A stretch of 64,000 nt of DNA from Candidatus Nomurabacteria bacterium. GTDB taxonomy: Bacteria > Patescibacteriota > Minisyncoccia > Phycocordibacterales > UBA9973. Below, piece by piece: positions 1 to 64,000 of this stretch. The notes beneath the pieces were generated by a model. That model was not told the origin of the DNA and did not search any database. It saw only the letters and a program-made list of their open reading frames with translations. The translations under genes were made by a program, and so were the position numbers. The first letter of the stretch is position 1; each line of letters opens with the position of its first letter. The stretch lies in NCBI GenBank assembly GCA_016199805.1, contig JACQGC010000004.1, positions 19,816 to 83,815 on the forward strand, in the 5' to 3' direction.

Positions 1-66
1 TCACGAGAAACACCAAAAGGACGAGAAAAACCCTTTTGACTATACTTTTTCTGTTTACGAAAAATT

Positions 67-453
67 CTAAGATTTTTTCGCCACAATTCTTTTGACGCCC
101 AGGCTTTTAGCCATTTTTGCGCAGGCCGGACAAGGAGTCGTTTTGCAATACATCGTGGCTCCTTCCAAAGGAAGGCCAAATTTTAAGGCTTGAGTAATCG
201 CATTTTGTTCGGCATGAATGGTTCTCATGCAATTCCCGGATTTCATGTCGTGGCCGACTTCGTTGCAGTGAGGCAGCCCGGAAAGCGAACCGATATAACC
301 GGTGGAAACAATTCTATTTTCTTGAGCAAGGACGCATCCGCTGCCACCCTTGTCACAAGTGGCGCGTGAACCGACACTTTCGACTATCTGCAAAAAATAT
401 TCATCCCAAGTCGGTCTCTTATTTTTTATTATTTTTTTCGTAATTTTTTTCAT
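67..453 (-). CDS. dCMP deaminase / ComEB-family zinc deaminase
   Basis: RPTWDEYF N-terminus, HAEQNA and PCxxC zinc motifs. Confidence 0.9.
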   Translation of the reverse strand: MKKITKKIIKNKRPTWDEYFLQIVESVGSRATCDKGGSGCVLAQENRIVSTGYIGSLSGLPHCNEVGHDMKSGNCMRTIHAEQNAITQALKFGLPLEGATMYCKTTPCPACAKMAKSLGVKRIVAKKS

Positions 454-458
454 AAAAT

Positions 459-1481
459 TTAGATAGTTTTTTTACTGCAAGAAGCTGTGATTGTAAACGG
501 CATGGACATTTCACTGATTAAAATCCCCGTATCAGTCGTCTCTATCCCCTGCGGGCTATCTCCTGTGACGGCCGGACTGATTTTAAGGTGTAAATGATAT
601 TGTCCTCCTGCCATACCGGTAAGATCGCAAGATCTTTTCAGCGCATCCCCGACCGCGTCTTTTGTATCAAAAGATTTCATGGTAAAAATTCCTCCGGAAA
701 CAATGCTTACACCCGAAGCATCCATCCCATTGTAATTATCCAGGTTGTTGTTTTCATCCAGGTAAAATCTGTATAGATAAGCATTGATTGTTTTAGCTGT
801 GTTGTTCTTCAACACTACGTTTAAAGTATTTCCGGAAAATGGGTAAGTGAGTTGCGCCGATGGAGTGGCAGACATAGAAACAATTTGTAAGGGTGCGTTT
901 GTGTTCTGTGAGTTAGCGGGCGCACTTGATTTAATTTTGGTCGTCGGCGCTGGTGATTTAATTCCGTAATCGAGCGAGGCTTTCATGTCGTATTTCCAGT
1001 CGCCTCCTTCTTGAATGAAAACTATGTTTTGAGTCGGCTTTTGGTTTGCGGGTCCCCCTTTTGTGGTTATGGTTGCCACGATATTATTCTGATCCAATTG
1101 AGAAACACTATCCACAATAAACGAAGTGACCGGAACAGTTTTGGTCTTACTGTCCAAAATTAACTTCGATGTTTCAAGAGATGCATACTTGGCAATGACG
1201 GTCTTGTCACCCGCGAGAAAACCGGCACTCATCCCTTCCAGGGCAACCTTGACCTTGGCGACATCGGGATTTTCCGTCTGGACAACGGGTGCGGCTGGGA
1301 CCCCTTCCTGATTAACCACTGGCGCAACCACGGCATTGTTTGTTTTTGGCTTACTGAAATATTTAAAAGCATACCAACTCGCTCCGGCCAAAATAGCGAC
1401 TAGCACTAAAATAAGAATAAACTTCTTCCAGTGTTTTGGTTTTGGGGTTATAAAATTTGGTGGCAGTTGTTGATTGTCCAT
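459..1481 (-). CDS. hypothetical single-pass membrane-anchored exported protein
   Basis: 340-aa ORF with N-terminal hydrophobic anchor (FILILVLVAILAGASWYAF); co-oriented with neighbours. Confidence 0.7.
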   Translation of the reverse strand: MDNQQLPPNFITPKPKHWKKFILILVLVAILAGASWYAFKYFSKPKTNNAVVAPVVNQEGVPAAPVVQTENPDVAKVKVALEGMSAGFLAGDKTVIAKYASLETSKLILDSKTKTVPVTSFIVDSVSQLDQNNIVATITTKGGPANQKPTQNIVFIQEGGDWKYDMKASLDYGIKSPAPTTKIKSSAPANSQNTNAPLQIVSMSATPSAQLTYPFSGNTLNVVLKNNTAKTINAYLYRFYLDENNNLDNYNGMDASGVSIVSGGIFTMKSFDTKDAVGDALKRSCDLTGMAGGQYHLHLKISPAVTGDSPQGIETTDTGILISEMSMPFTITASCSKKTI

Positions 1482-1516
1482 TTTATTTATTTTTAACTTA
1501 ATAATGAAAACTAAGT

Positions 1517-1846
1517 TTATGGATCTTCGTCGGTTTTGATGCGGATGAAAACATCGTTGCCTTCGGGAGATTTTGTTTTTTTATACTTTCTGTTTTTATT
1601 TATTTCTATTTTTCGAAGCAATTCTTTTTCTAAATCAAAACCCATGTCTTCACACATGCCCAGGATGAAAATCATCACGTCGGCAAATTCTTCGGCCACG
1701 CCCGGCTGGTTTTTGTTGTGCTTGGAAAAGGCCTCGGAGAGCTCTTCGTGCGCGCGGCAAAATTCCAAAGCAGTATTGGTAAGATTGAAACCCTTTTCCA
1801 CTTTGTTGCGCATCACTTCTTTTTGTAAAACCTTTAGGTCAATCAC
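1517..1846 (-). CDS. MazG-like all-alpha NTP pyrophosphohydrolase
   Basis: EELSE...EEFADV acidic motifs. Confidence 0.8.
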   Translation of the reverse strand: MIDLKVLQKEVMRNKVEKGFNLTNTALEFCRAHEELSEAFSKHNKNQPGVAEEFADVMIFILGMCEDMGFDLEKELLRKIEINKNRKYKKTKSPEGNDVFIRIKTDEDP

Positions 1847-2601
1847 CTATTAAATATACCCCGTAGTGAAGTTTTTTGCAAAATCTTACTACCGGGCAGG
1901 CTCCCAAAAAGCGGTAAATACAAATCATCTTTGATGTTTATTATCAATTCTTGCCTGTTTGTCTTTTTGGTAAATTTAACCGGGGGCTTGTTTATCAGGG
2001 CCAGTGGCTGTGTTTCTTTTCCTTCCCCCATACACAGCACTGCCGCAGTTGCCAAACTGTCGGCCACATCGGTTTTGGACATCTTCAACACCCTGCCAAA
2101 AATGTCTTTTTCGCCTATATAATTCTTGATACCTTGGAAACCGGCATAACCCAGGGCCACGCCCACCACCCCGGAACGCAGAGGGAAAATACGGCTGTCG
2201 GTAATCAGCACGCCGAAGTTTTTAATTTTGAATATTTTTTTTAATTTATTCCTTATAAAATCCGCGGAGTCAAAACTATCCTTGGGCAAGAGAATGAGTT
2301 TACCGTTTGCATTGGACTCATCTATCCCCGCCGAGGCCATGACCATGCCGTCTTTGATAGTCAGCCAGACGAGTTTGGTTTTTATGGCCAAATCACTTTC
2401 TTGCTTTATAAGCTTAACTTTCTCTGCTTTATTTTTATATTCCACTGTTCTTCCTTCAGCCAGAGCCACGATTTTCGAAGTCACCACCAAAATGGAATTC
2501 TCAAGATTCTTTTTGGGAATTTTCTTTATATATTGGAGAATAAACTCGGGCAAGTCTTCGTTCTCCTTAAATATTCTGGTTTTGATTGGTGTAATTTGCA
2601 T
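1843..2601 (-). CDS. CofE-like (F420:L-glutamate ligase family) gamma-glutamyl ligase
   Basis: VTSKIVALAEG, ASAGIDESN, ITDSR, DIFGR.L and MGEG.E..P motifs. Confidence 0.85.
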   Translation of the reverse strand: MQITPIKTRIFKENEDLPEFILQYIKKIPKKNLENSILVVTSKIVALAEGRTVEYKNKAEKVKLIKQESDLAIKTKLVWLTIKDGMVMASAGIDESNANGKLILLPKDSFDSADFIRNKLKKIFKIKNFGVLITDSRIFPLRSGVVGVALGYAGFQGIKNYIGEKDIFGRVLKMSKTDVADSLATAAVLCMGEGKETQPLALINKPPVKFTKKTNRQELIINIKDDLYLPLFGSLPGSKILQKTSLRGIFNR

Positions 2602-3247
2602 CTGATTTTTGACTCGATCCTTTTAACAAACGAATTCCCAAATACGAAAGCGGGGTGTATAAAAATCCCATAAATATTTTATAAGCCCACCAGGGAATAA
2701 TAATTAAAATTATAGTTTTGACCGGCAAAATACCCAAATAAGCGATAAACATAAAAATAGCCGAGTCGAAAAACTCCGACCAGATGTTGGACAAATTGGA
2801 ACGCAGCCAGAATTTTTTCTCGCCAATTTGTTTCTTTAGAAAGAAAAAAGAAATCACGTCTTGATATTGACCCACGGCAAAAGCAACCAGTGAGGCAATG
2901 GAAAAACGCACCGACAGCCCGAAAATTTGATTGTACCCATCATGTACCCAAAGACCTTCCTTTGCCCAAGGGGTAATTGTTGAAACTAAAGAATAGAATA
3001 AAAACAAAAGAATGCTTATTATTCCGGCCCAAACAAAATTATTGGCCATTTTTTTGCCGTAGACTTCCCCGATGACATCGGTCATGCAAAAGACAATCGG
3101 AAAAGAAAAAACCGCCACCGAAAGATGGGTGCCAAAAAGAAACGGCATCAATTTTATTCCGAGAGTATTGGCCGCAAAAAGAGAACCGACATAAAGGGTC
3201 AAACAAATAAGAATTTTTTTATAGTCTCGGTCAGTAAGTTCCTGCAT
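2567..3247 (-). CDS. yhhQ: queuosine precursor transporter (YhhQ/Vut_1 family)
   Basis: multi-TM protein with FP..F..TDVIGEVYG, ASL.AF.VGQ..D and WLRSN.S motifs. Confidence 0.85.
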   Translation of the reverse strand: MQELTDRDYKKILICLTLYVGSLFAANTLGIKLMPFLFGTHLSVAVFSFPIVFCMTDVIGEVYGKKMANNFVWAGIISILLFLFYSLVSTITPWAKEGLWVHDGYNQIFGLSVRFSIASLVAFAVGQYQDVISFFFLKKQIGEKKFWLRSNLSNIWSEFFDSAIFMFIAYLGILPVKTIILIIIPWWAYKIFMGFLYTPLSYLGIRLLKGSSQKSDANYTNQNQNI

Positions 3248-3284
3248 TTTACTTTATAGACTTTATAACTTTACAAACTTTTAA

Positions 3285-3707
3285 CTATTTTACTTCTATC
3301 CCCATACTTCGGGCGGAGCCGGCGATGATATTGATTATGCCTTCGTCGTCTTTGGCATTCAGGTCAACTAATTTTTTCTTTCCTATTTCCAGAGCTTGAG
3401 CTCGGGTGATTTTACCCACCTTGGTGGTGGCGTTCTTGCCGGAACCCTTTTCCACTCCAGCAGCCTTTAGAATAAGGCCCGTAGCGGGAGGAGTTTTGAC
3501 GACGAAATCATAGCTGCGGTCTTCGTAGACGGTAATAGACACACCGACTTTGTCTCCGGCCATCTTGGCGGTTGCAGCGTTAAACTTGGTGACGAAGTCA
3601 CCGATGTTTATACCGGCCTGTCCGAGGGCAGGACCGAGCGGGGGTGCCGGGGTTGCCTTGGCGGCTTGGATTTGTAATTTAATTTTTTTGGTTATTTTCT
3701 TTGCCAT
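3285..3707 (-). CDS. rplK: 50S ribosomal protein L11
   Basis: [18 protein letters not shown] signature; downstream of nusG. Confidence 0.98.
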
Positions 3708-3814
3708 CCCAGTACTAAAATTTTTATTAATAATTAACTAACTTAATCTATACTATTTTGTCCCATTTGTCTATTTTTCTTTATATTGCCTATGTAGAAA
3801 TTTAGTACGGGACA
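3706..3814. repeat. start-codon-abutting inverted-repeat element, copy A (rplK)
   Basis: ends ATCCCAGTACTAAAATTT ... AAATTTAGTACGGGACA, shared with copies at 4368 and 12374. Confidence 0.8.
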
Positions 3815-3823
3815 AGTATGATT

Positions 3824-4369
3824 TTATATCTTTTTTATCTGTAAAAAGTCGAGTTCAACCGGAGTTTCACGACCGAACATTGAAACCAACACTTTTACTT
3901 TTCCTCGGTCTTGGTCTACGGAGTTTACCTTACCCTCCAGTTCCTTGAATGGACCATCGGTAATGCGAACCGTCTCACCAATCTCCATTTCGATATTATG
4001 TTTGGTGGTACCGGCATCCATCTTTTTGAAAAGATAATCCACTTCTTCCTTTTTGAGAGGCACCGGATTTACTCCCGCGCCGACGAAACCGGTCACTCTG
4101 GGAGTGTTTCTGACTACATACCAGGAATCATCCGTTACAATCATATCTACCAACACGTAGCCGGGATATATCTTTTCTTCCACTTCCACTCGCTTGCCAC
4201 CTTTTATCTTTATTTTCTTTTCAATCGGAACGATGACGTTGAAAATTTTGTCATTCATGCCAAGAGAGTCTATGCGCTGCTTCAAATTACGTAGAACAAC
4301 GTTCTCGTATCCGGCATAAGTGTGTATGGCGTACCAATTTCTAATTCCCTCGTTTTCTTGTTTTGACAT
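3824..4369 (-). CDS. nusG: transcription termination/antitermination factor NusG
   Basis: WYAIHTYAGYE NGN domain, KOW motif, MFGRETPVEL. Confidence 0.98.
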   Translation of the reverse strand: MSKQENEGIRNWYAIHTYAGYENVVLRNLKQRIDSLGMNDKIFNVIVPIEKKIKIKGGKRVEVEEKIYPGYVLVDMIVTDDSWYVVRNTPRVTGFVGAGVNPVPLKKEEVDYLFKKMDAGTTKHNIEMEIGETVRITDGPFKELEGKVNSVDQDRGKVKVLVSMFGRETPVELDFLQIKKI

Positions 4370-4440
4370 CCCAGTACTAAAATTTTAATTAATAATGTTT
4401 ATCGTTATGCCCCGTAATCAAAAATTTAGTACGGGACAGG
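4368..4440. repeat. start-codon-abutting inverted-repeat element, copy B (nusG)
   Basis: ATCCCAGTACTAAAATTTTAATT ... CCCGTAATCAAAAATTTAGTACGGGACAGG; ends near-identical to copy D. Confidence 0.85.
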
Positions 4441-4448
4441 TTTGATTT

Positions 4449-4634
4449 TTAGCCTATGATTTTCTGCAAGACTTGTGAAAAAATAAAATCCCAAATCCCC
4501 AAGTAATAAGCTACTACTACGGACAAAACAATGACTATCAAAGTATAGTATAAAGTTTGGTTCCTGGTCGGCCAAATTACGTGTTTGAGTTCTGTTTTTG
4601 TCTCCTTAAAATACTCGGTTATTTTTGATCCCAT
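4449..4634 (-). CDS. secE: preprotein translocase subunit SecE
   Basis: ELKHVIWPT motif plus single TM; upstream of nusG. Confidence 0.95.
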   Translation of the reverse strand: MGSKITEYFKETKTELKHVIWPTRNQTLYYTLIVIVLSVVVAYYLGIWDFIFSQVLQKIIG

Positions 4635-4698
4635 AAGAAAATTTAAATACTAAAGTTTGGTGATACTTTTTGCCCTGTTGATTTTCTAACGGGACAAG
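4628..4698. repeat. start-codon-abutting inverted-repeat element, copy C (secE), variant subfamily
   Basis: ATCCCATAAGAAAATTTAAATA ... GTTGATTTTCTAACGGGACA; ends shared with copy E. Confidence 0.75.
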
Positions 4699-4767
4699 CA
4701 TATCTCTTTTAAAAAAGCCCCCTTTCAAGGGCTCTTTTAACAGTACTATCTTTCAGTCCAAAATGCA

Positions 4768-4842
4768 ACCCCCTAAATCCCCCTTGTCAGGGGGACTCCC
4801 CAATTTTCCATCCCCTGATAAGGGGAGGGTTAGGGAGGGGTT
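4768..4842. repeat. GC-rich double-hairpin palindromic element (intergenic)
   Basis: TCCCCCTTGTCAGGGGGA and TCCCCTGATAAGGGGA hairpins followed by G-rich tail. Confidence 0.6.
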
Positions 4843-4846
4843 GTAT

Positions 4847-5710
4847 CTATCTTATTTCGTAAGTTATAGAGACATTTGATGTAATCTTGTTTTCTCCTGT
4901 CGGAAGTATCGGGGATGGAGCGGCTGAAGGAGCCACACTATCCAAGGCCATGCCTTTTGATGCATACATCATAGGATAATTGCCGTTTTCGGAGAAATTA
5001 ACAATTCGGACAAGGTGCACTCCGAGGTCGGAAGCCAGAGTTTTTGCTTTAGCTTGCGCGTCGTCTATGGCAATCTTGCGGGCTTGTTCGGTCAACTTGT
5101 CTTGGTTCTCGATTGAGAAACTAGGTCCGTTTAAGTTTGAAATCCCGACATTGGTAATACCGGATACAATATCCCCGGCTTTTGTCAAATCATGAACTTT
5201 CACGGAAATATTTTCAGAAACTTCATAACCGGTCAAAATTGATTTTCCTGGTGGACAGTAAACTGGAACGTAAGAAGAAACTGCACCCGAACCCGAAGAG
5301 ACCGAACCCGAATTCATCATAGGCACAGCAGGATATTGCGGACAAATGGAGTTCCGATATTCATACTTTGGATAAGAATTGTAATTCTCTGTCTTGATGT
5401 CTTTTTTGGCTATGCCACTTTTATCCAAGAAAGCCAGCACCGCTGCTTCTTTGGTGGTCACTTTGGTTTGAGCATCTTTCGCCAAAGTTGCGTCTTCCTG
5501 AATGGTAAAACTGATTGTGGCCAAATCCGGAGTACCGGAGACATCTCCTGTTCCGTTGAAGGTCATGGTGTTGGAAGCCGTGGCACCTCCGCCGATATAA
5601 TTGTACCCCTTCACTTCAGTGATTATTTTAGTAGCGTAATATGCCGTCAAAATAATTAGTAAAACAAAACCTGCTTTCAATAAACGAGACTTTTCTATAC
5701 TTTGTTCCAT
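4847..5710 (-). CDS. SIMPL (DUF541) domain protein
   Basis: GTGDVSGTPDLATISF and ARKIAIDDAQAKAKTLA motifs; N-terminal TM. Confidence 0.9.
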   Translation of the reverse strand: MEQSIEKSRLLKAGFVLLIILTAYYATKIITEVKGYNYIGGGATASNTMTFNGTGDVSGTPDLATISFTIQEDATLAKDAQTKVTTKEAAVLAFLDKSGIAKKDIKTENYNSYPKYEYRNSICPQYPAVPMMNSGSVSSGSGAVSSYVPVYCPPGKSILTGYEVSENISVKVHDLTKAGDIVSGITNVGISNLNGPSFSIENQDKLTEQARKIAIDDAQAKAKTLASDLGVHLVRIVNFSENGNYPMMYASKGMALDSVAPSAAPSPILPTGENKITSNVSITYEIR

Positions 5711-5737
5711 ATAATAATTCCCGCCGAAGCGGACAAG

Positions 5738-6241
5738 TTATTTTTTAATTCCTAATAATTCTACTTCAAAGGTCAAAGTGGCGTTTGGAGGAATGACTCC
5801 GCCGGCGCCCGCGGCTCCGTAACCATCGGCTGGCGCTATCACCAAAGTTTTCTTTTCACCGACTTTCATTCCTACTATTCCTTTATCCCAGCCAGGAATT
5901 ACTTGTCCGGCACCCAAAGTAAAAATAAAGGGCTGGACGTGTTTGAATTTCGGGTCAACATTTGAATCGAAAACTGTGCCGTCTGCTAATCGTCCGGTGT
6001 AATTCATCGCAACCGTATCACCTGTTTTTGCCACTGTGCCGAGTGGAGCGGAACCCTCGGGAACTTGCCCTGTCGGAGCGGGAGTGGGAGTTGCGTTGTC
6101 TGCTACATTATTTACTGAGTTGTTTGTATTATTATTTACTGCCATATTTGGTTTATTTTTTATACTGATAAAAACTATAGCACCTATTAAAACCAGACAA
6201 ATTACCACTGCCAAAACTATATTCATCTTTTTATTTTCCAT
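5738..6241 (-). CDS. FKBP-type peptidyl-prolyl cis-trans isomerase
   Basis: YTGRLADGTVFDS, VIPGWDKG and IPPNATLTFEVELL motifs. Confidence 0.95.
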   Translation of the reverse strand: MENKKMNIVLAVVICLVLIGAIVFISIKNKPNMAVNNNTNNSVNNVADNATPTPAPTGQVPEGSAPLGTVAKTGDTVAMNYTGRLADGTVFDSNVDPKFKHVQPFIFTLGAGQVIPGWDKGIVGMKVGEKKTLVIAPADGYGAAGAGGVIPPNATLTFEVELLGIKK

Positions 6242-6294
6242 TTAAATTAAAAAGTTAACTTCTAATAAATCTATTATAGCAAAAAGTAAGAACT

Positions 6295-7371
6295 TTACAC
6301 AATATTGACTTCGGGCTTTAATTCCAGCCCAAATTTTTCTTTCACCGAGGCTATGATTTTATTGGCCAATTCGATGATTTCTTCACCTTTTGCGCCACCG
6401 TGGTTTACCAAAACCAAGGCTTGCTTGTCGTGCACGCCGACATTCCCCATCCTTCTCCCCTTCCAACCGCATTGCTCTATCAGCCATCCGGCTGGAATTT
6501 TGTACTGTATTTCCCCCCTCTCCTTCGCAAGGAGAGGGGTTGGGGGTGAGGTCATATTTTCTTCTTCAAAGTGTGGAATTTCCGGATATTTTTTTTTGAG
6601 TATTTCCAATTCTGTTTTCGTCACAAAAACATTTTTAAAAAAGCTTCCGGCGTTGCCTATTATTTTCGGGTCGGGTAGTTTGCTTCTGCGTATCTCTGCC
6701 ACAGCGTCGCTGATATTTTTAAGTGTTGTTGTTTTGTTGGTTTTTTCCAAATAATCAGACAGAATCTTGTAAGAAACGTTTGGCTTTGGTGTCTTGCTTA
6801 ATTTTAAAGTCACTGCCGAAATAAAATATTTTCCTTTCAATTTATTTTTAAAAACACTATCCCTATAGCCAAGTTCGCATTCTTCACAGCTAAAAATTTT
6901 TTTCTCTCCGCTCTCAATCTCAAAAGTTTCCACACTAAAAAGAGTATCTTTGAGTTCGGCTCCGTAGGCGCCAATGTTTTGCATCGGCGCCGCACCGACT
7001 GTACCCGGAATGAGAGACAAGTTTTCAATTCCCCAATATCCTTTATCTACGGCAAACAACACAAGACCATGCCAGCTTTCACCGCCCATCGCTCTAATAT
7101 AAACACACTCTTTCCCGACCCCTGTCGGGACCCCGACTTTGGTCGGGGCTATACCTTTTACTTTATTTAAAATAACTATACCGTCGAAATCTTTTGTAAA
7201 AAGAACATTACTTCCACCACCCAAAAATATTTTTTTGTTATTTTTAAATTCAGGCGTCGCCAAAAGTTCTTTCAAGTCTTCTTCTGAATTTAACTCGACA
7301 AAAAACTTGGCGTTTACAGAAATACCGAAAGTGTTTAATTTAAGCAGATTGTAATTATTTTCTAATATCAT
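6295..7371 (-). CDS. murB: UDP-N-acetylenolpyruvoylglucosamine reductase
   Basis: GGGSNVLF, IPGTVGAAPMQNIGAYG, GNAGSFFKN; start reassigned to ATG 7371; carries two palindromic in-frame inserts. Confidence 0.95.
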   Translation of the reverse strand: MILENNYNLLKLNTFGISVNAKFFVELNSEEDLKELLATPEFKNNKKIFLGGGSNVLFTKDFDGIVILNKVKGIAPTKVGVPTGVGKECVYIRAMGGESWHGLVLFAVDKGYWGIENLSLIPGTVGAAPMQNIGAYGAELKDTLFSVETFEIESGEKKIFSCEECELGYRDSVFKNKLKGKYFISAVTLKLSKTPKPNVSYKILSDYLEKTNKTTTLKNISDAVAEIRRSKLPDPKIIGNAGSFFKNVFVTKTELEILKKKYPEIPHFEEENMTSPPTPLLAKERGEIQYKIPAGWLIEQCGWKGRRMGNVGVHDKQALVLVNHGGAKGEEIIELANKIIASVKEKFGLELKPEVNIV

Positions 7372-7372
7372 A

Positions 7373-8647
7373 TCAATGTCCCAATGTAAAAAACATCGCC
7401 ACTGCCGCTGCCCCCATAAGCACAAAAGTACCCCAGACTAGTATGTTTGATACATTACCACTCTTGTGTTCACCCATGATTTTTTCGTTCCTGGCTATCT
7501 TGCCGATTATAAAGATAAGTGGAACGGCGGCTACGCCATTGAATACAGCGGTATAAACCAAGGCTTTAATCGGGTCTATGCCAATGAAATTTATCATCAA
7601 GCCGACAATGGTGGCGATAGTGATGACTCCATAAAATCCATGAGCTTTTTTTAATTTCAAATTCAAACTTTCTTTCCAATTTAAAGTTTCGGCGACGGCA
7701 TAAGAAGCGGAAGCGGAAAGCACCGGCACGGCCAGGAGTCCGAGCCCGATGACTCCGACGGCAAAAATCAACTTGGCTAAAAATCCCGCATATGGAAATG
7801 TATGCACCAAGGGCTCCAGGGCTTTGGCCGCGTCCGCGGCGGTGGCGATATTGGTTATGCCATGAGTGTTTAGGACTGTGGCAGCAACGACGATGATACA
7901 CCATGTGGCTATTTCCGAAGACAGCATCCCGACAAAATTATCAATTCTAAGATTTTTGAGAAAAGATTTTGTAATATGTGTCTCGCCGTGTTTTAAGAGG
8001 TGCTTAGCTCGTTCTTCTTCCACTTCTTCGGACGCTTGCCAAAAAAACATATATGGGGAAATAGTCGTTCCGAAGACACCAGTAATGATAAAAAGAAAAG
8101 CAAAACTCAATTCAATATGCGGAATGAAGGTGGCTTTTAATATCGTCAACCAGGGTTGTTTGACTAAAAATAAAGTCAAAGGATAAGCGAGCAAAGAAAA
8201 AGCCAGCCATTTCAAAATCTTGGCATATTTTTTATAGGAGATAAATATTTCCAGTGACAAAATCAGGGCGGTAAAAAAAAGTGTCAGCACTGTCAGGTTG
8301 ATTGGCAAAACAAGCTGCGCGGCGGCCGCCATCGCCCCCAAATCTGCTCCGATATTGATCGTATTGGCTAAAACAATAAGGACGACTGCCGCATAAAGCA
8401 TTTTCTTGCTGTAATTTTCTTTAATCACGGCGGCAATTCCTTTGCCAGTTACCGCCCCGATTCTGGCGCAAGCCTCCTGAATGGCGGTCATAAACGGCAA
8501 TAGCAATAAAGCTGTCCAGAGTTGCCCATAACCAAATTGCGAACCGGTCTGCGAATAAGTGGCGATGCCCGAAGGGTCATCATCCGCCGCGCCGGTAATA
8601 ATCCCCGGCCCCAGTTTTTTCCAAAAGCTTTTTCTCATATATTTCAT
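7373..8647 (-). CDS. NRAMP-family divalent metal transporter
   Basis: GPGIITGAADDDPSGIATYSQ.G and GTTISPY motifs; many TMs; start overlaps the RT stop (ATGA at 8644-8647). Confidence 0.9.
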   Translation of the reverse strand: MKYMRKSFWKKLGPGIITGAADDDPSGIATYSQTGSQFGYGQLWTALLLLPFMTAIQEACARIGAVTGKGIAAVIKENYSKKMLYAAVVLIVLANTINIGADLGAMAAAAQLVLPINLTVLTLFFTALILSLEIFISYKKYAKILKWLAFSLLAYPLTLFLVKQPWLTILKATFIPHIELSFAFLFIITGVFGTTISPYMFFWQASEEVEEERAKHLLKHGETHITKSFLKNLRIDNFVGMLSSEIATWCIIVVAATVLNTHGITNIATAADAAKALEPLVHTFPYAGFLAKLIFAVGVIGLGLLAVPVLSASASYAVAETLNWKESLNLKLKKAHGFYGVITIATIVGLMINFIGIDPIKALVYTAVFNGVAAVPLIFIIGKIARNEKIMGEHKSGNVSNILVWGTFVLMGAAAVAMFFTLGH

Positions 8648-9639
8648 TTTAGCATTTTCTGCAATTTATATGCATTCCCATGTTTCAACATCCCCAAATA
8701 AGATTGAATCGTTGCTGGTTTCTGGCTATTTTTCACATTCTTAAGCATTCTCCTTTCCGTGCTAGTCCGCAAAACTCTATGCTCAGGAAAATGTACCCAG
8801 CCAAGAAAATCCACACCAGAAGCAATGGTTTTAATATAAACTTTATCTGGGTGCATTTGTAATTTTAATTTGTTTTCCAAAAATTCTTCCATTTTTTCTA
8901 ACACATTTTCTAAATACTTTTTGTCTTCACTCAAAACAACAAAATCATCAGCATATCGTATGTAATATTTCACTTTCAATTCTCTTTTTGCAAACTGGTC
9001 AAATTCATTCATATAGATATTTACTAAAAGTTGAGAAGTTAAATTACCAAGCGGTAGACCTTTTTGCATATTTACGCTATCGCGCATATATGCATCTGTG
9101 TAAAAACTGTCTATCACTTGTGAAAGTAGCCATAAAATATATATGTCAAAGACCGTCTTTGACAATATTCCTTTTAAGATTTGATGATCAATATTCGCAA
9201 AGAATTTTCGGATGTCGCATTTTAATACAAGGCAAGACCTTGTACTGTTTTTGGAAACTTTAAAAATATAGTCTTGAAATCTATTTATTGCTTTATGGGT
9301 GCCTTTGTTTACCCTGCAGGAATACGAATCATTTATAAATTTGGAGTCAAAATATTCATACAGTTCTTGGTAAATTAAATGGTGAAGCAATCTGTCTCGT
9401 ACTGTAGCTTTATGGATTATTCTTGGTTTGGGGTCAGAAATATTGAAAGCTGTGTAACCTCCGTGAGTATATGTTTTGTTTTTTAAATCATTATGTAGAT
9501 CGAGAATATTATCCATCAACTTAGCTTGAAATAGAATCACGTCTTTCCTATCTTTTTTATCATGTAAAAATTCCTGCCAAGCTTTGAGCAGTTTTTCTAC
9601 AGTTATGATATTATCGTAAGTATGCATAAATTGTTTCAT
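8644..9639 (-). CDS. DGR reverse transcriptase
   Basis: KPRIIH...RDRLLH, LKCDIRKFFANIDH, GLPLGNLTSQ (DGR-type SQ), YIRYADDFV, GVDFLG; 331 aa with no maturase or endonuclease tail. Confidence 0.95.
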   Translation of the reverse strand: MKQFMHTYDNIITVEKLLKAWQEFLHDKKDRKDVILFQAKLMDNILDLHNDLKNKTYTHGGYTAFNISDPKPRIIHKATVRDRLLHHLIYQELYEYFDSKFINDSYSCRVNKGTHKAINRFQDYIFKVSKNSTRSCLVLKCDIRKFFANIDHQILKGILSKTVFDIYILWLLSQVIDSFYTDAYMRDSVNMQKGLPLGNLTSQLLVNIYMNEFDQFAKRELKVKYYIRYADDFVVLSEDKKYLENVLEKMEEFLENKLKLQMHPDKVYIKTIASGVDFLGWVHFPEHRVLRTSTERRMLKNVKNSQKPATIQSYLGMLKHGNAYKLQKMLK

Positions 9640-10006
9640 ATTTCTCGGACCCCCCCCCGCAGCGCCTTCAGCGCTTTTAAAAACAAAAACCGCCTACTCT
9701 CTTTGGTTTAACATATATAACGATTTTCCGAAAGCGCATAGATACACCTTGGGTGGAAAGATTGAAGATTATTTCCTCGGGTTGTTGGAAAACATTTTCA
9801 TTTCTATTTATCTACCGCCGGAAACTAAAATTCCCCGACTTATTATCGCAATTTCTAAACTTGATGGAGTTAAGTTTTTTCTACAAATCGCTTGGGAAAA
9901 TAAATGTATTAGTAATGAAAAATATTCCCAGCTTTCAGAAAAATTAGATGAAATTGGAAAAATGCTTGGTGGTTGGAAAAAAGGCCTAGAAAAGAAAACT
10001 CCCTGA
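9622..10006 (+). CDS. avd: DGR accessory variability determinant Avd (four-helix bundle); 5' end out of frame at C9 tract
   Basis: YSLW...FPKAHRYTLGGKI...LDGVKFFLQIAWE...LDEIGKMLGGW; first in-frame start is TTG 9749 inside the conserved region; ATG 9622 is one base out of frame across the C run 9650-9658. Confidence 0.8.
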
Positions 10007-10020
10007 ACTTAGTCAGGGAG
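9999..10020. other. hairpin between avd stop and TR 3' end
   Basis: CTCCCTGA-acttag-TCAGGGAG perfect 8-bp stem. Confidence 0.7.
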
Positions 10021-10030
10021 AAACATTCTT

Positions 10031-10148
10031 AGTTTCGGAACGACGATTCGATGAGCGTACTTGGCATTCCAGACATTGCTGTTCTCAAGCGGATTGACGT
10101 TCAAGTTCAGACGACCATCGTCATACACGTTGACGTTGGCAACGAAGA
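10031..10148 (-). ncRNA. DGR template repeat (TR)
   Basis: 118-bp intergenic copy of the target 3' end, rich in AAC/AAT codons (reads FVANVNVYDDGRLNLNVNPLENSNVWNAKYAHRIVVPKL in the VR frame). Confidence 0.95.
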
Positions 10149-10430
10149 TTTGTAGGATAAGCCATCTATTCCACCGCCAGCCTGAGCATAACTTAATATC
10201 AAAGACTGTGCTGTATATTATTTGAGAGCGTAAAACTCTTCCAACTCACCCCACCAACTTTTATGTTTTTTTGTTTTAAAAAAGAATTCACTCTTCCACG
10301 AGACATATCCGGCGAAATTCTCAAATTGATTTTTAAGCAATCATGTCCCAAAGCCTTGACCGTGAGCATTTCCAGATTGCGGATTTAGTATATATTAAAA
10401 TTTAAAAAGATAAAGGGTCAAAGGGAAAAA

Positions 10431-10508
10431 GTTTCAAAGTGACAAATGAAAAACCGTTCCTCCAGGTCGGCTTTTCACCTTACTGATGGAACGGTTTGAT
10501 GTTGAAAC
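10431..10508. other. hairpin/cruciform immediately downstream of DGR target stop (target-recognition candidate)
   Basis: AAACCGTTCC (10451-10460) pairs with GGAACGGTTT (10488-10497); outer GTTTCAA/TTGAAAC pair. Confidence 0.7.
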
Positions 10509-10518
10509 AGAAACAAAG

Positions 10519-11199
10519 TTACAGTTGCGGAACGACGACCCGATGAGCGCACCTGGCACCCCAGACATTGCTGAACTCAAGCGGATCGACGCCCAAGTCC
10601 AGACGACCATCGCCACACACGCTGACGCCGGCAACGAAGAAGCCGCCGTTTTCCCCCTCAAACAGGAAGAAGGTACCGTAGCCCTCTGCACGAAGATACT
10701 CGCGGTTGCGAGGATCTCGACAGAATGCCACGATTTGCGACTCCTGCCAGCAGAGACGTTTCAGATTCTCGCCGAAGCCTCCGAAGACCTGTGCGTAAGT
10801 ACCGTCTTTGATCATGTAGTAGACGGCTAGGACGGTTTTTTTCGTTGCCTTGCAGACTCCACGCTTCGCGGCTCCGTAGATGCCCGCATTGAAAACGTCA
10901 TTTGCTTCTGCCAGCGTCTCCTTCCCGTCGGTTTCCGCGAGCTCAATTGTGCGATCGGCAAACAAACGCTTGAGCCGCCCGACCACGTTCTCCGCGAGCT
11001 CGGCGAGAATAGTCTTCACCGTAGCTTTCACCACTGCCGCGATTTTATCACCCTGAGTCAATACCCGCTGAAAGTTATCGCCGTGGAGCACCCCGTTGGC
11101 GGAGAGCTCGATTACTGCCTCGTCTACTACCTTGCGGGTCGCAGACGCCACAACCGTCATCAACTGCTCTTTTCTTTCGAGTGTAATCATGCTGGGCAT
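10519..11199 (-). CDS. DGR target protein with C-terminal variable region (predicted CLec-like fold)
   Basis: last ~39 codons match TR; AAGGA RBS upstream; no obvious signal peptide. Confidence 0.92.
   Translation of the reverse strand: MPSMITLERKEQLMTVVASATRKVVDEAVIELSANGVLHGDNFQRVLTQGDKIAAVVKATVKTILAELAENVVGRLKRLFADRTIELAETDGKETLAEANDVFNAGIYGAAKRGVCKATKKTVLAVYYMIKDGTYAQVFGGFGENLKRLCWQESQIVAFCRDPRNREYLRAEGYGTFFLFEGENGGFFVAGVSVCGDGRLDLGVDPLEFSNVWGARCAHRVVVPQL
10523..10640 (-). repeat. DGR variable repeat (VR)
   Basis: 100/118 identical to TR; all 18 mismatches lie opposite TR adenines. Confidence 0.95.
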
Positions 11200-11336
11200 G
11201 TTATCATCCTTTTCTGCTAGATAACTACGTATCCCGTAGTCATAGCCAGGAAACGCCTAAAATTAAGCATCTTTTGGCTATGACTACTATTTTGCAAGTA
11301 ACTTTTTAAGGAACAATATATCTTTATATAATACAC

Positions 11337-11930
11337 TTAATTTCTCATTAAGTCAATACTTCCGTCTTTATGCAATTTTATCAGTTTGGAGGCTTTGTTT
11401 TTGATTGTGCCGCCGTCTATATATAGGTCAACACTGTAACCAAAGTATTTTCTAGCATCTTCCATGGTTTCACACGGCGGAATAGTTTCCAGATTGGCCG
11501 ATGGCGCAATGAGTGGTCCAGTTTCCAAAAGCAAATCCCGCAGAGCTTGTGGAGCGGGCAAACGAAAGGCTAAAGTATTTGTGCCACGATGCAAATACTC
11601 CAAGGCCGGGTCGGGACAATCCAAAACAATACTGACAGCTCGCTCGTGGCACATATCAGCCATGACTGATATGTGCCACAGCTCTTTTAATTTATTTTTT
11701 TGCTCTTGTGTTAAAATTACAGAAAACTTTTCAAGTTCACTCGTGTCTCCAATCAAAATAATGCAGGGTTTGGTTGGATTTCTTTTGCGGATAGTGTAAA
11801 TGCGATTGACTACAAATTCTGCTTGCGCCCGGCCGACCATGCCATAGATGGTATCCGTCGGCATAATCACCACACCATCTTCTTGTAAAATTTTTATTAA
11901 ATTTTTATCGTTCCAAATATTTTCTTGCAT
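11337..11930 (-). CDS. tsaC: L-threonylcarbamoyladenylate synthase (Sua5/YrdC)
   Basis: PTDTIYG, K.R...KP and APSAN motifs. Confidence 0.92.
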   Translation of the reverse strand: MQENIWNDKNLIKILQEDGVVIMPTDTIYGMVGRAQAEFVVNRIYTIRKRNPTKPCIILIGDTSELEKFSVILTQEQKNKLKELWHISVMADMCHERAVSIVLDCPDPALEYLHRGTNTLAFRLPAPQALRDLLLETGPLIAPSANLETIPPCETMEDARKYFGYSVDLYIDGGTIKNKASKLIKLHKDGSIDLMRN

Positions 11931-11931
11931 T

Positions 11932-12375
11932 TTATTTTAATTCCAAACTTCTGTGACCTTTTTCTTTATGCGAAATATAGATGTATCGGGCATTGGATGG
12001 GATAACACCTGAAACATTTTCCGGCCACTCAATGAAAACTATGTGTTCTTTATTGCCGATAATTTCTTCCCAACCCAGATGTAATAATTCTTTTTCATTT
12101 TTCAAACGATATGCATCAAAATGATATAAAAATTTATATTTTTTTGATTTAATCTTGTATTTTTTAAAAATAACAAAAGTCGGGCTTTTGATTTTATCTT
12201 TTAGGCCAAGGTGTTTGCCGACTGCTTGCGTAAAAGCCGTCTTGCCCGCGCCCAAATCTCCGGACAAGGCCACCACTAAAGCGCCTTTTTGCTTGGCGCT
12301 GGTTTTTAAAATTTTCTCCAGAAATATCTTGGCTATTTCCCCGGTTTCTTTGGTGTTTTTTGAAATCTTTTTCAT
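11932..12375 (-). CDS. tsaE: tRNA threonylcarbamoyladenosine biosynthesis ATPase
   Basis: GDLGAGKT, SPTF, HFDAYRL and IEWPE motifs. Confidence 0.95.
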   Translation of the reverse strand: MKKISKNTKETGEIAKIFLEKILKTSAKQKGALVVALSGDLGAGKTAFTQAVGKHLGLKDKIKSPTFVIFKKYKIKSKKYKFLYHFDAYRLKNEKELLHLGWEEIIGNKEHIVFIEWPENVSGVIPSNARYIYISHKEKGHRSLELK

Positions 12376-12446
12376 CCCAGTACTAAAATTTTAATTTATA
12401 AACCCTATCTTTATTACCCGTAATCAAAAATTTAGTACGGGACAGG
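12374..12446. repeat. start-codon-abutting inverted-repeat element, copy D (tsaE)
   Basis: ATCCCAGTACTAAAATTTTAATT ... CCCGTAATCAAAAATTTAGTACGGGACAGG. Confidence 0.85.
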
Positions 12447-12487
12447 TTGCTTTCATATTAACATATTTTGGTGTATTATCTTAAGAC

Positions 12488-12880
12488 ATGAGAAATAATA
12501 TTGCGAAATTTTTCGATAAATTGGAAATTATGATACGGGGGAAATTGAGCCATTACCCTATTTTATACGCACTCGTAGGCGGAGTGGGCATCGTGCTATT
12601 TTGGCGCGGCGTCTGGCACACCGCCGATGACATGAATATGAGTAGTATCCTGTCCTTAATATTGGGATTTTTTATCCTCGTTTTGACCGGAGTGTTTGTG
12701 GCGGAATTTATCGGAAACAAACTCATTATGACCGGCCTCATCGGTGAAAAAAAATTGGAAGAAAAAGAAGAGGGTGAAATCGAAACGGAAGAAAGCCAAT
12801 TGAAAAATCTGCAAAGCACTTTAAACCGACTGGAAAAAAAGTTGGAACATATTGATGAAGAAATAGACGAAAAGAAATAA
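12488..12880 (+). CDS. hypothetical membrane protein with C-terminal coiled coil
   Basis: two TMs (GGVGIVLFWRGVWH) and an acidic coiled-coil tail. Confidence 0.75.
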   Translation: MRNNIAKFFDKLEIMIRGKLSHYPILYALVGGVGIVLFWRGVWHTADDMNMSSILSLILGFFILVLTGVFVAEFIGNKLIMTGLIGEKKLEEKEEGEIETEESQLKNLQSTLNRLEKKLEHIDEEIDEKK

Positions 12881-12942
12881 CTTTTATTTCATAATTTTTT
12901 CACCCCTTCTTTTATAGGATTTGATATGAAGGAGTACCTGGT

Positions 12943-13095
12943 ATGCAGTGGGTAGAAGCTTGGTTCACGGCAATAAAGCTCTTCGTAGTCGCGATCTTGG
13001 GTATATTCGTCTTGGTCATCAGAAAGTTTTCCAGGCGGACCCAAGACAGGGACGAGATGAAGAAAAACGTGAGGAGAAATGAAGACAGGTTATAA
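12943..13095 (+). CDS. small 50-aa single-TM peptide (not in ORF track)
   Basis: AAGGAG RBS; MQWVEAWFTAIKLFVVAILGIFVLVIRKFSRR...; followed by a terminator. Confidence 0.55.
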   Translation: MQWVEAWFTAIKLFVVAILGIFVLVIRKFSRRTQDRDEMKKNVRRNEDRL

Positions 13096-13108
13096 GCCCA
13101 AAGCGAAA

Positions 13109-13142
13109 GAGGCGCCAACGATCCGTTGGCGCCTCGCTTTTT
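13109..13142 (+). terminator. intrinsic terminator
   Basis: 12-bp stem GAGGCGCCAACG/CGTTGGCGCCTC followed by T tract. Confidence 0.75.
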
Positions 13143-13383
13143 ATAGATGCCTCGGCCTTGCATTGGAATATAATATATAAACCAAGGCCGTTATGAAAGA
13201 ACTACGCTCGCAACATATTGTTGTTTTTTCGCATAATCTCATTTCAAGAGCAAGGCACGACTGGCCCGTCAAGTTGTCCTTCGCGTATGCTCACGCATAA
13301 GCTCCAGATCTCCCTCAAGGCCAACTCGCCCGGGGTGAAATAAAATAGTTTGAAAAACAAAATATAAATGCGAGGCTAAAGAA

Positions 13384-14262
13384 CTAGTTGTCGTTGCAGG
13401 CTGCCAGTTTTTTTCTCATCTCCGCCTGTGAAATTGTTGGGATTCTCAATTTTGTGTGTTTATCCAAGTGGTCATGTTTGTTTTTTGGATTGTCTGCAAT
13501 GTTATCTTCAAAACAATACACACAACCAACCCGGCGTATGGTTGTATCACGCCACTCAACAACCTCTCCATAATACACGAAGGGTTGTTTCGGCTTCGGA
13601 CGTAATTTCTCTATCTCCTCGTTAGCAGTTTTCAATCTTTCATTCAACGCATCAACTGCTTCCTCTTTGTCAATTTGATTTTCCTTTTCCAGGTGCGGAA
13701 TAAAAGAAAACCAGAAATAAGCCAGAACAGCCGTGGCTCCGAACAAGCAACCGAGACCTATTCCCCAGAACATACTTGAAATTACGGATTGGTCCGCCCC
13801 CTTGAGAAGAAGGTGAAGTTTACCGTTCACCTCCCCCAGATGTTTATTTTTGTCTTGTAGATTGTTGTTGTCAGCGCCGGGAGATTGCCCTTGTTTCTCT
13901 TCGTCCGCAACCTCGGTTTCTTCTTTCTTGTCTTCCAACGTCGACATCGCCGTCTCTTGTTTTTGGAATGCTTTTATGTCCTTAAACAAGAGGAGTGTGT
14001 CCTGCTGAACTTTCTCTGACGGTTTTTCCGCCTTGCAGTTGTCGGGAACAAACATAGTGTCCCCAACGTGAATTTTCGTGAGCCGAAATGACGGCACGGC
14101 GCTCAGCCACATCACTTCGGATGTCCAGAGAACACTGCCACATTCTCTACTGGCGACATCTACAATACCGGCGTCACCTTCTTGAAACATTGTTTTTCTT
14201 ACCGGAGCGGCCGCGCAAAGCGCGGCCCCCACGATGCAAATCATCAGCAATCTACCCGTCAT
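13384..14262 (-). CDS. exported/membrane protein: signal peptide, LysM-like segment, coiled coil, TM, C-terminal CxxC..HxxxH
   Basis: FQEGD...KIHVGDTMFVP pattern; TM FWGIGLGCLFGATAVLAYFW; CVYC...HDHLDKH. Confidence 0.6.
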   Translation of the reverse strand: MTGRLLMICIVGAALCAAAPVRKTMFQEGDAGIVDVASRECGSVLWTSEVMWLSAVPSFRLTKIHVGDTMFVPDNCKAEKPSEKVQQDTLLLFKDIKAFQKQETAMSTLEDKKEETEVADEEKQGQSPGADNNNLQDKNKHLGEVNGKLHLLLKGADQSVISSMFWGIGLGCLFGATAVLAYFWFSFIPHLEKENQIDKEEAVDALNERLKTANEEIEKLRPKPKQPFVYYGEVVEWRDTTIRRVGCVYCFEDNIADNPKNKHDHLDKHTKLRIPTISQAEMRKKLAACNDN

Positions 14263-14270
14263 GATTACTC

Positions 14271-15716
14271 CTAACTTTTTGGTCTTAGTCTCGTCAGGTC
14301 GTGTGGAATGTATATTTCAACTTCTGTCGCCTGAGCTATCGCCCGCTGAACTTTTTCCGCTATTTCTAAGCGAAAAAGTGACGGATTCCCAGTGTAGAGA
14401 GAAAGTTCTTGGTAACGCTTAGCAAGTTCCGGAGAAGCCTCAACCTCTTGCTTGTCACCCTTGGCGTTGATGACCACTTCAAACCGAACCTTGGGTTGTT
14501 CGGCGACCACGGCGCCATTCGTCTTCTGCGGCGCAGGCGGCGCAACTTCCAGAGACACCATTGGTCTGCCCACGATGGCGGGAACCCCGGTCTCCGGCGT
14601 CATTGGTTTACCCATAGCGAAAACCGAACCCTCTTTCTTTTCGTTTGCGTCGGGTAGGTTTCTGGGCGGGTCTTTCGCTACCGCCATTAGCCTGACCCTT
14701 TTTACACCCTTCTCCACGCCCCTTTTCTTTATGCCGAACTTCAACTCATACGGTTCACCGTGAACCATCTTTTTCCTGATACACTCCTGTATGGCCTCAC
14801 GGTCTTGAATGGGCCACCCTTTATCTGACTCATACCAAAGGACTACCCTCAGGGCGTTCTCAATAATCCTCGGATTGAGACATGGAGCGCCGCTAAACAA
14901 AACGTTATCTATGTCACCCAGGCTGTTGTTTGTGGCATCGAAAGATATGGGCAGAGCGTGGTTGCCCGTAGCCAATAACTTTTTCAAGTCGCTCAGGTCC
15001 AGGTCCCTGACATCCCCCCAATCCTGGAGCAACGATTTGTAAAAATCCAAGATCCAGAACAGGGACGTCTCGTTTATTTTCTGCCAGGCCTCTTCGTCGT
15101 CAATTGTTTTGTCCTGCCACCTCTCATTCTCAATGAGCGTGACCGTGCAATATTTCAAGATCCGCTCGTACATGTCTCCGCCGTGCCTCACCCGCTCCGG
15201 CCCCTCACCCACACTAGGCATTGCGAGGATGGCGTAAGTGGGTATATTCATCTTCTGGAGCATTTCTGCTACCGGTGGCACTGCGCCACAAGTACCGCCA
15301 CCCAAACCGGCGACCAAGCAGACACTATCATACTTGGCAAAAAGGTCTTTAAGGAGTTTTGTTTTTTCCTCTTCCTTGACCATCTCTTCGCCTTTGTTCG
15401 CATCGCCGCCAGCTCCCCAACCTTTTTCTCCCAACTGAAGTTTAAGAAAACGGTCCTCAAGACGAGTCCAGCCGAGCATATGACCACAATCTGCTTCTTC
15501 GCTTTGGTTGACTTCAAAACGATTCTTCAACTGGCTCTGATTGGACTCCATAGCCAAAACAGTCAGGTGGGGATTCATCTCTGGATCATATTTTCTGAGC
15601 ATTGCCGCAATTGCCGTCGTGCCGCAACCGCCGAATCCCACAACTAACAATTTTGCTTTTACTTTGGGAGCAATTACTTCCTCTTTTTTTTCAACCTTCA
15701 CGTCTTTATCTGCCAT
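14271..15716 (-). CDS. divergent FtsZ/tubulin-family GTPase
   Basis: VVGFGGCG, GWGAGGD...GE, AGLGGGTCG tubulin signature, EG..R, T7-like DLDLSDL; GGAG RBS. Confidence 0.85.
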   Translation of the reverse strand: MADKDVKVEKKEEVIAPKVKAKLLVVGFGGCGTTAIAAMLRKYDPEMNPHLTVLAMESNQSQLKNRFEVNQSEEADCGHMLGWTRLEDRFLKLQLGEKGWGAGGDANKGEEMVKEEEKTKLLKDLFAKYDSVCLVAGLGGGTCGAVPPVAEMLQKMNIPTYAILAMPSVGEGPERVRHGGDMYERILKYCTVTLIENERWQDKTIDDEEAWQKINETSLFWILDFYKSLLQDWGDVRDLDLSDLKKLLATGNHALPISFDATNNSLGDIDNVLFSGAPCLNPRIIENALRVVLWYESDKGWPIQDREAIQECIRKKMVHGEPYELKFGIKKRGVEKGVKRVRLMAVAKDPPRNLPDANEKKEGSVFAMGKPMTPETGVPAIVGRPMVSLEVAPPAPQKTNGAVVAEQPKVRFEVVINAKGDKQEVEASPELAKRYQELSLYTGNPSLFRLEIAEKVQRAIAQATEVEIYIPHDLTRLRPKS

Positions 15717-15730
15717 CTCTTCTCTCCTCC

Positions 15731-16096
15731 TTACTCTTCGGATACAACTTCAAAACTTTGTTGCGCTTTGTACTTGAGATACGACGGGTCGCTGAATATC
15801 TCCAGAAGACGTTGCTGGATAAATGCCTTCACTTGCTCTTCGTCTGAATCACCCAAATCGGTGAAGACAAAGAACAGAAGCATTTCTACCGACCGCGTCA
15901 ATTTATCTCCTGACCCGCCAAGCTCAAGCGTCACCCCATGCTCAAACCTCGTCCTAATGTTGGACGCACTTGTTTCAAGACTTTCTTTGACGTCGGCAAT
16001 AATTGCTGCTCCGACGCTCATCAATTCCTCCCTCTCTTCGTCGGTAATTCTTCTCGGGTTATTATCTACGTCCGCGCTCCAGCTCCCCACGAACAC
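15731..16096 (-). CDS. hypothetical protein
   Basis: GTG start with purine-rich RBS; directly upstream of the FtsZ-like gene. Confidence 0.6.
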   Translation of the reverse strand: MFVGSWSADVDNNPRRITDEEREELMSVGAAIIADVKESLETSASNIRTRFEHGVTLELGGSGDKLTRSVEMLLFFVFTDLGDSDEEQVKAFIQQRLLEIFSDPSYLKYKAQQSFEVVSEE

Positions 16097-16220
16097 CCCC
16101 TTTCTTTTTACTTTTAATTCTCTTCTGTTTTCAACGAACTCGCAACGAACTAGAAAATGCCCATTGTAAAATTCTGTCTTGAGAATATCAAAACAGTTAT
16201 GAAAATATTATGAAAATAAA

Positions 16221-16295
16221 TGGGGTGGTTATCGGGGGTTGAACCCGAACTAAAAGCTCCACAAGCTTCTGTGCTGCCGCTACACCATAACCACC
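16221..16295 (-). tRNA. tRNA-His(GTG)
   Basis: cloverleaf, anticodon loop TTGTGGA, G-1 and encoded CCA. Confidence 0.92.
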
Positions 16296-16320
16296 ATGTA
16301 CAAAAAACAACAAAACACTG

Positions 16321-16404
16321 TGCTCGGGGGGAGATTTGAACTCCCATGCCCTTGCGGGCGCTACCACCTCAAGGTAGTACGTCTACCAGTTTCGCCACCC
16401 GAGC
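16321..16404 (-). tRNA. tRNA-Leu(GAG)
   Basis: long variable arm, anticodon arm CTACC-TTGAGGT-GGTAG, GTTCAAATC T-loop. Confidence 0.92.
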
Positions 16405-16446
16405 ATATTATGAGTATAGCAAGAGTTAAGAAAAAATAATAGAAAT

Positions 16447-16854
16447 TTATTCTGCAACTTTTTCTGCCACTTCTTCCTCTTCCACATTGGCGACGGAACG
16501 CATTTTACTGCGAACGTCTTTGATAGCTTTGGTACGAATGTAATATAGTTTGCTCCTCTTGGCATGAGACCTCTTGGTGATTTCAATTTTACCAACCATT
16601 GGAGAAAAAAGCGGGAAAATTCTTTCCACTCCCACCCCAGAGGCCACCTTACGAACAGTAAAAGTAGCGCCGACTTCGGTGCCATGTTTTCTAGCCAAGA
16701 CGATGCCTTCAAAAATCTGGAAGCGAGCCTTGCCTTTTTCATCTATTATTTTTGAAGAGACGGAAACTGTATCACCTGCTCTAAAATCAAGCTTTTTTCG
16801 AGCTTCAATATCCACCGGACTAAACTTTATTTTGTTGATTTTATTTCCTGCCAT
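16447..16854 (-). CDS. rplS: 50S ribosomal protein L19
   Basis: FRAGDTVSV, FEGIVLAR, FTVRKVASGVGVERIFP, RSKLYYIR; start reassigned to ATG 16854. Confidence 0.97.
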   Translation of the reverse strand: MAGNKINKIKFSPVDIEARKKLDFRAGDTVSVSSKIIDEKGKARFQIFEGIVLARKHGTEVGATFTVRKVASGVGVERIFPLFSPMVGKIEITKRSHAKRSKLYYIRTKAIKDVRSKMRSVANVEEEEVAEKVAE

Positions 16855-16920
16855 CCCATTAAAAAATTTAAATAATAAAAGTACTACTTCCTGCAAGTCC
16901 GTTGATTTTCTAACGGGACA
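16853..16920. repeat. start-codon-abutting inverted-repeat element, copy E (rplS)
   Basis: ATCCCATTAAAAAATTTAAATA ... GTTGATTTTCTAACGGGACA. Confidence 0.75.
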
Positions 16921-16979
16921 CGTTGCCAAAACACTTTAACATAAAAGTTTTTCAAAGGCAACTAAGAATTATTTTTAAA

Positions 16980-19900
16980 CTATTTCCCCAATATCATCAT
17001 GGCCTTGGTCTTGGGACCAATGAGTCCATCGGACACAAGCCCATGATTCTTCTGCCACTGTTTGATGACAGCGATAGTCTTTGGCCCAATTTTGCCGTCT
17101 AAAACCAAACCGAGTTTCATCGTGTCATTTAGATATCTTTGCAGTTCTTTAGCGGTATCGCCTATACTTCCTAGTTTAAGAGTAGTGAAACCGAAATTAT
17201 ACATCAGCGTAGGATTGATGGCAGAAACATTTATGGTGTTTGTGGTCGCAATCGCAGTTTTGGCGGCAACATTTCCCGAACAAGATTGTCCCGTGGCAGT
17301 ACTAAAGCCCGTGATTCTAGAACCACAACCTGGCATAGATATCGGAGTAGGAGGTGTATAGCTTCCTCCCCCTCCACCACCGCCACTACTTGGCACATAA
17401 ACCAAGGTAAAGTTCGCGGTAATATTTTTATCCGCATCCATAGAAACAGTCATTGGATTAGCTGAAGAGGTGATATCTCCAGACCAATCAGAGAATGCGT
17501 ACCCGGAATTTGGAGTTGCAGTGAGAATGATAGAACTTCCAAAATCATAGTTTGCCTGGTCTGGGTTTTTGGCAACGGTGCCATTGGTGGAGAGAATGGA
17601 TATTATATAGGTGATGATATTATCTTGGATTTGAGTTGTGGCGGAACTCAAGGAAGCAGAACCGGTGCCACTTGCAGAAGAAGGGGTCACTTGGAATTTT
17701 AAATATTGTCCAATATCGGAAGAAGTTAATATATATGTAATAGCGGTTGCGCCACCGATGGCAGTATATGTTCCTCCCGAGGAAGAGGAACGAAGCCATG
17801 CATATGTTGTGCCGGATTCGGGCAAACTATTTGGGTCAGAAAATGCGTATGAACCTGTCAGTGTTTGGCCGATTGTTTTTGTGCCAGAAATGGTGACATT
17901 GGTAGCAGTAGGTAAACCGAAAGATTCTGTCGCTTGAGATTTAATTACATATGATGCTTTGTTCCCTGCTTCGTCTTTAAGTATAACATTAAAGTAATAA
18001 GTGGTGGTGGAAGAAAGACCGGAAACAGGAAGAGTGTTGATGTCTGTGGTGTAAGTGTTGAGTGGTGTGCCATTGGCTTCAATATTGGTCACCGTATCGA
18101 TATTATTGGAAGATGATTGATACACCCTGTATTGTAGAACTCCCTGAGCCGAGACATCGTCTGTGCCTTTAGTCCAATTTAAAGTAAGACTACTTGTAGT
18201 AACACTTGCAGTGGTAATGACGCCACTTGCTCCCGGTGTGGGATTTACTAAATCACCCGCTGAACTAACCGCGACCGGAGCATTTAAACTCGTGGAAATA
18301 TTTCCGTTGGCATCTTTGGCCCAGGCATAAAGAGTTTTTGAGCCATAAGTGGAGAACGTGTAATTGGCAGGAGCACTTCCTGTCCAACCGGCATTTCCTG
18401 CCAAGGGCGCCGTAGGTGACTCAGTCAGAAGATATCCGGTGACGCCAATATCGTCCGTGGCGGTAAAAGAAGATACGGAAACAGTCAATGAACTGGAAGT
18501 AGCGGGAATTGAGAAAGCAGTTACAGTGGGGGCGACATCGTCATACACATATGGTCCTAGGTCCCAATCATAGTTGGCGCGGTCAAGCAATTGAATATTG
18601 GTATAGCTGGCCGGACTCAAACCCACATTGTATGGAACGCCAAGATTTGTCCCGCTATTGATGAGAGAAGAACCGGGGGAAAGTCTGTAATCACTTGTGT
18701 CTGTGTATGTTTTTGTCCACGACAGACCACCATCAGAAGTCGTATGCCCATCGGAATAAATACCTGCCGCGATGGAAGATTGGGTAACAAAAGTTCCTCC
18801 GAGATTTCTTATTTCATCCACAAACCAAATCAATTTTTGGTTTGTCACATTAACGGCATCGGTAAGGTGCCAAAACATTCCTATGTAACCACCTGCGGCG
18901 GCGGCCAATAAATAAGTGTGACGAGCCACTTTACGAATATCGGCTTCAGTACTAAATCCATTCATCGCCCAAGACATTGCTTGCCCGGACAACATATATG
19001 GGTGGATTGATGGCATATACATATACCCCCCACCGGCTGACCGGGCACTGGTAAATGTGGAAGAAATCGTTGGCATATACGCTTCAGCCCCCGCATCGGA
19101 CCATCCTCCTCCATATGCAAAAGAAACTGGAACTGTTCCGATGTTGGATGCAATCCAACCAGCTGAATCTAAAATTTCTTCATCTCTATATGCTGACATC
19201 AGCATATTTACAACGTATGGAAAGGTTGTGCTGGTTTGGTTATCCAATGCCTTCAGACGCACAGGGTCATTCATATTTGTTGTATTGCTGATGGTCCACC
19301 CTTTTCCGGTGGCAGAAAGTCCGACGCATGCATTCGCCACATTGATAGTTTTCTTAAAATCACATAATGTTTTGTCTGTTACTGACCAATCAATCAGAAT
19401 ATTATTTTCTGGGTTACCACTACTAGCCAGACTGAGGGTGTGAGCGGTCCTGTCTATGGTTACTGTATTAGTTCCGGAATTTGTTGTTGATACAGTAAAC
19501 ATAGAAGTTTTGGTGACATCCGAATGAGACCAACTGTGCGAACCAATTTCTATTCCCCTAGCAGGAAGAGATGACAAAATAGTTTTACCTCCGGATGAAA
19601 TTCCTGTAAGATTTGTTAAATACGCCAAGAAAGGGATAGTGTTTGTTCCAAAGGCCGCATCAAATGCATCTGCCAATCCGCTGGAATACGCGGGGATACC
19701 TGCATAATCATCTCCATCAATAGACAAAACAATTTTTACTGCAGGAAAAGGTAAAGCTTTAAAGTTTGGAACCGTAGAATAATTATGTCCTCCATCGGTT
19801 ATGGTTCCACTTCCGGAAAAATTACCAGCTATAAAAGAAGCAGTTGTAACTCTATTATTGCCGAGAATAAGACTATAATCATAATCAATAGTGTTGCCAG

Positions 19901-20549
19901 TGGCAACGGCAACTCCGGCCCCGCCTGTAAAAACTCCCGTGCCATAACCATTTCCTTCAATGATTGAATTGCGAACAGTTGTGATTGCCCCTGTGCCAGC
20001 CATAGAAATTGCCGAACCGGCACATTGGGTAATCAATGAATTGTTTAGAGTCACCGTTGCTGAGTTGGCAACAGACAAACCAATTCCGGCGGCACGGCGT
20101 ATTATTACATTAGATAAAGACAATGAATCGGAAGCTCCAACTGATACGGTCCCTTGAAAATCCAAATACTCCGCCTTGATTCCGGTTCTACCTGTAACCA
20201 TATTTATCGCATAACCACTGGAACCAGGAATAGCCGGAAGTGCTCCGGTATCAGCGACATCATATAGTGTATAAGTTATACCATTTTGGCTAGGAGATAT
20301 TGACTGAGCCCATGAACAACCACGTTTAAACATAACCGTGGCATTCAATCCAGCTGAGGTGTTAGCTTTGGTAATATTTTTCCAGGCCGTTGCAGGAGAT
20401 GTTCCATCTCCTGTATCATTTGCAGCATTGCAGTCAACATAATACGTTGTGCCACCAGCATGAACCATCTTTCCGAAAGAAAACAAAAAGCAACAGAAAA
20501 CCAAAAATACAAATATTTTTTCTGTTTTATTGATTTTAATGCGAAACAT
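16980..20549 (-). CDS. large surface protein: beta-helix, polysaccharide-deacetylase-like domain, FN3/Ig repeats, C-terminal peptidoglycan-binding domain
   Basis: signal peptide; TYYVD...GDGTSPATAW; LSIDGD and EIGSHSWSH (NodB-like); LQRYLN...DGKIGPKT...WQ...DGLIGPKT. Confidence 0.8.
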   Translation of the reverse strand: MFRIKINKTEKIFVFLVFCCFLFSFGKMVHAGGTTYYVDCNAANDTGDGTSPATAWKNITKANTSAGLNATVMFKRGCSWAQSISPSQNGITYTLYDVADTGALPAIPGSSGYAINMVTGRTGIKAEYLDFQGTVSVGASDSLSLSNVIIRRAAGIGLSVANSATVTLNNSLITQCAGSAISMAGTGAITTVRNSIIEGNGYGTGVFTGGAGVAVATGNTIDYDYSLILGNNRVTTASFIAGNFSGSGTITDGGHNYSTVPNFKALPFPAVKIVLSIDGDDYAGIPAYSSGLADAFDAAFGTNTIPFLAYLTNLTGISSGGKTILSSLPARGIEIGSHSWSHSDVTKTSMFTVSTTNSGTNTVTIDRTAHTLSLASSGNPENNILIDWSVTDKTLCDFKKTINVANACVGLSATGKGWTISNTTNMNDPVRLKALDNQTSTTFPYVVNMLMSAYRDEEILDSAGWIASNIGTVPVSFAYGGGWSDAGAEAYMPTISSTFTSARSAGGGYMYMPSIHPYMLSGQAMSWAMNGFSTEADIRKVARHTYLLAAAAGGYIGMFWHLTDAVNVTNQKLIWFVDEIRNLGGTFVTQSSIAAGIYSDGHTTSDGGLSWTKTYTDTSDYRLSPGSSLINSGTNLGVPYNVGLSPASYTNIQLLDRANYDWDLGPYVYDDVAPTVTAFSIPATSSSLTVSVSSFTATDDIGVTGYLLTESPTAPLAGNAGWTGSAPANYTFSTYGSKTLYAWAKDANGNISTSLNAPVAVSSAGDLVNPTPGASGVITTASVTTSSLTLNWTKGTDDVSAQGVLQYRVYQSSSNNIDTVTNIEANGTPLNTYTTDINTLPVSGLSSTTTYYFNVILKDEAGNKASYVIKSQATESFGLPTATNVTISGTKTIGQTLTGSYAFSDPNSLPESGTTYAWLRSSSSGGTYTAIGGATAITYILTSSDIGQYLKFQVTPSSASGTGSASLSSATTQIQDNIITYIISILSTNGTVAKNPDQANYDFGSSIILTATPNSGYAFSDWSGDITSSANPMTVSMDADKNITANFTLVYVPSSGGGGGGGSYTPPTPISMPGCGSRITGFSTATGQSCSGNVAAKTAIATTNTINVSAINPTLMYNFGFTTLKLGSIGDTAKELQRYLNDTMKLGLVLDGKIGPKTIAVIKQWQKNHGLVSDGLIGPKTKAMMILGK

Positions 20550-20553
20550 AATT

Positions 20554-23500
20554 TTATTGCACCAAAGAATACATCAAGGCTTTTGTTTTTTCACCGACGA
20601 CACCGTCTGCAAGCAATCCATGACTTTTTTGCCATTTCATAACAGCGGAAAGTGTTGTTGTGCCAAACTTTCCGTCGAGAACCAACCCGGCTTTTGATGT
20701 ATCATTTAAATATCTTTGCAATTCTTTAACCGCATCTCCCGCACTCCCTTTTTGTAGAGTGACGGTACCTAAATTATATTTTTGGGTACTAGTTGAAGGA
20801 ATTGGTTTTGTGGGTTTTGGCGGAATTGGAGTTGTATCGCCATTTTTAGGAGTGGAAACCGGTTGTGGAGTCGGAATGTCAACAGGAACAGGAGCAGAAA
20901 TAACGCCGGTTGATATTTCATAGACGTGGGCTTGGTACGGAGTAAAGGTGTCGGTAAAACCATTTCCGGAAACAGTTAGGTTTCTATTCTCACCATAAAC
21001 AGACACCAGTGAAGGTGTCGTGCTCCAAGTAAAAGTGACTGGAACAGTTGCATTGGTATTATTGGAAGCAATCAGATATCCTCTGCCACCTGCATATTTC
21101 ACTCTGGTGTGAATACTGCTGTTTGAGCTGAAAGAAAGCAGGTCATTCTTATCAATGGAAGACAAGGCCGGTTGGAGAGAATTGAGTTCTGTGGTTACGG
21201 CTTTGAGGTTGTTGAAATTATCAACTTTGGCCTGACACCACGAGAGCGAACCGGAAGGCGAATGAGCCGCATCGGAACCATCACAGATATACGCCAAAGC
21301 CCCAACACCCAAACTCCAATACACTAGCCCATCGCTCCCCTCGGCAATTGCCATATAGGACATATTGCGAAGTTCCGCTTGGGTCGGCCAGCGACCCTTG
21401 GAAGTAAATTTAAAGAATTGGATGACAGTGGCAACAGGTCTGCTGTTTTGCACGGCATCTTTTGTGATTTTTGTCTGATTAGCCACTAGAGAATAATCAT
21501 AACCGCTAGCTGGTTCTGCTCCGTACAAAGCGTATGGGTCCATGGAAAGCAGGTCAACGGTGTCTCGCCAGTAAGACATTGAGTTTGGAGTATTCCCTGC
21601 GCCAAAAGAAAGACCGATAGGGTCAAGATTTCTCAACTTGTTGTAATAAGTAAACATATCCGGCGCCAAATAAGACACACATTCGTCCATATTGTATTGA
21701 CCGGCAAAACCAGGATATTGGCCCCGAGCAACAATATCGGCATCGCTGAAAGTTTTTAACCAACCATCATCATAAGTACTGGTTGAAAAACAATTGGCGT
21801 TGGAAACAAGAGATATCCCATGTCTCTGTAAAACATTCATCAGCGGAAAGGCAGCGCTGTTTGGCATATTACCCAGCCAATAATTAAACCAGAAATTTAC
21901 CGGCAGTTCAAATAATCGCTTGGTAGAGGTGAGCGTGTTTTCCCAAGTGGTTTCGCTCATTGAGTATCCACCACCGGAATCATACACACCGAGCAAAAAC
22001 TTTGGCTGACCGTTAAATAAAATCTGATTATTTTGATTGAAGGAAATAGGAATGGAATTTCTGACAGAGCCGGAAACTTTGGAAATTCTATAAGACGGAT
22101 ATTCGTACAAAGCTACACTATTTGAACTGCGCAATAATTTAAACCGCGCCAAATAAGTATGGCCATTTGTCATGCTGGAGCCACTTAAAGTAGCTGTAAA
22201 ATCGGCAGATGATGAGTATGATTGGTTTGCAACCACGGAACCGCTGGATTCGTCTGTCAGAGTAATTTCCGGTTTCCAATCGCCAAGCGTTGTCCCAGCC
22301 GGAGGATTTATCTTTACATCAAATTTTATGGTCTGAGACTGGTCGTCAAAAAGAAATCCTTTATAATTTGGATAGAGCATAAATACATCCATGGGTGACT
22401 GATATTCTTCTTGTATCGCCATATCGTCAAACCAAGCCTGACCTGCCGGTTCATTCCAGCTTTCCAAAACAAATTTCACACTTGAAGAATCCTGATTGAT
22501 GACAACATTTTTTAACTCAACATATGTCCAATCATTGACTCCATTCAGACATTTACCCACCCCGTTTCCGGCACTGCCTGCGTTTACACTAATACGAACA
22601 CAGGGATGAATAGTAGTATCAACCAAGTTTGTTTTTATCCAACCGCTGATACGATAAGATCCTTTTTTCAAAGAAAGAGTCTGCCTGGCGGATTCCGTAT
22701 AGGGGAAACTGGGAGCGTCTTTCATACTATAACTACTTGCTCCGCCATGAACTGTAGAAGAATCAACCAGAAAAGCGGACGAACCCGACCAATTTGCCGG
22801 TTTACCACTGGATAATGTTTCAAAACCGGAGTTAAGTAATAAATTTGGACCGAGGCTAGCCATTGGATACCACATCAACCCTCCAGCCACCAATCCATTG
22901 ATTGGAGCAGACGGAGTCGGAGCATTAAATTCCATCATGTCACTTGCGCTACTACAACCTGGGTCATTCGGATAATCTATTTTGCCATCCAAGTCATTAT
23001 CAATGCCATCAGAACATTGTGGAAGGCTTGAATCTGGAAGAACAACGACGGGCGGAGTCGGGGTGCTGACTGGCGGTATATTTGTAGTTGGCAAGGTTGT
23101 CGTTGGAGTTGTCGGATTGTTGTTCGTAGGGGTTGTGGTAGGCGGTGGCGTGTTGCCGGTATTACTAATCATCACGGAAGCATCGTCAAACCAAGCTGTG
23201 CCATTTGGGTCTCCATACATTTCTACAACAAAGTAAGCCGGAGAATCATTGGTGATTGTGACATTCTGCACCTGTAAATATTGCCAGTCGCTGGCACCTT
23301 TTATGATTTGTGATGACTTACATCCATTAACGCAGGCATTTGGGTATACTCCGGTATTAAAATTTATTCTCAAACCACTACCAACCGTTGATGCTACCCC
23401 ATCCATTTTCACCCACATGCCAATATTGTAAACACCCTTTGGAAGGGTGCCGATAGTTTGCATTGCCGACTGGGAATAAGGTATCAAGTTTGCATTAACG

Positions 23501-23805
23501 ATTTTTAAGCTATGCGTTCCCGTGTGGGCCACACTCCCATCAACTGTAAATCCGTTTGCGCTCCAGCTCAGTGGTTTACTGCTGGTATCTGTGTTTTCAA
23601 AACCTCCATTGGTAATATATTCTGTTGTATTCAATACTTGCCCCTGCAGAGAAGAACTGGGAACATTTACAGGATTTGTATTTCTAACTGACACAAAAAT
23701 CACAACACCAATAAAAACAATAAACACAACCAGAGAATAGTGCGTTTTCAAAAAATTTTTTAACATAAATTTTTTAACAAAATTAATTAATAATTGATTT
23801 TTCAA
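20554..23805 (-). CDS. large surface protein: two CBM4/9-like domains, glycoside-hydrolase-like barrel, C-terminal peptidoglycan-binding domain
   Basis: NGGFE...AWFDD and NSGFE...AWFDD repeats; CSDGIDNDLDGKIDYPNDPGC; DPY...WPTQAELRNMSYMAI; PG-binding tail. Confidence 0.78.
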   Translation of the reverse strand: MKNQLLINFVKKFMLKNFLKTHYSLVVFIVFIGVVIFVSVRNTNPVNVPSSSLQGQVLNTTEYITNGGFENTDTSSKPLSWSANGFTVDGSVAHTGTHSLKIVNANLIPYSQSAMQTIGTLPKGVYNIGMWVKMDGVASTVGSGLRINFNTGVYPNACVNGCKSSQIIKGASDWQYLQVQNVTITNDSPAYFVVEMYGDPNGTAWFDDASVMISNTGNTPPPTTTPTNNNPTTPTTTLPTTNIPPVSTPTPPVVVLPDSSLPQCSDGIDNDLDGKIDYPNDPGCSSASDMMEFNAPTPSAPINGLVAGGLMWYPMASLGPNLLLNSGFETLSSGKPANWSGSSAFLVDSSTVHGGASSYSMKDAPSFPYTESARQTLSLKKGSYRISGWIKTNLVDTTIHPCVRISVNAGSAGNGVGKCLNGVNDWTYVELKNVVINQDSSSVKFVLESWNEPAGQAWFDDMAIQEEYQSPMDVFMLYPNYKGFLFDDQSQTIKFDVKINPPAGTTLGDWKPEITLTDESSGSVVANQSYSSSADFTATLSGSSMTNGHTYLARFKLLRSSNSVALYEYPSYRISKVSGSVRNSIPISFNQNNQILFNGQPKFLLGVYDSGGGYSMSETTWENTLTSTKRLFELPVNFWFNYWLGNMPNSAAFPLMNVLQRHGISLVSNANCFSTSTYDDGWLKTFSDADIVARGQYPGFAGQYNMDECVSYLAPDMFTYYNKLRNLDPIGLSFGAGNTPNSMSYWRDTVDLLSMDPYALYGAEPASGYDYSLVANQTKITKDAVQNSRPVATVIQFFKFTSKGRWPTQAELRNMSYMAIAEGSDGLVYWSLGVGALAYICDGSDAAHSPSGSLSWCQAKVDNFNNLKAVTTELNSLQPALSSIDKNDLLSFSSNSSIHTRVKYAGGRGYLIASNNTNATVPVTFTWSTTPSLVSVYGENRNLTVSGNGFTDTFTPYQAHVYEISTGVISAPVPVDIPTPQPVSTPKNGDTTPIPPKPTKPIPSTSTQKYNLGTVTLQKGSAGDAVKELQRYLNDTSKAGLVLDGKFGTTTLSAVMKWQKSHGLLADGVVGEKTKALMYSLVQ

Positions 23806-23865
23806 TAAAAAAACTCGACCTGTTGGTTCGAGCTTCGCGAGCTTCTCTTGTTAAACTAATCCCTT

Positions 23866-24063
23866 CTACTTATCTGTATCTGGAATCAAACCTTGATTTA
23901 TTAACACCGCACGTTTTCTAATAATCTCTGCATCTGGCCCTTGAAAGAATTGTATATTATGACAATTCCGACATTTTACTTCCAGCATGTTGTCTTTATC
24001 CGTCAGACAACCCTTGCACAAAAGCTTGTCGCATTTATCGCACCGATATTCATTTAGTTCCAT
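23866..24063 (-). CDS. Com-family zinc-ribbon regulator
   Basis: EYRCDKCDKLL...LEVKCRNCH pattern as in phage Mu Com; start reassigned to ATG 24063. Confidence 0.7.
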   Translation of the reverse strand: MELNEYRCDKCDKLLCKGCLTDKDNMLEVKCRNCHNIQFFQGPDAEIIRKRAVLINQGLIPDTDK

Positions 24064-24150
24064 ATTCCGCATTATACTACACGCAAGCAAAAAATCTATC
24101 GGAAGAAAAATGCCTGTGGATAACTCAAAAACACTGTTTTGTTGTAAAAA

Positions 24151-25848
24151 TTAGGCAAATTCCTGTTGGTAGCATTTTTCGCAGTAGACCGTCTCGGGTC
24201 TGCCTGGGGCAAAAGAGGTTCTGATTGCCTTGCCACACTTCATACACTGCCGGTCATAAAGTTTTGGCATTTGCAATTTATTAAAACGTGATTTTTCCCG
24301 GCACTTTAGACATCTACTCGGGAGCGGAATGTTCATTTTTCGCAAAAGGTCAAATTCGAGCGAAGCAATTTTGTATTTTCTGTCACAAGTCGTACAAGAA
24401 ATCACTTCTTTTAAGATTGAATCATTCACTTCGCCGATAGTTTCCGGAAAGTCTTCCCCTTTTATTGTCGCTTCCACTTGTTGTTCGGCTTCGTCGTTCC
24501 AAGTGTATCCCGCTTTCAGAGCTTCTTCTTTTGTTTTTGGGAAAAATTTAAAAGCGTTCGAATTGTTGTAAGCGAATTTACTGAAACCGGGCTGAAAAAA
24601 TTCTCCGTAAGGCCAAGCTCTGCCTTGTTCATCTATGTATGGATTATTTTTCATATCTTCAATGATTTTTTCTTTCAAAGCTTCATATTCTTCTTTGGAA
24701 TATTCTTTGTTCAAGATGCAATACGATTTTCTTTTTAGATTCACGCAACCGAAATTGTTTTTTGACGCCGGACACCAAAGACAATACTCGGAATTCAAAA
24801 CATCAGGAAAACAATATGCGGAAAACTTTACGTTGGCGACATTATCCCCCACGCTGGCCGACTCATACAGGAGCTCGGCATTAGCTCCCCAGCCGGAATA
24901 ATCCATGCAATCTTTTACCGGAGAGACGGAAATCATCTGGCACCATTTGCTGTTCTCAACCTTGCTACCAATATATATTTCTTTTGAATTTTTGGAATTA
25001 AACAAATATTCCCCGGTGACATTCAAGTTTAGGGTGTTCCCGGTGTAAAACCGATAGGGGTGTTCCAACCAAAATTTCTCTGCTTCCTTTTTCACTTTTT
25101 CAATTCCGGAACGCGTGTCCAGTTTCATTTCTTTTAATTTTTCCGCGTATTCTTCCTTAGAATATTTAACATTAAAAATACAATTTGAAGCGCCACGTAA
25201 ATTTACACAACCCACGCAATTCATAGAGCTGTAACAGTTGCGGGAAAACCATACATCGGTGCAAGCATCACACTCTTGCGAGTAAAAAACACGATAACAA
25301 TCATTCTGCCCGATACTTTCATAGCATAGTTCTGACTTGAATATGCGCAGAGAATCAGCTGTGTCTTTGGCTGTGTTTAAAATTGAAGAAAAATAAACGT
25401 TCTCACAATAGTCTGCTCCAGTAATCAAAGTACAATTCTTTGAATAAGCCAAGGCATTGCAATAATCACAATTTTTTAGTGTTAAAAAAGTTGATTCCAG
25501 CGCAACGTACGGAACTTTTTCTGACAATTCTTTTACCTGTTCTAGGAATGGTCGTTTTGAATCATAATCCATTGCGGATTCTGTGCCATCCCAATCATCC
25601 GCCCACCAGCATGGCTGACAAAATACTGTAATTTCTTGCTCCGGTGGATACATAGATAGTGTACGCTTGCCACATTTATCGCAATTTCGGTAAAAAAGCG
25701 ACCACCAGTTTATGCATGTAAAACGCCTAATCATCCGGCATTCCGGGCACCAGGTCGGTGCTGGGACTTTTATTTTTTCGTAAAAAGAAAAATCTGACTC
25801 TTCAACAACAAACTCCGATTTACAATTTTGACATGTTTTATTTTCCAT
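24151..25848 (-). CDS. CPR-type cysteine-rich zinc-ribbon/beta-solenoid protein (paralog 1)
   Basis: CQNCK...PTWCPECR...CFGCVNL...YGEFF...VYCEKCYQQE; paralog at 57686. Confidence 0.85.
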   Translation of the reverse strand: MENKTCQNCKSEFVVEESDFSFYEKIKVPAPTWCPECRMIRRFTCINWWSLFYRNCDKCGKRTLSMYPPEQEITVFCQPCWWADDWDGTESAMDYDSKRPFLEQVKELSEKVPYVALESTFLTLKNCDYCNALAYSKNCTLITGADYCENVYFSSILNTAKDTADSLRIFKSELCYESIGQNDCYRVFYSQECDACTDVWFSRNCYSSMNCVGCVNLRGASNCIFNVKYSKEEYAEKLKEMKLDTRSGIEKVKKEAEKFWLEHPYRFYTGNTLNLNVTGEYLFNSKNSKEIYIGSKVENSKWCQMISVSPVKDCMDYSGWGANAELLYESASVGDNVANVKFSAYCFPDVLNSEYCLWCPASKNNFGCVNLKRKSYCILNKEYSKEEYEALKEKIIEDMKNNPYIDEQGRAWPYGEFFQPGFSKFAYNNSNAFKFFPKTKEEALKAGYTWNDEAEQQVEATIKGEDFPETIGEVNDSILKEVISCTTCDRKYKIASLEFDLLRKMNIPLPSRCLKCREKSRFNKLQMPKLYDRQCMKCGKAIRTSFAPGRPETVYCEKCYQQEFA

Positions 25849-25922
25849 AACTTTTTTGCAGCCTGCCCCGTATGAAGCTTTGCTTTCGTTCGGGGTTTTG
25901 GCAGACCTTGGTTTCCATTTAT

Positions 25923-26717
25923 TTATTTTATCACTTTTTCAAACTCCTTCGGAATTTTAGATTCTATTTTTACTGTTTTGCCTTTCATATCTTTAAATTC
26001 TATGGATTTGGCATGCAGAAACATGCGGATTCCTTTTTTTTCCTCCCCTGCGAAGGGGAGGCGTAGGAGGGGTGAACTTTTTGGATTATAAAGCGCATCT
26101 CCCGCCACCGGATGATTTAAAAATTTCATATGCACGCGAATTTGATGTGTCCGACCGGTTTTTGGTTTTAGTTCCAAATAGGTAAATTTCCTCCCCTCCT
26201 TATTGAGGAGGGGCTTCGGGGTGGTGATTTCTAATCTCTTGAGTACTTTGTATTCCGTAATCGCCTCCCGCATCTCTCCCCTAGCGCCGCGACCTGCCAA
26301 GCGGCGGCGAAAATCCGAAGGACTGCGGCCAATGGGTTTGTTTATCACTCCGCGGTCTTCTTTTACCCAACCGTCTACAATAGCTACATAAGTTTTTTTA
26401 ATATCTCTGCCCATAAATTGATTTTTTAAAAACTCATGCGCTTTTTGGTTTTTTGCCAAAAGCATTACTCCGGAAGTTCCGCGGTCCAGTCTGTGAACAA
26501 TGCCCGGCCGGTCTATTTCCCCCATCGGCTCCCCTACACCTTTCATTTTCGGATAATTTTTGATTATCCAACTAGTGATAAAAGTTTCTTTTTTTTTGCC
26601 ATCAGCGCCTGCCCCGTAGTGAGCTTGCTCTACTGCGGGGTGCACAGAAATGCCCCAAGGCTTTTCAATGGCCAAAATGTCTTTATCTTCGTATAAAACT
26701 TTGATTTTCATATGCAT
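25923..26717 (-). CDS. RluA/RluD-family pseudouridine synthase
   Basis: GIVHRLDRGTSG and TGRTHQIRVH motifs; three palindromic in-frame inserts. Confidence 0.93.
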   Translation of the reverse strand: MHMKIKVLYEDKDILAIEKPWGISVHPAVEQAHYGAGADGKKKETFITSWIIKNYPKMKGVGEPMGEIDRPGIVHRLDRGTSGVMLLAKNQKAHEFLKNQFMGRDIKKTYVAIVDGWVKEDRGVINKPIGRSPSDFRRRLAGRGARGEMREAITEYKVLKRLEITTPKPLLNKEGRKFTYLELKPKTGRTHQIRVHMKFLNHPVAGDALYNPKSSPLLRLPFAGEEKKGIRMFLHAKSIEFKDMKGKTVKIESKIPKEFEKVIK

Positions 26718-26766
26718 TTTGATTATACACTTTCAACCAACCAAGAGCTATAAACCTTCACAATTT

Positions 26767-26795
26767 TTGACATATTTATAAATATGTGTTAAATT
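26767..26795 (+). promoter_or_regulatory. sigma70-like promoter with palindromic operator
   Basis: TTGACA-17nt-TAAATT; perfect palindrome ACATATTTATAAATATGT at 26770-26787. Confidence 0.55.
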
Positions 26796-26803
26796 GAATA
26801 GGA

Positions 26804-27514
26804 ATGAGGAATAAATTGTTCTTTCTGACAATCATCGTCATGCTCATGACGCTGGTTAACGGCCCTGTGAGGGCCAGCGTAATATATGTTGGAATCGAAG
26901 ACACTGCCCTCCCGGGCGGCGACAAAGATTACCAAGACATCATCCTCACAATTTCCGGCGCCACATTGGCCGGAAATTACGGATGGAAACCCATGGTCGC
27001 TCCAAATTACGACGGTGTTCCGTATTTCGACGGCGCCTCGTATGACGGGCCACACATGGGATTCATGGACTTCGCGCTCGGCACCGGCGGCTTTGCCGGA
27101 AACCCGACGAGTCCACACCTGACACTCGCAACAACCAAGTTCTGGGGATCAACAACAGGAAGCTACGATGCCTCCACTCACTTCACCAGCAATGGTGCGG
27201 TGGACGAGAACGTGCTGATTGAAGTGTCTGCCTGGTCTGGACAAAACACCTTGGGCTGGGCCAATACCGCATCGCTTTGGTTGGTCAACTCTCTCTCCGC
27301 CGATGCCGGCGGAAGTGTGTCATTCCGTCCGGGGAGTGATTTTGTACTTGTGTTTAGTTCTCCCGGTGGAAACATGAACCAGAAATGCGACGGTGAGCAG
27401 TTCGCATTTTTGGAGTCAGACTCGGCCCCCGAACCGGCCTCCATGGCGCTCATCGGCGGCGGGTTGCTGGGCCTCGGTTTCTGGAGGCGCCGAAAGAAAC
27501 AAGCGAAGCAGTAA
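26804..27514 (+). CDS. PEP-CTERM sorting-domain protein (DUF4114-like motif)
   Basis: signal peptide; GIED...GDKDYQD; C-terminal APEPASMALIGGGLLGLGFWRRRK. Confidence 0.88.
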   Translation: MRNKLFFLTIIVMLMTLVNGPVRASVIYVGIEDTALPGGDKDYQDIILTISGATLAGNYGWKPMVAPNYDGVPYFDGASYDGPHMGFMDFALGTGGFAGNPTSPHLTLATTKFWGSTTGSYDASTHFTSNGAVDENVLIEVSAWSGQNTLGWANTASLWLVNSLSADAGGSVSFRPGSDFVLVFSSPGGNMNQKCDGEQFAFLESDSAPEPASMALIGGGLLGLGFWRRRKKQAKQ

Positions 27515-27632
27515 AGCACCAAGAGGGCTGAACTCTATAATCAGCTGGGAACGGAATCTCCGCTCTCAAAACCCATATCTAAAGTCGTTAAGATTTTCTT
27601 TCTAGAAAAACCCTGGCGGCTTTTTTAGTTTG

Positions 27633-27704
27633 TGCCCTCGGGAGGAATCGAACCTCCATCAAAGCCTTAGAAGAGCTTCGTTTTATCCATTAAACTACGA
27701 GGGC
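27633..27704 (-). tRNA. tRNA-Arg(TCT)
   Basis: anticodon arm AAGCT-CTTCTAA-GGCTT; GGTTCGATTCC T-arm. Confidence 0.9.
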
Positions 27705-28161
27705 AAAATGAGCGCATGTGCACATTCTGTCCCTAGATTGGAACACCATACAGAATATAGTTGTAAGGTGGAATCAAGTTCTAGGGGGATTAACTAACAA
27801 GTATAGTATGGCTTAAATAGGCTTATTCTGCAAGTGTTTTATTTCGCTTTGATATATAAAATTATTACCTTAATGGTAGTAGAGTAGTTAGAGCACCCCC
27901 CCCGACAAGGTTAAGTTTAGTGATTTTGCAAACACGATGATAACATAGCTTAAAATGCAAAACGTTGATAAATATGAGTGTTCATAAAAATTGATGTTAT
28001 CATTTGTTATTCTTTTTATGGTTATATAATTTAAGACTGAAGCACTTTCTAATTGATAACTATTGATAACATTCTTAGAAAAGAAAATTGCTTTATGGTG
28101 GGAAAATAAGAAACCGCCTGTAGAAGCTCGGCTTCTTACAAGCGGGATACACGCCCCCATT

Positions 28162-28353
28162 TTAGTTTCTTTCAACGATAATTCTTGTCTTGCTTGCCAG
28201 CTTGGCGATGTCGGAATCGTCTCCGAACAGGATGTCCAGAACAGGTTGCTCCACATCGGGGCAAGTTGTTGTCTTGCCAAGACAGCAAACGATGCTCTGC
28301 GTCACTCCTTCCAAGTCCAATCCTCTGGGGGCACTCACGATTCTTACGAGCAT
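28162..28353 (-). CDS. small hypothetical protein
   Basis: AAGGAG RBS before ATG 28353; GC-richer than flanks. Confidence 0.45.
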   Translation of the reverse strand: MLVRIVSAPRGLDLEGVTQSIVCCLGKTTTCPDVEQPVLDILFGDDSDIAKLASKTRIIVERN

Positions 28354-28469
28354 AGGAACTCCTTTCAGAAAACACACTAACACGATTATTTACTCTTGTC
28401 TAGGGCAACGCAATGTTTTATTTTTATAAAATAGCACTAGCAATAAAGGCAATAATCCCAACAAAAATC

Positions 28470-28673
28470 ATCAGCTTGAAGGAAAAACTTAGCAATAAGC
28501 AAGAACAGGTGGCTCTTTATAGCCTTTTCTTTGAGGAGTTCCCAACGTATGAAGAAATTGTTAGTGGAACACCGAAACTAACCTTAATTTTCAAGTTAAA
28601 TCAAGAAATTACTGACCAAAAATCTGATATAGTGCGCGATGTAGGACTCGAACCTACGACCTTGATGGTGTAA
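28470..28673 (+). pseudogene. possible C-terminal remnant of a site-specific recombinase reading into the tRNA-Val 3' end
   Basis: FEEFPTYEEIVSGTPKLTLIFKL...VRDVGLEPTT resembles tails of tRNA-adjacent CPR recombinases (from recall); no catalytic domain present. Confidence 0.4.
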
Positions 28674-28705
28674 ACATCCTGCTCTACCAACTGAGCTAAT
28701 CGCGC
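28633..28705 (-). tRNA. tRNA-Val(TAC)
   Basis: TAGCTCAGTTGGTAGAGC D-arm; anticodon loop TTTACAC. Confidence 0.93.
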
Positions 28706-28806
28706 GCAACAAACTTACATAATATATTGTACAGAAAAATGCCCTAAAATCAAGGTGTGGATAACTGGACTGGTAAGTTATTTATATAATATAGTATACT
28801 CTACTT

Positions 28807-29478
28807 ATGAAACTAGTCGAAAAGGAAGAAGCAAGAGCTCTGCGCAAAAAAGGATATTCCATGAATCAAATTGTGGAAAAAACAAGTTTTACAAAATCCA
28901 GTGTAAGTTTGTGGGTTCGAGACATTGTGCTAACGAAAGCACAAAAGAAAAAAATATCTAAAAGAGGAAGGAGTATGGCTTCTGTGGAAAAAAGAAGAAT
29001 TAATCGCCTTTTCAATGAAAATGAAAAAAGACAAATTATTATTGATAATGCAAAAAAAGATTTTACTAAAATTTCCTTGGATGAATTAAAGATCATTGGA
29101 ATCATTTTATATCTAGGCGAGGGTGGAAAAACTAGCCGGGGAATGGTTCGCCTAGCCAATAGTGACCCTGCTGTAATAAAAATCATGATGAGATTTTTTA
29201 GAGAAATTTGTGGAGTTTTAGATAATAAATTTCGGGCGAGTATCCATACTTTTGCGCATGCAGACATAGAAAAAACAGAAAAATATTGGTCAGAAATTTC
29301 TAGGATACCACGTAAACAATTCTTTAAAACATATATAAAACCAAGTTCCGCGAGCTTACAAAAAAGAAACACTTTACCGTTTGGAACTTTTGATATCTAT
29401 GTTTGTGACACAAAACTTTTTTTAACTATTATGGGCTGGATAGAAAAGATAAAAGAATTAACGATTAACGGTAGGTAA
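28807..29478 (+). CDS. HTH plus LAGLIDADG-like domain protein, tRNA-adjacent
   Basis: ARALRKKGYSMNQI...SKSSVSLW-type HTH; LYLGEG and LANSDP motifs. Confidence 0.65.
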   Translation: MKLVEKEEARALRKKGYSMNQIVEKTSFTKSSVSLWVRDIVLTKAQKKKISKRGRSMASVEKRRINRLFNENEKRQIIIDNAKKDFTKISLDELKIIGIILYLGEGGKTSRGMVRLANSDPAVIKIMMRFFREICGVLDNKFRASIHTFAHADIEKTEKYWSEISRIPRKQFFKTYIKPSSASLQKRNTLPFGTFDIYVCDTKLFLTIMGWIEKIKELTINGR

Positions 29479-29492
29479 TAATTTATAAAAAA

Positions 29493-29807
29493 CTACAGCG
29501 ATGGGTCAACGACTGGCGCGGGAGAACTCATAATTCGATTTGAATTTTCTTCTCTGATGGAAAAGAAGTTTAATACTTTATCAATGCGGTTCTTATCTAT
29601 CATCTTGCTTTGGCTGTTTCCTCCCCCGTTCGACAAGACAAACTCTTCGTTTATATGCGCAAAAAGATTGTAGCCAAAATAGAAAGCGAAAAGTATCATC
29701 ATAAATGTAATTCCAAGAAAAATTTTCCAATAAAAACCGGAGTCCAGTTTGAAATCTTTTTTCTTGAAACTATTTTCTCTTTTAAAAAATTTTATATTTA
29801 TATTCAT
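29493..29807 (-). CDS. hypothetical membrane protein in pil cluster (PilP position)
   Basis: single TM; follows pilMNO-like genes. Confidence 0.6.
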   Translation of the reverse strand: MNINIKFFKRENSFKKKDFKLDSGFYWKIFLGITFMMILFAFYFGYNLFAHINEEFVLSNGGGNSQSKMIDKNRIDKVLNFFSIREENSNRIMSSPAPVVDPSL

Positions 29808-29819
29808 TGTAGTGTAATT

Positions 29820-30326
29820 TTACGGTACAAAACTTAAAAGATTTATTTTAAAAGTCACCTCCCATTTTTTATCCACTTTTTGCATATCCATCGAAAGAAA
29901 ATCGAGTTCGTATGGAGAATTTTCCAAAAGTGTCAGAAATTTATAGACGGATTCAAAACTGCCGGAAGCTTTCATCCCCACCGAAAGGCCGGCGTTGCCG
30001 GGCAAAGCGTCGACTGAACTTATTTCCGTTGTTACCCCGACCTTTGGAGCCAGCTTTTCGAGCGTATCCAAAAACGGCACAACATCGGAACTTTTAGCAA
30101 AATGTGTCTCCAGCATTCCCAAATCCGGAGCAATTTTTTGAAGTGAGCTGTTTAGAGATGTCGTTTCGTTACGCCTAGCCGCCTCTTCGCCCCACTTTGT
30201 CATGCCTTCCTGCGCCACTTGATTATTGTTGTTTATTTTTTTATATAAAAAGACAAAAACCACAGAAAGAACGACAAAAAGCAGTGCAGAGAAAATCAAT
30301 TGTGTTTTTGGGAAATTGTTTTTCAT
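29820..30326 (-). CDS. pilO: type IV pilus assembly PilO-like protein
   Basis: TM, coiled coil, GSFESVYKFLTLLENSPY; operon position. Confidence 0.7.
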   Translation of the reverse strand: MKNNFPKTQLIFSALLFVVLSVVFVFLYKKINNNNQVAQEGMTKWGEEAARRNETTSLNSSLQKIAPDLGMLETHFAKSSDVVPFLDTLEKLAPKVGVTTEISSVDALPGNAGLSVGMKASGSFESVYKFLTLLENSPYELDFLSMDMQKVDKKWEVTFKINLLSFVP

Positions 30327-30871
30327 TAGGAAGGAATCAGCATCAGGTTAAATTTAATATCGGACCCTTTGATAAAGTTTGAAATAGGTAAATCGACACT
30401 TTTGAAGGCCATACTTTCTTCCAGAGACTGACGAAACAAAAGCAACACCTCGCGGGACGGCGCCGTGCCGGTGACACTGATTTGTTTGCCCTTGGTGGAA
30501 TCATTTTGGTAAGAAATTTCGGTAATTTTAATATTGGGCATTTTTCTCAAGACAACCGCGCTGACAACTTTCAGTGAAAGAGGAAATTTATTTTTTTCCG
30601 CGCTTTCTACCAAGCCAAGCTTTTTGTTCATGTCTTGTATAGTGGAGAGTGCCTGCTCTCCCAACAGGGGCAATGGCTCCTTCTTTTGGGTTTCAAGCTT
30701 CATATTAACTTCGGAATTTTTCGCGACTGAAAGAAAGTATGAAGGTAAAATTGAAACCAAAGCGACAAAAACAGAAAAACTTACCATGGCCAAAAACAAG
30801 ACCAGGAGCCGATAGTAAAAATCCATGGTCATTTTTTTCTTCTCTTCTTTTGGAATCAGGTTAATCATCAT
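30326..30871 (-). CDS. pilN: type IV pilus assembly PilN-like protein
   Basis: MINLIP N-terminal motif, TM, ISVTGTA. Confidence 0.8.
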   Translation of the reverse strand: MMINLIPKEEKKKMTMDFYYRLLVLFLAMVSFSVFVALVSILPSYFLSVAKNSEVNMKLETQKKEPLPLLGEQALSTIQDMNKKLGLVESAEKNKFPLSLKVVSAVVLRKMPNIKITEISYQNDSTKGKQISVTGTAPSREVLLLFRQSLEESMAFKSVDLPISNFIKGSDIKFNLMLIPS

Positions 30872-30884
30872 TATTTAGTATTAT

Positions 30885-31976
30885 TTAATTATTATAATCC
30901 ACCAAGGCCAGGCCGAGAGCGGTCGAAAACGAAAGCGCCTGTTTGAAGACCATTCCCGGAATGGAATTTTCCGTATTAGTGATATTTATCCAGACGTTGG
31001 CCATCTCGACTGGTGTCTTCATGCTGATGGAAATATAATCGGAGAGACCAATCAGGTTCGAATCGCCACCGCAAAGGATAATTTTTTTTATAAGCGGATT
31101 GCTTTTTCCTTCTTCGTCCCGATGCGTCTGCCAGTATATAAAATGTTTCGATATCTCGTCGCGCAGAACCGAAACACTGTTTAAAAGCACCGCGAAAATT
31201 TCTTTATTTTTTGCATTTCGTTCCAGCCCGTATTCCCGTTTCATTTTTTCCGCTTCTTCTAGGCTCACATTGAAACTTTTTTGAATTACGTTGTTCAAAA
31301 TTTCTCCACCCACATCGAGCGTGGAGGTAAACATGACAATACCGTTTGAGACAATGAAAATACCTGTGCGCTTTTTACCAAAATCGACAATCATGTATGT
31401 TTCCATGTCGCCGTCTTTGATGACCGCCCGCGAAATAGCTTGCGCTTCGAGCTCGAATGATTGAGCCGATATCTGGGCACGCTCGAAAATCAATAAATAG
31501 TTTTCGATTATATTTTTAGGAATGGCTGCCACTTGCACTTCCAAACTTTGCGCGTCTTCTTTTACCAAATCATAATCGAAAATCGCATCTTCCGCCTGAA
31601 TAGGAATATGTTCTTCTAGAGCAAGTTCAATTCCTTCTTTGACGTTCCGCAATCCCGCCCTTTCTAGTCGGAGCTGAAATAGATACACTTGTTCTTCCGG
31701 CAGGGAGACTCGGACAGAGTTTACGCCCTCTTCTTTCCGCAGACTTGTCAAAATTTCTTCCATTTTTCCCGGGTTTTTTATCTTACCGGATTCAATGACT
31801 CCGGGCGGAATAGGGCGTTCCCCGTACCGCCCCACCTGAAAACCATTTTTGGTCATAATCAATTCTAAAAATTTCAGAGATTCGTCGGAAATATCCAAAC
31901 CGAAGGAAGAAGCGGAAAGCATTTTGGGCACGGGAAAAAATTTAAAGAAGAATCTGTTGAATGAATTCTGAACCAT
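30885..31976 (-). CDS. pilM: type IV pilus assembly protein PilM
   Basis: GLDISDESLK, IVDFG and IILCGG actin-like motifs; start reassigned to ATG 31976. Confidence 0.9.
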   Translation of the reverse strand: MVQNSFNRFFFKFFPVPKMLSASSFGLDISDESLKFLELIMTKNGFQVGRYGERPIPPGVIESGKIKNPGKMEEILTSLRKEEGVNSVRVSLPEEQVYLFQLRLERAGLRNVKEGIELALEEHIPIQAEDAIFDYDLVKEDAQSLEVQVAAIPKNIIENYLLIFERAQISAQSFELEAQAISRAVIKDGDMETYMIVDFGKKRTGIFIVSNGIVMFTSTLDVGGEILNNVIQKSFNVSLEEAEKMKREYGLERNAKNKEIFAVLLNSVSVLRDEISKHFIYWQTHRDEEGKSNPLIKKIILCGGDSNLIGLSDYISISMKTPVEMANVWINITNTENSIPGMVFKQALSFSTALGLALVDYNN

Positions 31977-31992
31977 ACCGATATTGTATCTT

Positions 31993-32337
31993 TTATTTTG
32001 CCCGTGCGCCAGCCGGAATTTCATTATTTGGCTCAAGTAAAGAAAATTTACCGTCTTCTGTAGAAACGGCTAGTATCATCCCCTGGCTTTCAATTCCCCG
32101 AATCATCCTGGGTTCCAAATTGGCGACAAACATGCATTTTTTACCCACTAAAACGGAGCAATCGGGAAAATACAAAGAAATTCCGGAAACAATTGTTCGT
32201 GGAGTGGCTTCACCCAAATCAACCGAGAGTTTCAAAAGCTTGTCTGTCTCCGGAACTTTTTCCGCCGACAAAATCTTCCCCACGGCGATATCTATTTTTT
32301 TAAAATCTTCTAATGTAATCATAAATACATTATACAC
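31993..32337 (-). CDS. tRNA-binding OB-fold protein (MetRS C-terminal/CsaA-like)
   Basis: DKLLKLSVDLG, RTIVSGI, NLEPRMIRGIESQGMILA. Confidence 0.9.
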   Translation of the reverse strand: MYNVFMITLEDFKKIDIAVGKILSAEKVPETDKLLKLSVDLGEATPRTIVSGISLYFPDCSVLVGKKCMFVANLEPRMIRGIESQGMILAVSTEDGKFSLLEPNNEIPAGARAK

Positions 32338-32408
32338 CTCACCCCTTTCCCCTCTCCATTTTCTTAAAATGGAGAGGGGTGGCTCGCTTGCGAGACGGGG
32401 TGAGGTTA
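32337..32408. repeat. CCTCACCCC/CCCCTCTCC palindromic element
   Basis: CCCCTCTCCATTTT-ctt-AAAATGGAGAGGGG flanked by ACCTCACCCC/GGGGTGAGGT. Confidence 0.75.
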
Positions 32409-32843
32409 ATGGTTATTAATTTTATCAAGATAACGTTGCAATATCAAAGCCGCCGCGGAGGCGTCTATACGGCCGGACTTTATTTGCTTCACCCGGCTAT
32501 GCGAGTGGGAAGGACTCAAATCATTTTTGCTATTCCCTGCTTTGCGCGCTTCTACTGAAGTCAAAAATTCTTTTTGTTTATGAATGGGTAAATTGAATTT
32601 CTCCTGCAACTCCAAAATAAAAACTTCAATCCGTCCCGACAAAGCATTCAACTTCCCAGAAAAATCGATTGATTCCCCGATGACTATTTCTTTTATATTT
32701 TCTTTTTTGATTATCTCGGCAAACTTTTTAAGAACGTTTGCATCGTTCAAAACAATCTCCTTAGGAAAAGCCAAGGTGTGATTTTCGTCCGAAATAGCCA
32801 CCCCAATCCGCTTTGTGCCGTAATCAATGCCTAAAAATCTCAT
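32406..32843 (-). CDS. ruvX: YqgF/RuvX pre-16S rRNA nuclease
   Basis: LGIDYGTKRIGVAISD, E.LTS.EA and DASAAALILQRYL motifs. Confidence 0.93.
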   Translation of the reverse strand: MRFLGIDYGTKRIGVAISDENHTLAFPKEIVLNDANVLKKFAEIIKKENIKEIVIGESIDFSGKLNALSGRIEVFILELQEKFNLPIHKQKEFLTSVEARKAGNSKNDLSPSHSHSRVKQIKSGRIDASAAALILQRYLDKINNH

Positions 32844-32912
32844 AAATAAATACTAGCATAAATAAGCCTTTTCTGGTATATTTTAAAAGTTGAAAAAAGA
32901 ATAGCTCTTGAC

Positions 32913-32997
32913 GGAAACGTGGCGGAGTGGTCTAACGCACTTGTCTTGAAAACAAGAGTGCCGCAAGGCACCGTGAGTTCGAATCTCACCGTTTCCG
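32913..32997 (+). tRNA. tRNA-Ser(TGA)
   Basis: anticodon arm CTTGT-CTTGAAA-ACAAG; long variable arm. Confidence 0.93.
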
Positions 32998-33230
32998 CTT
33001 GTACAAAAACGAGCACAATTTTATTTGTGCCGTTTTTTTGTTTAGCGTAAACGAGCGAGCAAACTGCTTTGCTCGTGTGTGAGATGAGAAAGATTTTTCG
33101 TTGCAAAATGACTGAAAAGAATTTTGCCGAAAAGTACCCGCCGCAGTATCGGCGAATCTCACCACCTCCACCTGACACATAAAAGGAGAGCTGGTCAGGC
33201 TCCCCGATTTGTTTTGCGACCGCTCACGAT

Positions 33231-33431
33231 TCATTTATTTTTTTGTGCCCCACCCAAGCACTCATCACACGGGGGACCGAAGCGGCCCGGCCCCACACAA
33301 ATCAAGGAATTGTAGTAATCCGGATGCTTCTTCTGACACGCCCTGTCAGCGATTTGTCTTATTTGCTCTGACCTTAGGCGTTTTTTTACGATTTTTTTTG
33401 GCATATTTTGCCTCCACATACTATGGTACAC
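33231..33431 (-). CDS. small basic Cys-containing hypothetical protein
   Basis: 66-aa ORF with four Cys including CDEC; weak support. Confidence 0.35.
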   Translation of the reverse strand: MYHSMWRQNMPKKIVKKRLRSEQIRQIADRACQKKHPDYYNSLICVGPGRFGPPCDECLGGAQKNK

Positions 33432-33703
33432 TTTTATAAAAAAAATAAAACCCTGAGGATTTTAAAAAATTCGTTCCAACTTTACATCACCTCTTCCGCA
33501 AACGAATTTTATGCTAAAATATCTACGAGCTGCACAAAGTGTGGATTTTGATTGATGCGGGTCGAAAGACCTAAAAAGGCTGTGCTCCGGAGTATCGGAG
33601 GACAATCGGGGTAGCTAATCCCCAGGATAAAAGAGGGCTATGCGACCACTGCTATGCCCTCTCTCTTTTTATGCTTTGTTAAAAACTTTGATATAATAAA
33701 TTC

Positions 33704-34120
33704 ATGGATCAATTTAACCAACCACCTTCCAAAAAAGAGAAAATTAAAAAAACACAACAGGAAAAAGATGCTGATTGGCTAGAGAAGTTTCAAATAAAAA
33801 ACACACCGGGATATATAAAAATGGCAGACTGTCGTGAGTTTTCGGAAGAAGATACAAGTTCTTTTATGTCACTTATTAACGCATTTAAAACAAAGCATTC
33901 CCTGGAAGTTCTGTCGGCTACGACAGATGCTGATGAGGAAACTCAAAAAATCAGAATGGCGGCCAAGGAAGATCTAAATAAAATTTTTGCTTTACTTAAA
34001 AAATTGCAAAATGAAACCAAAATTAACCAACCACAATTTGAAGAATTAAATAAAGAATATAGAGAAATCTCTCAAGCCATAGGAATATTGAGTGATGAAA
34101 AGATTGATCACACTCGCTAA
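33704..34120 (+). CDS. hypothetical protein
   Basis: 138-aa ORF; TATAAT 6 nt before ATG. Confidence 0.7.
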   Translation: MDQFNQPPSKKEKIKKTQQEKDADWLEKFQIKNTPGYIKMADCREFSEEDTSSFMSLINAFKTKHSLEVLSATTDADEETQKIRMAAKEDLNKIFALLKKLQNETKINQPQFEELNKEYREISQAIGILSDEKIDHTR

Positions 34121-34164
34121 CTTTCTTTTTTGAATTGATAGCTTTTGTATTTAAATAGAGAAAT

Positions 34165-34608
34165 TTATTTTTTCAGCGCATGGATATCTTTCAGTATTTC
34201 CTCTCCATGATGCGCGGGGTCTACTTTATCATACGCTTTTTCTATCATTCCGTCGGGGCCGATGAGGTACGAGATTCTTTTATTAAAAAGAGTTCCATCT
34301 GCGCCGTACATTTTTATCACTTCTTTTTTCGGGTCGGATAGTAAAGTAAACGGCAACCGATATTTTTCCGCAAATTCTTTATGGCTTTCCACGGAATCGG
34401 CGCTGATGCCGAAAACTTTCACGCCATTGGTTTCAAAATCTTTATACATATCGCGGATGACGCAAGCCTCTTTGGTGCAGCCCGGTGTATCATCTTTTGG
34501 ATAAAAATAAACCAGCACATAATGCCCTCGCTCCCCCGAAAGAGAATACTCTTTACCATTTTGGTCCGGGAGTTTAAAATCCGGCGCTGGTGTTTTTATA
34601 TCTAACAT
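34165..34608 (-). CDS. bcp: peroxiredoxin Q/BCP
   Basis: YFYPKDDTPGCTKEAC motif. Confidence 0.95.
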   Translation of the reverse strand: MLDIKTPAPDFKLPDQNGKEYSLSGERGHYVLVYFYPKDDTPGCTKEACVIRDMYKDFETNGVKVFGISADSVESHKEFAEKYRLPFTLLSDPKKEVIKMYGADGTLFNKRISYLIGPDGMIEKAYDKVDPAHHGEEILKDIHALKK

Positions 34609-34657
34609 CTTTCTCTTTTATTTTTTACAACTGAAGAAATAGTTAATTTTTCCCCTC

Positions 34658-34696
34658 GCACAAAAAACACCCCGACCATCGGGGTGTTTTTTGTGC
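34658..34696. terminator. bidirectional intrinsic terminator
   Basis: GCACAAAAAACACCCCGA-cca-TCGGGGTGTTTTTTGTGC. Confidence 0.85.
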
Positions 34697-34720
34697 TAAT
34701 TATTTTCGACCTAAATAGTT

Positions 34721-37693
34721 TTAATTACCTTTTTTAGCTGTTGTTGCCGCTTTTACTGCTTTGTGAGCCCTTGTTCGGGCAACTTTTGCCTTAACAATTT
34801 TTGCAGCACTACTAATTGCACTTCTCCTGCCGCCTACTACATCGTCACTTCCAGTAACATTTACTGTGACAGATGAAGTTCCGGTAACAGTCACATCACC
34901 ACTAACCGAGGTCGCAGTGATGGTAGTTGTTCCAGCGGCTACGCCGGTAACCTTACCAGTGCTGTCTACCGTGGCAATTGTTGTATCACTCGAAGAATAC
35001 GTGGTTGTTGCTCCGACAAAAGCTGCTCCGTTTTGGTCCATCGGTGCAGCGGTTAGTTGTCTCGTTGCTCCGATTGCTACCGAAGCAGTACCTGGAGTAA
35101 CGGAAACACTAGAAAGCGTAATTGGTCCGGTGGCTACAATAACCATCGAGGAAGAAGCTATTTCCCCGGCGTCATTCATGACCGTAAACTTAGCTGTGTA
35201 AGTTCCAGCCACGCTGTAAACATGGCTAAATGTAGCTGTCTGAACGAAAGGAGTTCCAGCAAAAGCCATTGCCCTTAGCGTAGTAGCTGAATCACCCCAG
35301 TCTGCCGCATATGTTAGATTTCCATCTTGAGGATCAAGAGCATTGACAGTAACGGTTTCAGTTTGTCCGGTTGCTATTGTTTTCGGACCGTCAAGACTGG
35401 TGATAACTGGAGTTGTAGCAACAGTTACTGTTGCTGTTCCGGTAACCGTCACACTGCCACTAACTGAAGTCGCGGTGATGGTAGCGGTTCCAAAGTTTAC
35501 TCCGGTAACTTTTCCTGTATTGTCTACGGTGGCGATAGTGTCGTCACTAGAAGAGTATGTGGTTGTAGCTCCCACAAAGACTGCTCCGTTTTGGTCCATA
35601 GGAACACCTGTTATTTGTTGCGTACCCGTTACTGTTACTGAAGAGGTAGCAGGAGTAACGACGACACTTGTGAGAACAGGAACTATTGCAGGCGTCACTG
35701 TTACGGTTGCTGTACCTGTAACTGTAGTCGTGCCGCTGACTGATGTGGCTGTGATTGTAGCTGTACCATCTGCTACTCCCGTAACCATACCTGTTTCTGC
35801 ATTAACTGTAGCGACTGACTCATCGCTTGAAGAGAACGTAGTTGTTGCTCCAACAAAAGCTGTTCCGTTTTGATCAAGCGGACTAGCCGTAAGTTGAGCT
35901 GTTCCTCCGGTTGTTATCGAAGAGGTAGCTGGAGTAACCACGACGCTGGTAAGCGTAGGTGTAGTCGTTGATCCTTGGACGACATGCACGGTAATGGTCG
36001 AGACAGCTGAAGTGCCTGCGGCAGAACTTACCGTGAATGTTACGGTGTAAGTTCCAACAACACTATATGCGTGCGTAAATGTTGCTGTTTGCACAAAGAT
36101 TGGCGCCAAGGCCGCGCGCCTTATGCCTGCCGTGTCTCCCCAATCAACTGCATAAGTTAGAGTCCCATTTTGTGGGTCGGAAGCATTTACTTTCCAAGTA
36201 CCCACTTGTCCGGTTTTAATAACTGTTGGCGCAGTAATGCCAGAGATATTCGGCAAAGTGCTACCGCCACCAGTGACGGCAGTCACAGTTACTGTTGCTG
36301 TGTCAGAAACAGTTGTTGTTCCACTCACTGAAGTCGCGGTGATGGTAGCTGTTCCGGCAGCTACACCTGTAACCATTCCGGTTCCTGCATCAACTGTGGC
36401 GATGGTTGTATCGCTGGAAGCGAAGGTTGTCGTTGCACCGACAAACGCCGCTCCGGTTTCATCGAGAGGTGCAGCTGTCAGTTGTGTTGTTCCTCCGACA
36501 GCTACTGAAGGAGTAGCTGGAGTCACTGTGACAGAAGTTAGAACCGGGGTAACTGTTGCGGGTCCGACGGTGACTACCGTAGTACCTGTAACTGTAACAT
36601 CCCCACTCACTGCAGTTGCAGTAATTGTAGATGTTCCATCGGCGACACCTGTAACCATACCTGTATTGTCTACTGTGGCAACTGCTGTGTCACTGGATGC
36701 GAATGTAGTTGTTGCTCCGACGAAAGGTTTTCCGTCTTGATTAAGAGGTGCAGCGACTACAGGCAAAGTTCCTCCGACATCCACAGAAGGGGTGGCTGGA
36801 GTCACGTTGACACTAGTCAAAACAGGAGCTGCTACAGTAACTGTGGCTGTTCCAGTAACGGTAACTGTTCCACTCACCGAACTTGCAGTGATGGTAGCTG
36901 TACCAGGAGCTACTGCTGTAACCATTCCGGCATTGTCCACTGTGGCAACATTTACATCACTGGAAGTAAATGTAGTTGTTGCTCCGACGAAAGCTGTTCC
37001 ATTTTGATCCATCGGTGCAGCTGTGAGTTGAGCTGTATCTCCCGTCGCGATTGAAGAGGTAGCAGGAGTTACAGTCACACTTGTCAAAACCGGAGTTACT
37101 ACGACCGGGGTCACTGTAACTATAGAAGTTCCCGTAACCGTCACACTACCACTAACCGAAGTAGCGGTAACTGTGGCCGTACCAGCCGCGACACCGGTAA
37201 CCATTCCGGTGTTATCAACCGTCGCAACTGTTGCATCACTAGAAGCGAAGGTTGTCGTTGCTCCGACAAAAGCTGTTCCATTTTCATCCAATGGTGCAGC
37301 TATCAGCTGTGTCATTGCACCGACCTCTACAGAAGAAGGATTTGGGGTCACGGTGACACTAGTCAGAACGTGAGCGTCTGTCAGTGTACCTATGATGTCA
37401 CTTGCCACGACACTCAAAACCTGACTACCATGTCCCGAGTTATTTAATACAGTTGTGCCATCAATACCACACATTTGCGTGATAGTAGCTACCCCGCCGG
37501 GATGTTGAGAAATGTAGCTGGTTAAATTGTAAACATTGTTGTTTACAACCGTCCAACAATCTGCCGCTGTGCTGTGTGCCGCTACATCCGCCAAGGTAAA
37601 GGTGGCTGCTTGGGCAACATTTGCGTTGAACCCAAAAGCAACTAATGCTAAAACAAGGAGTGTTTGTCCTAATAGATTTATTTTATTTTTCAT
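34721..37693 (-). CDS. secreted protein: cytochrome b5-like heme domain plus about seven Big_2 Ig repeats and two PKD-like domains
   Basis: DCWTVV...VYNLTSYISQHPGG...GH; repeated LTSV.VTP...FVGATTTF.SSD..VATVD..G.VTGVA.GTATITATS; YAVDWGD. Confidence 0.88.
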   Translation of the reverse strand: MKNKINLLGQTLLVLALVAFGFNANVAQAATFTLADVAAHSTAADCWTVVNNNVYNLTSYISQHPGGVATITQMCGIDGTTVLNNSGHGSQVLSVVASDIIGTLTDAHVLTSVTVTPNPSSVEVGAMTQLIAAPLDENGTAFVGATTTFASSDATVATVDNTGMVTGVAAGTATVTATSVSGSVTVTGTSIVTVTPVVVTPVLTSVTVTPATSSIATGDTAQLTAAPMDQNGTAFVGATTTFTSSDVNVATVDNAGMVTAVAPGTATITASSVSGTVTVTGTATVTVAAPVLTSVNVTPATPSVDVGGTLPVVAAPLNQDGKPFVGATTTFASSDTAVATVDNTGMVTGVADGTSTITATAVSGDVTVTGTTVVTVGPATVTPVLTSVTVTPATPSVAVGGTTQLTAAPLDETGAAFVGATTTFASSDTTIATVDAGTGMVTGVAAGTATITATSVSGTTTVSDTATVTVTAVTGGGSTLPNISGITAPTVIKTGQVGTWKVNASDPQNGTLTYAVDWGDTAGIRRAALAPIFVQTATFTHAYSVVGTYTVTFTVSSAAGTSAVSTITVHVVQGSTTTPTLTSVVVTPATSSITTGGTAQLTASPLDQNGTAFVGATTTFSSSDESVATVNAETGMVTGVADGTATITATSVSGTTTVTGTATVTVTPAIVPVLTSVVVTPATSSVTVTGTQQITGVPMDQNGAVFVGATTTYSSSDDTIATVDNTGKVTGVNFGTATITATSVSGSVTVTGTATVTVATTPVITSLDGPKTIATGQTETVTVNALDPQDGNLTYAADWGDSATTLRAMAFAGTPFVQTATFSHVYSVAGTYTAKFTVMNDAGEIASSSMVIVATGPITLSSVSVTPGTASVAIGATRQLTAAPMDQNGAAFVGATTTYSSSDTTIATVDSTGKVTGVAAGTTTITATSVSGDVTVTGTSSVTVNVTGSDDVVGGRRSAISSAAKIVKAKVARTRAHKAVKAATTAKKGN

Positions 37694-37852
37694 ATACTTT
37701 TACAATTATTAATAATATTGTTAATGCTAATAATGATAAATTAAGTACGCTCAATTTTTACTTGCGTGACCAGCGCAATATAAAAATACAAACATACTGT
37801 GACCAATTATCACTTTGTAACATTAAAAAATGGTGAAAGATATTTAGTTTTT

Positions 37853-38821
37853 CTATTCCAGAATAAGCTTTTTGAACTCTTCCACCATAGGTACTTGCTC
37901 GGGTTCGAGTCCATACGAGAGTGCTGTGTAATACGCCGTCCAATCGGCCAAAATAAGTGAAGAGAAAATCTTCAGCCAGATGTTTTTTTCGTTTAATTCC
38001 AGGGTTTCTACTTTTAAATTTCGGTCTTTGTACAATTTTTCCAGCACTTTTGTCCTTTTGATAATTTCCGGGTTGTCTGTTATGTCCCTTAGAACTATAA
38101 AACAGAATTTGTTGCTTAATTCTCTGGTGGAATCTTTCACATCAAAACCATTCATCTCGTTGTGATTCAGTTCAGGCAAGACATTATAAAAGGCGGGAAT
38201 CTTGCCCGTCTCATTCAGTTTTATTTTCCAGTTATAGGCTACAGACGAATTGCGGTTTGAGGAATAAATAACCGGGACACAATTTTTTATTTTTTCTGCC
38301 AGCATTTTTCCTTTTTCTTCAAAATCAGACGGTTTTAAAGTTGTTGCCAGTTCTGTTATGTTTTTGAGTTCACTTTCTTCCCCCATCAGTTTTAAAAATG
38401 CTTTGATGGAAAAACCCAAAGCCGAGCGCGGTTGTATTTTTGTGTCCGGCAATTGTATATATGGAATATTGTTTTCCTTGGCCAACGCGAGCAATTTGCC
38501 ACCGACGGCAACAACCGCCATGCTTATATTTTTATTTTTTGCTTCATTGAAAGCTTCAATCACTTCTTCGGTGTTGCCGGAATAAGAACTCAAAATGACG
38601 AGTTTGCTTTTTAGTTCTTCCGTCGTAAATCCTTCCAATCCGTAATCGGTGCGGACACTGACATCAATATCCGGCTTCCAAGTTTTTAATAATTTTGCCG
38701 CCAGAGCGGAGCCGCCCATGCCAACGACGATAAAACCGGGGGTTTTCGTCAAAAACTCCCCATTTATAATTTCCGGCCCGTAAGAAAACTGTGTATTGAA
38801 ATTTTTAATTGCTTCATACAT
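37853..38821 (-). CDS. bifunctional phosphoglucose/phosphomannose isomerase
   Basis: GMGGS, SYSGNTEE, QPRSA, KLNETGK and PELNHNE motifs. Confidence 0.92.
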   Translation of the reverse strand: MYEAIKNFNTQFSYGPEIINGEFLTKTPGFIVVGMGGSALAAKLLKTWKPDIDVSVRTDYGLEGFTTEELKSKLVILSSYSGNTEEVIEAFNEAKNKNISMAVVAVGGKLLALAKENNIPYIQLPDTKIQPRSALGFSIKAFLKLMGEESELKNITELATTLKPSDFEEKGKMLAEKIKNCVPVIYSSNRNSSVAYNWKIKLNETGKIPAFYNVLPELNHNEMNGFDVKDSTRELSNKFCFIVLRDITDNPEIIKRTKVLEKLYKDRNLKVETLELNEKNIWLKIFSSLILADWTAYYTALSYGLEPEQVPMVEEFKKLILE

Positions 38822-38843
38822 ATGTTGTTGGTATAATTATAGC

Positions 38844-39326
38844 ATGAATCCAAATCAAAAATTAAGTTGGTCTGCGTTGGAATACGAAGAGAAGGAACGC
38901 AGTTCGGATTGGTTTTGGGCTCTCGGCATCATTGTGGTTACCAGCTCCATCGCCGCTATTATTTTTGGTAATTACTTTTTTGCGACCTTGCTCATTTTGA
39001 GCGGAGTGCTCCTCGGTTTCTTTGCCGTAAAAAAACCGGATATGGTTTTTTATGAATTAAGTGAAAAGGGTTTGCAAATCCGCGACCGTATCTATCCTTA
39101 TGAAAATATAAAATCTTTTTGGGTACAGGTGGGAGCGTCGCCCGAGGCTAACATCAAGCCATTATTCTTCATCCACACCGAGAGAATTTTTATGCCGATA
39201 ATAAGCATCCCGATACATGAAGATATGGCGGAAGAAATACACTCAATAATGCTCGACCAAAATATTCCGGAGGTGGAAATGCGCGAGCACCCATCGGAAA
39301 AAATAATGGAAGTGCTTGGCTTTTAA
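38844..39326 (+). CDS. conserved CPR-type membrane protein
   Basis: W.A.EY..KERS.DWFW, two TMs, PH-like tail; start reassigned to ATG 38844. Confidence 0.75.
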   Translation: MNPNQKLSWSALEYEEKERSSDWFWALGIIVVTSSIAAIIFGNYFFATLLILSGVLLGFFAVKKPDMVFYELSEKGLQIRDRIYPYENIKSFWVQVGASPEANIKPLFFIHTERIFMPIISIPIHEDMAEEIHSIMLDQNIPEVEMREHPSEKIMEVLGF

Positions 39327-39353
39327 AATAAAAACTGTTAATCTAAAAAAATA

Positions 39354-39428
39354 GCCCTCATAGTTTAATGGATAGAATGCGAGCTTGCGGAGTTTGCGAT
39401 GTAGGTTCGATTCCTACTGAGGGCACCA
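39354..39428 (+). tRNA. tRNA-Arg(GCG)
   Basis: anticodon arm CGAGC-TTGCGGA-GTTTG; encoded CCA; body similar to the Arg(TCT) gene. Confidence 0.9.
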
Positions 39429-39553
39429 GCACGAATGAAGCCAATTGATTGGCTTCATGTAGGAAGCGAAAAGCTTTTCCTTATTTTTTATTTATAAAAA
39501 ATGGAAAAGGTGTACTGTTCTCGTAGAGAAAGATTTCCTACTGAGGGCACCAG
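39411..39553 (+). repeat. 19-bp direct repeat of tRNA-Arg 3' end (39411-39429 and 39535-39553)
   Basis: TTCCTACTGAGGGCACCAG occurs twice, 124 bp apart. Confidence 0.9.
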
Positions 39554-39606
39554 AAATTTCTCGTTTTAAATAACTGTTACCGCACAAAAGCAGTATAAAA
39601 ATATAT

Positions 39607-39635
39607 TTGACATTTGTGCATGTCTATGCTACAAT
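39607..39635 (+). promoter_or_regulatory. sigma70 promoter
   Basis: TTGACA-17nt-TACAAT with extended -10 TG. Confidence 0.75.
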
Positions 39636-39703
39636 CTTGATGGAATTATCTGGCGGGTTTTTACCGCCAAACCCTAAGTTCTCGAAAATTTAACAGGAGA
39701 AAT

Positions 39704-40450
39704 ATGACGAAAAACGTGTTGTTTGTGCTGTTGATTTTGGCGCTGGGCTTCTCGGCCTATGCGCAGGGACCTACACCTCCGGCCACAGAACCCACTGCCC
39801 CTCAAGAAGTAGCTGCTCCCGCATCCATCACCACGGCGCCGCTAGTCGACTACTGGAAGACCGCTGATGAATGCTTGGTTCTTGGACCTCGCACCCCTTT
39901 CTACCACCCCACCAAAACCCACGCACAGAAGTTGGGTAAAAATGAAGTGGTAGCAGGGTTGCCGCAATCCGGTTGCATTGAAATGGACCTTCCCGACCGA
40001 TTTGGGAAAAAAGGGTTCGTTCCAATTGAGACTGGTCGGCCGTTCGTCTATGACAAAACGAACGGCAAGATGTTGAGAATGCAGGAATGCAACAACAAGG
40101 CGTATTCCTTTATTCCATTCCCCACCCCACCCCCGCCCACCAACGGCATCGACGGCAAAGATGGCGCCAACGGCAAGGACGGACGTGATGGTGTCAACGG
40201 CATCAACGGTCGGGATGGTAAGGACGGTAGGGACGGAACTAGTTACATTCCACCCGCTCGTGTCAACACCCAACCCAGGAAGGGTTGGTTCGCTCGTCAC
40301 TGGAAGCCGGTTCTGGTTTTCGCTGCCGCTGTCGCAATCGGGGGAGAAGAAGCCGCGCGTCGCGCAGGTCGTGGTCAACATCCCACCCCAACCCCAACCA
40401 CCCCCACGGGACCCGGCGTCGTGACCAACCCCCCGGGCGCGGGTAAGTAG
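39704..40450 (+). CDS. exported protein with collagen-like G-X-Y repeat
   Basis: AGGAG RBS, signal peptide, GIDGKDGANGKDGRDGVNGINGRDGKDGRDG. Confidence 0.8.
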   Translation: MTKNVLFVLLILALGFSAYAQGPTPPATEPTAPQEVAAPASITTAPLVDYWKTADECLVLGPRTPFYHPTKTHAQKLGKNEVVAGLPQSGCIEMDLPDRFGKKGFVPIETGRPFVYDKTNGKMLRMQECNNKAYSFIPFPTPPPPTNGIDGKDGANGKDGRDGVNGINGRDGKDGRDGTSYIPPARVNTQPRKGWFARHWKPVLVFAAAVAIGGEEAARRAGRGQHPTPTPTTPTGPGVVTNPPGAGK

Positions 40451-40615
40451 TTCATTTTAGTTTCTCCTAGCATCATCGCGCAGGAGGGAGAGTGTTGGAA
40501 ACTCGCTCCTTCCTGCACTCTTCAAAGTTATGACAAATGGTTCATAATTTCGAAGAGTGAAAAAGCGATTTTTTATTCTTGACAATTTTAATAATTTAAG
40601 TAAATATCAAATCTT

Positions 40616-43162
40616 ATGAAGACAAAAATACAACAATTTATATTTGCAGTCGCAATATTATCCATATTTTTTACGGGTGCCACCAACGCTTCGGCACAGT
40701 ATGCCGTGCCCACCTGCAGTAGTGCTACCTTAAACGGCACGGTTATCCCAAACGGGGCAAGCACCATAGCCTGGTTTGACTGGGGAGTAGGCAGTTCTCT
40801 CGCCAACCACACCGATCCTCAGACTTTTTCTACAACACAAGCCTACAGCCAGGTGATATATAACCTTCAGCAAAACACCACTTATTCTTTTCGAGCGATG
40901 GCTTCAAATGTCAACGGCACTGCGACTGGGCAAACTTTTACCTTTACGACTTCTTCATGCAACACAACACCGCAAACTTGCCAAGACCCAGCGGCCACAA
41001 ACTTTGGCGGACCGTTGCCTTGCACTTATCCTACCGCACAGCTTTGCCAAGATCCAACTGCAACTAATTACCATGGACCTTTGCCCTGCACCTACCCTCC
41101 TCAACTGTGTCAGGACCCCACTGCAAATAATTATGGCGGACCATTGCCTTGCACATATCCTACTCCTGTAAACAAAACCGCCACTCTTTCAATAAATAAA
41201 ACCGCCTTCAAAGTAGGAGAAAACTGGACATTGTCTATAAATTCAAATATCTACAATGGCACGGTGACAATCTGCTCCAGAATTCCATCTCCTTCCGGTA
41301 ATTCTTGCACCCCGGCAGCCAACTTGGGTTTTTCTGCAAACACAAATTCATACGGCAGTTGGTCCGGAAGCGGTTCTCATGCCACAAGCGCAATAGGCTC
41401 CTGGGATGAGTACGCTATAGTTAGTGGCACAAATACCAACGATATTTATTTCACAGTAGCAGACCAGGTTCCTCAAAATCTTCCCATGTCCGGTACCCTC
41501 ACCCCGGCGACCTCAAACTGTGTCATCACTGCCGGACAAAACAGTTGTACTATTAATTTCACTTGGAACACTATAAATCCGGTGGCGACTTCATCTGTAA
41601 CCAGCGCCGGAGTAACGGTGGCAAATGGCAACTCCAGCCCCAGCCCCTTCCCTTTTGTGATTCCGTTCGGAAGCAAAACATTTTATCTTTACAACAATGC
41701 CATCTTGCTGGCCCAGAGCACTGTTTCTGCGCTCTGTGCTTCGGGGACAAGTTGGAACGGAGGCGTATGCCAGACTAGCACCACTCCTGTTCAAACTTGC
41801 CAAGACCCATCTGCGACAAATTACGGAGGAACACTACCTTGTAGATATTCACAGCCCACTTCCAGCGTCAGTGCTGGCGTAAACTACGTCTATGGAACAA
41901 ACACCAACACGAATACCAGTACCGGTGGTACAAGTACAAACACCAACACAAGCACTGGTGGCACAAGTACCAACACCAATACAAACACGAATAACAACAA
42001 TCCAATCATCAACGTAAATGTAAACGGAGGTGGCGATGGCGTCATTACTCAGACCTGCCGAGACACCAGCGCAACCAACTATGGAGGATCGTTGCCATGT
42101 AATTATTATTACGCTCCGCAAGTTTGCCAAGATTCATCTGCTATAAATTATCACGGAACATTGCCTTGCACCTACTACAACTACAACTACAACTATCAAA
42201 CTTGTCAGGACCCAAGCGCCATAAATTACCGAGGAATTTTGCCTTGCACATATTATAATTACAACAATTATAATAACGTTCAAACTTACCAAAATAATTT
42301 TAGTACTGGCCAACAGCCTACAGTCGTAGTCTTTGCCAACCATGCTACTGTTCCTTACAACAGTGCAGCCACCGTGAGTTGGATTACTACCAACGCAACT
42401 TCTTGTTCCGCCTCTGGTGGTTCAACCGGCTGGGCGGGAGTAAAAAGCATCGGCCCTGGAAGTTTTTACACCGGCTCACTTACCTCGAGCCAGACTTACA
42501 CTCTTACCTGTAATAATAATTTCGGATCGGCTACCGACAGCGTGACAGTGAATGTCACCAGGCAAACCGTTATCACTCCCGGCAATCCGATAACTCCAAC
42601 TTCTTTAGTGCTTATTACTTCTTCCATCGACCGAAATCAGCCGATAGTGCCGACATTGGACAATAGCCGTCCACACCCAGGTGATGAAATCAATTACACT
42701 GTCAGTTATCAAAATGTGGGAACCGGTTCAATCACTGGACTCACTCTCAGGATAAATCTTCCCCCGGAAGTGGACTATATGTTTTCCACCCCAAATAATC
42801 CGATTGTAACCGGGCAAACATTGATCTTTAATTTGGGAACCTTGAGAGCCAACGGACAGGGTACGGTTACTGCCAGAGTGCGAGTCCGAGACAATATTCC
42901 CGAAAACACAAACTTGGACTTTCCGGCGACTCTTTCCTATATAGACCCTTCCGGAATTCCTCAGTCCGTAGTGGCCAATGTTTCCGCGCAAGTATGGCAA
43001 AATCCCGCAAAAATAAACGCAAACACTTCAGCCTTGGGCGCGGGCATATTCGGATCCGGAATATTCTTGCCGGTCACTCTGCTTGGTTGGTTGATATTGA
43101 TTATTCTTATTCTCATCCTTATATATTTGAGCAGACACGCATACGCTCAATATAAAAAATAA
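40616..43162 (+). CDS. surface protein with CQDPxATNYxGxLPC repeats, FN3-like and DUF11-like domains, C-terminal TM
   Basis: seven Cys-bracketed repeats; PGDEINYTVSYQNVG; terminal hydrophobic helix followed by basic tail. Confidence 0.82.
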   Translation: MKTKIQQFIFAVAILSIFFTGATNASAQYAVPTCSSATLNGTVIPNGASTIAWFDWGVGSSLANHTDPQTFSTTQAYSQVIYNLQQNTTYSFRAMASNVNGTATGQTFTFTTSSCNTTPQTCQDPAATNFGGPLPCTYPTAQLCQDPTATNYHGPLPCTYPPQLCQDPTANNYGGPLPCTYPTPVNKTATLSINKTAFKVGENWTLSINSNIYNGTVTICSRIPSPSGNSCTPAANLGFSANTNSYGSWSGSGSHATSAIGSWDEYAIVSGTNTNDIYFTVADQVPQNLPMSGTLTPATSNCVITAGQNSCTINFTWNTINPVATSSVTSAGVTVANGNSSPSPFPFVIPFGSKTFYLYNNAILLAQSTVSALCASGTSWNGGVCQTSTTPVQTCQDPSATNYGGTLPCRYSQPTSSVSAGVNYVYGTNTNTNTSTGGTSTNTNTSTGGTSTNTNTNTNNNNPIINVNVNGGGDGVITQTCRDTSATNYGGSLPCNYYYAPQVCQDSSAINYHGTLPCTYYNYNYNYQTCQDPSAINYRGILPCTYYNYNNYNNVQTYQNNFSTGQQPTVVVFANHATVPYNSAATVSWITTNATSCSASGGSTGWAGVKSIGPGSFYTGSLTSSQTYTLTCNNNFGSATDSVTVNVTRQTVITPGNPITPTSLVLITSSIDRNQPIVPTLDNSRPHPGDEINYTVSYQNVGTGSITGLTLRINLPPEVDYMFSTPNNPIVTGQTLIFNLGTLRANGQGTVTARVRVRDNIPENTNLDFPATLSYIDPSGIPQSVVANVSAQVWQNPAKINANTSALGAGIFGSGIFLPVTLLGWLILIILILILIYLSRHAYAQYKK

Positions 43163-43177
43163 ATAATTACGGCTTAA

Positions 43178-43215
43178 AGCAAGAAATTCCATCTAAGTGG
43201 AATTTCTTGCTTTTT
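43178..43215 (+). terminator. intrinsic terminator
   Basis: AAGCAAGAAATTCCA...TGGAATTTCTTGCTT followed by T tract. Confidence 0.75.
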
Positions 43216-43236
43216 AGTTTGTGGTATATTGATGTT

Positions 43237-43800
43237 ATGTCAGGAGAATCCGACGCAGACATAATTATTTCATATAAAAACGGCAACGAAGAAGCATTCA
43301 AGGAATTGGTAAACCGCTACAGCGCACCACTCTTCAATTTTACTGCTCGCATAGGCGGACGAAATGAGGCCCCCGATATTGTGCAAGAAACTTTCATAAA
43401 AGTCTGGAAAAGTATTTTTCGTTTTGACCAAAACAAAGCCAGCTTTAAAACCTGGATTTTTACCATAGCAAAAAATACCACTACGGACTTTTTAAGGAAA
43501 AAGAAAAGTATTTTATTTACCGATTTGGAAAAAAATAAAGACGAGGAAATGATTTCTTTTGCCGAAAACATACCGGACGAGAATTTATTACCCGACTTGG
43601 TGCTACAAAAAATGGAAGATAGCCAGCTTTTAAACAAAACACTGGAAAAACTGCGCCTAGATTATAGGGAAGTTTTAATCTTGCATTACCAAGAAGAAAT
43701 GACTTTTGAAGAAATAGGACGTGTGCTCAACAAACCCCTAAACACCGTCAAAAGCCAACACCGTAGGGCGTTGATGGAACTGCGTAAATTACTTGAATAA
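43237..43800 (+). CDS. ECF RNA polymerase sigma factor
   Basis: DIVQETFIKVW, FKTWIFTIAKN and region 4 EIG..L..PLNTVKS. Confidence 0.92.
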   Translation: MSGESDADIIISYKNGNEEAFKELVNRYSAPLFNFTARIGGRNEAPDIVQETFIKVWKSIFRFDQNKASFKTWIFTIAKNTTTDFLRKKKSILFTDLEKNKDEEMISFAENIPDENLLPDLVLQKMEDSQLLNKTLEKLRLDYREVLILHYQEEMTFEEIGRVLNKPLNTVKSQHRRALMELRKLLE

Positions 43801-43870
43801 GGTGAAATTGCACCAAAGCATTTCTCCCATGCGTATACATAGCCGTAAAACAATCAATTATTAAAATGTT

Positions 43871-44281
43871 ATGAAAGACAAAATAACCACAATATTTCAA
43901 AAAGCTGCATACTCACCCGAGCCGGAGTTGGCTTTGGCTGTTTGGAGTTCGGTAATTGCCCAAGAGAGAAAACAAACCAGATTAAAATTGTGGGCTTTTG
44001 GGTTTACGGGGCTTGCTTCCCTTACAGGTTTAGTGCCAGCCTTCAAAATATTGTTTACTGATTTGTCACAGTCCGGTTTTTACGAGTATTTCTCTCTCCT
44101 ATTCTCAGACACCGGGTCTGTAGTTACTTATTGGAAGGAATTTTCTTTTTCTTTGGCTGAAGCTTTACCGGTGATTAGCACAATCCTTACCCTTTCCCTT
44201 CTGTTTGTGTGTTTCTTGTCTTTAAAATATTTAATGAAGCAAATTATTAGAAGTCAGTTAACATTTAACGCCGCACTTTAA
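43871..44281 (+). CDS. putative membrane anti-sigma/partner protein
   Basis: follows the ECF sigma; hydrophobic segments. Confidence 0.6.
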   Translation: MKDKITTIFQKAAYSPEPELALAVWSSVIAQERKQTRLKLWAFGFTGLASLTGLVPAFKILFTDLSQSGFYEYFSLLFSDTGSVVTYWKEFSFSLAEALPVISTILTLSLLFVCFLSLKYLMKQIIRSQLTFNAAL

Positions 44282-44283
44282 TT

Positions 44284-44730
44284 ATGGAAGATATAAAAAA
44301 GGTTTTTGAATCAAAAGTTTCTTTTAAAATTTTATTCACAATTGGAGTGGCCATAGTTGCTCTCTTAATTTTTTGTCTGGGTGTAATGGTGGGGTTTCAT
44401 AGAGCGTCTTTTGGGCGTGCCTGGGAAGAAAACTATGAGCGCAATTTTGGATTGATGCCGGGGCGTCCTCCTTTTGATAATTTTCCGAACGCGAGCGGAG
44501 CCATCGGTAAAATAATAAAAATAACTCTGCCGACGATGATAGTGGAAGATAAAAACAATACGGAAAAAGTAATTTTGATAAAAGATGATACCAGAATACA
44601 AGAAATGCGCGAAAATATTGCGGAAAGAGATTTAAAAATAGACGATTTTGTGGTGGTCATAGGAACTCCAGACGCGCAAGGTCAGATAGAAGCAAAACTT
44701 ATCAGGATAATGCCAATCCCCATAAATTAA
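44284..44730 (+). CDS. membrane-anchored DUF5666-like OB-fold protein
   Basis: TM followed by G.I.KI...DLKIDDFVVVIG...IEAKLIRI. Confidence 0.65.
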   Translation: MEDIKKVFESKVSFKILFTIGVAIVALLIFCLGVMVGFHRASFGRAWEENYERNFGLMPGRPPFDNFPNASGAIGKIIKITLPTMIVEDKNNTEKVILIKDDTRIQEMRENIAERDLKIDDFVVVIGTPDAQGQIEAKLIRIMPIPIN

Positions 44731-44733
44731 TTT

Positions 44734-46428
44734 ATGAATTTTTTAAATAAAATAAAATTATATATTTTTGCGCATAAATTCATAACTCTCATCGCGGTTA
44801 TTTTGGTCATCGGTGGTGGATATTTTGTTTATGGAAAAATAAACAGCTCTGCGGGAGAAACCCGCTATGTGTTGTCACCGGTTACCAGGGGCACGATTAT
44901 TTCCTCCGTCGACGGCAGTGGCCAAGTATCGGTTTTAAACCAAGTCACCATCAATCCGACCGTTTCAGGGGCACTCACCGGTGTGTATGTAAAACCCGGA
45001 GACAAAGTCGGGCAAGGTAAAACTCTTTTCATTATAGATGACACAACCGCACAAAAAGCAGTCCGCGACGCGCAAATAAATCTGCAAAATGCGAACCTGG
45101 CCCTGCAGAAACTCCAGCTTCAAAACTCTGATACAAACTTAAATACGGCTCTGTCAAAATCTTACGACGACGGCTTCAGCACCGCATCAAACACATTCCT
45201 GGACCTGCCGGGAATTATGAACGGGCTAAATACTATGTTCTTCACCAGTGTTGTCAGTAAAAATGGACAATGGAGCGTAGACTGGTATGCGGAACAAGTG
45301 TCAAATGCCGACACCGACGATGTGCAACCTTATAAACAAAATTTTGTTGATGCTTACAACACGGCGTTAAAAGCGTACAATGCAAATTTTGATAATTTTA
45401 AATCTGTCTCTCGAAGCTCGAACAGCGCAACCTTGGAAGCCCTCATCTCGCAAACTTATACGGATGTGAAACTGATATCCAGCGCCATAAAAAGTGCCAA
45501 TAACTACATTGACTTCGTCAATGCTTCCATTCAGAAGATTAACAACACTCCTCCGGCAATAATCGCCACCAACCAAGCAACTTTGAACACTTACACTGCG
45601 CAAGCTAATACCGATTTGCAAAATTTACTGTCGACTGAAAGCCAAATACAAAGCGCCAAGGATTCTTTTTCGAGTAGCGATTTAAATACCCAGTCGACTC
45701 AGATATCCATCAAGCAAGCGCAAAATTCCCTGCTGGATGCGCAAAATAATTTGGCTGATTACTACATAAAAGCTCCTTTTAGCGGAGTCATCGCCAGTGT
45801 GCCCGTCATCAAAGGTAACAACGTAAGTTCCGGAACGACCTTGGCGACAATCATTACCTCGGAAGATTTGGCTACTGTCACTTTGAATGAAGTGGATGTG
45901 GCCAAGATATCCCTCGGAGAAAAAACGACTCTTACTTTCAGCGCAATCCCTGACCTAACCATTACAGGCCAGGTAGTACAGATTGATTCGCTCGGAACCG
46001 TTTCTCAGGGAGTCGTGAACTACGGCGTAAAAATAAGTTTTGATACTACCGATGCCAGAGTGAAACCCGGAATGAGTGTAGACGCAAAAATAATCACCAA
46101 AGTAGAACAAAATGTTTTGACTGTCCCGAATGTCGCTGTCAAAAAACAAGGAACAACAAGTTATGTGCAAATGTTTGACACTACCCTGCCAGCTCCGGCC
46201 ACCGGCACACAAGGTTCTGTTTCTCTTGTTCCGCCAAGAAATCAAGATGTGGAGATTGGCATTTCTGATGCGACACTTACAGAGATTACATCAGGTCTAA
46301 ATGAAGGAGATGAAATAGTCACCAAGACAATAACTTCAACGACCAAAACTACAACCACGGCGCCTAGCATCCTGGGCTCTCCGGCAGGCGGAGCTCGAGG
46401 AGGCGGAGGTATAAGAATAGGCGGGTAA
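44734..46428 (+). CDS. efflux membrane fusion protein (MacA/HlyD-like)
   Basis: [24 protein letters not shown] and KPGMSV motifs; long coiled coil. Confidence 0.9.
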
Positions 46429-46435
46429 AACTTCC

Positions 46436-47137
46436 ATGATAGAAATAAAAGATATCACAAAAACATACAAGACAGGTGATGTGGAATTCCAGGCCCTAAG
46501 AGGGGTCAGCTTTATCATCAAGGATGGAGAATTTGTGGCCATCATGGGTCCGTCCGGTTCCGGAAAATCGACCTTGATGCACATATTGGGCGCGCTAGAC
46601 AATCCGACAGACGGAACATATTTCTTGGATGGAAAAGACGTTTCAAAATTGACCGACGACGAACTGGCCGACATACGCAAAGACAAGATTGGTTTTGTTT
46701 TCCAGTCTTTCAACCTGCTTCCCCGAACGACCGTCCTGCGCAATGTTATCCTTCCACTTATATATGACGGAATAAATCCAAATGAGAGAGAAGAGCGAGC
46801 AAAAAAAGCTCTTGTCTTGGCCGGTCTAGATGAAGGCCATTTTTTAAATTTATCAAACCAACTTTCCGGCGGACAAATCCAACGCGTGGCCATCGCCCGT
46901 GCGCTAGTAAACAATCCATCTCTCATTTTGGCCGATGAACCAACGGGAAACTTGGATTCTAAGACAAGTGAAATAGTTTTGGGCACTTTTCAAAAATTAA
47001 ATAAAGAACTTGGTCGCACTATAATCCTCATCACTCACGAGCAAGACATTGCCGAACACGCCGACCGTATACTTTTTATAAAAGACGGGTTGCTGGAACA
47101 TCGCGAGCCACACATTAAAAGAATAGCGAAAAATTAA
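46436..47137 (+). CDS. ABC transporter ATP-binding protein (MacB/LolD-like)
   Basis: [24 protein letters not shown]. Confidence 0.95.
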
Positions 47138-47141
47138 TTCG

Positions 47142-48365
47142 ATGAAAAACTCAGATTTATTACATGAAACATATTCCGCTCTCTCTGCCAACAAAGCACG
47201 CTCTGGCTTAACCATGCTCGGGATTATTATCGGCATTGCTTCGGTCATAGCCATGACGGCTATCGGACAGGGAGCGCAAAATTCCGTCTCGGCTAGCATC
47301 GAATCCATCGGGGCAAATTTATTATTGGTCATGCCCGGAGCCGTGCGTACTTTTGGCGGACCTTCCGGTGGTCGTGGAGGAGCGCAGAGCCTGACAGTGG
47401 CAGACGCAGACGCTATCGCTTCTCAAGTTTCAAATGTGGCTGGGGTAGTACGGGAAGTAAGTGCCCGAGAGCAAGTAGTCGGCACCGGAACAAACACAAA
47501 CACAAACATTATCGGCACAGAACCGGCATATTTACCGGTTCGCAATGTGGCTATCGATGAGGGAAATTTCATAACCGACCAAAATGTGGCAAGCGGTGAT
47601 AAGGTCGCCGTCTTGGGCCCCACAGCTAGAGATGATTTGTTTGGAGCAGGTGCTACCGGAGTCGTTGGGCAAACAGTCCGTATCAATGGCGGAGAATACA
47701 CCATTGTCGGTATAATCGTAGCCAAGGGCGGTTCCGGTTTTAGTAATGCAGACGATGTAATATATGTCCCCTACACCACCGCGCAACGCTATCTTTCCGG
47801 AAATAAATATTTAAGCGAGATTGATGTGCAAGCAGTTAGCTCCGATGTCGCCACCCTAGTACAGAATGATGTGACCACTCTATTACTCACCCAGCACAAC
47901 ATCTCCGATCCCACTAAGGCAGACTTTAATGTATTAAACGAAGCATCTATTATTGCCACGGCATCCAGTGTCACTGGCACATTTACCGCCCTCTTGGCGG
48001 CAGTGGCGGGAATCTCGCTCGTGGTCGGCGGCATCGGCATCATGAATATGATGCTCACCACGGTGACCGAACGCACGCGGGAAATCGGTTTACGCAAAGC
48101 CATTGGCGCCAAAAAAAGTGACATCAATAAACAGTTTTTGGTCGAAGCCATAATGCTGACCTTTATCGGCGGAGTAATCGGAGTTATTTTAGGGTGGCTG
48201 ATATCTTTCGGGGTGACCCAGCTCGGAATACTGCAAGCCTCTGTCTCTCTTTCATCTATAATTCTGGCTTTCTGTGTGTCAGCGGCAATTGGAATCATCT
48301 TCGGCTACTACCCCGCCCGTCGCGCGGCGCAGTTGAGTCCGATAGATGCGTTGAGGTATGAATAG
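47142..48365 (+). CDS. ABC transporter permease (MacB/FtsX-like)
   Basis: RSGLTMLGIIIG; GGIGIMNMML..V.ERTREIGLRKAIGA. Confidence 0.95.
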   Translation: MKNSDLLHETYSALSANKARSGLTMLGIIIGIASVIAMTAIGQGAQNSVSASIESIGANLLLVMPGAVRTFGGPSGGRGGAQSLTVADADAIASQVSNVAGVVREVSAREQVVGTGTNTNTNIIGTEPAYLPVRNVAIDEGNFITDQNVASGDKVAVLGPTARDDLFGAGATGVVGQTVRINGGEYTIVGIIVAKGGSGFSNADDVIYVPYTTAQRYLSGNKYLSEIDVQAVSSDVATLVQNDVTTLLLTQHNISDPTKADFNVLNEASIIATASSVTGTFTALLAAVAGISLVVGGIGIMNMMLTTVTERTREIGLRKAIGAKKSDINKQFLVEAIMLTFIGGVIGVILGWLISFGVTQLGILQASVSLSSIILAFCVSAAIGIIFGYYPARRAAQLSPIDALRYE

Positions 48366-48402
48366 AAAAATATTATTAGAATTATTAATTTAGTAAAATA
48401 AA

Positions 48403-48822
48403 ATGAATACAAATAAAAAAATCGGTTTCGTAGTTTTGGGGATTATAGTTTTAGCGGGAGTGTTTTATGGAGGTATGACTTATGGCGGAAACAATGTGCG
48501 AGCGGCTATAATGAGCAGAACTGGGGGCGCTGGAAATTTTGCCGGCAGAATGGGGGGAGCAAGAAATGCCAGTGGATTTACCATTGGGCAAATTATTTCA
48601 AAGGATGCGACTAGCATTACCGTCAGCATGCAAACCGGTGGCTCTAAAATAATCTTCCTAGACAAGAGCACCCCGATTACAAAACAAGTAGCTGGAGCCC
48701 TGTCTGACCTGGCAGTAGGCACAGATGTATCAATCACCGGCACAGCCAACACCGATGGCAGCATCAGCGCAACAGCGGTGCAAATTAGACCAAACATGCC
48801 TCAAGGTGCTAGAGTACAGTAA
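48403..48822 (+). CDS. membrane-anchored DUF5666-like protein
   Basis: TM, Gly-rich linker, GQIISKD...DLAVG..V.ITG. Confidence 0.65.
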   Translation: MNTNKKIGFVVLGIIVLAGVFYGGMTYGGNNVRAAIMSRTGGAGNFAGRMGGARNASGFTIGQIISKDATSITVSMQTGGSKIIFLDKSTPITKQVAGALSDLAVGTDVSITGTANTDGSISATAVQIRPNMPQGARVQ

Positions 48823-49469
48823 TGCGAATTAACAAGTATTTAGCCGATAAAAAAATATCTACCCGCCGGGGCGCGGATGAACTTGTAAAAAATAAGAAGG
48901 TTTTTATCAATGGTAAACTGGCCGAACTCGGCAGCCAGGTAAACGAAAGCGACGAAGTGGAAGTAAAAAACGCCAAAGCTAAAAATTACCAGTATTTTGC
49001 TTACAATAAGCCCATCGGCATAGAAACAGACTCTCCAAAAACGGGCTTATTTCCTCTGGGTCGCCTGGATAAGGCCTCTCATGGCCTTTTGATACTGACC
49101 AACGACGGACGCATCACCGACCAACTCTTAAATCCAAAATACATTCACGAAAAAGAATACTTGGTCCGAACTTCCAATAAACTCCGTTCAAACTTCAAAG
49201 CGAAAATGGAAGCCGGAGTGAATATAGAGGGTTATGAAACCAAGCCATGCAAAGTGAAAATATTAAACGACTTTGAATTCAGAGTAACCTTAACAGAAGG
49301 CAAGAAACACCAAATCCGCCGCATGTGCGCGAACCTTTTCCAAGAAATAGCCGACCTGAAAAGAGAAAGAATTATGAATATAAAATTGGGCAATCTGAAA
49401 CTTGGCGGAGTGAGAGAAATAAATGGTGAAGAATTGAAAACTTTTTTGGATTCATTGCTCAAAATTTAA
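48822..49469 (+). CDS. RsuA/RluB/RluF-family pseudouridine synthase
   Basis: S4 domain RINKYLA; GRLDKASHGLLILTNDG; EGKKHQIRRM. Confidence 0.93.
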   Translation: MRINKYLADKKISTRRGADELVKNKKVFINGKLAELGSQVNESDEVEVKNAKAKNYQYFAYNKPIGIETDSPKTGLFPLGRLDKASHGLLILTNDGRITDQLLNPKYIHEKEYLVRTSNKLRSNFKAKMEAGVNIEGYETKPCKVKILNDFEFRVTLTEGKKHQIRRMCANLFQEIADLKRERIMNIKLGNLKLGGVREINGEELKTFLDSLLKI

Positions 49470-49505
49470 TTTTTTAAAAACTTACTACACGCAAACTTCA
49501 ATCAT

Positions 49506-50345
49506 CTATTCAATCCACGGTGTAGCCTTTATTGCTACTACTATATGCCAAAAATCTTTGTTGCTGAATTGGGCAAATGCAGAATAAGAAGTGAAGGTAT
49601 TAATTTTATGAATATTGAAAGTAAATCTAATCATTCCTTTATATTCTTTAAAACGATATTTGCTTAAACTTACCATCTCACTCATTCCGTTTGGTCCCCC
49701 ATGTATATAAGATGAAAGCTCTGAATATTCTGGAATAATCATTTCAATAAAACTATTTTTAGCATATGTAACATTTTTTAATAAATAAGCAACCATTTCT
49801 CTATAATTAAATTGCTGTGACTTTTTCTTTATTTCTTCTTTAGAATATTTCCCTAAATCAGCTCTGTGTTTGATTAACAAGTCCCATGGATCCTTTTTGC
49901 TTTCCTGAGAAGAAAGAATTTCCAATAACCATTTTAAGGAATTACCATATTTCACATCTTCATCAAAAGAACAAAAGGTGTTGTACTCTTGACCCACTGT
50001 ATCCGTTTTTTCACTAGTTAACCTTGCGAATATATAATTTGCCTTTATCCAATGCTCCATCATTATTATATAAAGAGCTTTTGCGGTAATCATGTTATCA
50101 TTTTCACATTCATCAAATATACCCAATTTAATACTATTCATCCTCCAGAGTAAATTTAAAAGAGCCTGTAAACTTTGTTTCATTGGTGAATCTTTTATTG
50201 ACTCAAAAACAATAACCATGGAATTGCTGAACAACTTAAAAAGCTCATCATCTTTATCTCGAGCTGTTTCAAGCCATTCTAGGAATTTCTCTCTTTCTTT
50301 TTCTTGTAAGTCTAATTCTTTTTTGTTTCCAAATTTATTTTTCAT
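49506..50345 (-). CDS. DUF5677-like (HEPN-related) protein
   Basis: Y..LSSYIHG motif; AT-rich relative to flanks. Confidence 0.55.
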   Translation of the reverse strand: MKNKFGNKKELDLQEKEREKFLEWLETARDKDDELFKLFSNSMVIVFESIKDSPMKQSLQALLNLLWRMNSIKLGIFDECENDNMITAKALYIIMMEHWIKANYIFARLTSEKTDTVGQEYNTFCSFDEDVKYGNSLKWLLEILSSQESKKDPWDLLIKHRADLGKYSKEEIKKKSQQFNYREMVAYLLKNVTYAKNSFIEMIIPEYSELSSYIHGGPNGMSEMVSLSKYRFKEYKGMIRFTFNIHKINTFTSYSAFAQFSNKDFWHIVVAIKATPWIE

Positions 50346-50395
50346 ACTTTATAAAAACACTACTACTAGTACCCCCTTTTAGCAAACGAATTTTT

Positions 50396-50474
50396 TTCCT
50401 CTCCTTTCCATGAGATGGTTAGGGTGAGGTTGTTCCCCTCGCCAGTACTATGGAGAGGGGTTGGGGGTGAGGTT
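50396..50474. repeat. tandem degenerate CCCCTCTCC/GGGTGAGGT palindromic elements
   Basis: two copies each ending GGGTGAGGTT, same family as 6513, 32337, 54601 and 55231. Confidence 0.65.
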
Positions 50475-50492
50475 TTAGTGATGTCTGAATTT

Positions 50493-51989
50493 CTATTTTT
50501 CCAAATCCAAAATTTCATCAATCCTGATTTGTTTGACAAATTCGGGTACGTGGGAGACTAATATCATCGCGCCTTTGTATTTGTCCAGCGCTTCGGCTAT
50601 TATCGGCAGATGGCGGAAGTTTATGTGGTTGGTCGGCTCGTCCAGGATGAGCAGCCCTGGCTTTTGGAGCACCAGTCTGGCAAAGGCCACCAGCCCTTTT
50701 TGTCCCTCGGACAAATCATCAATCTTGGTGCGGATAAATTCTCCGGTGATGAGGAATCCCGCAGCCACAGAACGCATATGCTCTTCGTTCAGTCTCTCTC
50801 CCCCTTCCAGCATCGCTTGCGACAGGGATTGATATACAGTATCGTCAAAATTCAGCGTAGAAAAATCTTGGCGGTAATATCCGATACGGATTCCTTCGGC
50901 CACTTTTTCTCCCTCGGCATGCCCGCTCGCCAACCTTTCCAGCAACGTGGTCTTACCAATACCATTTGGCCCTTGTAATAGCAGATGGTGTCCTTTATTT
51001 AAAGAAATATTGCATTTGCGTTTGGCAATTTTGCCGTTTTTCATCGTGGTGAAAGAAGAAATTTTTAAAATCTCTCCTATCAGGTCCGGCTGGGCGGGAA
51101 TAACAAAAGGCCGAATGGATTTGTCCTCTTTACGCACGTCTACAATCTCTTCTTCCAGTTCCTCGGCTTTCTCGCGCATCCGTTTGGCCACCAGGCGCAA
51201 CCGTCCGCCCTTGTAAGCGAAAACGTTGGCCTGTTCTTTCTTGGCCTGAATTTCTTTTTGCAGCTGCGCGTTTTTCATATTTTCTTTTTCCACCCTAGCG
51301 GTGATGTCTCTCACCACGTTGAAATAGTTTCCGACATACTGCTCTATTTTTTTGGTGTAAACATCCAGATAAAGCACGCCTTCAGTGAAGGCATTCAAAA
51401 ATTCCGCGTCGTGGGAAATGACCAGCACTGTTTTTTTGTAATTTACCAAAAAATTTGTCAGGTGGGCGATGCCCGCTTTGTCCAAATTGTTTGTCGGCTC
51501 GTCCAAGAGGAGCAGGTCCGGGTCTTGGATGAGGGCGGAAGCCAAAAGCAAACGTGCTTGCTGACCGCCGGAAAAAGTTTTGATAATTCTATCGTGAACT
51601 TTTGTGTGCCCTTTCAGATTTACCACTTCCAAAACATCGTCAATCTTTGGGTCTAAGTCATACACCTTATTTTTAAAACATTTGGCAAAAAATTCCCGCA
51701 CTGTCAGGTCGAGCTCATTCCTCTGAATAATTTGGTTGGCGGAAGCGATACTGACTCCGTTCACAATATTTATGATTCCCGATTCCGGCTTATATAAACC
51801 GGAAATCAAGCCAAAAATAGTACTTTTGCCGGCGCCATTCTGGCCCATCAGGGCGAATTTCATCCCCCGGCGAATAGTAAAACTTACTCCATCCAAAATG
51901 GGTTTATTCACGTCCCATTCAAATGAAACATTATCAAATCTGGCTATTGTTTCTTGATTTTTTATGTTTTCCTTGGGCTCCTTGGACAT
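50493..51989 (-). CDS. ABC-F family ATP-binding protein
   Basis: two ABC domains (GQNGAGKST, GPNGIGKTT), DEPTN motifs, no TM. Confidence 0.93.
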   Translation of the reverse strand: MSKEPKENIKNQETIARFDNVSFEWDVNKPILDGVSFTIRRGMKFALMGQNGAGKSTIFGLISGLYKPESGIINIVNGVSIASANQIIQRNELDLTVREFFAKCFKNKVYDLDPKIDDVLEVVNLKGHTKVHDRIIKTFSGGQQARLLLASALIQDPDLLLLDEPTNNLDKAGIAHLTNFLVNYKKTVLVISHDAEFLNAFTEGVLYLDVYTKKIEQYVGNYFNVVRDITARVEKENMKNAQLQKEIQAKKEQANVFAYKGGRLRLVAKRMREKAEELEEEIVDVRKEDKSIRPFVIPAQPDLIGEILKISSFTTMKNGKIAKRKCNISLNKGHHLLLQGPNGIGKTTLLERLASGHAEGEKVAEGIRIGYYRQDFSTLNFDDTVYQSLSQAMLEGGERLNEEHMRSVAAGFLITGEFIRTKIDDLSEGQKGLVAFARLVLQKPGLLILDEPTNHINFRHLPIIAEALDKYKGAMILVSHVPEFVKQIRIDEILDLEK

Positions 51990-52052
51990 TGGTATAGATT
52001 AGCTTATTTGGACCAAAATAGCCAGTAAAATTGACGTGAAATGACTTTTTGC

Positions 52053-52081
52053 TTGACAAATGGGTTTGAATATACTATACT
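52053..52081 (+). promoter_or_regulatory. sigma70 promoter of cold-shock gene
   Basis: TTGACA-17nt-TATACT. Confidence 0.8.
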
Positions 52082-52162
52082 TGTAGAGCAAAGTAGGTCG
52101 CGAAAAGAGTCGATTTCTAGAGTATATCTATTTGTAATTTAATAACTTAAACAAAAATATCA

Positions 52163-52360
52163 ATGACTGGTACAATAAAAAGACTCACTGATAAAGGTTT
52201 TGGCTTCATCACAGCAGAAGGACTTGCGAAAGATTTATTCTTTCACAGCAATTCTCTTGTCGGAGTAACCTTTGACGAGCTGAAAGAAGGTGATATGGTT
52301 TCTTTTGAAACCGAGGAATCACCAAAAGGATTGAATGCTACAAACGTACAACGTGCGTAA
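52163..52360 (+). CDS. cold-shock protein
   Basis: KGFGFI (RNP1) and DLFFH (RNP2) motifs. Confidence 0.95.
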   Translation: MTGTIKRLTDKGFGFITAEGLAKDLFFHSNSLVGVTFDELKEGDMVSFETEESPKGLNATNVQRA

Positions 52361-52369
52361 TATTCAGTA

Positions 52370-52405
52370 AATAAAAAACCCCGACCTAGGTCGGGGTTTT
52401 TTATT
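52370..52405. terminator. bidirectional intrinsic terminator
   Basis: ATAAAAAACCCCGACC-ta-GGTCGGGGTTTTTTAT between convergent genes. Confidence 0.9.
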
Positions 52406-53152
52406 TTATGCTTCCATTTTTTCAAACAATTGTTTGCCTATAAATAAAACCACTAGGGAGAAAGCCAGTAGAATCAAAAGGTCAATCCATGGATTAAATG
52501 CCGACATTCCTATGAAAGAATAACGCAACCCGTCAATGCCATAAGACAGCGGGTCTATGTGCCCCAGTATTTGTAACGCCTTTGGGGCAGTATCGAGCGG
52601 AAAGATTGAACCGGAAAGAAAAAACAAAGGCATCACCAAGAAGTTCATAATAATTGGAAAGGCCTGCATGTCTGTAAGTTTAGAGGCGATAGCTGTGCCG
52701 AGGGCCGTAAAGAAAAATGCGGTCAAAAACATAAAAACGATTGCCGGGATAATCATAAAAAAATTTTGCATTTTAAAACCTACCAAGAAAGAAATAATCA
52801 AAACTGCGATACCCTGGATTACGGATACAGTCGCTCCTCCGAAAGTTCGGCCAAGCATTATATTAAAACGGGAAACGGGTGCCACCATTGTTTCTTTCAA
52901 GAAACCAAATTGTCTGTCCCAGATGAGCTCGATGCCTCCAAAGATAGCCGTAAAGACCACGGCCATGGCCACGATGCCGGGCACTAAGAATTGTATATAA
53001 CTTCCACCACCCGCTTTGGCAAAAATGGAACCAAAACCAAAACCAAACACTAAAAGGAAAAGAAGTGGCTGCCCCAAAGAACCGATGATTCTCGGAGTTG
53101 ACCTGCTGTATTTTTTAAGTTGTCTCAACCAAAGGATATATATTGTGCTCAT
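52406..53152 (-). CDS. ABC-2 type transporter permease
   Basis: Y..FLVPGI, DRQFGFLKE..VAP, FLSG..FP; start reassigned to ATG 53152. Confidence 0.92.
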   Translation of the reverse strand: MSTIYILWLRQLKKYSRSTPRIIGSLGQPLLFLLVFGFGFGSIFAKAGGGSYIQFLVPGIVAMAVVFTAIFGGIELIWDRQFGFLKETMVAPVSRFNIMLGRTFGGATVSVIQGIAVLIISFLVGFKMQNFFMIIPAIVFMFLTAFFFTALGTAIASKLTDMQAFPIIMNFLVMPLFFLSGSIFPLDTAPKALQILGHIDPLSYGIDGLRYSFIGMSAFNPWIDLLILLAFSLVVLFIGKQLFEKMEA

Positions 53153-53217
53153 GCGATTTTGCAAAATCGTGTCGCGCAATTGTCCATTAAAGCGCGACGT
53201 TATTTACTAATAACTTA

Positions 53218-54015
53218 CTATCTCCTGCCCCAAGCTCTCGCGTGGGAGCGCAGAGTATCTATGCTGCTAGCCTCATCGCTTCTAATGGCACTGCCGGTAA
53301 GTTTCAAAAATGCTTCTTCCAGCGACTCAGTATGGGTGTTTTTCTTCAGCTCCGCTGGAGTGCCCGAGGCCATCACCTTACCATGGTCTATTATTACCAC
53401 GCGGTCGGCCATCTTGTCCGCCTCTTCCATGTAGTGCGTAGTCAGAAATACCGTCACTCCTTCTTTTTTGGAAAGGTCCACGACATAAGACCAGATATGG
53501 TTTCGGGTTTGCGGGTCCAGCCCCACCGTCGGCTCATCCAGAAAAATTACTTTCGGTGTGTGTATGAGTGAACGCGCTATTTCCAGCCGTCTTTTCATTC
53601 CGCCGGAAAAAGTTTTGACCAAATCTTTCTGCCTGTCCCACAAATCCACCAATTTCAAAAGTTCTTCAATTCTTTTTACTCGAATATTTTTCGGAACATT
53701 ATAAAGCACCCCATGAAATTCCATATTCTCATACGCAGTCAGGTCGTCATCCAGACTCGGATCCTGAAAGACTATGCCAAAAGAATGCCGGACTTCATCC
53801 CGTTCCGTTTCTAAATTAAAATTATTTACCTTGGCTTCCCCTGTTGTCGGTTCGAGCAAGGTCGTCAGCATTTTTATCGTCGTCGTCTTGCCTGCGCCGT
53901 TTGGACCCAGAAAAGCAAAAATCTCTCCGTGCTCCACGGAAAAAGATATATTGTCCACAGCAACAAAGTCACCGAATTTTTTTGTTAAATTTTTTACTTC
54001 TATGATTTTGCCCAT
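53218..54015 (-). CDS. DrrA-like ABC transporter ATP-binding protein
   Basis: GPNGAGKTT, FSGGMKRRLEIAR, DEPTVGLDPQ. Confidence 0.95.
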   Translation of the reverse strand: MGKIIEVKNLTKKFGDFVAVDNISFSVEHGEIFAFLGPNGAGKTTTIKMLTTLLEPTTGEAKVNNFNLETERDEVRHSFGIVFQDPSLDDDLTAYENMEFHGVLYNVPKNIRVKRIEELLKLVDLWDRQKDLVKTFSGGMKRRLEIARSLIHTPKVIFLDEPTVGLDPQTRNHIWSYVVDLSKKEGVTVFLTTHYMEEADKMADRVVIIDHGKVMASGTPAELKKNTHTESLEEAFLKLTGSAIRSDEASSIDTLRSHARAWGRR

Positions 54016-54260
54016 TCTTTTAATTCTTCATAGGTGGCTTCTCCACAAATCCATTGTTTAGATTTTAAATTATAGAAAAATGGCACACCGCCACACATAT
54101 CTTTATCCAGCTCTAGCAGGCGCTTCTCGTTTTCTTCGTTGTGCCAGACTTCAATACTCTCAATCTTTATACCTTCTTCTTTTTCCAAACGCACCACGAG
54201 TTCATGCATAGTTATACAGTGTGGGCATTCGGTTCCATAAAATTCTAACAAATTATTCAT
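54000..54260 (-). CDS. thioredoxin/glutaredoxin-like protein
   Basis: CPHC active site and GVP cis-Pro motif. Confidence 0.85.
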   Translation of the reverse strand: MNNLLEFYGTECPHCITMHELVVRLEKEEGIKIESIEVWHNEENEKRLLELDKDMCGGVPFFYNLKSKQWICGEATYEELKEWAKS

Positions 54261-54304
54261 GAAATCATGATGAAGAAATTATGGGGTTTGGAGAAACCCA
54301 ACAA

Positions 54305-54556
54305 TTACTTTATTAGTTTTGATAAACGAGACTTTTTGTTAGCAGCGTTGTTTTTCTTGATGACACCTTTTTGAGCGGCTTTGTCGATGGCCTGGAAAGC
54401 CCCGGAGAGCATTTTAGCCGCTTCTTTTTTGTCGGTTTTGACGACTTTCTCAATTTTCTTGATTATTTCTTTCATGGTCTTCTTGCGCTGGTCGTTAAAG
54501 GCCTTCTTACGCAGAGAACCTCGGATTGCTTTTTTAGCTGATTGTGTTATTGGCAT
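54305..54556 (-). CDS. rpsT: 30S ribosomal protein S20
   Basis: MPITQSAKKA...IDKAAQKGVIKKN.A..KKSRL. Confidence 0.97.
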   Translation of the reverse strand: MPITQSAKKAIRGSLRKKAFNDQRKKTMKEIIKKIEKVVKTDKKEAAKMLSGAFQAIDKAAQKGVIKKNNAANKKSRLSKLIK

Positions 54557-54600
54557 ATATTGAATATAGCAAAAAAAGCCGAGAAATGCAAATTAAAAGA

Positions 54601-54638
54601 ACCTCACCCCTGCCCCTCTCCTTGTTAAGGAGAGGGGT
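54601..54638. repeat. CCTCACCCC/CCCCTCTCC palindromic element
   Basis: ACCTCACCCC-tg-CCCCTCTCCTT-gtt-AAGGAGAGGGG. Confidence 0.8.
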
Positions 54639-54658
54639 TTCTGTGCTATGATAAGTCT

Positions 54659-55225
54659 ATGATTGGCAGTATAAGAGGGAAAATAATTTTAAAAAAGGAG
54701 AAGTTTTTGATAGTGGAAGCCAGTGGAGTGGGTTATAAAATAAGTATCTCCCCAGATACATTATCTAAGACAAAAAAGCTCGGGGATGAAGCTTTTCTAT
54801 TTATTCACACGCATGTGCGCGAAGATGCGCTCGACTTGTATGGATTTTCAGATTATCAGGAGCTCGAATTTTTTGAAATGCTCATTGGCGTCTCCGGCAT
54901 TGGCCCTAAGGGCGCGCTGGCCATCCTGGGCATAGCTTCAATAGAGACACTGCGTAAGGCCATAGGCACGGGCGACACGAGTTACCTCACCAAAATTTCC
55001 GGCATAGGCAAGAAAACCGCGGAGAAAATAGTCATAGAGTTAAGAGACAAAATGGGCGAAGTTGAAAAAGGAAGTTCCATGCAAGGAGAACTGGATGCCA
55101 TGGAAGCACTGAAATCACTCGGTTATGGGCAAAGTGAAATTCGTGAAGCATTAAAAAAAGTCTCCCCTGACTCAGACACCAGCACCAAAATCCGCGAAGC
55201 TCTGAAAATATTGGGAGGAAAATAA
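54659..55225 (+). CDS. ruvA: Holliday junction branch migration protein RuvA
   Basis: GVGY, VREDALDLYGF, VSGIGPKGAL, GIGKKTAEKIVIEL. Confidence 0.97.
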   Translation: MIGSIRGKIILKKEKFLIVEASGVGYKISISPDTLSKTKKLGDEAFLFIHTHVREDALDLYGFSDYQELEFFEMLIGVSGIGPKGALAILGIASIETLRKAIGTGDTSYLTKISGIGKKTAEKIVIELRDKMGEVEKGSSMQGELDAMEALKSLGYGQSEIREALKKVSPDSDTSTKIREALKILGGK

Positions 55226-55253
55226 ATTTCTTCCCTCTCATTCCAGGAGAGGG

Positions 55254-56111
55254 CTAGGGTGAGGTTGGAAAAAAGTAATTTTTTATGCCTGTAGCGGTTA
55301 GAGATGCCATGTCTTTATACGATTGTTTGCGGGCTGCGGAGGTGCGGAATTTCTTTTCGTAGATGTAGCTGTATTCTATGAGGACGGAACGCACTTTGGC
55401 ATCCAGCGTACCGTTGGAGCCTATGGCAATGAGTTTCTGGTCAGGTGTCAATCCGCCCACTTCGGGCGGGTATGTGCTCGAGGCATATTTTTTACGCAAC
55501 TGCGTATATATGTCTGCCGCCAAACCCGTGCTCTCTTTGGAGTTGGCCAGCTGACCATCTGGGTAATAAACGACGAAACCTTTATATTTACCAATAGTCC
55601 AAGCGTCCGGCCGCGGATAATCATTGAAGTGAACATGAATCATGGCGTCAATTTTGTTTTCGTCCGCCCATTTATTAAACCCGTATAGCCGCAGCGCCAC
55701 ATCTTCCGAGGCTCTGTTGTGCGGAGCATTTTCTTTGGGAATAAAATCCCCGCTAATAATTTTGTCTTGAACTATTTTTTTAGCAGCTTGTTCAAAAGCC
55801 AGAATGGCATCTTTTTGACTTTCAAAATCAGAGAAATTTTTCGTGTATCCATTGCTGTCTCGGGTTATGTACACATCAAACCGCTTGTCTCTTTTTAGAA
55901 TGTTATAAATCTGGGTAGCCAAAGCCAAAGTCATCGTCGCCTCTTTCATATTGCCATATTGCGCTCCCCAGACTTCACTGTCATGCCCCGGCACCAACAG
56001 AATCTTTACAGGTTTTGGTGTTACAACCTTTGTTTTTGCGGCGTAAATAGGGAAAATAGGGGTAAAAAGCGAAAGGAAAAGCAATAAAATTGAGATTTTT
56101 TTAATTATCAT
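55254..56111 (-). CDS. N-acetylmuramoyl-L-alanine amidase (Amidase_3)
   Basis: ILLVPGH, E...L.LA, IHVHFN and VLIEY zinc motifs; signal peptide. Confidence 0.85.
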   Translation of the reverse strand: MIIKKISILLLFLSLFTPIFPIYAAKTKVVTPKPVKILLVPGHDSEVWGAQYGNMKEATMTLALATQIYNILKRDKRFDVYITRDSNGYTKNFSDFESQKDAILAFEQAAKKIVQDKIISGDFIPKENAPHNRASEDVALRLYGFNKWADENKIDAMIHVHFNDYPRPDAWTIGKYKGFVVYYPDGQLANSKESTGLAADIYTQLRKKYASSTYPPEVGGLTPDQKLIAIGSNGTLDAKVRSVLIEYSYIYEKKFRTSAARKQSYKDMASLTATGIKNYFFPTSP

Positions 56112-56125
56112 AGTATCATTGTAAC

Positions 56126-57046
56126 ATGCCAGAATTACCAGAAGTAGAAAATCTTAGAATGGGCTTAGCTAAGAACATTCTAAATCAAAAAATCCTTAGT
56201 GTGGAAATCGGAAAACCGAAACTCGTTTCGGGTAAAGGAACCCTGCGAAAAATTTCCACAAAAAAGAAAACGCAATTTATAAAGGGCGTCGTGGGTGAAA
56301 AGTTTATCGGCGTAGAACGCCGGGCCAAAAATCTCATTTTTAAACTGACTCACGGAAAAATTCTTATCGCCCATCTGAAGATGTCGGGGCAATTCGTTTA
56401 TCAAAAAAAGAATGGGCAGAACGCCATTATTGGCGGGCACCCCATAGAACTTTCCGAAACCAAACTGCCAAACAAACATTCGCATATTATCTTTAAATTA
56501 AGTAATGGGGTTTTGTATTACAACGACACCAGAATGTTTGGCTATGTTCTTTACTACTCCGACCTAAAAACATTTGAAGCGGAAAACCATTTCGCTATGT
56601 ATGGGGTAGAACCACTATCCAAAGAATTCACCCCTAAGTATTTTTTTGAATCGCTGAAAAATAAAAAAGGCCGCGCCAAAGGACGGACAGGCAAGATAAA
56701 AGCGTTGCTGATGGACCAAAAAATAGTGACCGGTCTCGGAAATATATATGCGGATGAAAGTTTGTTTGAAGCCAAAATACGCCCGGACAGGCAGGCTATG
56801 AGTATCTCAAGCAAAGAAACGACCAGACTACACAAGGCCATAATCCGCATCATAAAAAGAGCCATAAAAGTAGGCGGTTCATCGGTGGCGACCTATCGCC
56901 TGCTCGACAACACTCGGGGCAATTATGCCAGAGAACATAAAGTATACGGCAAAGACGGAGAAAAGTGTCAAAATTGCAAAAAACCACTTACAAAAACGAT
57001 AGTCGCCGGCAGAACGACAATTTTCTGTCCAAGCTGTCAAAGATAG
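56126..57046 (+). CDS. mutM: formamidopyrimidine-DNA glycosylase
   Basis: MPELPEVE, HLKMSG, GLGNIYADE, C-terminal zinc finger. Confidence 0.97.
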   Translation: MPELPEVENLRMGLAKNILNQKILSVEIGKPKLVSGKGTLRKISTKKKTQFIKGVVGEKFIGVERRAKNLIFKLTHGKILIAHLKMSGQFVYQKKNGQNAIIGGHPIELSETKLPNKHSHIIFKLSNGVLYYNDTRMFGYVLYYSDLKTFEAENHFAMYGVEPLSKEFTPKYFFESLKNKKGRAKGRTGKIKALLMDQKIVTGLGNIYADESLFEAKIRPDRQAMSISSKETTRLHKAIIRIIKRAIKVGGSSVATYRLLDNTRGNYAREHKVYGKDGEKCQNCKKPLTKTIVAGRTTIFCPSCQR

Positions 57047-57149
57047 ATAGCAAAAGAGTTTTTTAAAGGCCTTTCGCAGCCGGGTAGGCGAGAAGTTCGC
57101 TCCGCAAGCTTGCGGAGATAGATTGCCTTTTAAAAATTGCTTTTGCTAT

Positions 57150-57635
57150 CTATCTTCCCAAGATTCCAAAAAGCGCAATTCCACAAGCCACCGAGACATT
57201 CAGAGATTCTTTTTTGCCAAGCATGGGAATCTCGGCTATAATATCGCATTTTTCTAGAATATTTTTAGGTATTCCTGTTACTTCCGCACCCACGATAAAT
57301 ACATTCCCTTGCCCTGAGCGAAGCCGAAGGGTTTTATAATCAACAGAATTTTTGTCTTGTTCTACAGCTATGACAGTAAATTTATCCTTTTTGAGTTTCG
57401 CCAAAAGCGGCAATATGCTTTTCTTCTGTTCCCAGCTTACAAATTCTTCCGCGCCCAACGCCGACTTGGCCAAATCCCCTCTTTTACGCCCAAAGCGGTC
57501 CAAGGGTGTGGGTGTGTAACCCGTCAGATAAATTTTATCTATCCCCGCTGCGTCAGCCGTGCGAAACATAGCGCCCACATTCTGCACACTCCGCACATTG
57601 TGTATTATTAAAATGTTTTCCTGTTTTTTTGTCAT
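57150..57635 (-). CDS. SpoU/TrmH-family RNA methyltransferase
   Basis: NVGAMFRTADA, G.E..G and SLNVSVA motifs. Confidence 0.93.
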   Translation of the reverse strand: MTKKQENILIIHNVRSVQNVGAMFRTADAAGIDKIYLTGYTPTPLDRFGRKRGDLAKSALGAEEFVSWEQKKSILPLLAKLKKDKFTVIAVEQDKNSVDYKTLRLRSGQGNVFIVGAEVTGIPKNILEKCDIIAEIPMLGKKESLNVSVACGIALFGILGR

Positions 57636-57685
57636 AAGTAAATTTAAACTATTCGCCTATTCGCGCGAATTAGAGAATAGATATG

Positions 57686-59404
57686 CTAGTAAACCTCCTG
57701 CTGATAACACTTCTCACAATAAACAATCTCCGGTCGTTCGGGAGCATAGGAAGTTTCAAACTCATTAGCACAGCCGGGTTTCATACACTGTCTATGCCAA
57801 AGTTTGGGCGGATTTCGTTGTTCTATTCTTTGAATATGTCGACAATTGGGACATAAGTGTGGAATGGGTAAATTTATTCTTTTATAAAATTGAAATTCTG
57901 ATGCAGTAATTTTAAATGCTTCTGTGCATTGTTCTTTGCATTCACCTTGGTGCTCACATTCTATAACTTTTCCTATGATACTTTCATTCACATCCAACAA
58001 ATTATCGGGAATATCTTCATTTTTTATGTCTATTTTATAATTTCTTTCAATTCTGTCTTTCCATTTATATCCCTGTTTCAATGCCTCTCTTTTAGTTAGG
58101 GGGAAATATTCTTGAGCTTGAGTTTCATTGTAAGCAAAAAAGGATAATTCTATTGGAAAAAATTCTCCGTATTTATATATCCTACCGTTGTTGTCTATAT
58201 AAGGCATTTTCATCATTTGTTCTTTTATTTTTCCAAGTATTTCAAAATATTCTTTCTCGGAATACTGCTTATTTAAAATGTAAAATTTGGCATTAGTAAG
58301 CCCCACACAACCAAAACAATTTGAGCAGTTTTTAAGAATAAAAGAATACTCACATTCTCGGCACCCTTCTATGGTGATGTAACAGAAAAAATCCTTAAAA
58401 GTATTGCCGGTTGGAGCCATTCCTTCATAAATGAGTTCCCCTGTAGCAAGCCCTGAGCTATCAAAAACATCTTTTGATTTAATCACTCTGTAGCTATAAG
58501 CGACATTTTCGGAATCAATGGTGTTAAAAGACCTTTTTATATTTCTTGAATTGTGAATATAATCACCGGTCGCATTTTGTGAAGCATAAATTGATGCATA
58601 TTTATGAATCGATTTTTCTTTAGTCAATAATTCAAATTCTTTCTTCGCTTTTTCTATTCCTGCATGTGTTTCCAAGTAATATTCTTTTAGTTTTTTGAAA
58701 TATTCTTCTTTTGATAATTTTATATTATTAAAATAATATTGTTGATTTCTTAAGTTTGAAGATAGAAAACAATTTTGACAATTTTTACAATCATATAGGA
58801 AATAAGAATCAATGCAGTTGTTGGATTTTATTGCGTAGTGGGTATTGTAATTCAACTCGCAGTCAATATTTTGATAGCAATTATCCAATTTATTAACAGC
58901 TAGACAATCTAAACTATTTTTTGAATTATCAATATTTTCGGAATATGAAACATCCTCGCAGTAAATAACAGAATAAGACAAATAACAATTCTTATCATCT
59001 ATGGCAAAATTTATAAACTCGGAATTTATTAGATTGCCGAATTTATAGGCATAGAAACGAGGATTTATTTTAAGCAATTCACTTAGCTGTTCAAAAAAGG
59101 TTTTGGAAAAATCATATTCTTTTGCATTCACAAATTGATCCCAATTTCCCCCATAATAACATTCAGTGCAATAAACAGGTGCAGTATCTTTGTCGGAATA
59201 CATTGAAATAAGAGACTTTTCACATAAACCACAAGACCTCTTATATAGAGAGCGCACGTTTCGCCATGCCATTCTTCGTATCAACCTGCACTCCGGGCAA
59301 AAAGTCGGCGGAGGAACTTTGATTTTTTCATAGAAATTGAAGTCTTCCGGCTCTATGGTGAAGTCTTTCTTACAGTTTTGGCATATTTTGGTTTCAGAAT
59401 CCAT
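57686..59404 (-). CDS. CPR-type cysteine-rich zinc-ribbon/beta-solenoid protein (paralog 2)
   Basis: CQNCK...PTFCPECR...CFGCVGL...YGEFFP...VYCEKCYQQE; paralog at 24151. Confidence 0.85.
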   Translation of the reverse strand: MDSETKICQNCKKDFTIEPEDFNFYEKIKVPPPTFCPECRLIRRMAWRNVRSLYKRSCGLCEKSLISMYSDKDTAPVYCTECYYGGNWDQFVNAKEYDFSKTFFEQLSELLKINPRFYAYKFGNLINSEFINFAIDDKNCYLSYSVIYCEDVSYSENIDNSKNSLDCLAVNKLDNCYQNIDCELNYNTHYAIKSNNCIDSYFLYDCKNCQNCFLSSNLRNQQYYFNNIKLSKEEYFKKLKEYYLETHAGIEKAKKEFELLTKEKSIHKYASIYASQNATGDYIHNSRNIKRSFNTIDSENVAYSYRVIKSKDVFDSSGLATGELIYEGMAPTGNTFKDFFCYITIEGCRECEYSFILKNCSNCFGCVGLTNAKFYILNKQYSEKEYFEILGKIKEQMMKMPYIDNNGRIYKYGEFFPIELSFFAYNETQAQEYFPLTKREALKQGYKWKDRIERNYKIDIKNEDIPDNLLDVNESIIGKVIECEHQGECKEQCTEAFKITASEFQFYKRINLPIPHLCPNCRHIQRIEQRNPPKLWHRQCMKPGCANEFETSYAPERPEIVYCEKCYQQEVY

Positions 59405-59429
59405 GTTTATATAATATGCTTATATCGGG

Positions 59430-60701
59430 CTAAATCAAGAAGTTTCTATTCCTTAGATTTTTGTGATACGCTATCGCGAATCTGTGCGCTTCGCTGTTTG
59501 ATAGCAGGATTTCTCTTTTATATTTTTTAGTAAATTCGCTCGCTCCGAGAATGTCTTTGGGTTTGTGTTTTTCGTCTTTCAATACTGCCACCACGGGGAT
59601 TTTTAGGCCAAGTTTTTTCAAGACAGACATTCCTGCGTGCAGCTGCGCCACTCCGCCATCCACAACAATCAGGTTCGGATACTGCCACTCCGTATGCGCC
59701 AGGCGCCTTTCCAGCACTTCTGTGAGCGCGCCCGTGTCGTTGGCATTATTTTGCGTTCTGATTTTGAATTTTTTATATTCATTCTTTGCCACTTCCCCAT
59801 CTTCTACCACTGTCATCACGCCCACCATATTTTTTCCTCCCATGTGCGCTATGTCATAAGATTCTATTCTAGCGAATGAAACAGGAAAATTTTTATCCGT
59901 GTGGGACCCACCTCGTACTCGAGGAAGGGAGGAGCGGGAAAAATTTTCCTGTTTCAGGAGCGCCACATCATTTATGTGCTGCAAGGCAAACATTTGCCTT
60001 TTTATTTCTCCCGCTTTTTCAAATTCACGAGCCTTCGCATAATCTTTCATTTCTTTTTTTAGATTTTGCAAAATTTGCTGTTTTTTGCCGGAAAAAAATA
60101 ATTTTATATTCCGAATATTCTGCATATACAGTTTTCTGTCTTTTAAATCCGGCACCAGATTTATTTGTTTGTAAAATTCTAGATAATTTTTACTTTTGTC
60201 ATCCAGGAAGGGAAAAATCCGGCGAATAATTTTCATCGCCTCGCGAAGCTGTGGCCCACTGGTATAAGGCCCATATATTTTGTTAAACACCGAGTGTTTA
60301 ACATTTCTACCTCGCACAACAATTACTCTAGGTAATTCCTCCCCGCCTGCTCCCGAACCATCGTGAGGGCGGGCAGGTTTGGTTATGCAAACATAATTAA
60401 AACTTTTATCATCTTTTTCCCTGGTGTTGTAATAAGGTTGATGTTTCTTAATCAGTTGCGCCTCTAAAATGAGGGCTTCGAGAACACTATCCGTCTCTTG
60501 CCAATCTATTTTATCCGCCTTGTAAACCATATCCACTAAAAGCGGACCCCTGGTCTCAATCAAATCTTTTGAAAAATAACTTTTTGTGCGGTCTTTGAGT
60601 GAAGTGGCTTTGCCGATATAGAGAATTTGCTTCTTGTGCTTAAAGAAATAAACCCCTGGCTTGTCTGGAAGTTTTGATTTTTTATGATATTTGATATCCA
60701 T
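59430..60701 (-). CDS. uvrC: excinuclease ABC subunit C (short form, no C-terminal HhH)
   Basis: GVY...YIGKA GIY-YIG, UVR domain, RIESYDIAH, VDGG..Q, EAHRFAI. Confidence 0.92.
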   Translation of the reverse strand: MDIKYHKKSKLPDKPGVYFFKHKKQILYIGKATSLKDRTKSYFSKDLIETRGPLLVDMVYKADKIDWQETDSVLEALILEAQLIKKHQPYYNTREKDDKSFNYVCITKPARPHDGSGAGGEELPRVIVVRGRNVKHSVFNKIYGPYTSGPQLREAMKIIRRIFPFLDDKSKNYLEFYKQINLVPDLKDRKLYMQNIRNIKLFFSGKKQQILQNLKKEMKDYAKAREFEKAGEIKRQMFALQHINDVALLKQENFSRSSLPRVRGGSHTDKNFPVSFARIESYDIAHMGGKNMVGVMTVVEDGEVAKNEYKKFKIRTQNNANDTGALTEVLERRLAHTEWQYPNLIVVDGGVAQLHAGMSVLKKLGLKIPVVAVLKDEKHKPKDILGASEFTKKYKREILLSNSEAHRFAIAYHKNLRNRNFLI

Positions 60702-60702
60702 T

Positions 60703-63378
60703 TTATTTTCTTAGTACTTTTTTGAGATATTTGCCAGTATAACTTTTTGCATTGTTTGCCACCTCCTCCGGTGTGCCCTTAGCCACGATATTTCCGCCAT
60801 TCACTCCCCCTTCCGGCCCTATATCTATTATATAATCCGAACTCTTCACGATGTCCAGGTTGTGTTCTATCAGCACCACAGTGTTGCCGTGCGACACGAG
60901 CTTGTTTAAAACCTCCAGAAGTTTGTGCACATCATCATAGTGCAAGCCAACCGTCGGCTCGTCTAAAAGATAAATCGTTTTCTCGGTGTGCGGACGATAC
61001 AGCTCGCTAGATATTTTTACGCGTTGCGCTTCTCCTCCAGAGAGAGTCGTAGCAGATTGGCCGAGCTCCACATAACCCAAGCCCACATCGAGCAAGGTTT
61101 GCAGCCGGTCGGAAACCGCCGGAATATCTTTAAAAAAGGTCAGGCCTTCTTCCACAGTCATATGCAACACTTCATAAATATTTTTCTTTTTGTATTTTAT
61201 CGTCAGAGTTTCCTTATCAAATCTTTTTCCGCCACACACGTCGCAGGTTACATAAACGGTTGGTAAGAAATGCATCTCCACAGCAATTTCTCCGTTGCCT
61301 TCGCAGGCCTCACAGCGTCCGCCTTTTACGTTGAAAGAAAAGCGGTTGGATTTCCAGCCACGTAGCCGCGCTTCTTCAGTTGTAGCGAAAAGATCACGAA
61401 TGTGGGTGAAAGCGCCTGTGTAAGTCGCAATGTTTGAACGCGGCGTGCGGCCGATGGGGCTCTGGTCTATCAAAATCACCCGGGAAATATATTCCGTGCC
61501 GGAAAAAGACGAACAATTAAAAACTTGTGCCGTGCGATATTTGCGTTCCAGTCGCCCCTGGAGATTTTTATAAAGAATTTCGTACATGAACGAACTCTTG
61601 CCCGAACCGGAAACACCGGTGATGGAGGTCATCACGCCGAGGGGCACTTCCACATTCATATTGTTTATATTGAAAACTTTTCCACCCGTGACCCTTAGCA
61701 CCCCTTTCGCCTGCCGTCTCTTTTTGGGAATTTCTATTTTTATTTCATCACGCAGGTAAGCCAGGGTTCTCGAATTGTTTGTATTTTTCTTGGCAGTCAA
61801 TAAATCTTCCAAATAGCCCGACACAATTACTTCTCCGCCGTGCACTCCCGCCTTGGGACCGATGTCCACTATAAAATCCGAAGCGTAAATAGTGTCTTCG
61901 TCATGCTCCACGATTATTATCGTATTTCCCAAATCACGCAGGTTTTGTAAGGTTTTTATCAGGCGGTCGTTGTCCCGTTGATGTAGGCCAATCGTCGGTT
62001 CATCCAGCACATACAATGCGCCTACGAGCCTGGAGCCGAGTTGTGAAGCCAGGCGAATGCGTTGCGCCTCCCCGCCAGAGAGCGTATTGGCTTTACGGGA
62101 GAGTTGTAAATAGTCCAAACCGACATCGAGCATGAACTGCAAGCGCGCTTCTATTTCTTTGACGATAGGCACGGAAATTTCTTTCTCTTGTTCGGAAAGT
62201 TTTAGATTTTTGAAAAAATCATGCGCGTCTTTGATGGAAAGAGAAGATAAATCCAGAATATTTATTTTTTTATGCGACGCTTCTAAAAATACGTTCAGCG
62301 CCTCGGGTCGTAAACGCGCGCCATGACATGCCTCGCAGGGTTCATCGCCCATGAAATATTTCGAACCGAGGCCGTTACAGGCCGGGCAAGCGCCGTAAGG
62401 AGAATTGAAGGAAAATAATCTTGGCTCCACTTCCGGAAAAGAAAAACCGTCGTTCTTGCAGGCAAACTTGGCGGACATGATAAATTCATCATCACCTATT
62501 TTTATAGCCACTAGGCCGTCGGACTCAATCAAGGCCCGCTCTATGGCTTCCGCCAGACGCATCCGGCTGCCGTCTTTGTTGTCGGAAAATTCATGCACCG
62601 CAAAATGATCCACCAAAATATCTATGTTGTGGGCTTTGTTTTTGGAAAGAGTGATTTGCTCGCGTAATTTTTTCATCACTCCATCCAGACGGATTTCAGC
62701 AAAACCTTTGCCAAGTAAATCATAAAGCAATTGGTAATATTCCCCTTTGCGTCCGCGGACCACTGGAGAAAAAATACTGATTTCGGTATTATCCCATTCC
62801 ACGCCCATGACTTTGCGCTTGCCCTCTCCTCCTTTCGGAGGAGGAGTGCCCTTTAGGGCGAGGTGGTTCTTTTTAGAATTACCACCCCCTGCCCCCTCCT
62901 TAATCAAGGAGGGGAGGGTAAAATCTTTCACTTTCCCCAACACAAAATTCAAAATTTCTTCATTAGAAAGTTTTTTGATTTCCTCGCCACAAAGCGGACA
63001 GTGCGGGTGCCCGATGCGGGCATACATCACCCGTAGGTAATCATAAATCTCGGTAATCGTCGCCACTGTGGATCGCGGGTTATTGGAGCGGGATTTTTGG
63101 TCAATGGAAATCGCCGGCGATAAACCGGTGATTTCATCCACGTCCGGCTTGGGCATTTGATTCAAAAATTGCCGCGCGTAAGAAGACAGAGACTCCACAT
63201 ATCGCCTCTGCCCTTCGGCAAAAATGGTATCAAAAGCGAGCGAACTCTTTCCGGACCCGGAAACCCCGGTGATGACCACCATTTTATTGCGTGGCATCTC
63301 CACATCAATATTCTTCAAATTGTGTGTCCTAGCCCCTTTTATTGTTATTTTATCTATGTTTTTATCAAGTTTTGTCAT
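60703..63378 (-). CDS. uvrA: excinuclease ABC subunit A
   Basis: [32 protein letters not shown], two LSGGEAQR motifs. Confidence 0.98.
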
Positions 63379-63470
63379 AACGCATTTGACACCCCACTAC
63401 GCTCGTAGGGGGTGTGTATCAATATTAATGTATCCACATTATAGCACAAAAAACGTGAAAAGTCCTGTTT

Positions 63471-64000
63471 TTATTTCTTCTCCAAACGCAGACGCAAAAC
63501 TCCTATTTCGTCCCGCAGGATGGCCGCTGTTTCGAAGTCCAGTTCTTTCACCGCTTTACTCATCTCTTTCTCTTTTATTTTTATTATTTTCTCGTAAACC
63601 AAATCGTTCCTCTCTTGGTCCGACATATGCAGTTTTACTTCCGTCTTTCCTTCTTTCTTGGTAACTATGCTTTTATCTTTTTTCAATTCTATCGCGTAGG
63701 CGCGCTTGAAAACCTCCAAATCGAGGTCCAGCTCTGCGTTTACCGTCTTCCCATGCTCGCTTTCCATTTCTTCGGTAATATCATTTATTTTCTTCATAAT
63801 AGTCTTTGGAGTAATGCCGTGCTCTTTGTTGTAAGCCATTTGAATATTTCGACGGCGGGCAGTTTCGGAAAGAGCGTATCTCATCGCATCGGTTTCTATA
63901 TCGGCATAGAGAATCACTTTTCCTTCGCTATTTCTGGCCGCGCGGCCGATAGTCTGAACGAGAGATGTCTCCGAACGTAAAAATCCCGCCTTGTCGGCAT
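63471..64000 (-). CDS. uvrB: excinuclease ABC subunit B, C-terminal part (truncated by window edge)
   Basis: [23 protein letters not shown]...ILYAD and C-terminal LDFE.AA.LRD. Confidence 0.95.

Follow-up and report, generated by a model that had tools for sequence, protein, structure and literature searches.

A conserved simple-sequence repeat near the start of avd as a likely phase-variable switch on DGRs of CPR bacteria

The DGR in the window, a 64,000-nt stretch of DNA whose close homologues bear the name Candidatus Nomurabacteria, carries a run of nine cytosines (C9) that splits the body of avd from its probable start codon. This C9 run is a conserved repeat and most likely a heritable ON/OFF switch on Avd that works by slipped-strand phase variation, set to OFF in the assembled sequence. 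We infer the switching from what was observed: the anatomy, the conservation of the repeat at its site, its variable length, three different frame states and a downstream gene that is intact.

The window element is a complete DGR, with target, VR, TR and reverse transcriptase (RT) on the minus strand and avd on the plus strand. Its features are as follows:

8644..9639, minus strand: DGR reverse transcriptase (RT), 331 aa, with its own ATG downstream of G9
9606..9614, plus strand: putative extended −10 element (TG-n-TATTAT), 7 nt before ATG 9622
9617-9619, plus strand reading: TAA, read from the sequence
9622..9624, plus strand: probable avd start ATG, antisense to an RT His (CAT) codon
9622..9711, plus strand: 29-aa dead-end ORF from ATG 9622 at C9, by translation
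9650..9658, plus strand: C9 simple-sequence repeat in the avd 5' coding region, G9 on the RT strand; putative switch
9659..10006, plus strand: intact Avd body of four helices (Pfam bAvd, predicted fold)
10031..10148, minus strand: template repeat (TR), from the TR/VR alignment
10523..10640, minus strand: variable repeat (VR), 18 mismatches to TR in 118 nt, no gaps
10519..11199, minus strand: target gene (ORF), 226 aa, with the VR at its 3' end

All 18 mismatches between TR and VR lie at TR adenines. The RT matched RVT_1 (E 7e-26) and adjoins the TR and the bAvd gene; in an NCBIfam search its best matches were under cut-off and no DGR-specific RT model scored. The avd frame matched Pfam bAvd (E 8.6e-15, 55.6 bits, cut-off 40) and scored 64.5 against NCBIfam DivGenRetAVD, under the cut-off of 80. 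The predicted fold of the frame 9620-10006 has four helices (residues 14-34, 38-64, 67-93 and 99-126; pLDDT 89.9) and matches Bordetella Avd 4DWL (TM 0.79 by query, rmsd 1.4). This match came from the fold search, and the Avd profile gave no match to PDB sequences at E 0.01. For the target protein, profile searches gave no credible named family, and its look-alikes are unnamed Minisyncoccota proteins. A search for an IMH or hairpin after the VR found a stem at about 10451-10497 that folds with z −1.28. The order TR-(avd)-RT, with avd reversed between TR and RT, is architecture B3, and since this published architecture makes up 90% of the CPR DGR set of Wu et al. 2018 (PMC5758913), the layout of the window DGR is ordinary. 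Upstream of the target gene, at 11236-11287, there is also a 25-nt inverted repeat, with related sequence in other contigs of the sequencing runs.

The reading frame of avd was then related to the tract. The initial annotation had placed the C9 run at 9650-9658, between ATG 9622 and the Avd body, and it is present there. The avd frame is open from 9620 to 10006 (128 codons), and its first ATG, GTG or TTG is TTG 9749, while the frame of ATG 9622 ends at the stop 9709-9711. By arithmetic on the sequence, C8 joins the two into a 127-aa Avd, as had been claimed, and C11 gives a 128-aa Avd; C9 and C10 are both out of frame. The run is the only G/C run of at least 9 in the genome (753,363 bases) and the longest there. 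A second assembly, a Logan contig from run X1 (possibly the source sample), reads C10 and differs from the window over 2701 nt by one extra C and no substitution, which does not bear out a mis-assembled C8; the RT called on a Logan contig of equal length (7631 nt; P0125) also carries G10. The tract length thus differs between assemblies (C9 and C10), and biology and read noise are inseparable in this look at within-population length heterogeneity, as it consists of two contigs that possibly share reads. Neither of these two assemblies of the exact window strain has an in-frame allele, and an in-frame relative (P0124) sits in the window Avd's own 90% cluster.

The conservation of the tract was examined in related elements. 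We collected 301 loci, which gave 215 Avd matches in head-to-head orientation with an RT; removal of short flanks and exact duplicates left 202 junctions, and removal of two with a bad RT anchor left 200, including the window element and two other elements of the same genome. A repeat was present in 161 of the 200 junctions, about four in five, consisting of 149 poly-C runs and 12 dinucleotide repeats. The poly-C for which the initial annotation had proposed a survey is therefore conserved in related DGRs (149/200). The C-runs are 7-14 long with a mode of 9-10, and one of them abuts an N gap. The dinucleotide repeats, (CT)n, (CA)n or (AG/GA)n, occupy the same slot on several separate branches and span 8-38 nt, with only 4 units at two loci; six of the 12 are out of frame. 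As background, G/C runs of at least 7 occurred in 12 of 15,674 80-nt windows taken from other parts of the related loci. The ON state, with an in-frame ATG from which the full N-terminus is read, was found in 50 of the 161 repeat-bearing junctions versus 39 of the 39 repeat-free ones, so that every out-of-frame (OFF) locus carries a repeat. Only one pair of loci at least 88% identical differed in repeat length, L289 and L299, with (CT)8 OFF and (CT)6 ON.

These counts bear on whether the tract is a homopolymer assembly error and all these avd genes are truly in frame. Two assemblies of near-identical DNA do differ by one C, and all of the data are metagenome assemblies. This reading would, however, require errors in 111 of 161 assemblies, and neither window assembly is in frame. 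Furthermore, dinucleotide repeats of 8-38 nt behave alike, a C8 within a 500-codon frame of this genome leaves that frame unbroken, and the retention of a repeat at one position would be left unexplained. We regard assembly error as extremely improbable.

Several observations point to ATG 9622 as the site of avd initiation. An ATG is present at the equivalent place in 111 of the 161 repeat-bearing loci. The RT His codon antisense to it is CAT in 111 and CAC in 1 of the repeat-bearing loci, against an RT background of 902:686. The frame from this anchored ATG to the repeat is open in 104 of 109 loci, versus stops in 98 and 90 of 109 in the other two frames; just upstream of the ATG, the same frame has stops in 41. 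In repeat-free loci that have the anchored ATG it is in frame in 9 of 9, and natural in-frame Avd proteins start there, for example P0124 (MNKSSHIVLPPPAAPSALLK).

Of 120 loci with the ATG, 102 have a TAnnnT at the place of 9606-9614, as do 43 of the 80 that lack this ATG, a pattern partly forced by RT amino acids. Genome-wide, −10-like hexamers (TAnnnT) peak 6 nt before the ATG (94 of 439 long ORFs, with 34 at 7 nt and about 20 typical elsewhere). Given this peak and the TG-n-TATTAT 7 nt upstream of ATG 9622, a near-leaderless avd mRNA made from the putative −10 is plausible; a −35/−10 promoter scan did not report a site before ATG 9622. Many genes of this genome may likewise be leaderless, with no SD enrichment and the TAnnnT peak 6 nt before ATG.

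Alternatively, translation of Avd could begin at TTG 9749 or at one of two in-frame non-canonical codons, ATA 9626 and ATA 9638, in which case the C9 would simply encode Pro codons and the gene would be on. Relatives L007, L028 and L003 have an ATG at or near the position of ATA 9638, the NCBI-sourced protein P0004 was called from ATA 9626, and a polyproline N-terminus is common in the family. Against this, the RT start codon dictates an ATN at 9638, which falls in the avd frame only when the locus is in the +1 state. Every repeat-free relative has an ordinary ATG, and the upstream ATG is under synonymous constraint, is followed by an open frame and lies in frame in repeat-free loci. As for TTG 9749, it is residue 44 of Avd, and a start there would, on the predicted fold, remove helix 1 (residues 14-34) and part of helix 2; the suggestion that Avd works from this codon is thus disfavoured. 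Across the 111 OFF loci, an in-frame GTG or TTG was available in 40, only ATA, ATT, ATC or CTG in 52, and no alternative start at all in 19, which also argues against initiation of this kind. We consider it very unlikely. The 40 loci with GTG or TTG might nevertheless bypass the repeat and make a nearly full-length Avd, which counts against a clean switch; the window avd has no GTG or TTG bypass, and ATA only.

The run could instead act on the RT strand, as an RBS, an RNA element or a promoter spacer between the divergent genes, with the avd frameshift a side effect. The G9 does sit 11-19 nt upstream of the RT ATG (CAT 9637-9639), as initially annotated, that is 10 nt from it, and since the RT and avd 5' ends overlap, any element there touches both. 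The suggestion that G9 serves as an RBS for RT was nevertheless not supported: a spacing of 5-13 nt was found in only 50 of 127 loci, and in this genome SD-like words precede starts no more often than in the control (31/440 versus 40/440), so that such words appear unused. In 134 of 149 loci, 32-41 nt separate the end of the C-run from the conserved helix 1 Tyr; the spacing to the avd anchor has an SD of 5 nt, whereas that from tract to RT ATG ranges from 1 to 106 nt with an SD of 14 nt. The fixed distance to Tyr and the variable distance to the RT ATG indicate that the tract belongs to avd and not to an RT ribosome site. In addition, the substitute repeats read (AG)n, (TG)n or (CT)n on the RT strand, and breaking a needed gene in two thirds of lineages would be costly. 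A role confined to the RT strand is in our judgement highly improbable.

In some lineages, the repeat may nonetheless gate the RT as well as avd. The RT lacks its own start after the repeat in 18 of the 161 repeat loci, which are scattered over the tree, and 17 of these have an open RT frame. Fifteen of the 17 have an ATG upstream of the repeat that shares the avd codon register, compared with 21 of 93 loci whose RT has its own ATG, so in these 15 a single repeat length would switch avd and RT on together. Such matched registers favour a DNA-level switch over independent slips. A comparison of avd offset with RT offset across all repeat loci was flat (24/17/22) and was discarded, the signal being confined to RTs without their own start. 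In the window element the RT starts at an ATG of its own, with no open ATG upstream, and its frame is independent of the tract. In three elements without a junction repeat, a frameshifting repeat lies in the RT loop before the G-x-P-x-G-N motif:

L033, same genome, contig C14: (GA)10 at 2398-2417 in the RT loop; avd at 1498-1853, with an internal TAG
L059: G11 in the RT loop
L302, one of 20 hand-picked regions: (GA)6 in the RT loop

L033 may be decaying, as its avd also has a stop. Loci obtained from RT searches are the best-scoring ones, so this sample of RT-loop repeats is biased against broken RTs. The third avd/RT pair of the window's genome (L032, contig C3) has no repeat and an in-frame ATG, so that one genome contains both gated and ungated elements.

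The behaviour of the repeat was followed on a FastTree tree of 187 loci, built from the Avd core and the RT N-terminal half with the repeat region excluded. Repeat presence was clustered on this tree, with 17 changes versus 34 in shuffles (0 of 300 shuffles as low). Frame state was unclustered (46 changes versus 47 shuffled; 114/300), and so was C-run length (71 versus 74; 64/300). As far as this tree can tell, the pattern is that of a mutable site that is kept while its state changes fast. The anchored ATG was at offsets 0, +1 and +2 in 28, 53 and 30 loci, respectively. The Avd core was intact in 110 of the 111 OFF loci. TR/VR pairs were found in 93 of 111 OFF, 44 of 50 ON and 31 of 39 repeat-free loci; the median number of non-A TR/VR mismatches was 1, 1 and 0, respectively, and the mutated-A fraction was equal (0.54). 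Because the Avd core is intact and TR/VR are clean in the OFF loci, decay is unlikely. That ON and OFF loci are equally clean would also be expected under a constant leak, and the correlation between frame state and VR divergence that the initial annotation had suggested looking for did not appear (P 0.59 and 0.94).

The three states were not equally frequent. In 98 C-run loci with an anchored ATG, ON was rarer than expected from the run lengths (22 versus 33, P about 0.009) and the +1 state commoner (47 versus 33.5, P about 0.003), P values that are overstated because relatives are not independent. The +1 state was found in 14 of 23 loci of the window's own clade. The ON deficit and +1 excess fit selection for OFF, with ON usually left through expansion, but they are also compatible with a partly functional +1 state.

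This excess bears on a recoding throttle, in which a +1 ribosomal slip at CCC-C (or RNA polymerase slippage) would produce low constant Avd and the DNA length would matter little. Programmed +1 frameshifting is known at CCC-N proline codons, and the CCC-C codons of the window likewise lie in the zero frame of ATG 9622. Besides the +1 excess, the intact avd and clean TR/VR of OFF loci are in line with a throttle, and so would be the lack of tRNA-Pro(GGG) among the 39 tRNAs found; that set is incomplete (Asn and Asp are also absent), and the missing tRNA was set aside as evidence. Homologs, however, show no fixed offset or motif of the kind expected at a programmed +1 site. The offsets and the repeat type vary, 30 of 111 loci would need −1 and not +1, and (CT)n, (CA)n and (GA)n repeats occupy the same slot. 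Frame state shifts freely on the tree, and matched RT and avd registers would be needless if each transcript slipped independently. There was also no stimulatory RNA structure downstream (z +0.38), a weak point since many +1 sites need none. Taken together, a throttle seems an unlikely account. The proposal that the tract controls avd therefore holds in part: the tract splits avd from its ATG and likely phase-varies Avd, but the main mechanism is not a programmed +1 slip, since loci occur in all three frames and a dinucleotide repeat can stand in for the C-run. Given that the +1 state is over-represented, such a slip may add a leak.

Without mismatch repair, slips in repeats go unrepaired. Searches of this genome, which is 99% complete, recovered no MutS, MutL or NucS, and slips in the tract would accordingly escape repair. 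MutS was present in only 8 of 201 genomes of the class. A review mentions in passing that CPR have mismatch repair genes (PMC10221324), a remark that disagrees with our MutS search of this class. As a hint only, coming from a single lineage, the one family with MutS over cut-off (f84, 7/7) had this DGR RT in 0 of 17 genomes versus 128 of 401 overall.

Some further features of the genome were recorded. Possible additional contingency loci are (GA)6 at C1:15647-15658, C8 at C7:47711-47718, and G8 at C13:7413-7420 and C14:25433-25440. In the incomplete tRNA set, ARAGORN reported a tRNA-Ile with anticodon TAT, a tRNA-Ser(ACT) and only two CAT tRNAs. A repeated intergenic element (CATCCCAGTACTAAAATTTT, partner AAAAATTTAGTACGGGACAGG) lies at 3680-3734, 4342-4449 and 12348-12455 of the window, flanking starts or ends of what we take to be rplK-like, nusG-like and tsaE-like genes.

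The preferred mechanism, phase variation of avd, would work as follows. Replication slippage would add or remove C's in the tract. Most cells would make no Avd, which would leave hypermutation off and lock the target variant they currently have; full-length Avd, and with it mutagenesis of the target, would be confined to a minority carrying C8 or C11. Switching would presumably be reversible within a population, and OFF by default presumably beneficial. For the BPP-1 DGR in E. coli, avd nonsense mutations cut activity to background, about 1e-9 (PMC12875486). By analogy, CPR DGRs would also depend on Avd, and DGR activity would be lost in the OFF state.

We lean, if only slightly, towards a wider proposal: that CPR without mismatch repair have put their DGRs under a stochastic repeat switch (on both strands in some lineages), re-invented in several chemistries and positions and held mostly OFF by selection, giving heritable bursts of mutagenesis after which good variants are locked. 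If true, this would be the first general genetic control mechanism for DGR activity. It would speak to the open question of how DGR mutagenesis is weighed against loss of fitness in the cell; a 2024 preprint states that the mechanisms regulating mutagenic retrohoming still await discovery (10.1101/2024.11.15.621889). Many CPR avd genes, and some RTs, that are called as truncated or with odd starts are then probably switch states and not decay. Since tract length and VR state lie about 0.9 kb apart, the two can be phased on long reads, which offers a cheap test in existing metagenomes.

Slipped-strand phase variation is itself classical, and translational phase variation at dinucleotide repeats is known from Helicobacter; the novelty lies in its application to a DGR, in repeats that are interchangeable and in gating on two strands. 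A literature search, with supplements and Paul et al. 2017 outside its scope, returned no description of repeat switching of DGRs. Paul et al. 2017 is said, with about an even chance of this being so, to point out poly-G tracts at the 5' ends of CPR RTs as possible sites of phase variation; in that case the new part would be the assignment to avd, the statistics and the dual gating. The B3 DGRs of Wu et al. have the same layout as the window element, and the passages of that paper that describe it mention no repeat or frameshift at the avd start (PMC5758913). Bordetella BPP-1 shares the Avd fold and A-specific TR-to-VR mutagenesis but has avd-TR-brt on one strand, and 54 of the viral loci that we fetched have the RT downstream on the same strand.

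The closest likeness is to simple-sequence contingency loci. The phase-variable tracts of C. jejuni (cj1139, cj0031) have a modal length of nine, with G8 mostly inserting and G11 mostly deleting (PMC3401435). As at those loci, the avd tract is a G/C run of about 9 near a gene start that varies in length and shifts the frame. More generally, a 5' coding repeat of about eight or more units that changes the frame, and length polymorphism with ON and OFF alleles among relatives, are both seen here. Like hosts of contingency loci, the window genome has no detectable MutS or MutL. The avd tract differs in lying in the overlap of two divergent genes, so that it would gate both in some lineages, and in that the case for switching comes from comparing sequences. 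It differs also in what it would gate: not a surface structure or a methyltransferase but a subunit of a mutagenesis machine, which would make it a mutation-rate switch placed on a mutator.
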